Made by a program: the position numbers and the translations under genes. Of a stretch of DNA of 6,615 nucleotides, positions 1-6,615 are shown one piece after another. The notes beneath the pieces are model-generated. The model did not search any database. It was given only the letters and a program-made list of their open reading frames with translations, and was not told the origin of the DNA. The DNA is taken from IMG/VR virus record IMGVR_UViG_2713896834_000003, positions 1 through 6,615 of that record; one strand, given 5' to 3'. Numbering within the stretch: position 1 is the stretch's first letter; every line of letters starts with the position of its first letter. The DNA comes from a virus (lineage: Duplodnaviria > Heunggongvirae > Uroviricota > Caudoviricetes).

Positions 1-109
1 ATTATATCGAATGTGATTACAATCGGTGGCGGCGGCACAGTTGGTGTGGCGGCCTCAGTCCGGAACAATTTGAAAACAAGAACCTCGCTTAGGCCTGTGT
101 CCATATTAC

Positions 110-574
110 GTGGGTAGGATCACTAAAGGTGTGCAGCCGATTACAAATTTTGACGCCAACCGCTACCTCGGAAAATGGTATGAAATAGCTCGCCTCGAGA
201 ACCGGTTCGAACGTGGTCTGGAACAGGTCAGCGCTACTTATGGAAAACGGAACGACGGAGGGATTCGTGTACTTAACCGTGGATACGATCCAACGAAAAA
301 TAAATGGAGCGAGAGCGAAGGTAAAGCATACTTTACTGGAGATACTAAAACTGCAGCATTGAAGGTTTCGTTTTTTGGCCCCTTCTATGGTGGCTATAAT
401 GTAATCAAACTGGATGATGAGTATAAGTATGCTCTTGTCAGTGGTCCGAACAGAGAATACCTATGGATTCTGGCAAGGACCCCAACTATTCCAGATAAAG
501 TAAAAGCAGACTATGTGCGAACCGCTCAAAAGTTGGGATTCAATGTCAATGAATTATTATGGGTTAAACAATAA
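110..574 (+). CDS. blc: Blc-family bacterial lipocalin, apparently 5'-truncated (no signal peptide, no lipobox, no ATG start)
   Basis: The 154-codon frame carries lipocalin motifs as in enterobacterial Blc (NFDANRYLGKWYEIAR, EGKAYFTG, KVSFFGPFYGGYNVI, YLWILARTP). The frame is closed by TGA at 71-73; the first possible start is GTG at 110 with no convincing Shine-Dalgarno, and there is no ATG anywhere in the frame. Stop TAA at 572-574. Confidence 0.55.
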   Translation: MGRITKGVQPITNFDANRYLGKWYEIARLENRFERGLEQVSATYGKRNDGGIRVLNRGYDPTKNKWSESEGKAYFTGDTKTAALKVSFFGPFYGGYNVIKLDDEYKYALVSGPNREYLWILARTPTIPDKVKADYVRTAQKLGFNVNELLWVKQ

Positions 575-601
575 AATCCCTACCCGAAATAATACTTATT
601 A

Positions 602-629
602 GAAAAAAACCAGCCTTTGGGGAGGCTGG
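602..629 (-). terminator. Intrinsic terminator for minus-strand transcripts downstream of Q (tR'-like); the same hairpin lies just 3' of the convergent lipocalin ORF
   Basis: Perfect 7-bp GC-rich inverted repeat CCAGCCT (610-616) / AGGCTGG (623-629) with a 6-nt loop. On the plus strand it is preceded by a 7-A run (603-609), which is a U-tract immediately after the hairpin on the minus-strand RNA. Confidence 0.55.
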
Positions 630-688
630 CTAAATCAGGAAACAAGCTGTTATATGATAATAACTACGTTGTGATTCCAACATTTAAA

Positions 689-717
689 ATGTTAGACTAA
701 TGACAATCAGACAGCAA
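689..717 (-). promoter_or_regulatory. Candidate late promoter (pR'-like) immediately downstream of Q
   Basis: On the minus strand, TTGCTG (717..712), a 17-nt spacer, then TAACAT (694..689), located between the Q stop (730) and the hairpin terminator. Position is analogous to lambda pR'/tR'. Motif match only; the -10 is weak. Confidence 0.25.
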
Positions 718-729
718 CTTTTCCTTTAA

Positions 730-1107
730 TTATTTCGAACAATCAGCATCCATCTCCAATCGGAGATCCAACACCATCAGCATACCCTCCACTACGCCCT
801 CAGCTTTCTGAAGCATCCTGCCAACCCAACAATCAGATCGCCCATGCTTACGTGCAAGCGCCATAAAAGTCATGCCGCCGACATAATAGTCCACCAATAA
901 ATCATGCAAATCGCTGTTGTTCTTTTTCAGACGGGCCATGCACCCGCAAATGATCATCGCATCATCGTCACAACATTGCGGGCGAGATTTTACTTTTGAA
1001 GGAATTAATCCCTTAAAACCGGCGGCAATGGACGACCAAGTCACATCTTCATGATTATTAGCCGCCCACGCTCCCCAACGCTCAAGAACCATCTGAATAT
1101 CACGCAT
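730..1107 (-). CDS. quuD: Late-gene antitermination protein Q (phage 82 / DLP12 QuuD type)
   Basis: Translation from ATG at 1107 ([33 protein letters not shown]..., Cys-rich [16 protein letters not shown]) matches my recollection of 82-type Q / QuuD. GGAG lies 7 nt upstream of the ATG. The track's longer form begins at a TTG five codons upstream. Position after the nin genes fits. Confidence 0.8.
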
Positions 1108-1192
1108 CAACTTACTCCACAAAAATCAGACCAGAACGCCAATCACAAGCAAAAATCAACAAAACAGTATTAGTTGATTGTTATCTCTGACT

Positions 1193-1333
1193 TCATACTC
1201 CTGCTCCTGTCAGGGTTTTGGCGTAATTCTTCAGTATTCGGTAATCGGTCAAAACAGAACCGGGGAAACGATATAAGCGCAGATGCCCCCAGCGGTGGCG
1301 AAGAAGTTCTGCCATATAAAACTCAAACATCAT
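1193..1333 (-). CDS. ylcG: Small protein YlcG-like (46 aa), between rusA and Q
   Basis: Not in the ORF track (too short). Minus-strand ATG at 1333..1331 overlaps the rusA stop (ATGA). Translation [46 protein letters not shown], stop TGA at 1195..1193. Size and position match ylcG of DLP12-type prophages; sequence identity not verifiable from memory. Confidence 0.45.
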
Positions 1334-1692
1334 TCATTCCCCATTTCGGTGATGGTCAGTTCCAGCCTCCCACCTTTGGTAACAGGCATCTTCACAACGC
1401 GGTAATCAACGACCTGAGCATCATCCAGCCAGAAACCTGCTTTAGTGAGTGCGTCAAAAGCGGCTTTTTGCAGATTATCCAGGTCACGGCGACGGCGATC
1501 CGGCATGTGGCACTCAATGCGGATTTTCACAGGCATAGCCAGGCCGATATCCAGCATTGCGTTTTTAATGATTCGGGCGACGTTATCGCGGTATGCCTGC
1601 CCCTCTGCGCTGACGTGCGTGCGCCCGCGATTATGGCGGTAATAGCGATTATTGCTCGGAGGCCAGGGTAATGTGATGTTGTAGGTATTCAC
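1330..1692 (-). CDS. rusA: Holliday junction resolvase RusA
   Basis: Residues [119 protein letters not shown] match RusA essentially end to end. Probable GTG start at 1692..1690 overlapping the ybcO stop (GTGA); the track's longer N-terminal extension is rejected. Confidence 0.9.
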
Positions 1693-1979
1693 GCCTTGAT
1701 TACCCCCTCTTTCATCCAGATAACCTGCGTTCTCGCCATACCTTCCAGCGCGCATTCTTTTGCATATGCGGCATCGACAAAATGTGTGCGGCGGTCGATT
1801 TCGTCGTGGCAGGCAGAACATGCAATGGTGGCAATCAGGTCTGGCGGTTTGGTACCGGTGCCGCACAATCCAGTCAGCCGGATATGTGCCAGTACAGACG
1901 TTTCAGGGTTGCCATTACATACGCCAGGGGTTCTTACCTGGCATTCCCGACCACGCGCTGCTTTTCTCAAATCAGCCAT
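1689..1979 (-). CDS. ybcO: DUF1364-family phage protein (YbcO-like, Cys-rich, putative zinc-binding)
   Basis: Translation from ATG at 1979 ([34 protein letters not shown]...[11 protein letters not shown]...) matches DLP12 YbcO as I recall it. AGGAGG lies 4 nt upstream. Start overlaps the ninE 3' end. Confidence 0.8.
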
Positions 1980-2142
1980 GATTCCTCCTTGCTGCCAGTC
2001 GCAACCATTTTTTATCAACCAGGCTGGCGGTATATCCGAGCAGTGTTGGTATTTCGGATGGCTTCAGCTCAGGTTTACGCTTACGACGATTTGGTACTCT
2101 GTAGATGTGTCCGTTCATGACACGAATAAGCGGTGTAGCCAT
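1972..2142 (-). CDS. ninE: NinE-family protein (56 aa)
   Basis: Hand translation of the minus strand gives [59 protein letters not shown] at 2142..2140 overlaps the ybcN stop (TAATG). Matches DLP12 NinE in length and position. Not in the ORF track. Confidence 0.7.
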   Translation of the reverse strand: MATPLIRVMNGHIYRVPNRRKRKPELKPSEIPTLLGYTASLVDKKWLRLAARRNHG

Positions 2143-2597
2143 TACGCCTCCTGCTTGTCGCGCAGCAGCTGGAACTCGCAGCTCTGCGGAATAGTCAGGT
2201 GGCAGCCAATATTCATCGCCCAGGCTTCAACCTTACACAGGAAGACATACATCTCTCCGGCATCAAGATCGGAGGTATGGCGTAACGACTGGATAGTGGT
2301 GATTTCACCGGTTACGACATCAACCAGTTCTTTGGTTTCATAACCGAGGTATGTGTGTTTGAGAGCTTCTTTTACCCATGCTGCGGTAGCGAACGATTTC
2401 CCCCTGCTGATAAGGTATTCACTGATTTCGCTGTACCACATGTGGCTGAGTGCATTCTGGGAAAGACTGCGTTTCTCACGCCACGGTTTAAGCACCATGC
2501 GAAAGCATTTTCCGTCCTCCAGATAAGGCTGGATCTGCTGGCCGATAGCGGTGAAGTTGCCGCGATGTAATTTGATGCCATCTTGTGGTAGGTTCAC
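2142..2597 (-). CDS. ybcN: NinB/Orf-family recombination protein (YbcN-like)
   Basis: 151 aa containing the NinB-type RSLSQNA motif at the same relative position as RSLDQN in lambda NinB. GTG start at 2597 with GGAGGTG 3 nt upstream. First gene of the nin-type block. Confidence 0.8.
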
Positions 2598-2787
2598 GCT
2601 TCACCTCCGCAGAGGTCAAACGCAGGATGCAAAAAATCGCAGGTGCATTTCTGCATCTGTGAAGGGAGAAGAGAGTTTGGATTGTATGTGCGCATAAACG
2701 TCCCCGTTTAGCGCAGAAGTCACCGGAGTTGTTCAAGCTCCGATGACTTTATTATTACGAATTGATTTTACAAAATCAAAAGGTATG

Positions 2788-3240
2788 TTAGTGACGCGGG
2801 TCTGTTATTATGCGAGAAGGGTTTCCGTATAAAACAAGGACCTTACTTCCTTGAGTAAATAACGGATCTTTGCCTTGAACAATGGTCATTAAATTCCCAT
2901 TCTCAGTTTCGACAACATATTCCATGCCTGTTTGTTTTGTTGCTGAAGATTCGATTGCTGCCCCGGCAATACCACCAATGACTGCACCACCAACGGCACC
3001 AACGATATTAGAACGAACTCCCCCACCAAGCGCAGAACCAGCGGTTGCCCCCACGGCAGCCCCAGCAGTCCCGCCTAACGCGGAAGTCCCACTGATATCA
3101 ACCCCCCTGGCACTAATAACTGTACCAGCGATAGTTCGATTAACCATGCCCACAGAGCCAACAGAATAACTATTTGGCGATATATTTTGTGCGCATCCAA
3201 CCAACACTAAGAGTGGAGCAATTACGAATAATCGCTTCAT
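2788..3240 (-). CDS. Outer-membrane lipoprotein, SlyB/Pcp-like with glycine-zipper domain
   Basis: Signal peptide plus lipobox (MKRLFVIAPLLVLVG|C, Ala at +2), then a long Gly/Ala zipper (ALGGTAGAAVGATAGSALGGG...VGAVGGAVIGGIAGAAI), then a C-terminal segment (GMEYVVETENGNLMTIVQGKDPLFTQGSKVLVLYGNP) resembling the SlyB C-terminus. Start ATG overlaps the upstream gene's stop (ATGA). Confidence 0.7.
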   Translation of the reverse strand: MKRLFVIAPLLVLVGCAQNISPNSYSVGSVGMVNRTIAGTVISARGVDISGTSALGGTAGAAVGATAGSALGGGVRSNIVGAVGGAVIGGIAGAAIESSATKQTGMEYVVETENGNLMTIVQGKDPLFTQGSKVLVLYGNPSRIITDPRH

Positions 3241-3797
3241 TTAGCTACCCTAACAGGAAACATTGGACGAGAAAGATCAACACTTTCTAATGCTTGCAAG
3301 AACTGCGTTATGTTGTTTTGCACCGCGCGATTAACAGATTCGCGTGCTCGAACAATACCGTAGAATGCGTAACTGGCTGGAACAGTACCGGTAGACTCAA
3401 TATCCTGCGTATATATAATATCACCATTCGCACGGTTGATTATTTCATACCTTGCAATTGCTTTAGTTGTCATTGAAACACCAAAAGCAGGAACGTCAAG
3501 AGCCAACACTTTAACATTTAAGCTAACCGTATTTGGTGAACTATCACGAAAAATAGTCATTCGGTCGAGTGCTTCCTGCAAAGATTCACGCCAAATTGGA
3601 GTTATAGCCTCCATACCAGCAGTGATATCCCCTTTCTGCTCATCTGGACGAGCAAGTGATACCGTTAATGACTTAATTTCAGCATCTATTTTTTTCTGGC
3701 TAACTCCCACGTTAGGTGTTGAAAAATTCAATGGTGGCACACTAGCGCAACCTGTTAAAGAACCAATAATCATGGCTAATAATATTATCTTCTTCAT
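3237..3797 (-). CDS. Lipoprotein of unknown family (186 aa), first gene of the two-gene cargo operon
   Basis: Signal peptide plus canonical lipobox (MKKIILLAMIIGSLTG|C, Ala at +2, so predicted to be sorted to the outer membrane). AAGG-type SD 6 nt upstream of ATG 3797. Translationally coupled to the downstream SlyB-like gene. I do not recognise a family. Confidence 0.7.
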   Translation of the reverse strand: MKKIILLAMIIGSLTGCASVPPLNFSTPNVGVSQKKIDAEIKSLTVSLARPDEQKGDITAGMEAITPIWRESLQEALDRMTIFRDSSPNTVSLNVKVLALDVPAFGVSMTTKAIARYEIINRANGDIIYTQDIESTGTVPASYAFYGIVRARESVNRAVQNNITQFLQALESVDLSRPMFPVRVAK

Positions 3798-3959
3798 AAA
3801 TTTACCTTATTGTTATAACCAAAGGAATTATAAAGTAAAAAAGTTCACTATCACTAGCCATTAACGACATCAATTTCAGAGAAACATGGTACTCATTTCC
3901 ACAAATTTGACACAAGTCATTTTCATCTACATATTCCATCATACTTGATGCATATGTTA

Positions 3960-3988
3960 TTGAAGCCTCTATCCTATCCGTTCATAAT
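3960..3988 (+). promoter_or_regulatory. Candidate sigma70 promoter for the small membrane ORF
   Basis: TTGAAG (3960-3965), 17-nt spacer, CATAAT (3983-3988), in the AT-rich divergent intergenic region, about 65 nt upstream of ATG 4054. Motif match only. Confidence 0.3.
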
Positions 3989-4053
3989 AGCAATAGTTAC
4001 CCGGGTGATAGTACCTCTATGATTACTCGTCTTTCTGATTGATTGGATTAAAT

Positions 4054-4245
4054 ATGCGCGCCAAAATTTATCAACTTTCGTTATGGATATTTATTTCGTT
4101 TCTAGCGATCTATGCCTTTATTATCTATAAAGGTTCTTATATTGGAGTAGCATTGCATCAAATTGCTTGGATCATCATTATTGCCTCTGGCTTGATTGCT
4201 AGGCTAACTAAACCAAAGCAAAAACCAATTTCGTCCAATAATTAG
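4054..4245 (+). CDS. Small hydrophobic protein (63 aa), two predicted transmembrane helices and a basic C-terminal tail; function unknown
   Basis: Translation MRAKIYQLSLWIFISFLAIYAFIIYKGSYIGVALHQIAWIIIIASGLIARLTKPKQKPISSNN. Very AT-rich and divergent from the lipoprotein operon. Weak RBS. The track starts it at an upstream TTG (4039); ATG 4054 is preferred. Confidence 0.4.
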   Translation: MRAKIYQLSLWIFISFLAIYAFIIYKGSYIGVALHQIAWIIIIASGLIARLTKPKQKPISSNN

Positions 4246-4281
4246 ACATGTATTAAAAAATGATATTTTTATGTACATAGT

Positions 4282-4575
4282 CTATTGAAAATTGCCGCGA
4301 TAAAATGCCAACACCCGCTTCATCGCGGCACTCTGGCGACACTCCTTGAAAATCAGATTCGTGCTCACCTTTCCTTCCCGTTCTTCCCTGGTAGCGAACC
4401 GGTAATACACCGTTCGCCAGACCTTACCATCAATAACTAAGATTCCTGTCCGCGCCATTTTAGCCGCAGCCTGGTTTATGCTGGTTACTGTTGCGCCTGT
4501 TACCGCAGCAACGTCCTGCGCACAGAAGCTCTTATGCGTCCCCAGGTAATGAATAATTGCTTCTTTTCCCGTCAT
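4282..4575 (-). CDS. ren: Ren protein (Rex exclusion resistance), lambda-like
   Basis: 97 aa, MTGKEAIIHYLGTHKSFCAQDVAAVTGATVTSINQAAAKMARTG...WRTVYYRFATREEREGK..., matching lambda Ren as I recall it. ATG overlaps the P stop (ATGA). Confidence 0.9.
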   Translation of the reverse strand: MTGKEAIIHYLGTHKSFCAQDVAAVTGATVTSINQAAAKMARTGILVIDGKVWRTVYYRFATREEREGKVSTNLIFKECRQSAAMKRVLAFYRGNFQ

Positions 4576-5273
4576 ACACTGGCTCCTTTCAGTCCGAACT
4601 TAGCTTTGATTTCTGCAATCTTCGCCAGAGCCTGTGCACGATTTAGAGGTCTACCGCCCATGACAGGAAGTTGTTTTACTGGTTCAGGGATCGCCTCACC
4701 ACGGTTAATTCTCGCAGTCATATGGACAAGCTCATCTGCGGCCTTACGGCGTAATTCCGCATCAGTAAGCGCATTGGCCCGCATGTTCTGATACAGGTTG
4801 GTAACCAGCCAGTAGTGCGCGTTTGATTTCCACGGATAAGACTCCGCATCCGGATACAGGCCTCGCTTCCGGCAATACTCGTAAACCATATCAACCAGCT
4901 CGCTGACGTTTGGCAGTCCGGCGATAACGGATGCTTCTTCCCGGCACCATGCAACAAACTGCCCGGGTGATGGCAGGAATGGTCGATTCTGCCGACGGGC
5001 TACGCGCATTCCAGCGTTAACCTGTTCCATTGTGGTGATCCCGTTTTCCCGAAAAGCCAGCACCCACTGGCGGCGGATTTCGTTCAGTTCGTTCTGGTCC
5101 CGGTTAGCCAGGCTCGCTGGGAAAGTTGCCAGTAACTGGCTGAATACACCGTTGATTATCTGCGCTACCTGCTGTACCTGCGGCTTTTCGTCGTACTGTT
5201 CCGGCATGTTATTGGCGATCCGGCACATCTGCTCACGGTCAAAGTTAACCATCTGTGCGGCGATGTTTTTCAT
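4572..5273 (-). CDS. P: Replication protein P (DnaB helicase loader), lambda-type
   Basis: 233 aa, matching my recollection of lambda P along its whole length (MKNIAAQMVNFDREQM...AKFGLKGASV). ATG overlaps the O stop (ATGA). Confidence 0.95.
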   Translation of the reverse strand: MKNIAAQMVNFDREQMCRIANNMPEQYDEKPQVQQVAQIINGVFSQLLATFPASLANRDQNELNEIRRQWVLAFRENGITTMEQVNAGMRVARRQNRPFLPSPGQFVAWCREEASVIAGLPNVSELVDMVYEYCRKRGLYPDAESYPWKSNAHYWLVTNLYQNMRANALTDAELRRKAADELVHMTARINRGEAIPEPVKQLPVMGGRPLNRAQALAKIAEIKAKFGLKGASV

Positions 5274-6199
5274 AAATCCACCCCGTAAATCCAGTCAGTG
5301 TTCGTCAGGTCGAGTTTTGGTTTGCCGGCTGTCACGCCAGCCTGTTGCTTGTTTCGGTTGATTTCGAGCTGGGTCCACTTGTCGCGGAGTTTGGCCGGAC
5401 TCAGCACGTTACCGGACCAGAAGTTGTCCTGGCAGGCCCAGCGGAACAGTACACACATGTCGCGGTGGTTACGTCCATCACGTTCACGCATCAGACGGAT
5501 ATCGTTAGCCCACCCTGCAAAATTCGGTTTTCTGGCTGATGGCGCGATGGTCTTCACCATGTCAAACATCCACTCTGCGGCGGTCAGGTCTTCTGCTGTC
5601 CCCCACTTGCTGCCGTTCTGAATCGCAGCATCCGCTTTCACCACAGGAAGGTCGTTTTCTGGCAGGTCAGAGGATTCGCCAGAATTCTCGGACGAATAAG
5701 GTTTTATATTGTCTTTTGTTAGTTTGTCTTTTGTGTTTACCTGATTCGGGTAAGTGCCTTTACCTGATTTGGGTAAACTTTTCTTACCTGATTCAGGTAA
5801 ATTTACCTCTTTCAGGTAAACTTTATTTTTCTTACCTGATTCGGGTAATGTTGACCATTCACTGACCACATTATTAATGCCTATATTCCGCCCGCTCTGA
5901 ATAAAAATCCCACGCTTTACCAGAACACTTTTTGCAGCAGAACACTTGTGCGGCAATATCCCGGTCAACTCGGAAAGTTGCTCGTTGCTCACCCAATCCA
6001 GTTTTTTATTAAAGCCATATGTTTTGCGCATGACAGCCAGGAAGACCAGAAGCTGGTGCTGTGTTAATCCGGCCAGCATTACAGCTTCCAGCAACTCATT
6101 TGCAATGCGCGTATAACCATCATCGAGATCTGCCACGCGCGGCTCCTTTTGTGCCGCATCCGGCACTGGAAAATTGAATATCTCAGCAGTGTTTGCCAT
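5270..6199 (-). CDS. O: Replication initiator O (origin-binding), lambdoid
   Basis: From ATG 6199 (GGGAGG upstream) the N-terminus MANTAEIFNFP parallels lambda O MTNTAKILNFG. The C-terminal region (WANDIRLMRERDGRNHRDMCVLFRWACQDNFWSGNVLSPAKLRDKWTQLEINRNKQQAGVTAGKPKLDLTNTDWIYGVDL) closely matches my recollection of lambda O. The track's longer ORF begins at an in-frame ATG at 6289 (alternative start). Confidence 0.9.
   Translation of the reverse strand: MANTAEIFNFPVPDAAQKEPRVADLDDGYTRIANELLEAVMLAGLTQHQLLVFLAVMRKTYGFNKKLDWVSNEQLSELTGILPHKCSAAKSVLVKRGIFIQSGRNIGINNVVSEWSTLPESGKKNKVYLKEVNLPESGKKSLPKSGKGTYPNQVNTKDKLTKDNIKPYSSENSGESSDLPENDLPVVKADAAIQNGSKWGTAEDLTAAEWMFDMVKTIAPSARKPNFAGWANDIRLMRERDGRNHRDMCVLFRWACQDNFWSGNVLSPAKLRDKWTQLEINRNKQQAGVTAGKPKLDLTNTDWIYGVDL
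5690..5848 (-). other. Replication origin (ori) embedded in the O gene: iteron array plus adjacent AT-rich region
   Basis: Five iterons at 5737-5848 followed, in the direction of O transcription, by an AT-rich stretch (about 5690-5736). This is the same architecture as lambda ori inside O. Confidence 0.65.
5737..5848. repeat. Five 17-bp palindromic iterons (consensus TTACCTGATTCGGGTAA), putative O-binding sites
   Basis: Direct repeats at 5737-5753 (TTACCTGATTCGGGTAA), 5760-5776 (TTACCTGATTTGGGTAA), 5784-5800 (TTACCTGATTCAGGTAA, a perfect palindrome), 5803-5819 (TTACCTCTTTCAGGTAA) and 5832-5848 (TTACCTGATTCGGGTAA). Confidence 0.8.
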
Positions 6200-6285
6200 A
6201 ATTCCTCCCGCAATGAGTGTGTTACGATTTGCACCTGAAAGTCGGTTCTGTTCCAGCAGACCGGCTTTCGCCATTTCTGAACCTG

Positions 6286-6615
6286 TCATATCGCCCCCAG
6301 CATGGTAGTAACCATCGCCATCAATGGACCAGCCAGATCTGGGTCCACACGAAACATCGACACAATACCTTCACTAATTTCCTTCAGTTTCTGGTGGCGT
6401 GGTGCGTTGAGAATGACAGCCTGTTTTGCCTCACTGAGTTCCTTTTCCATTTCAGCCAACCTAGCCATGAAGCTATCCTGCTCAACCAGGTAACCGCGAT
6501 ATTCCAGCGGTAGTACCGCCAGAATTGCCGGGGTCAGTTCACGCACGTTATTTCGGTATTTTTCAGAATCGAATTTGTTATCGAGGAAGCGGAACAGCTT
6601 CTGGCGTGCACGGCT
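6286..6615 (-). CDS. Hypothetical protein, C-terminal part only (5' end lies beyond the window); occupies the position upstream of O
   Basis: The minus-strand frame is open from the window edge (…SRARQKLFRFLDNKFDSEKYRNNVRELTPAILAVLPLEYRGYLVEQDSFMARLAEMEKELSEAKQ…TMLGAI) to TGA at 6288..6286. It does not resemble lambda cII. Its stop overlaps an ATG in the O frame. Confidence 0.5.
   Translation of the reverse strand, partial: SRARQKLFRFLDNKFDSEKYRNNVRELTPAILAVLPLEYRGYLVEQDSFMARLAEMEKELSEAKQAVILNAPRHQKLKEISEGIVSMFRVDPDLAGPLMAMVTTMLGAI

Follow-up and report, generated by a model that had tools for sequence, protein, structure and literature searches.

A lipocalin open reading frame without ATG or signal peptide, convergent with antiterminator Q in a lambdoid prophage, is very probably a blc pseudogene interrupted by IS3

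Why does a lipocalin of the Blc type, a family of outer-membrane lipoproteins, appear next to a phage antiterminator gene with neither an ATG nor a signal peptide? The question is raised by a stretch of 6,615 nucleotides from a virus of the Caudoviricetes (IMG/VR record IMGVR_UViG_2713896834_000003, positions 1 to 6,615), which is called the window here. On its plus strand, a TGA at 71-73 is followed by an open frame that extends from 74 to 574. The first possible start in this frame is a GTG at 110, 36 nt downstream of the TGA, from which 154 codons run to the stop at 572-574. The translation of the frame contains no Met and, therefore, there is no in-frame ATG. The original prediction had described the open reading frame in just this way (no ATG, an in-frame stop 36 nt before the GTG, 154 codons, and the residues LGLC just upstream), and re-reading of the window gave the same picture. 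It had left two interpretations side by side, namely a 5'-truncated remnant marking a recombination or prophage-decay junction, and a non-secreted lipocalin variant that uses a non-ATG start.

That the product belongs to the Blc family, as had been proposed, was borne out by several comparisons. The open reading frame matched the Pfam family PF08212 (Lipocalin_2) with E=6.2e-44 and 149.9 bits (cut-off 24); the beta-barrel profile was thus scored above its curated cut-off. The NCBIfam model NF007786 ('outer membrane lipoprotein Blc') was matched by window positions 125-574 with 277 bits against a cut-off of 267, this match covering only positions 26-174 of the 176 positions of the profile. The structures of Escherichia coli Blc, 3MBT and 1QWD, matched with E~1e-66 and approximately 63% identity. 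The first conserved lipocalin motif, G-x-W-[YF], is present as GKWYEIAR and was aligned with GTWYEIAR of Blc, and the phage protein family phrog_2809 was matched from end to end by the lipocalin gene. A type II signal peptide with a lipobox cysteine is absent from the open reading frame in the window, and the DNA upstream of 123 is IS3. A protein look-up found no record of the 154-aa product that would start at GTG110.

The first 122 bases of the window were identical, at 122 of 122 positions, to copies annotated as 'IS3-like element IS3 family transposase' in E. coli EC98 and in another E. coli prophage locus (L020), where the matching IS3 copy is located elsewhere than at the lipocalin locus. 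When 5426 complete E. coli genomes were searched, all of the top matches had an IS3 family transposase annotated at the place of the first ~120 bases. Window position 92 corresponds to position 8092 of the EC98 locus (L001), at which the IS3 transposase coding sequence of EC98 ends, so that the OrfB frame ends just inside the right repeat. The terminal repeat ends in CA and pairs with the other end of the element in the EC98 copy. IS3 is an element of 1258 bp with orfA and orfB joined by a programmed frameshift and with a 3-bp target duplication. The window agrees with it in the OrfB C-terminus and in the inverted repeat, but it holds only the final 122 bp of the full element. The window starts inside IS3, and therefore only these last 122 bp are displayed, fused to codons 26-174 of the lipocalin gene. 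The coordinates of the features are collected in Table 1.

Table 1. Features of the window that bear on the lipocalin reading frame, with the basis of each assignment
Feature	Position	Strand	Basis or content
Right end of insertion sequence IS3 (the window opens within the element)	1..122	+	122/122 identity to annotated IS3 copies
Last 29 codons and TAG of the IS3 OrfB transposase, YIECDYNRWRRHSWCGGLSPEQFENKNLA*	3..92 (stop 90-92)	+	Translation; end of annotated EC98 transposase CDS
Outward-facing IS3 promoter boxes TTGGTG and CAATTT	41-46, 66-71	+	Charlier et al. 1982, as quoted in PMC12095673
IS3 right terminal inverted repeat, ~39 bp, ending ...GGATCA at 122	84..122	+	IRL/IRR comparison in the full EC98 copy
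Mechanical ORF with GTG start, 154 codons	110..574	+	4 IS3 codons, 1 junction codon, native codons 26-174
5'-truncated blc-like lipocalin gene	123..574	+	Identity to intact alleles from 123; NF007786; Lipocalin_2; alignment with BL21 and phage alleles
Hairpin and T-run terminator between lipocalin gene and Q	601..631 (terminator 631-608)	-	9-pair stem, 5 G-C pairs, tail TTTTTCT
Antiterminator Q, convergent with the lipocalin remnant	730..1107 (or to 1122)	-	PF06530, E=2.5e-51

Both peculiarities of the 5' end lie inside the right inverted repeat of IS3: the codons that read LGLC (89-100) and the GTG at 110. The GTG, the four codons that follow it and the LGLC are IS3 repeat that is open in the lipocalin frame by chance. 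The frame is open throughout 74-574, as the original prediction had stated, but bases 74-122 of it are IS3 inverted repeat, and DNA of the gene is present only from 123. Native lipocalin sequence resumes inside codon 25, and Lys26 is encoded by 125-127. Codons 1-25 are missing from the gene in the window, together with its promoter, ribosome-binding site, start codon, signal peptide and the lipobox Cys19.

The missing part was seen in uninterrupted alleles. Window positions 123-6615 were identical to four prophage loci (L015, which is CP043274.1, and L017, L020 and L021) at 6493 of 6493 positions (100.000%), and each of the four carries an uninterrupted lipocalin gene of 174 aa. The exact end of the homology to the uninterrupted allele is at 122/123. 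The intact alleles encode MKLWPVLTGIALSFTLIAC/KAPTPPKGVQPITNF..., with a short basic n-region, a hydrophobic core and the lipobox LIAC; in every uninterrupted allele compared, ATG, signal peptide and lipobox were normal. By the '+2 rule', a residue other than Asp after the lipobox cysteine predicts sorting to the outer membrane. The intact alleles have Lys after the cysteine, and this residue predicts outer-membrane sorting of their products, as for Blc. The reading as a non-secreted variant with a non-ATG start is therefore unsupported, since GTG110 and LGLC are in IS3 and the uninterrupted alleles have both ATG and signal peptide.

A closely related interruption was found in E. coli EC98 (NZ_CM128669.1), to which all 6615 bases of the window could be matched with 0 mismatches and one 9-bp gap at the junction. 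EC98 has a complete IS3 of 1258 bp, flanked by a target duplication TGC, and the far side of the element carries the 5' fragment of the gene (MKLWPVLTGIALSFTLIACKAPTPPKGV...). A displaced piece with the signal peptide, for which the original prediction had suggested looking upstream, is accordingly present in this sister allele, beyond the 1258-bp IS3. The automatic annotation (PGAP) labels the two pieces of the EC98 gene 'blc ... missing N-terminus' and 'hypothetical ... missing C-terminus'. The EC98 pseudogene (ACSU4L_RS15815) shares with the copy in the window the prophage, the orientation of IS3 and the kind of truncation; it differs in that its IS3 lies 9 bp further into the gene and has the TGC duplication. 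The left flank in EC98 retains the 9 bases, and thus the junction in the window represents a separate event; the coordinates compared were 8113-8130 of the EC98 locus (L001) and 135-150 of another (L008) against 113-136 of the window. At the EC98 junction, the last base of IS3 and the duplicated TG form an in-frame ATG (..ATC ATG CAG CCG..). In another locus (L013), an inverted IS3 was observed at the same TGC site as in EC98. The IS3-truncated copy of EC98 is already annotated at NCBI as a blc pseudogene.

Taken together, the feature is very probably an IS3-interrupted blc pseudogene of a known phage moron, which would have arisen by a simple and recent insertion into codon 25. A lambdoid (DLP12-like) prophage would have carried the gene for a Blc-type lipoprotein lipocalin of 174 aa as cargo, placed immediately downstream of Q and facing it, and codon 25 of this gene would then have been hit by IS3 in the source strain. 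Such an insertion would remove the promoter, the ribosome-binding site, the ATG, the signal peptide and the cysteine to be lipidated, and what is left would be a pseudogene lacking both promoter and leader, which, we infer, makes no functional protein. The 5' fragment would persist beyond the element, and CTA would be present as a 3-bp target duplication. A simple insertion thus predicts the left end of IS3 as ...GACACCACCTA/TGATCTTACC..., with both halves of the gene kept and CTA duplicated; the same left junction may also be written as ...CCGACACCACCTA/TGATCTTACCCAGC, where the CTA duplication is again expected. The lipocalin body looks intact because the insertion would be recent, as there are 0 substitutions in 6.5 kb relative to the uninterrupted prophages, and for the same reason its intactness needs no selection. 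The idea of a truncated remnant at a junction was therefore right about the 5' truncation; its partner, however, is IS3, and the junction is probably not a scar of prophage decay or of recombination between phages.

IS3 might also have acted in another manner, by deleting or inverting adjacent DNA, with loss of the 5' part of the gene and of late genes beside it; the junction would then be one of decay. In the Qin prophage of E. coli B/BL21 (L002 4930-6269), and in E. coli C and many other strains, an IS3 in the same orientation is located 413 bp upstream of the point that corresponds to the junction in the window. It abuts truncated genes on both sides, one of the DUF523 (2-thiouracil desulfurase) family and one for a head fibre, and the lipocalin gene is intact; this arrangement implies an IS3-associated deletion of the lysis region, which evidently took place there. 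Moreover, the left flank of the IS3 in the window lies outside the window. A 36-mer across 122/123 was absent from the GTDB genome representatives, the JGI metagenomes and IMG/VR, and the junction of IS3 with CTAAAGG was not found in the 5426 complete E. coli genomes; the left flank is unseen because the exact junction was absent from all of the collections searched. In EC98, however, with 0 mismatches, the corresponding event is a clean insertion of 1258 bp with a 3-bp duplication and both halves of the gene, and the rest of the prophage in the window is identical to the uninterrupted copies. An IS3-mediated rearrangement is thus unlikely here, although it keeps an appreciable chance.

The remnant could be expressed as a leaderless, cytoplasmic lipocalin by transcription from IS3, either as read-through from the transposase gene or from the outward promoter in its right end, with translation starting at GTG110 or at the second in-frame GTG (GTG131). 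The lipocalin body is intact and identical to that of functional alleles, and the mature domain contains no cysteine and therefore has no disulfide requirement. An AGGA/AAGG-like sequence precedes GTG131, and its duplex with the anti-SD is predicted at -6.4 kcal/mol, compared with -4.1 kcal/mol for the native ATG, and public gene callers choose GTG131 (giving a product of 147 aa) on many contigs. The TTGGTG and CAATTT boxes of the reported outward IS3 promoter are upstream of both GTG codons, so that some expression would be possible. However, the right end of wild-type IS3 showed no detectable promoter activity in a reporter assay of 2025 (PMC12095673), a study that had selected this end for that reason, and a scan for consensus promoters, which was checked for an IS3/flank hybrid, found no plus-strand promoter in window positions 1-140. 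The spacing of the SD-like elements near GTG131 (1 and 11 nt) is poor, and GTG110 is without an SD-like sequence; its start region is IS3 repeat and therefore was not shaped for translation of a lipocalin. Recency accounts for the intact body, and an outer-membrane lipoprotein has no obvious role in the cytoplasm. Furthermore, alleles interrupted by other kinds of IS, at different sites and in either orientation, occur just as well (see below), which fits neutral or inactivating hits rather than a selected fusion. Expression of this kind is accordingly very improbable. It is scarcely probable, too, that IS3 transcription with a makeshift ribosome-binding site at GTG131 would yield a soluble cytoplasmic barrel with a new, ligand-sequestering role. 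On the whole, a functional leaderless lipocalin is unlikely, with only a slender chance.

The frequency with which the gene is broken was estimated among the 5426 complete E. coli genomes, of which 1143 (~21%) carry the lipocalin locus, 1036 of them with at least 80% of it contiguous. From 5 to 9% of the carriers have a broken lipocalin gene, usually by an IS. In public assemblies (L005-L014), at least 9 independent disruptions were found in the first 85 bp of the gene: three by IS3, two by IS2, two by elements of the IS66 family, one by IS10 and one by another element of the IS3 family, in addition to one 1-bp deletion. IS3 and IS2 each abut the 5' end of the lipocalin gene in both orientations. 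This set was ascertained through a look-up of the 147-aa product beginning with GTG131, and it therefore catches only breaks upstream of codon 28. Elsewhere in the gene, an IS3 was found at a site corresponding to window ~422-424 (L024, 13376-14936). A hot spot for IS at the 5' end, or a selection for loss of the signal peptide, was considered and rejected: when breaks were counted without this bias in three equal 200-bp segments of the gene over the 5426 genomes, 22 of 1133 were broken in the 5' segment, 9 of 1128 in the middle and 22 of 1130 in the 3' segment, with no enrichment at the 5' end. The appearance of a hot spot is misleading because an allele must be broken at its 5' end to yield the product that was looked up. 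Like much prophage cargo, the lipocalin gene is simply a frequent target.

The remaining question is whether the gene belongs to the phage. In EC98, in BL21 and in phages, the gene next to the lipocalin is annotated as a Q family protein of 125 aa. The intact lipocalin gene lies between Q and, on the other side, a ybgA-like gene (DUF523 and DUF1722), a gene for an AraC-type HTH protein and the genes for holin, endolysin and spanin. This order was seen in the isolated phage IdasGreatGrand (99.7% nucleotide identity) and in 11 Lambda-like phages, in which the gene is named 'Lipocalin Blc'. Mathieu et al. (2020, PMC6969025) count blc among the morons of temperate lambda phages from infant-gut E. 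coli, with over 50% of their 19 phages carrying it. The phage moron (Lambda_2E9, Lambda_ev087 and 1H12, among others; phrog_2809; WP_000780584.1 of the Qin prophage of E. coli B/BL21) and the gene in the window are the same gene, with 93-99.7% nucleotide identity; they share the slot and the convergent orientation, with the ybgA-like gene and the lysis cassette beyond. Unlike the moron of those phages, the copy in the window is without codons 1-25, because of the IS3 there.

A contrary view would be that this DNA has nothing to do with the prophage and is either plain chromosomal flank or chromosomal blc itself. PGAP does label some copies 'blc: outer membrane lipoprotein Blc', and the chromosomal Blc of E. 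coli (1QWD, 2ACO and 3MBT) shares with the window gene the fold family and the match to NF007786. However, the identity to chromosomal Blc is only ~63% over the barrel, the gene lies between Q and the holin, endolysin and spanin genes in isolated phages and in prophages, it is present in just 21% of the complete E. coli genomes, and phrog_2809 is matched end to end. The intact phage alleles have a lipoprotein signal, as does chromosomal Blc, whereas the copy in the window has no signal for export or lipidation. The gene in the window is thus a phage-borne paralogue at a genomic location other than that of chromosomal Blc, and a chromosomal origin is hardly credible. Chromosomal flank, which the original prediction had named as a finding that would overturn it, was ruled out by the location in phages and by the comparison of the slot that follows.

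In four loci (L016 at 13264-14361, L018, L019 and L022), an nmpC-like porin gene (PF00267), likewise convergent with Q, replaces the lipocalin and ybgA genes on the same backbone. The lipocalin gene is therefore a non-essential gene in a conserved slot between modules of viable phages, replaceable on a collinear backbone, as expected for a moron. The nmpC gene of DLP12 resembles the lipocalin gene in being outer-membrane cargo in the post-Q slot, convergent with Q, and it is likewise known to be inactivated by IS elements; its family (PF00267), however, is unrelated to lipocalins. In E. coli K-12, nmpC is interrupted by IS5. The presence of a porin in place of the lipocalin means that the slot is one for interchangeable outer-membrane cargo. 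The original prediction, which had placed the lipocalin at the usual cargo position downstream of Q, was well founded in this respect, given the viable phages with an intact gene at this position, the porin alternates and the survey of infant-gut phages (PMC6969025).

Between Q and the lipocalin gene, there is no consensus terminator other than the one listed in Table 1, which is canonical on the Q strand only. Its position, ~100 bp beyond Q, is one at which a terminator of the tR' type for the late promoter is expected, and the hairpin has no U-tract on the lipocalin strand.

Some other genes of the prophage may be mentioned. In the nin region, two overlapping genes on the minus strand (3237-3797 and 2788-3240) encode predicted lipoproteins (MKKIILLAMIIGSLTGC... 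and MKRLFVIAPLLVLVGC...), the second of which has a glycine-zipper segment that scored below the Pfam cut-off. The pair matches phrog_12521 and phrog_13877 end to end, both families of unknown function, and the two genes are probably further envelope morons. Between ren and this pair, and opposite to the flanking early genes, a plus-strand open reading frame (4039-4245) encodes a protein of 68 aa (63 aa in relatives) with two hydrophobic segments and no Pfam match. Outside the window, the prophage locus L015 has genes for a HipA-family kinase and a DUF3037 protein (4183-5756) beside an S24-type repressor gene in its immunity region, and these may form a toxin or defence pair.

Thus, the correct label for the feature is an IS3-interrupted blc pseudogene, and not a non-ATG or non-secreted lipocalin. 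When a truncated gene is joined in frame to the terminal repeat of an IS, the repeat can pass for a start codon and even for a lipobox. The finding has little importance beyond correct annotation; the slot downstream of Q carries interchangeable outer-membrane cargo, a lipocalin or a porin, which is often knocked out by IS elements.

Follow-up and report, generated by a model that had tools for sequence, protein, structure and literature searches.

The interval at positions 575–729 of the window, by which we mean the whole 6,615-nt stretch of DNA analysed here, probably comprises the 3′ flank of the antiterminator gene Q and a terminator on the Q strand, placed at the edge of a block of cargo genes, with the late promoter lying beyond that cargo. 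By its sequence it is an ordinary intrinsic terminator, and cargo that separates Q from the lysis genes is a known arrangement, as in DLP12. A preliminary description of this DNA had instead proposed late promoter and terminator signals after Q that lead to no late genes. Judging from identical and closely related genomes, "no late genes" is an artefact of the window edge: holin, endolysin and Rz genes follow on the Q strand outside the window. This removes the false lead of an orphan late promoter without late genes, and, as a by-product, the analysis defines the sequence of what is likely the late-promoter module used in the QuuD-type branch of the Q21 family.

Gene content of the window

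Read on its minus strand, the window holds the early-right and nin regions of an E. coli lambdoid prophage (Table 1). The match of Q to PF06530 is full-length (173 bits vs a cut-off of 26, positions 1–118 of the 118 in the profile), no other Pfam family was found on the protein, and RefSeq labels it as antiterminator Q family protein. Its sole matches in the PDB are the Q21 structures 6P18 and 6JNX, which are distant (E 2e-8 over 83 residues).

Table 1. Features of the window relevant to the Q-downstream interval, ordered by position.
Feature	Position	Strand	Basis
IS3 right end including terminal inverted repeat, inserted in the lipocalin gene	1–122	plus	match boundary at 123
Blc-like lipocalin gene, 3′ part; cargo (moron), convergent with Q	123–574	plus	Pfam Lipocalin_2, E 4.8e-44
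Intrinsic-terminator-like hairpin and U-run, same orientation as Q	601–631	minus	terminator scan and fold
Q 3′ flank, 98 nt, no supported promoter	632–729	minus	coordinates, promoter scan, shuffles
Antiterminator Q, QuuD-like, PF06530 (Q21 family)	730–1107	minus	Pfam E 2.2e-51
nin-region genes ybcN/ninB, ninE, ybcO, rusA, ylcG		minus	ORF list and RefSeq annotation of identical DNA
Two lipoprotein ORFs	2788–3797	minus	between ren and ninB
ren	4282–4575	minus	ORF list and RefSeq annotation of identical DNA
P	4572–5273	minus	ORF list and RefSeq annotation of identical DNA
O-like gene	5270–6289	minus	ORF list and RefSeq annotation of identical DNA

Several observations concern other parts of the window. 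The two lipoprotein ORFs encode a YajG-family lipoprotein of 186 aa beside a glycine-rich lipoprotein of 150 aa and are probably another cargo pair of the nin region. Within the O-like replication gene, a palindromic iteron of ~18 nt (TTACCTGATTCGGGTAA) occurs in five copies at 5732–5848, and this array presumably represents the origin. The length of the O gene, 1020 nt in the window vs 930 nt in the lipocalin-type locus L001, suggests a variable copy number of the iteron or of a linker. An identical Q protein (tblastn 100%, residues 24–125) is encoded on a contig of 2.1 kb that carries the label of a Candidatus Nanosynbacter MAG (L012, JARKOR010000135.1), in which the Q flank has two base differences from the window; this contig is most likely a binning contaminant.

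A predicted terminator on the Q strand

The preliminary description had reported a strong hairpin with a U-tract after Q, and this part is well founded. The hairpin has a stem of 9 bp with 5 G-C pairs (631–623 against 616–608) and a loop of 6 nt (622–617), and is followed on the minus strand by seven U (603–609). Its fold of −14.9 kcal/mol corresponds to z −4.1, and none of 200 shuffles was equally stable. In the terminator scan it was the only terminator-like site in positions 1–1400 of the window and, likewise, the only one between Q and the holin gene in L001. By sequence criteria, the hairpin thus has the features of a rho-independent terminator and is predicted to terminate transcription. 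It also sits between two convergent genes, as had been described: the lipocalin ORF ends at 574 on the opposite strand, 34 nt from its stop codon to the hairpin. Because the plus-strand side reads CTAAATCAGG, which is not a U-tract, the terminator should be one-directional and face the Q strand, the only strand for which the scan reported it.

In phage 1H12 the hairpin is identical despite ~10% divergence of its flanks. The exact hairpin was found in 119 IMG/VR loci, all of which share the same context barring IS5 and IS256-like insertions. Such insertions lie at the window equivalents of ~694 (IS5) and ~680 (IS256-like element) in other copies (L110, L042). These IS5 and IS256-family insertions in the flank, like the IS3 in the lipocalin gene, mark the cargo region as a repeated target of insertion sequences.

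Late genes beyond the window edge

The ORF list of the 6,615 nt holds no S, R or Rz inside the window. The left end of the window is formed by the IS3 fragment, and copies free of the element align to the window only from position 123 on. In NZ_OZ547614.1, which is 100% identical, an IS3 transposase is annotated between two lipocalin fragments, and in the source genome the lipocalin is, by this comparison, a pseudogene split by IS3. An intact lipocalin gene of 525 nt is present in L001 and in the phages 1H12 and IdasGreatGrand. A 154-aa ORF opening at a GTG at position 110 was rejected as an artefact, its start lying inside the IS end.

Followed along the Q strand of NZ_OZ547614.1, the hairpin is succeeded by the lipocalin 3′ fragment, IS3, the lipocalin 5′ fragment (on the opposite strand) and ybgA, and then by a frameshifted HTH/AraC-like ORF, essD (holin), rrrD (endolysin), Rz and nohD. 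The holin gene begins 4.36 kb past the Q stop, ~3.6 kb to the left of window position 1; in copies without IS3, the distance from the Q stop to the lysis genes is ~3.1 kb. The AraC/HTH-like ORF is frameshifted in L001 and L002 and intact in phages. In the source-like genome L002 (2536–3749), nohD, the gene for the terminase small subunit, adjoins truncated tail-fibre genes.

This arrangement is widespread. At least 80% of a query comprising positions 1–1300 was found in 693 genomes, many of which have the same locus minus IS3, and the order Q, lipocalin, ybgA, ORF, holin, endolysin, Rz also occurs in complete phage genomes, with identities of 99.4% for IdasGreatGrand and ~94.5% for 1H12 and several Lambda_ev phages. 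The locus is therefore a standard lambdoid arrangement of hundreds of E. coli genomes and of viable phages. With minus-strand lysis genes found to the left of position 1 and the lipocalin gene merely interposed, the claimed absence of late genes has to be abandoned. The late region had been suggested to be either deleted or displaced by cargo; displacement by cargo is what the related genomes exhibit, and a deletion does occur, beyond the lysis genes and not after Q. Judging from its gene order, the best-matching prophage is defective, with the head and tail genes deleted downstream of the lysis cassette and nohD.

A conserved, probable late-promoter module in the QuuD-type Q family

As a set of Q homologues we used 23 genome loci with 66–88% identity from Escherichia, Shigella, Citrobacter, Trabulsiella, Pantoea, Providencia and Xenorhabdus. 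The sequence TTTACGNNCGTAAA was found downstream of Q and on the Q strand in 21 of the 23 loci, the remaining two being short contigs that end earlier, and in most of the loci a conserved module begins 5–40 nt after the Q stop. This module consists of an A-run, TTTAC(G/A)(TA/AT)CGTAAAA, 7 variable nt, a −10-like element TAnnnT, 3 nt and a second −10-like hexamer nAnnnT, usually AAGAGT; either hexamer may be the promoter −10, and one of them may act as a pause element. After ~20 nt the module is followed by a G+C hairpin with a U-run and then by tRNA genes or late genes. Among 54 distinct module sequences, the palindrome TTTACG(TA/AT)CGTAAA, which overlaps the −35-like hexamer, is always centred on TA or AT. 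In the same sequences, A2 of the second hexamer (module position 33) is conserved in 96% and T6 (position 37) in 100%, neither being imposed by the filter, and in its pattern of conservation this hexamer has the look of a −10-like element.

The linkage of the module to this Q family holds in a larger sample. Retrieval via the module yielded 120 IMG/VR loci. In 106 of them a Q of the same family precedes the module on the same strand, at a distance of 26 nt to 3.3 kb; in the remaining 14 the upstream sequence is shorter than 3.5 kb, too little for a judgement. Among the 106 contigs, Q and the module are no more than 60 nt apart in 16, 61–300 nt in 20, 301–2000 nt in 67 (mostly ~1.68 kb) and above 2 kb in three. 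The long distances are, by the genes they contain, cargo insertions, namely lipocalin and ybgA in the type studied here and nmpC in the DLP12 type. In DLP12-type loci, 2.86 kb separate quuD from the module, which comes after nmpC::IS5, precedes essD by ~200 nt and has a terminator of its own, and the genomes of mEp332 and 4C10 have the order Q, nmpC (convergent), module, S. Another example of the module occurs in L007 at 7240–7330.

To our knowledge, the Q-binding element has never been defined for the QuuD-type subfamily, and a Q-loading site in the window was judged only by means of the conserved module as a stand-in. The module, tightly linked to QuuD-type Q genes, probably serves this subfamily as late promoter and as the region where Q loads, with both promoter activity and the action of Q at this place predicted.

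In the lipocalin-type locus L001, the generalised module pattern matches once, as TTTACAATCGTAAAAACTACACTATGATACCCAGAGTG at 7692–7729 on the Q strand (minus); this site comes 46 nt past the end of ybgA, with the AraC-like ORF and the holin gene further downstream. No match was obtained in 200 shuffles, even with 2 mismatches. Its hexamers, TTTACA-16-TATGAT, agree with the consensus at 10/12 positions and form the best sigma-70-like site between Q and holin. Among the 119 IMG/VR loci with the exact hairpin, 75 extend 3 kb or more downstream, and in 74 of these the module, in the variants AGAGTG or ATAGTG, is located 1778–1781 nt from the hairpin. The uninterrupted distance of 1.78 kb becomes ~3.04 kb with the IS3 of the source genome, which puts the module ~2.4 kb to the left of position 1. 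Unlike in almost all relatives, the module of lipocalin-type loci has no close canonical terminator; the sole candidate before the holin gene (L001 6596–7700, minus) is a weak hairpin of 5 bp followed by a U-run, with an energy no better than that of shuffles.

The Q 3′ flank and its promoter-like motif

The motif TTGCTG-17-TAACAT, on which the preliminary description had based its promoter, is present as described: TTGCTG at 717–712, a 17-nt spacer and TAACAT at 694–689. Its agreement with the consensus, 3/6 plus 4/6 and hence 7/12, is below the threshold of 9/12 in our promoter scan, which did not report it. Dinucleotide shuffles of the 155-nt interval contained on average 2.7 sites that were equal or better, with at least one such site in 90% of the shuffles, and the motif is therefore uninformative when taken alone. 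TTGCTG is constant in the available copies and TAACAT is replaced by TAATGT in 1H12 (A2 and T6 kept), the copies being too little diverged for such conservation to indicate constraint. Searches of the window for the late-promoter module of the family gave no match at up to 3 mismatches, nor any nhmmer match at E ≤ 100.

An AT-rich stretch at 654–662, ~+21 to +29 from the hypothetical start, contains TATTAT and TATCAT (TACCAT in 5 copies) as candidates for a −10-like pause element, which do not correspond to the conserved second hexamer of the module. TTGGAA-15-TATCAT was discarded as an alternative promoter on account of its wrong spacing, and the scan did not report it. By eye, flank and module have some likeness, with TTGCTG resembling TTTACG, TAACAT resembling the −10 element and TTTAAATGTTGG resembling GTTAAGAGTGG, and with ACAGCTT before the hairpin in both. 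The notion that 632–729 is a decayed duplicate of the module nevertheless found no support: local alignments to 19 module sequences were no better than those of shuffles and nhmmer found nothing. The exception was L017, a likeness of terminator to terminator with p ~0.003 before correction for 19 tests.

Most copies do not differ from the window in the block 641–680, at a low sequence diversity overall, and the 95-nt flank as a whole folds better than its shuffles (z −3.6). A scan of the whole window against Rfam with permissive thresholds gave three sub-threshold matches only. The one that falls in the interval, to RF02278, a family of toxic sRNAs, was dismissed as evidence for an RNA family at 28.6 bits vs a gathering score of 50 (E 0.011); the alignment covers UGUUUCCU and the terminator and is essentially one of terminator against terminator.

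The 9-mer ATATAACAG, followed by G/T-rich sequence, occurs in three places: at 647–655 of the window (minus), at ~4460 in L007, after quuD, and at ~7570 in L001, where it is ~115 nt downstream of the module. An apparent homology of the Q flank in the window with that of DLP12 in a MAFFT alignment, which includes this shared 9-mer, was set aside, as the alignment score equalled the shuffle mean; it is due to chance or unexplained.

Alternative explanations

It is very unlikely that the interval works after the fashion of lambda, as the preliminary description had it in assigning a pR′-qut-tR′ layout. TTGCTG-17-TAACAT would then be pR′, Q would load nearby, and the hairpin, acting as tR′, would give rise to a constitutive 6S-like RNA of ~80 nt, while polymerase modified by Q would pass the hairpin and proceed, antisense to the lipocalin gene, to the lysis genes. 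The succession of Q stop, promoter-like motif and hairpin with U-tract does resemble that of lambda and phage 21, late genes do follow downstream on the same strand, and TTGCTG is constant in the copies seen; yet a 7/12 motif is expected by chance in 155 nt at the frequencies given above, and the window lacks the module linked to the Q family, which is present 1.78 kb further on with a 10/12 promoter. In the sister phages of the nmpC type, it is this module and not the Q flank that precedes S, and in some copies the proposed transcript is broken by IS5 and the IS256-like element. The assigned layout is not supported, its motif being at chance level and the late-promoter module of the family situated outside the window, and since the stretch from Q to the hairpin has no supported promoter, no 6S-like RNA between promoter and terminator is predicted either.

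Two further explanations retain the hairpin and give it another role. That it is a bidirectional terminator, ending the mRNAs of both lipocalin and Q, would suit its place between convergent genes 34 nt past the lipocalin stop, and the plus-strand RNA does form the same hairpin; we nonetheless regard this as unlikely, considering that the plus-strand tail CTAAATCAGG has no U-tract and that the terminator scan reports the minus strand only. At best, the hairpin would be a weak terminator or a 3′-end stabiliser for a lipocalin mRNA that is truncated by IS3 here anyway. A small regulatory RNA, arising from the 3′ UTR of Q or from an unrecognised promoter near TATCAT/ATATAACAG (647–659), appears highly improbable. 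A short leader and a hairpin with a long U-tail, here of 7 U, would give such an RNA the usual shape of an Hfq-binding sRNA, with CCUCC in the hairpin resembling an anti-Shine-Dalgarno sequence, and the folding of the 95-nt flank, the sub-threshold match to the toxic sRNA family (28.6 bits vs 50) and the invariance of 641–680 between the window and most copies are in line with it. Against this stand an Rfam score far under its threshold, obtained from an alignment of terminator on terminator, and the lack of any promoter-like site at 647–659 that passes the scan; diversity among the copies is too low for a covariation test, and no target was identified. There remains a slight chance that the Q 3′ flank and hairpin might release a small RNA of the Hfq type with CCUCC, which would place a prophage riboregulator at the cargo boundary.

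Cargo between Q and the probable late promoter

The reading preferred here, a Q 3′ flank and Q-strand terminator at the edge of the cargo, would account for the locus as follows. A cargo block of ~2 kb, made up of the 98-nt flank, the hairpin, the lipocalin gene on the opposite strand and ybgA, fills the space between the Q stop and the −35 element of the probable late promoter, a gap that measures only 5–40 nt in relatives. Unmodified transcription from the early-right and nin regions that passes through Q would be stopped at the hairpin, and such termination may both spare the lipocalin gene from antisense transcription and keep these transcripts off the late operon. The late promoter served by Q would be the module downstream of ybgA, followed by the AraC-like ORF, holin, endolysin and Rz.

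The block of lipocalin and ybgA fits a moron or cargo cassette of phages by its presence/absence polymorphism among relatives that are otherwise collinear and by genes unrelated to the phage cycle. Phage Perceval has nmpC in the corresponding place, where it behaves as a moron, and its lysogens express this gene autonomously at a level 10-fold above the prophage background (PMC9928086); by analogy with nmpC only, the lipocalin and ybgA cargo may be expressed autonomously in lysogens as well. In a milder sense, two aspects appear to be new: in the QuuD-type Q family, cargo has apparently been inserted repeatedly between Q and the late promoter and not after the promoter, and in the lipocalin type a dedicated terminator on the Q strand is predicted to insulate the cargo.

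Comparison with known systems

Among the closest parallels is the Q-pR′-tR′ cassette of phage 21 (curated in OL657228), reportedly described by Yin et al. in 2019. The Q protein of phage 21 and the one studied here belong to the same Pfam family, PF06530. The late region of phage 21 runs from a −35 element, seven nt past the end of Q, through Q-binding repeats, the −10 element, the start site, the pause element TAAGCTG and a terminator to tRNAs and S. The module of the relatives keeps this order of parts: its −35 lies a few nt past the Q stop, then come a −10, a hexamer TAAG... that looks pause-like and, within ~60 nt, a terminator, ahead of tRNAs or S. There are differences, too. Q here has 125 aa vs 162 aa in Q21, with the match (E 2e-8) confined to 83 residues; the Q21 binding repeats ATTGAGCA/AATGAGCA are absent from the module, which has a palindrome over the −35 instead; and the cassette here neither adjoins Q nor lies inside 575–729. 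In the QuuD-type subfamily, the Q-binding element would be of another kind than the phage 21 direct repeats.

The Q protein of lambda belongs to a different family from the PF06530 Q. With pR′-6S RNA-tR′ of lambda, the locus shares only the general idea of a hairpin terminator placed after Q in the same orientation, and unlike in lambda, the stretch from Q to the hairpin has no supported promoter.

Among known elements, phages of the DLP12/nmpC type (434B, mEp332, 4C10, Perceval), with quuD, nmpC and essD-rrrD-rzpD, have Q DNA that is 87–88% identical to Q here. As here, convergent cargo comes right after Q and the module is displaced beyond the cargo, in the DLP12 type to a place directly upstream of the lysis genes. 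The cargo differs, being a porin in the DLP12 type vs lipocalin and ybgA here. The terminators differ as well: the one beside Q faces the cargo strand in the DLP12 type and the Q strand here, and the module of the DLP12 type keeps an adjacent terminator, whereas that of the lipocalin type has none. According to a secondary source, the lysis operon of DLP12 is under the control of a Q-type antiterminator and has its own upstream regulatory region (PMC7918800).

In Stx phages, too, cargo separates Q from the lysis genes, with several kb from Q to S (PMC6266700). Their cargo is located downstream of pR′-tR′ and is co-transcribed with the late genes. Unlike this, lipocalin and ybgA lie upstream of the module here, with lipocalin on the opposite strand, and cargo in such a position, be it nmpC or lipocalin with ybgA, would therefore not be late-transcribed in the manner of stx, which affects the expression to be predicted for such cargo genes.

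Follow-up and report, generated by a model that had tools for sequence, protein, structure and literature searches.

The lipoprotein SlyB of E. coli and Salmonella (PhoPQ-regulated; COG3133; PDB 7ojf/7ojg) is the closest known relative of one of the two proteins studied here, and in PDB 7ojf it forms a 13-mer ring around BamA. SlyB and its relative YfgH are described as stress-induced outer-membrane stabilisers, thought to form ring, disc or nanodomain oligomers around lipids and outer-membrane proteins (bioRxiv 10.64898/2025.12.22.696046).

A further group of outer-membrane lipoproteins takes part in envelope assemblies and has a common alpha/beta fold: LptE, PqiC (DUF330, ABC_trans_aux), PelC and the N-terminal part of CsgG. 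TraT, the surface-exclusion and serum-resistance protein of the F plasmid (PDB 9e2v, 9fs5), is a homodecamer that combines an LptE-like core, two transmembrane helices and a beta-hairpin in one chain (PMC12658005). Finally, temperate phages carry envelope morons such as lambda bor and lom, DLP12 ybcL/ybcM, Cor and Llp, which are accessory cargo between conserved phage genes.

The window (the whole stretch of DNA that was analysed, 6,615 nucleotides) contains a pair of lipoprotein genes, here called LipoA and LipoB, in the following order:

cII-like gene, then O (O at 5270-6289), minus strand: early-right region of a lambdoid prophage
4572-5273, minus strand: P
4282-4575, minus strand: ren
2785-4306: insert relative to other lambdoid phages at the ren/nin junction, bounded by the megablast homology edges
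3798-4281: AT-rich spacer between ren and LipoA (484 bp, 31.8% GC)
3827-3854, minus strand: candidate sigma-70 promoter, GTGATA-16-TATAAT (consensus scan, 10 of 12 matches)
3237-3797, minus strand: LipoA, an ORF for a predicted outer-membrane lipoprotein of 186 aa, uncharacterised family PHROG 12521
3237-3240, minus strand: ATGA stop/start overlap of LipoA and LipoB, read from the sequence as translational coupling
2788-3240, minus strand: LipoB, an ORF for a SlyB-family lipoprotein of 150 aa, PHROG 13877
2142-2597, minus strand: orf33/ybcN (ninB-like)
ninE, ybcO, rusA, ylcG, then Q (Q at 730-1122), minus strand
110-574, plus strand: lipocalin gene, beyond Q

The original prediction placed two ATGA-coupled lipoprotein genes between ren and the nin block; both genes have exactly these coordinates, both lipoboxes are present, and in GCTAAATGAAGCG the TGA stop codon of LipoA overlaps the ATG of LipoB. 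It had also stated that ren directly precedes ninB in lambda. In a lambda-like phage that lacks the insert, the ren-ninB gap is 73 bp. Megablast against phages shows homology to other lambdoids ending at ~2781-2784 and restarting at ~4307, giving an insert of ~1.5 kb that these phages lack.

Related phages hold different cargo at the same place, with ybcK-ybcL-ybcM in the DLP12-type PhiR34_1 and an esterase and a recombinase in phage 4A7, and the ren/nin junction is thus a cargo hotspot. The cassette is present in some phages but absent from close relatives at this position, and it is compositionally distinct, which makes it a moron. It resembles the envelope morons in its composition, its possible own promoter and its ren/nin site, which is that of DLP12 ybcL/ybcM. 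Unlike them, it is a two-gene unit unrelated to them in sequence and is found mainly on chromosomes outside phages.

Both genes were expected to be more AT-rich than their neighbours. This is partly true: LipoA has 40.5% GC and the spacer is lower still, but LipoB has 47.5%, against 50-53% in ren, P and ybcN. For the expected dedicated promoter there is a consensus match: the GTGATA-16-TATAAT site, read on the minus strand from 3854 to 3827, lies 30 nt before the LipoA start codon, but the region has no more promoter-like sites (5) than shuffled sequences would give (5.6 expected). A private promoter is plausible from the consensus match. No clear terminator was seen after LipoB, and a PhoP-box scan gave 4 weak matches against 2 expected, which is not significant.

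Only the E. coli version of the insert has this spacer, which shows no DNA homology to the regions upstream of the closest non-E. coli cassettes. It contains a small ORF (63 or 68 aa, 4039/4054-4245, plus strand) divergent from LipoA and with two hydrophobic helices, predicted to span the membrane twice. Its homologues are near-identical and all from E. coli, it is absent from all non-E. coli cassette versions, and PGAP makes no call for it in strain 042; it may not be a real gene. On the other side, positions 2598-2787, just downstream of LipoB, are ~92% identical to a region of phage 82 (X92588, L120). That region lies upstream of orf33, and its annotations are a putative -35/-10 and a 'possible regulator-binding site'. 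Given this match, the insert sits directly upstream of a promoter proposed to lie within the nin region.

Positions 1-121, approximately, belong to the terminal part of an IS3 element (transposase C-terminus ...EQFENKNLA*), which cuts off the 5′ end of the Blc-like lipocalin lipoprotein gene in the cargo position downstream of Q. The lipocalin gene thereby lacks its signal peptide and lipobox here; both are intact in E. coli 042. The O product is 339 aa long in the window and in PhiR30_1, and 309 aa in the prophages of E. coli 042 and WCHEC020031. As O differs in length among carriers of an identical cassette, the cassette sits in mosaic prophage backbones.

LipoB was predicted to have a SlyB-like architecture, and this is now well supported. 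A profile of the LipoB family (94 members) matches SlyB in PDB 7ojf with E=3.2e-14, aligning positions 2-148 with chain residues 3-153, and BLASTP aligns LipoB with E. coli SlyB over the full length (33% identity, E=7e-13). The AlphaFold2 (AF2) model of LipoB (pLDDT 76) contains a strand (residues 36-49), two helices (55-70 and 75-101) and then four strands. In a Foldseek comparison with the PDB, SlyB13-BamA (7ojf) is its only match with E<=0.001 (E=2.3e-8, TM 0.60-0.64). LipoB is thus a true SlyB homologue and a divergent paralogue, of the same length and with the same layout of lipobox, N-terminal strand, glycine-zipper helical hairpin and C-terminal beta domain.

The lipobox of LipoB (LVGC, 3193-3204; Cys16 followed by Ala-Gln) is present in nearly all of the related sequences listed. 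The glycine-zipper hairpin corresponds to residues ~54-101 (2938-3081), and the subfamily shows almost no variation in the C-terminal beta domain and its tail (EYVVETENGNLMTIVQG...YGxPSRxxxDPR). The single LipoB sequence scores below the Pfam cutoffs for the glycine-zipper domains PF05433 (21.1 bits, cutoff 24.2) and PF13488 (16.9 bits, cutoff 25); many of its close relatives have precomputed matches to PF13488 or PF05433.

Other features also set LipoB apart from SlyB. No PhoP-box-like site stands out near it, unlike the PhoPQ-regulated slyB, and it is found on mobile DNA, almost always translationally coupled to an upstream partner gene. Chromosomal slyB is not known to have such a partner gene.

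LipoA has a signal peptide (residues 1-16) and a lipobox (LTGC, 3747-3758) in which Cys17 is followed by Ala-Ser. Under the +2 sorting rule, Asp at +2 leads to retention in the inner membrane. Neither LipoA nor LipoB has Asp at this position, and both are therefore predicted to be outer-membrane lipoproteins.

No Pfam, NCBIfam or PADLOC family was found for LipoA, and its PHROG family has no assigned function. An exhaustive search with the family profile recovered, at E<=1e-3, 984 cluster representatives. AF2 models LipoA with confidence (pLDDT 88, pTM 0.81), showing a beta-alpha-beta-beta-beta-alpha topology (strand 40-48, helix 62-80, three strands, helix 147-170) preceded by a conserved extended N-terminal segment. 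On this model, LipoA has the alpha/beta fold of LptE, PqiC and PelC, which is that of lipoproteins in envelope assemblies (LptE, PqiC, PelC, CsgG).

The likeness is confined to the fold. Sequence identity to LptE, PqiC, PelC and CsgG-N is 7-15% with no HMM-level relationship, and the LipoA family profile retrieves no LptE, PqiC or PelC chain from the PDB even at E<=10. LipoA has conserved features of its own, namely the N-terminal motif PPLNFSxPNVG and, on the last helix, a polar face, and the partner genes lptD, pqiAB and pel are not conserved in its flanks (91 loci). The BFVD library of viral structures gave no LipoA match with E<=0.001.

Two labels for LipoA are in use. The name 'UDP-N-acetylglucosamine acyltransferase', given in several databases, is without support from HMMs or the predicted fold and looks like a propagated misannotation. 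Some PGAP annotations call LipoA a 'YajG family lipoprotein', and YajG (192 aa; PF03923, Lipoprotein_16) is indeed of similar length to LipoA. Nevertheless, LipoA does not match PF03923 at E<=1, while E. coli YajG itself scores 176.8 bits, and against the NCBIfam YajG model PRK11627 LipoA reaches 11.4 bits (cutoff 242), mainly through the signal peptide (residues 1-62). The HMMs thus do not support the name. By hhalign, the LipoA family and YajG align with a probability of 74% over 120 columns, partly signal peptide, and the two may be remotely related.

SlyB, Blc and YajG have all been reported to co-purify with LptDE (PMC12065857). Each of the three has a relative in this prophage stretch, YajG by annotation; this overlap may be a coincidence.

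A faint resemblance of LipoA to TraT had also been proposed. It holds for the fold but finds no echo in sequence: LipoA has no Pfam TraT match, and the profile search of the PDB (E<=10) misses both 9e2v and 9fs5. Moreover, the LipoA model contains the core of TraT only, with neither the transmembrane helices nor the beta-hairpin. For a TraT-like assembly the helices would have to come from LipoB, a speculative idea. Taken as a whole, the original interpretation stands in its observation of the cassette and its SlyB call, but not in its TraT hint beyond the fold level.

Next, we considered the pair as a unit. Of 75 species-level genome loci, 69 have a LipoB homologue that follows LipoA within 0.5 kb, as do 13 of 16 non-E. 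coli viral loci, and all 33 viral contigs found with LipoB also have LipoA. The two genes are therefore paired across genomes. Among the 75 related loci with an assignable LipoB start, stop and start overlap by 4 nt in 52 and by 1 nt in another 11 (63/75 together). The identity matrices of the two proteins correlate (r=0.83, Mantel p=0.001).

Both families are well conserved, with mean column identities of 61% for LipoA and 68% for LipoB. Homologues number in the hundreds and share 46-87% protein identity, whereas DNA identity to the closest relatives is only 64-71%. For example, the K. oxytoca cassette is 71% identical in DNA, and its two proteins are 84% and 75% identical. These figures mark both ORFs as real genes. 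DNA similarity to the nearest relatives runs from the start codon of LipoA to near the stop of LipoB, and the conserved unit thus consists of the two ORFs without regulatory DNA.

In 91 loci, flanks of ~3.5 kb to each side of the pair showed no conserved third gene; only cI-like repressors (18 loci) and a lineage-specific Stenotrophomonas synteny recur. A minority of loci have LipoA without LipoB (Photorhabdus L051 and L055; L116-118), suggesting that LipoA can function alone or with other partners. A few longer LipoA relatives were inspected for a LipoA-LipoB fusion (P0247, P0250, P0297, P0322 and P0244); their extensions are unrelated and hold no SlyB-like domain.

Two of these cases deserve a separate description. 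In L116-L118 (8611-9042), which represent one Xanthomonad-type prophage, LipoA is followed by an unrelated secreted protein of 143 aa that may be an alternative partner. In Photorhabdus caribbeanensis (L051, 9268-10049), a solitary LipoA homologue lies ~0.7 kb from a CRISPR-array-like stretch, whose ORF translations show the regularly repeated peptide FLSCLYGSE.

The distribution of the pair is broad. Homologues occur in Klebsiella, Serratia, Edaphovirga, Xanthomonas, Stenotrophomonas, Luteimonas, Bordetella, Cupriavidus and Massilia, in many Alphaproteobacteria and in metagenome-assembled genomes labelled Chthoniobacteraceae, Solibacter, Nitrospinales and Desulfobulbaceae, and the pairing spans Pseudomonadota to Verrucomicrobiota. 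The cassette itself is present in 280 of 5,426 complete E. coli genomes (~5%), with both ORFs intact and at least 99% identity. One of these carriers is the enteroaggregative strain 042, in which the prophage occupies the lambda attachment site next to ybhC. Among 50,697 phage records a single one contains the cassette (PhiR30_1, a complete genome with E. coli C given as host). It was not found on plasmids, where the sole match is weak and partial (a Vibrio plasmid).

Several observations point to mobility. GC content of the cassette is more than 3 points below that of the flanks in 46 of 80 loci and above in 2. The five gene-called contexts are variable and include toxin-antitoxin genes, IS elements, umuDC, T6SS effector genes or pgaABCD. 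In an enterobacterial siphophage (L103-105) the pair lies between the tape-measure gene and a minor tail gene, with a GC3 of 0.32-0.36 compared to 0.55 in the flanks. The pair occupies variable chromosomal regions and different cargo sites in unrelated prophages, and is therefore accessory cargo that is not phage-specific. Homology searches could have revealed ordinary core genes of this phage lineage; these placements speak for the opposite.

One prophage position recurs. In at least eight loci from Gamma- and Alphaproteobacteria prophages (L025, L045, L061, L074, L107, L109-111), the pair is directly downstream of and co-oriented with a cI-like repressor gene (HTH and Peptidase_S24). A Pfam scan of six of these repressors found S24 in all six and HTH in four; L110 and L111 were counted because their proteins cluster with the scanned repressors. 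In the cI-rexAB arrangement of lambda, the position downstream of cI is transcribed in lysogens. Among the genomic contexts, this similar layout gives the clearest hint of a role for the pair in the lysogenic state.

What might the pair do? A literature search returned no publication, experimental or functional, on LipoA or LipoB. From the comparisons above, the pair probably forms a SlyB-type outer-membrane complex with a dedicated partner. We give about an even chance to the following reading: the cassette is a mobile two-lipoprotein moron that remodels or reinforces the outer membrane of the lysogen, the most likely outcome being envelope-stress tolerance, as with SlyB. LipoB would form SlyB-type rings in the outer membrane, and LipoA, made in fixed proportion to LipoB through translational coupling, would be its dedicated partner on the periplasmic face, possibly as a subunit, cap or cargo of the ring. 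The pair would be expressed in the lysogen, where the LipoA-LipoB complex would act on the outer membrane.

Envelope stabilisation is favoured on two grounds: experiments support no other activity for the homologous family, and the pair is mostly found on chromosomes. Counting against it, the putative promoter is a consensus match and no PhoP-box-like site was apparent near the cassette, some loci have LipoA without LipoB, the LipoB sequence taken alone falls short of the Pfam gathering thresholds for glycine-zipper domains, and E. coli already has a chromosomal slyB.

The pair could instead be an exclusion device, in which a TraT- or SlyB-like ring assembly expressed from the prophage blocks adsorption or DNA ejection of incoming phages, or conjugation, and so shields the lysogen from superinfection. 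We regard this as possible but on balance doubtful. Neither protein is related in sequence to TraT, Cor, Llp or any annotated exclusion family, PADLOC gave no match at E<=1 and the PHROG matches are to families of unknown function only, while the Foldseek matches between LipoB and TraT are not significant (E 0.23-0.49). Most occurrences are chromosomal and outside phages; of ten neighbours compared with PADLOC, one matched (a K. oxytoca AAA ATPase, ~4 kb away), and an association with defence islands was rejected. Proteins so well conserved across phyla are unlikely to be adapted to one particular receptor, which makes receptor masking unlikely, and the soluble domain of SlyB is periplasmic and would not mask surface loops. 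A specific form of the idea, to which we assign a rather low probability, is a 'split TraT' in which a SlyB-type hairpin ring and a cap with the LptE fold make up a two-component ring, anchored in the outer membrane by alpha-helices, that serves as a generic barrier against phage DNA or conjugation.

A role in lipid or LPS handling would draw on the fold of LipoA, which would act as a PqiC- or LptE-like docking or lipid-binding lipoprotein while LipoB organises a membrane patch. The pair would then alter outer-membrane lipid homeostasis and would be no passive stabiliser. However, this fold is common to many functionally unrelated lipoproteins, neither protein belongs to those families at the sequence level, and no pqiAB, mce, lptD or pel genes are conserved beside the pair; we consider the reading improbable. 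More improbable again is an antagonistic function, as an orphan immunity lipoprotein or an entericidin-type toxin/antidote lipoprotein pair spread by mobile elements. Glycine-zipper peptides can form membrane pores, which is compatible with a toxin, as are the patchy and mobile distribution and the nearby toxin-antitoxin genes, IS elements and, once, T6SS effector genes. Nonetheless, the very high conservation across phyla is unlike that of fast-evolving immunity proteins, LipoB aligns with SlyB along its whole length with the beta domain included, no cognate effector is conserved nearby, and the only NCBIfam T6SS match (IglE, E=0.039) covers mainly the signal peptide (residues 3-65). Slightly fainter still is the prospect that the cassette is passenger DNA, inert or decaying, whose genes do nothing jointly in E. 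coli. Some hosts have a defective prophage (in E. coli 042 with truncated tail genes and IS2), the lipocalin gene nearby in the window has been cut short by IS3, and the promoter is a candidate. Yet both ORFs are intact and near-identical in every one of the 280 carrier genomes, the cassette is also present in PhiR30_1, deposited as a complete phage genome, and the K. oxytoca comparison shows clear purifying selection. All three of these readings are less likely than envelope stabilisation. A spanin or lysis role was rejected, the pair being outside the lysis cassette and mostly non-phage.

Neither LipoA nor LipoB departs from known protein architectures, and LipoB taken alone is a new member of the known SlyB family. 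What is new is the locked pairing of a SlyB-type protein with an LptE-fold partner and its spread as a two-gene mobile module. If the less probable split-TraT ring were true, it would account for the repeated placement of the pair beside repressor genes in unrelated temperate phages and would represent a new class of mobile envelope defence with a broad distribution.

It is only recently that SlyB-type glycine-zipper lipoproteins came to be seen as organisers of outer-membrane nanodomains. In the pair described here, nature has locked a SlyB paralogue to a partner of LptE-type fold; the pair is conserved between lineages as distant as E. coli prophages and Verrucomicrobiota, and temperate phages have acquired it repeatedly. 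The module is compact and easy to clone, and it offers a direct route to how such rings are built, what they enclose, and whether prophages use them to harden or close the envelope of their hosts.

Follow-up and report, generated by a model that had tools for sequence, protein, structure and literature searches.

Gene order and composition around the ren-lipoprotein interval

The window, by which we mean the whole stretch of 6,615 nucleotides that was analysed, corresponds to the early-right arm of a lambda-like Escherichia coli prophage and is read on the minus strand. The replication genes O (6289-5270), within which repeated ttacctgattcgggtaa units occur that we take to be the origin iterons, and P (5273-4572) are followed by ren (4575-4282, with its stop at 4282), the last gene of the replication module, annotated as protein ren or exclusion protein Ren; all three lie on the minus strand. 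Between the ren stop and the ATG of the first lipoprotein gene at 3797 is an AT-rich gap of 484 bp (3798-4281), beyond which two overlapping minus-strand lipoprotein genes (2788-3797) encode a YajG-like protein of 186 residues (3797-3237) and a glycine-zipper protein of 150 residues (3240-2788). The minus strand continues 3' of this pair with ninB/ybcN, ninE, ybcO, rusA and ylcG, and carries Q at 1122-730; a lipocalin gene occupies the plus strand at 110-574. E. coli chromosomes and phage PhiR30_1 (PV340558) share this arrangement at 99.7-100% identity.

When GC content was assessed in 200-nt windows, values of 0.31-0.36 were obtained over 3798-4281, the minimum for the window, bearing out the original prediction that this is its most AT-rich part. 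It is followed by 501-700, with 0.34, and 5701-5900, with 0.36. With a GC content of approximately 0.5 in the flanks, and of 0.50-0.58 in ren, P and O, the gap differs in composition from its neighbours.

The gap forms part of a larger block of extra DNA (2783-4306) that comprises the lipoprotein pair, the 484-bp AT-rich stretch in which a small gene lies, and the final 25 nt of ren, and that is missing from most other E. coli lambda-like prophages. Homology to the prophage backbone, as traced in approximately 3,000 E. coli genomes including K-12, ends at about 2782 and restarts at 4307, and only 276-280 E. coli genomes carry the block. As the right junction falls within ren, the last eight ren codons are new. 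Among 25-26 related loci, only a few sites vary between approximately 2700 and 4300, as against many in the flanks.

No LexA box was found near the region, a search for operator-like repeats returned only a weak inverted repeat (3922-3934 and 3952-3964), and an Rfam search over 3600-4500 gave sub-threshold noise only. An ORF of 46 aa on the minus strand (3942-3802), just upstream of the lipoprotein gene, is without a family match and was treated as non-coding; a common polymorphism at 3926 alters the second position of its sixth codon.

Coding evidence and distribution of the 4054-4245 reading frame

Convergent with ren and divergent from the lipoprotein pair, the plus-strand frame that the original prediction had placed in the gap runs from an ATG at 4054 to a TAG at 4243-4245, and is present as described, with 63 residues plus a stop (MRAKIYQLSLWIFISFLAIYAFIIYKGSYIGVALHQIAWIIIIASGLIARLTKPKQKPISSNN) and a basic C-terminal tail (C-terminus RLTKPKQKPISSNN). 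Whether such a frame represents a gene or merely a chance opening in AT-rich, T-rich DNA is a legitimate question on the window alone. When the 484 bp are shuffled with dinucleotides preserved, an ATG-initiated ORF of at least 63 codons arises in 9% of cases (p ~0.09), hydrophobic residues are to be expected from translated T-rich DNA, and RefSeq has no gene under the match, among the matches listed, in the 280 carrier E. coli genomes. Since neither the length of the ORF nor the promoter motif preceding it is better than chance, the window by itself leaves gene and artefact undecided, and only comparative evidence removes the concern.

The E. coli copies are too similar to serve this purpose. 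The 484 bp are present in 280 of 5,426 complete E. coli genomes, in 279 of which they match at 99% identity or better, and across 25-26 loci there is one substitution within the ORF compared with five in the 256 bp upstream, such that a conservation test within E. coli is unusable. The E. coli variants of the protein are mostly conservative single substitutions, together with one in-frame codon loss; rare C-terminal variants comprise a frameshift at an A-run near the 3' end (P0135), a replaced C-terminus (P0004) and a truncated form (P0005). A word-indexed protein search for close homologues likewise returned only E. coli copies, at 86-98% identity, with the lower values belonging to truncated or frameshifted variants.

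Detection of a wider family needed an exhaustive HMMER search, which yielded three distant relatives; a profile search added two further relatives, and scans of viral, genome and metagenome contigs contributed more loci. These distant homologues share 33-52% identity and are 59-63 residues long, with the exception of one 75-residue gene call whose start lies upstream of the common Met. Their N-termini read MR(A/V/T)K or MQAK throughout, and this conservation places the start at the ATG at 4054 rather than at a TTG at 4039. Y29, G31, V32 and L34 are common to the family, as mostly are H35, Q36 and W39. At the nucleotide level the homologues are barely alignable with the window, with a similarity of 65-73% that is confined to the ORF.

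Differences between homologues pile up at the third codon position (3/2/21, 4/3/26 and 7/2/16 for first, second and third positions), and pN/pS in the ORF frame is 0.07-0.23 (Fisher p 4e-7 to 3.5e-13), as against 0.8-3.8 in the two other plus-strand frames and in two of the three minus-strand frames. For the antisense frame with shared wobble positions, which is not open in the window, a weaker echo of the signal was obtained. A third-position bias that is specific to one frame, combined with low pN/pS, indicates that this frame is translated and under purifying selection. The synonymous-biased conservation in relatives that the original prediction had named as a check was thus found, with the reading frame kept, and on comparative grounds 4054-4245 is almost certainly a genuine protein-coding gene. 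Its alternative suggestion of a spurious ORF is refuted, as distant homologues keep length, start and frame and the synonymous excess is both frame-specific and highly significant; we regard a chance frame as scarcely credible.

The family, whose products are approximately 60 residues long, is found in Enterobacteriaceae and is rare, with one occurrence in 50,697 phage records and one in 185,579 species-representative genomes, and because of this rarity co-occurrence offers no clue to function; the exact E. coli protein occurs on at least 1,000 contigs. The source names of all members are 'hypothetical' or 'uncharacterized', no family for the window protein was found in Pfam, NCBIfam, PHROG or PADLOC, and a Foldseek comparison of its AlphaFold model with viral models and the PDB gave no match. 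A PADLOC match of the P0130 homologue to a '4TM effector' (E = 2e-4) was weak and was judged compositional. The family is without a name, a domain model or a characterised member, and standard annotation misses the gene; a literature search returned nothing relevant on a backwards membrane gene in the nin region.

Prophage members were identified in Klebsiella pneumoniae, Klebsiella sp., an Enterobacter genome bin, seven IMG/VR contigs and several metagenome contigs, with several of the metagenomic loci carrying no taxonomic assignment. On every contig long enough to reveal neighbours, the gene is located in the nin region, with replication genes (O with P or a DnaC-like loader, or DnaB) on one side and DUF1367/NinB/YbcO/RusA/Q on the other, and wherever neighbours are visible it is the sole gene on its own strand. 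On this pattern, a slot for a gene of this type, set backwards, is a conserved feature of the nin region. In the other prophages the divergent neighbour is hot (DNA polymerase III theta; PF06440, E = 3e-34), 56-72 bp away and without lipoprotein genes, and the convergent neighbour differs from locus to locus. This hot-linked form is present in two of the 5,426 E. coli genomes, where RefSeq annotates theta only. Chromosomal-looking members lie beside an MlaE/ABC transporter pair (L037) and beside pspF with a Metallophos phosphatase (L053).

A possible hot remnant upstream of the window ORF, where CGTTCATAAT and its flanking bases resemble the start of hot by eye, was rejected, as neither tblastn with five hot proteins nor local DNA alignment against shuffles was significant. 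An ORF of 101-120 aa that overlaps the small gene in another frame at the hot-linked loci was likewise set aside, its pN/pS being above 1.

The lipoprotein pair has a distribution of its own. Relatives of the YajG-like lipoprotein number in the hundreds within Proteobacteria, the pair is chromosomal in Klebsiella oxytoca, and in two other prophage types it is found just 3' of the tape-measure gene, before a minor-tail gene in L009 and L010. Homology to the lipoprotein DNA begins either with the ATG of the first gene or 36 nt inside it and extends no further than the second stop, with none of the 484 bp upstream being common to the loci in K. oxytoca or in prophage tail regions. Because the lipoprotein pair occurs elsewhere without the small ORF, and the small gene elsewhere without the lipoproteins, the two are independent modules. 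On these sequence comparisons, the block at 2783-4306 is a mosaic of at least two modules, whose adjacency is an accident of recombination. The proposal that the small ORF and the lipoprotein operon share a regulatory region consequently finds no support, as each module is found without the other.

Predicted membrane topology and expression signals

An AlphaFold model based on a six-sequence alignment (mean pLDDT 72) contains helices at residues 2-26 and 31-52 joined by a four-residue turn, and the hydropathy profile has two peaks at residues ~8-25 and ~30-52, both of which support the two hydrophobic helices and basic tail originally described. The basic residues are confined to the N-terminus (R2 and K4), the turn (K26) and the tail (R50, K53, K55 and K57). 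The positive-inside rule allows topology to be read from such residues, and their placement points to an N-in/C-in hairpin with a minimal periplasmic turn, in which both basic ends (MRAK... and ...RLTKPKQK...) would be cytoplasmic. The product is thus predicted, with considerable confidence, to be a two-helix membrane hairpin.

The second helix carries the conserved polar residues H35, Q36 and W39, and the H35-x3-W39 arrangement is present in the window protein and in four other subgroups (five of six). This H-x3-W spacing is reminiscent of the influenza M2 pore motif. In the P0130 subgroup, however, N and I take the place of H and W while purifying selection is still strong (pN/pS 0.07-0.23), so that HxxxW cannot define the family, and an M2-type proton channel was rejected as a family-wide trait.

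As the strand of the small gene is opposite to that of its neighbours, a promoter of its own is logically necessary, and we infer that it has one. The sigma70 motif to which the original prediction had drawn attention, TTGAAG-17-CATAAT at 3960-3988 on the plus strand, is present 66 nt upstream of the ATG with 9/12 matches, but it is not distinguishable from chance, as three promoter-like sites were found compared with 3.4 +/- 1.9 in shuffles. A predicted alternative on the same strand, TTGACA-17-CATATT at 3907-3935, has 10/12 matches, and its spacer includes the polymorphic position 3926, which is changed from T to C in 14 of 25 loci. The promoter-like site on the minus strand, GTGATA-16-TATAAT at 3827-3854, faces the lipoprotein pair from 30 nt upstream of the ATG at 3797 and is part of the lipoprotein module, not of the small gene. 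In the E. coli variant N1420, CATAAT is changed to CACAAT. Among the homologues, L041 and L042 carry TTTGCA-17-CATAAT at 63 nt from the ATG, as compared with 66 nt in the window, and L032 has no consensus promoter-like site; no significant alignment was obtained between the upstream regions of the window and of L041 or L042. These promoter calls, and the terminator calls below, are consensus matches only.

A Shine-Dalgarno-like GGA or GAG lies 6-9 nt upstream of the start in all but one member of the family and is weak, at -2.7 to -5.5 kcal/mol, relative to the ribosome-binding signals of neighbouring genes at -4 to -11 kcal/mol. At the other end of the gene, an imperfect hairpin at 4243-4284, with a 17-pair stem of A+T only, bridges both convergent stops across their 36-nt gap and is a candidate two-way transcript end. 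Its predicted folding energy is -11.3 kcal/mol (z = -2.2) when folded as the plus strand and -10.3 kcal/mol (z = -2.4) as the minus strand, and it was not called in a terminator scan. Hairpins, mostly G+C-rich, are located directly 3' of the stop in L032, L038, L039, L041 and L047 (z -1.9 to -4.2), and that of L041 was called as a terminator on both strands; in a sixth homologue that was folded, the chromosomal-looking L037, the post-stop hairpin is non-significant (z -1.4).

Candidate functions of the predicted hairpin protein

The reading that we favour, and hold tentatively, is that of a stand-alone inner-membrane protein expressed in the lysogen from the nin region, with superinfection exclusion as its possible role. 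The small gene would be transcribed as a compact unit by itself, between dedicated start signals and the hairpin that follows its stop, and this would take place in the quiescent lysogen while the early-right promoter is repressed. After induction, converging anti-terminated early transcription would overrun the gene and turn it down. All surrounding genes are read from the repressed early-right promoter, from which it follows that the reversed gene would be expressed in the lysogen, and from this arrangement we consider lysogen-specific expression reasonably probable. The product would reside at the lysogen inner membrane, where its first-choice activity would be to block DNA entry by incoming phages, with modulation of a host membrane protein as a close second job. 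Taken singly, superinfection exclusion is suggested by analogy and is possible rather than probable; an exclusion factor nevertheless appears the most plausible of the three functional ideas put forward originally, the others being a type I toxin and a holin-like protein. Searches of Pfam, NCBIfam, PHROG and PADLOC, and of viral models and the PDB with Foldseek, revealed no similarity to known exclusion or defence proteins.

The closest parallels to this arrangement come from prophage cargo. In lambda, bor and lom are cargo genes expressed by the lysogen, and bor is oriented opposite to the surrounding lytic operon. As with bor, the small gene would be a stand-alone gene set backwards in a lytic operon, dependent on a promoter of its own for expression in the lysogen, and with an envelope product. 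In contrast to the predicted inner-membrane hairpin encoded in the early-right region, Bor is an outer-membrane lipoprotein from the late region that confers serum resistance, and the two share no homology. By this analogy, the small gene is predicted to follow the design of lysogen-expressed cargo, or 'moron', genes. A moron is an independent prophage cargo unit consisting of extra DNA of odd composition with its own promoter and terminator (Juhala et al. 2000, summarised in PMC3594210); the block is extra DNA relative to related phages, and the AT-rich stretch within it differs from the surrounding genes in base composition.

HK97 gp15, a member of the YebO family and the first described moron, is a small prophage-expressed inner-membrane superinfection-exclusion protein with chromosomal relatives (PMC3594210). 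It resembles the present case in being a small prophage membrane protein encoded by inserted DNA of distinct composition, in having chromosomal relatives in Enterobacteriaceae, and in its presumed expression from a repressed prophage (PMC3594210). It differs in that the small protein matches no Pfam or PHROG family and that its gene, within the nin region, faces against the operon. Exclusion has been demonstrated for HK97 gp15, whereas for the small protein it is conjectured. T4 Imm, of approximately 83 residues, and P22 SieA (for SieA, PMC10883804) are inner-membrane proteins that prevent DNA injection, and no role other than stopping incoming phage DNA is known for either. The mechanism proposed for the small protein is of the same kind, but there is no match in sequence or fold to Imm or SieA; SieA is a far larger protein, and Imm belongs to a virulent phage.

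A lysogen-expressed small membrane protein could instead tune a host transporter, sensor kinase or envelope-stress component without any phage exclusion, as the E. coli small proteins MgrB, AcrZ and MgtS tune host membrane proteins. This is an appreciable if minority possibility: the anatomy is the same as under the exclusion reading, the polar H35, Q36 and W39 of helix 2 would suit helix-helix contacts with a partner, and the members without a recognisable prophage context adjoin the MlaE/ABC pair and pspF with the Metallophos phosphatase. However, there are only two such contexts, on short contigs that have no neighbour in common, most members are in prophages, and no partner can be named.

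We consider it unlikely that the protein is a type I toxin-like or abortive-infection peptide that damages or depolarises the inner membrane, possibly through an M2-like HxxxW pore, and is held in check by antisense or convergent transcription. Like Hok, TisB, Ldr and ZorO, which are often unannotated, weakly translated and antisense-associated, the protein is small and very hydrophobic, has a weak translation signal and was missed by annotation; moreover, its gene is antisense to a strong inducible transcript and the H35-x3-W39 motif recurs in five of the six subgroups. Type I toxins usually have one helix, fewer than 60 residues and a dedicated antisense small RNA, whereas this protein has two helices and no such RNA signal was found at its locus. 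Consensus scans of the window, L032, L041 and L042, which could miss weak promoters, placed no promoter-like site on the minus strand across the gene or its leader, and there was no Rfam match. The only antisense transcript, that from the early-right promoter, is off in the lysogen, so that nothing would counter a toxin at the very time when the health of the cell has to be preserved, and the exchange of H and W for N and I in the P0130 subgroup is accompanied by strong purifying selection.

More speculatively, and with little probability in our estimation, the protein might be a prophage-borne membrane-permeabilising peptide, perhaps an HxxxW proton pore, whose dose is set by collision between its promoter and early-right transcription; it would then act as a switch for abortive infection or exclusion, responding to how the prophage is being transcribed and having no antitoxin of its own.

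A lytic-cycle membrane protein, whether class II holin, antiholin or lysis-timing factor, is very improbable: the two transmembrane helices, basic C-terminal tail, length of ~60-70 residues and N-in/C-in topology recall class II holins and the pinholin S21 (~70 aa), and the TTG at 4039, five codons upstream, could supply a second start, but early and late transcription both run on the other strand, the lysis genes are far away, no homology or holin family match was found, canonical holins are encoded downstream of Q in PhiR30_1 and L032, and the TTG is not conserved and has no ribosome-binding signal (+0.6 kcal/mol). The holin-like reading offered originally is accordingly contradicted by a position in the ren/nin interval rather than in a lysis cassette, and by strand.

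As a candidate for superinfection exclusion that can be tested cleanly, the small gene extends what is still a short list of small membrane proteins from prophages with a possible part in protecting lysogens. In kind it is no surprise: cargo genes that face backwards, and small membrane proteins made by the lysogen, are already familiar, with no pointer yet to a new mechanism here, and the value of the gene lies in providing a defined candidate for exclusion and defence screens and a correction to annotation. Among the carrier genomes (~5%, 280 of 5,426 complete E. coli) is AMA1167, a member of the ST410 high-risk lineage (PMC5794949; for the lineage, PMC6052333).

The small gene and its partner hot

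The distribution of the small gene (4054-4245, plus strand), which encodes a 63-aa protein with a predicted two-helix membrane hairpin, is marked by a consistent pairing in other hosts. In Klebsiella and Enterobacter prophages, homologues of the small gene are always arranged head-to-head with hot, a homologue of DNA polymerase III theta; in the loci compared (L032 and L038-L048), hot precedes the small gene at a distance of approximately 56-72 bp. The two genes have diverged in parallel across these prophages and hence seem to travel as a single unit; hot was either lost from the window or never present there. The most distant member of the family (L053, 33% identity) is found in a chromosomal-looking setting (991-2047 of its locus), where it adjoins a Metallophos phosphatase gene on the opposite strand, itself positioned beside pspF. 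The phosphatase of the lambda nin region presumably belongs to the same enzyme family as this neighbour; in that case L053 might represent the remains of a prophage and not a genuinely chromosomal copy.

The second helix of the small protein carries an H-x3-W motif (codons 35-39, 4156-4170) that resembles the motif of the influenza M2 proton channel. This motif is kept in five of the six subgroups and is lost, with N and I at the respective positions, in the hot-linked P0130 subgroup. In NZ_CP033401.1, the small gene falls between locus tags EDM51_RS10445 and RS10455, and the series omits RS10450 at precisely this position, which suggests that a former gene model was removed from RefSeq. The gene is retained as hypothetical in GenBank, UniRef and the record of phage PhiR30_1.

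The lipoprotein pair and the ren end of the inserted block

The two overlapping lipoprotein genes of the inserted block (2788-3797, minus strand), encoding a YajG-like and a glycine-zipper protein, behave as a mobile two-gene cassette. Among the loci compared (L006-L010), the pair was also found in the K. oxytoca chromosome and directly after the tape-measure gene in two other prophage types, with homology to the window limited to the two lipoprotein ORFs. Many database entries label the YajG-like protein 'UDP-N-acetylglucosamine acyltransferase', a name that no result of this analysis supports. A 46-aa ORF on the same strand (3802-3942), which ends 4 nt short of the lipoprotein ATG, gave no match in a family search and is altered at the second position of its sixth codon by a frequent polymorphism at 3926; this ORF is probably non-coding.

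At the other end of the block, the sequence shared with ren in other lambda-like phages extends only to 4307, leaving 25 nt up to the stop codon, so the last eight Ren residues (AFYRGNFQ, 4282-4306) derive from the inserted block. Pfam DUF977 was matched weakly, and only by this tail.

Other cargo and backbone features

A gene for a Blc-like lipocalin (110-574, plus strand) lies downstream of Q and faces the opposite way. In the otherwise near-identical phage PhiR30_1, this position (677-1835 of its locus) is occupied by a gene for an OmpD/NmpC-type porin, so the site resembles a further cargo slot whose contents can differ. Outside the window, genes for a HipA-family kinase and, after it, a DUF3037 protein (9343-10701 of the NZ_CP033401.1 locus) adjoin the S24 repressor gene of the same prophage and may form a kinase-type toxin or defence pair.

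The 33-aa hypothetical protein annotated by RefSeq (2594-2695, minus strand) overlaps the start of ninB/ybcN and is situated within the polymorphic backbone, outside the inserted block. Within the O gene, a unit resembling ttacctgattcgggtaa is repeated five times (approximately 5740-5850). These repeats, interpreted here as the iterons of the replication origin, fall where GC drops locally to 0.36.

Follow-up and report, generated by a model that had tools for sequence, protein, structure and literature searches.

Phage lambda carries a promoter, pO (TTGAGT-17-CATAAT), at a place in its replication gene O homologous to the one discussed here; a published pO- mutation maps 2 bp away from the start codon of O, and pO activity affects both replication and read-through from pR independently of oop RNA levels (PMC3985674). 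In the cryptic prophage CP-933P, the role of lambda CII is played by another protein, YdaT, an experimentally proven functional equivalent (PMC9986795, PMC8630535). In Salmonella, the 62-nt small RNA STnc1080 is encoded on the antisense strand of a spacer of about 90 nt between the cII analogue and O of prophage Gifsy-2. It is associated with ProQ (PMC5391140), and its abundance in lysogens ranges for the most part from hundreds of TPM up to about 1,750 TPM (17 listed conditions, lowest 47), with the flanking genes near 1 TPM (supplement of PMC7067206). In the searchable literature the function of STnc1080 is uncharacterised and no tie to OOP was found; nor did we find literature on oop-like RNAs in phages of the YdaT type.

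The locus considered here appears to bring these systems together. The window, meaning the whole 6,615-nt stretch of DNA that was analysed, shows on its minus strand a lambdoid prophage's right-hand early operon: ydaT, a spacer of 86 nt, O, P and ren. We think it probable that three things hold jointly: the gene upstream of O is ydaT, O is translated from position 6199, and the spacer between them is a gene for an antisense small RNA resembling OOP and STnc1080.

The gene upstream of O

A minus-strand ORF enters from beyond position 6615 and ends with TGA at 6288-6286, leaving 109 codons within the window. A preliminary description, made from the window, had noted an ORF of at least 109 codons, running off the end, unlike cII in sequence but in the cII position, and was correct in all of this. 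Its further suggestion, that the protein might be a novel regulator, does not hold: completion of the ORF beyond 6615 reveals a 179-aa protein of the YdaT family, a known kind of regulator that substitutes for CII. ydaT extends past the window end; the full gene lies at L001:5791-6330, and the window contains its 3' part, the C-terminal 109 codons and the TGA (6286..6615, minus strand), identified by translation and by Pfam, PHROG and PDB profiles. PF06254 matches the full-length protein with E 9.5e-30 (103.4 bits, cut-off 21) and the window fragment with E 5.9e-28 (97.6 bits); PHROG 163, 'CII-like transcriptional activator', matches with E 1.4e-67; a sequence profile matches residues 19-109, in the N-terminal DNA-binding region, of PDB 8bt1 (YdaT of CP-933P; E 1.5e-8) and also matches PDB 3c4r (YdaT of Rac; E 2.9e-7). 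The C-terminus (...MLGAI/M-stop) is conserved in all relatives.

Gene order agrees. L001 carries an S24 repressor (-), a YdaS_toxin/P22_Cro-like gene (+), ydaT (+), O and P; ydaT follows the Cro-like ydaS, is transcribed away from the repressor gene and precedes the replication genes. Judged by these matches, the upstream gene is ydaT, the known CII-substitute regulator. That the window's own YdaT serves as its CII we infer from family membership and gene order, as known from CP-933P: it would be a tetrameric DNA-binding protein with an HTH POU-type domain, doing the job of lambda CII in activating the leftward establishment promoter. A search of the ydaS-ydaT junction for a YdaT operator found no inverted repeat, TTGATT-N6-AATCAA included. 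The only repeat spotted there by eye is a direct one, AGTCAATT.

A putative pO-type promoter

The ydaT-O spacer (6200..6285) is conserved at the nucleotide level in alignments across Enterobacteriaceae. A count over 5426 complete E. coli genomes finds it in 2258 (42%), with nothing annotated inside it. Relatives were found by an alignment-based scan of genome contigs, a single-protein query having returned none; a scan of viral contigs gave near-identical loci only, which were used for the substitution test among close relatives described below. The diverse set comprises 69 relatives, and these share a phylogeny, so that they are less independent of one another than the shuffle statistics and the Wilcoxon p-values imply.

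On the plus strand, at the beginning of O, stands a putative promoter, TTGAAT-17-TGcCATAAT (6174-6202). Its -35 element, TTGAAT (6174..6179, +; promoter scan), falls opposite codons 7-9 of O; its extended -10, TGcCATAAT (6194..6202, +), ends in a hexamer that is the reverse complement of ATTATG and thus overlaps the O start codon. This is the sole promoter-like site on either strand between 5900 and 6615, although one such site per 716 nt is the rate in shuffled sequence too. Its conservation is as follows. The TGn is present in 64 of the 69 relatives; 68 of them have CATACT, CATAAT or CATTAT as the hexamer; and its last T, which is the position of the lambda pO- mutation, is invariant (69/69). 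Codon 2 of the ORF that follows the spacer is NCA (TCA, ACA, GCA or CCA) in 64/69, and NCA at this codon keeps an antisense TGn upstream of the hexamer in each of its three forms. The NCA bias, together with an A at -3, could result in part from selection on translation initiation. The site has the layout of lambda pO: a predicted leftward sigma-70 promoter with its -10 on the O start codon and its -35 in the first O codons.

The predicted antisense RNA

This sigma-70 promoter of the pO type would drive a small plus-strand gene. Transcription would start near 6210, pass a 13-bp hairpin (6237-6269) and a T-rich tract, and end some 10 nt before reaching the ydaT stop; the product, an RNA of about 65 nt, would be complementary over its whole length to the stretch of the pR transcript between ydaT and O. 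The predicted RNA (6210..6274, +), OOP-like and STnc1080-like, is proposed on the strength of a covariance model (R1), its fold and homology to Gifsy-2; its 5' end is set at the G 7 nt after the -10, and its 3' end by analogy with STnc1080.

Two helices make up the consensus. The 5' hairpin (6210..6232, +; GCAA 6210-6213 with UUGC 6229-6232) corresponds to helix 1, whose 4 pairs are formed in 96% of cells and include 2 with changes on both sides; in the window itself this hairpin is weak, thermodynamically marginal, and absent from the single-sequence centroid structure. Covariation strongly supports helix 2, the putative terminator hairpin (6237..6269, +; GAAAGUCGG-U-UCUG with CAGACCGGCUUUC, loop 6251-6256): 10 of its 13 pairs show compensatory changes, and 97.5% of cells are paired. 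The stem is followed by the T-rich tract TTTCGCCATTTCT (6266..6278, +), whose last base is 8 nt from the ydaT stop codon (6286-6288); this tract is interrupted, and a strict terminator scan of the window did not call it. Taken together, the 17 consensus pairs are formed in 97.2% of cells, as compared with 84.6% in shuffles (none of 500 reaching 97.2%). Changes on both sides of a pair occur in 125 cells, as against 37 in shuffles, and controls in which the structure was slid along the alignment give pairing of 50% or less.

R1 was built from the 69 sequences, with Gifsy and all other Salmonella left out, and finds the window at 6209-6279 (+) with 74.6 bits (E 1e-17). It makes full-length antisense-strand matches in 14 loci outside its training set, among them loci with an extra gene after ydaT, phages with a cII-position gene other than ydaT, and Gifsy-1 and Gifsy-2. 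In all 69 aligned and all 14 further loci, the element is antisense and sits between the cII-position gene and the replication gene. An Rfam search gave no family for the window RNA or for lambda oop. The sole Rfam match, STnc450 (6209-6276, +), scores 15.8 bits against a gathering score of 37; it is the msrA 3' region of the Salmonella core genome, where R1 has no match, and we regard it as a chance likeness of one hairpin plus terminator to another.

A homologue expressed in Salmonella

R1 scores both Gifsy-1 and Gifsy-2 at 72.4 bits, over its full length and on the antisense strand. STnc1080 maps onto the R1 match, and its annotated 5' end falls exactly 7 nt after the -10, given coordinates moved from D23580 to the Gifsy-2 record (positions 7992-8053) by way of two gene-end anchors rather than by direct sequence comparison. 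The RNA ends 19 nt after the Gifsy-2 cII stop, and in strain 14028 it is on the - strand. From this expressed Salmonella homologue, we infer that the window's E. coli copy is transcribed as well.

Other candidates were considered and set aside. STnc1380, as a Gifsy-1 counterpart, is a neighbor of sarA and of a transposase, at a great distance from the cII-O junction. The EDL933 RNAs ncR1085800 and ncR1481381 (72 and 99 nt, abundant and Northern-positive) belong to the urease and tellurite islands, not to a lambdoid prophage.

RNA or transcription

The known behavior of lambda suggests two ways in which such an element may act, and the spacer RNA would work by one or both of them. In the first, that of OOP, the RNA would pair with pR read-through transcript; RNase III would cut the duplex, lowering ydaT and uncoupling it from O. 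In the second, that of pO, convergent transcription would interfere with pR, damping transcription into the replication genes.

The second mode, carried to its limit, gives an alternative in which selection maintains a leftward promoter and a terminator, and the RNA is a by-product: convergent transcription throttles pR on its way into O and the origin, and the terminator merely keeps leftward transcription out of ydaT and the immunity region. This concerns mechanism only and is compatible with the anatomy proposed above. The lambda precedent (PMC3985674), where pO acts regardless of oop RNA levels, speaks for it, as does the constancy of the element's downstream partner: it stays attached to the replication gene on its 5' side, while the gene upstream may be ydaT, an extra gene, a P22 C1-like cII or a 73-aa CII. 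Moreover the RNA, unlike OOP, stays clear of the CII analogue's coding sequence. However, a terminator on its own would not call for the degree of conservation seen in the RNA body, 5' hairpin and linker ACCUGAAAG included, and the high levels of STnc1080 and its binding to ProQ suggest an RNA that is stable and functional. We consider the by-product account unlikely, with a chance of roughly one in four.

A wider proposal is as tentative. The RNAs might form a widespread family occupying the OOP position in enterobacterial lambdoid prophages with unrelated cII-type genes, those in 42% of complete E. coli genomes among them, and serving mainly as a safeguard of lysogeny instead of an infection-time tuner of CII; that is, the RNA would silence stray pR read-through where it enters the replication genes, and might do so by way of ProQ. 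A safeguard would be favored over a tuner because, on this reading, overlap with CII-type coding sequence is lacking and the RNA is constitutively abundant in lysogens. Such a family would be without an Rfam entry, would have STnc1080 as its sole named member, and would be without description as an OOP counterpart in the searchable literature.

Which strand is structured

An inverted repeat can fold in both strands, and the hairpin might instead act in the sense pR transcript, as a terminator or attenuator, an RNase III site or a tuner of O translation, with no antisense RNA at all. The sense RNA does fold (mean -14.6 kcal/mol); an A tract upstream and TTTC downstream lend the hairpin the look of a bidirectional terminator; and its place is always directly upstream of the replication gene's ribosome-binding site. 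The asymmetries between the strands nevertheless run the other way. In 97 cells a G.U pair of the antisense strand becomes a C.A mismatch in the sense strand, while the reverse occurs in only 8, and pairing is 97.2% in the antisense strand as opposed to 89.6% in the sense. The hairpin is more stable on the antisense strand in 69/69 sequences (-19.2 vs -14.6 kcal/mol). In the window the plus strand folds at -24.1 kcal/mol (z -3.26), whereas the sense spacer folds like shuffled sequence (z +0.38). The 12 nt after the stem contain on average 7.06 T on the antisense strand; the corresponding stretch after the sense hairpin has only 3.93. G.U wobbles, stability and T tract all point to the antisense strand as the structured one. 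Finally, the Gifsy-2 homologue is antisense, and abundant while the sense operon is silent. A purely sense role is very unlikely, and we retain the antisense small RNA.

The start of O

The replication initiator gene O occupies 5270..6199 on the minus strand (309 codons plus stop), as assigned by alignment to lambda O, PHROG 277 and Pfam. Its ATG at 6199 is preceded at 4 nt by a Shine-Dalgarno sequence, GGGAGG (6204..6209, minus strand; direct reading). The protein aligns with lambda O end to end, residue 1 on residue 1, at 67% identity (E 4e-146); its residues 1-308 match positions 1-317 of the PHROG 277 profile; and Pfam Phage_rep_O (PF04492) matches with E 8.2e-34. Five iteron copies, TTACCTGATTCAGGTAA, lie inside the gene at 5732-5848. 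These alignments support a translation of O that begins, as it does in lambda, at ATG 6199, with the GGGAGG just described ahead of it.

Another ATG (6287..6289, minus strand; direct reading) overlaps the ydaT stop as ATGA; we judge it non-functional as a start of O. It opens an ORF of 339 codons (6289..5270) that reads MTGSEMAKAGLLEQNRLSGANRNTLIAGGI and then MANTAEIFNFP; ATG 6199 is exactly 90 nt past it, hence in the same frame, and 86 nt (6285-6200) separate the ydaT stop from ATG 6199. The preliminary description had reported the overlap, the in-frame ATG with its 30-residue extension and the GGGAGG before 6199, all accurately, and had offered three options: an N-terminal extension of O, an untranslated gap of 86 nt, or the remnants of a frameshifted fusion. 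The gap, with O starting at 6199, has survived, as more than an untranslated stretch, for it contains a conserved unit predicted to encode an antisense small RNA. The extension has not, its length, frame and codon pattern being unconserved; in the comparison of relatives that the description had proposed, the Met at 6199 is kept and the extension upstream is not.

The case for a real extension, that is, for a 339-aa O whose translation from ATG 6289 is coupled to ydaT termination through the ATGA, is nonetheless worth stating. The frame is open, the overlap is present, and a G-rich stretch lies 5 nt upstream of the ATG; an offset of 89 nt and an open frame are found in 79/79 close relatives. 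Annotation is divided: on identical DNA, RefSeq/PGAP gives a 309-aa O in NZ_CP033401 and NZ_CP051615 and the 339-aa form in NZ_CP034966, and in 19 of 30 evenly spread E. coli entries the replication CDS reaches into the spacer. Beyond about 5% divergence, however, the spacer varies by single nucleotides: its length ranges over 85-109 nt in the 69 diverse relatives, with residues modulo 3 of 26/22/21 and no preference for multiples of three. Only 19 of these 69 spacers can be read through in the frame of O, and a random 29-codon stretch would be open with a chance of (61/64)^29, about 0.25; therefore the open in-frame extension is no better than chance. The conserved motif GGCGAAAGCC falls in differing frames among the phages. 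Substitutions in the putative extension among close relatives carry no coding signature: first, second and third codon positions have 2/4/4, of which 4 are synonymous and 6 nonsynonymous, as compared with 12/3/27 in ydaT. In both lambda O and the PHROG 277 profile the first position corresponds to the 6199 Met, and the region is constrained by RNA structure on the opposite strand. A true extension is highly improbable; the in-frame ATG 6289 is an accident of the window's lineage, in which some translation from it may occur.

It is barely credible that the two frames are what a frameshift has left of a fused ydaT-O gene, or that the spacer codes for a small protein (one start would be ATG 6274, MAKAGLLEQ..., which has purines before it), for the openness of the O frame apart, the YdaT of every relative stops at the same conserved C-terminus, O homologues begin at the 6199 Met, aligned to that of lambda O, and ATG 6274 becomes AAG or AGG in many relatives, the frame not being maintained. 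Small-ORF readings of the spacer were rejected on both strands; a plus-strand ORF at 6174-6308 is without counterpart in relatives.

Implications

A start at 6199 settles an inconsistency in the annotation of O (309 or 339 aa from identical DNA) that affects thousands of E. coli genomes, and an 'unknown' gene receives its proper name, YdaT, the CII equivalent. Lambda pO/OOP, the ProQ-associated STnc1080 and a conserved, structured prophage spacer, unlinked in the searchable literature, are tied together. If the RNA is expressed in E. coli, changing codon 2 of O from NCA to NCG would strip the extended -10 of its TG and leave the O protein unchanged. The reading, if true, would provide a handle on an OOP-type RNA that is unable to pair with CII-type coding sequence, and would bear on an old question: does the importance of pO lie in the RNA it yields or in the act of transcription?

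Comparison with known systems

The window's YdaT shares with those of CP-933P (8bt1) and Rac (3c4r) the PF06254 domain and the slot after the YdaS/Cro-like gene and before the replication genes. It is longer, with 179 aa as compared with chains of 162 residues in 8bt1 and 151 in 3c4r, and its single-sequence match is weak (E 1.5e-3). O and lambda O have a common start and a near-identical C-terminal, P-interacting half, and P and ren of the lambda type follow; the central iteron-binding and origin segment differs, the window carrying its own iteron five times and not those of lambda, which implies a different origin specificity.

The likeness to lambda extends to the promoter. TTGAGT-17-TGtCATAAT in lambda corresponds to TTGAAT-17-TGcCATAAT in the window; in both, the -10 is complementary to the region of the O start codon, the -35 is inside the first O codons, and the start point abuts the O Shine-Dalgarno sequence. 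Lambda yields, and the window is predicted to yield, a short RNA (77 nt and about 65 nt, respectively) in which a 5' hairpin is followed by a terminator hairpin, antisense to the pR transcript at the junction of the cII-position gene and O. The RNA bodies, however, are without sequence similarity, and R1 has no match in the lambda locus (L166). Further, the window RNA would be wholly intercistronic, stopping about 10 nt short of the ydaT stop, so that overlap of the OOP kind with the coding sequence of the cII-position gene is absent, and the T tract of its terminator is interrupted, unlike that of lambda.

STnc1080 has the same architecture as the window's element, and a TGn-CATAxT promoter overlapping the O start codon is common to Gifsy-2 and the window. 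The upstream genes are different, a P22 C1-like CII analogue (PHROG 725) in Gifsy and YdaT in the window. Expression and ProQ association are features known of the Salmonella RNA. The stem sequences of the two RNAs differ, yet the differences are compensated.

The gene upstream of O

The open reading frame that enters the window at 6615 on the − strand and ends at TGA 6288-6286 has 109 codons within the window. Completed beyond 6615 in the NZ_CP033401 neighbourhood (locus L001), it encodes a protein of 179 aa with the RefSeq product name ‘toxin YdaT domain-containing protein’. Pfam PF06254 (YdaT_toxin) matches the full protein at E 9.5e-30 and the window fragment alone at 5.9e-28; PHROG 163, ‘CII-like transcriptional activator’, matches the protein at E 1.4e-67, with the whole profile covered. 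A profile of six homologues (A2) matches the crystal structure of CP-933P YdaT, 8bt1, at E 1.5e-8, and 3c4r, deposited as ‘Uncharacterized protein’, at E 2.9e-7; the latter we take to be Rac YdaT. The preliminary description was right that the gene in the cII position is not cII-like; its suggestion of a novel regulator replacing cII gives way to a known family, YdaT. The gene preceding ydaT is YdaS/P22-Cro-like. CP-933P YdaT binds between ydaS and ydaT, activates the pRE equivalent and is described as a functional equivalent of CII (PMC9986795; PMC8630535).

At the ydaS-ydaT junction of L001 (5760-5795, outside the window) the motif AGTCAATT occurs twice, 19 nt apart, with copies just before and overlapping the ydaT ribosome-binding site; the other strand of this region reads TTGACT...TTGACT plus TTGATT. 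The repeat is a candidate YdaT-binding or pRE-like site. A search of the junction for an inverted repeat detected none.

L001 is a lambdoid early region: exo, bet, gam, kil, a DUF3037 and HipA-kinase pair and an S24-peptidase repressor; then, divergently, a 76-aa regulator, the 179-aa YdaT, O, P, ren, nin genes, rusA and Q. The DUF3037 protein and HipA-family kinase (L001 3001-4574, outside the window) lie beside the repressor, in the place of lambda rexAB; together they may form a defence or toxin module carried by the prophage. Between ren and ninB are two lipoprotein-like ORFs of 186 aa and 150 aa (glycine-rich; window 2788-3797, −) and a 68-aa membrane-protein-like ORF (4039-4245, +); all are annotated just as hypothetical, and they are probably moron genes. 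A lipocalin (Blc-like) gene (110-574, +), directly past and convergent with the Q antiterminator gene (730-1122, −), may be a prophage boundary marker or a cargo gene.

The start of O

The features first described at this junction are all present: the ORF running off the window, the ATGA overlap, an in-frame upstream ATG and a GGGAGG (6209-6204) before the downstream one. ATG 6289-6287, overlapping the ydaT stop, opens a 339-codon ORF on the − strand to 5270. Its product would begin with the 30 residues MTGSEMAKAGLLEQNRLSGANRNTLIAGGI and go on with MANTAEIFNFP, encoded from ATG 6199, 86 nt past the stop. Public annotation is divided: on identical DNA, the replication protein annotated by PGAP has 309 aa in NZ_CP033401 and NZ_CP051615 but 339 aa in NZ_CP034966. 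Of 30 E. coli genomes sampled with even spread, 19 have a replication CDS that extends into the spacer.

One reading of these facts is an O protein with a fused N-terminal extension. The 89-nt offset is indeed retained in 79 close relatives, because at their level of divergence there have been no indels. A wider comparison drew on 79 ydaT loci from different enterobacterial species (YdaT identity 40-74%) plus phage loci; 69 distinct spacers were taken from these enterobacterial and phage loci. The distance from the upstream stop to the next ATG with a Shine-Dalgarno ranges from 85 to 109 nt and is evenly distributed modulo 3 (26/22/21). In 19 of the 69, a start codon near the stop leads into an in-frame path free of stops, about equal to the 25% expected, by our arithmetic, of a random 29-codon stretch. 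An invariant nucleotide motif, GGCGAAAGCC, falls in different reading frames in different phages. Ten substitutions in the putative extension among the close relatives fall at codon positions 2/4/4 (4 synonymous, 6 nonsynonymous); in the last 100 ydaT codons the same comparison gives 12/3/27 (32 synonymous, 10 nonsynonymous). Variable length and frame, together with substitutions that follow no coding pattern, argue that the extension is not under coding selection. The predicted start of O is ATG 6199: read from there, the protein aligns with lambda O over its whole length, first residue against first residue (67% identity, E 4e-146), and the PHROG 277 profile begins at that Met.

Within O, five palindromic 17-18-bp iteron copies (TTACCTGATTCAGGTAA) at window 5732-5848 constitute the replication origin; they are unlike those of lambda, and theirs is the sole segment in which O diverges from lambda O. 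At L172 (E. coli EH01-18-02; locus 1-1290) O is shortened to 202 codons and followed by a gene for a SIR2-family protein, an arrangement that suggests insertion of a defence-type gene into the replication gene.

A structured element on the other strand

The alternative reading, an untranslated gap, stands as to translation, but the gap (6200-6285) is more than a gap: on comparative evidence it houses a conserved structured element on the antisense strand, the + strand of the window. RNAalifold on the 69 antisense-oriented spacers (A3) predicts two hairpins, a short 5' one and one of 13 bp, with compensatory changes at 12 of 17 pairs. Paired cells amount to 97.2%, against 84.6% in shuffles (0 of 500 reach the observed value), and both-side changes to 125 cells against 37, statistics that overstate independence since the 69 sequences are related; slid controls all give pairing of at most 50%. 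Wobbles are spread over at least five different pairs, and the variant stems (GGTG/CACC, GCTG/CAGC, TCTG/CAGA, GAAG/CTTC, GCCAG/CTGGC) clearly read as independent solutions.

The wobble pairs reveal the strand. In antisense orientation there are 97 G.U cells versus just 8 A.C, so a sense-RNA helix would bear C.A mismatches. Every one of the 69 sequences folds into a more stable hairpin in antisense than in sense orientation (−19.2 versus −14.6 kcal/mol), and the 12 nt after it hold 7.06 T, versus 3.93 on the sense strand. In the window, z is −3.26 for the fold of the + strand RNA 6210-6279 (−24.1 kcal/mol) and +0.38 for that of the sense spacer. The T tract here, TTTCGCCATTTCT, is interrupted, and a simple terminator scan of the window did not call the spacer hairpin and T tract; other variants carry a canonical tract, for example TTTTTCTTTT.

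A putative pO-type promoter

On the two strands of 5900-6615 there is a single promoter-like site, TTGAAT-17-CATAAT at 6174-6202 (+), with a TG ahead of the second hexamer. Its predicted −10 complements ATTATG, made up of the O start codon and three further bases; at the homologous place in O, lambda (L166) has TTGAGT-17-TGtCATAAT. Lambda pO is sited at the 5' end of O, and the −10 mutation that inactivates it is 2 bp away from the first codon of O (PMC3985674). Of the 69 relatives, 68 have CATACT, CATAAT or CATTAT as the hexamer, and its last T, the position mutated in lambda, is invariant across the 69. The predicted transcript would start at G6210, 7 nt past the −10 as in lambda, and abut the O Shine-Dalgarno.

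Codon 2 of the ORF after the spacer is NCA in 64 of 69 (TCA 32, ACA 14, GCA 12, CCA 6): the amino acid varies and the antisense TG of the extended −10 is retained. Selection on translation initiation could contribute. The pattern persists where the ATG opens just a 13-15-codon ORF before an unrelated replication gene. That ORF (L091, L092, L098, L100, L104, L111, L114, L126, L129, L130, L150, L162; for example MTNACTKHQAKGA, then a stop) begins from a Shine-Dalgarno and ATG just after the spacer, and its stop abuts the ribosome-binding site of the different replication gene (MSNVAYADFAA...). Either it encodes a leader peptide or it is what remains of an O start, possibly retained for carrying the antisense −10.

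Distribution and an expressed homologue

A covariance model, R1, built from 69 trimmed sequences (A4), scores 74.6 bits on the window (6209-6279, +) and 72.4 bits on Gifsy-1 and Gifsy-2; a search of lambda gave no match. It found full-length antisense-strand matches in ten loci initially scored as lacking the element, which have an extra gene between ydaT and element. Further matches lie in Salmonella phage SEN34 and in a Klebsiella phage, where genes other than ydaT occupy the cII position (PHROG 725; a protein of 73 aa with the record name ‘CII family protein’). These matches beside other genes tie the element to the spacer before the replication gene, not to ydaT as such. An extra gene between ydaT and the element (~85 aa, MNHIEFIEKHVREEL...; L097, L112, L117, L123, L131, L133, L134, L135, L163) lies about 100-120 nt after the ydaT stop; its homopolymeric G tract is 6 to 11 G by species, not in multiples of three, which could be slippage, phase variation or sequencing error.

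The Gifsy-2 match coincides with a known sRNA. In S. Typhimurium D23580, STnc1080 (1102118-1102179, 62 nt) lies between the cII analogue (1101725-1102099) and O (from 1102184) (PMC7067206 supplement); in strain 14028 it is on the − strand, antisense to O (PMC4014581). When two gene ends anchor the transfer of coordinates to the Gifsy-2 record (repressor 1100990 = 6864; cII end 1102099 = 7973), it occupies 1504-1565 of the Gifsy-2 locus (L170), within the R1 match 1498-1566, and its 5' end is a G exactly 7 nt past TGA-CATACT. In 17 listed lysogenic growth conditions its TPM is mostly hundreds to about 1,750, the lowest 47; cII and O are near 1 (PMC7067206 supplement). Rfam has no family for STnc1080 or lambda oop, and in the searchable library no literature linking STnc1080 or YdaT-type phages to OOP was found.

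Comparison with lambda OOP

What is demonstrated is how the unit is built, that it is conserved, which strand its structure is on and that a homologue is expressed; its action is approached by analogy. If it works as in lambda (Krinke and Wulff 1987, as related in PMC7067206 and PMC3985674), the RNA would pair with pR transcripts over the intercistronic region; RNase III would cut the duplex, exposing the 3' end of the ydaT message and uncoupling it from O. Alternatively or additionally, pO firing might interfere with convergent pR transcription into the origin, in line with the dual-promoter model (PMC3985674). The spacer RNA does not overlap a CII-type coding sequence, and it follows the replication module regardless of the upstream gene; because of this, promoter interference or a safeguard role, predicted for the E. 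coli copy, carries appreciable weight.

The junction thus consists of familiar parts: YdaT, an O start like that of lambda and a gap that is not translated. Of 5426 complete E. coli genomes, 2415 carry the surrounding 716 nt at 95% identity or more. The useful addition is the element in the gap, present in 2258 of the 5426 and unannotated there: a predicted E. coli member of the OOP-like, STnc1080-type family of antisense sRNAs.
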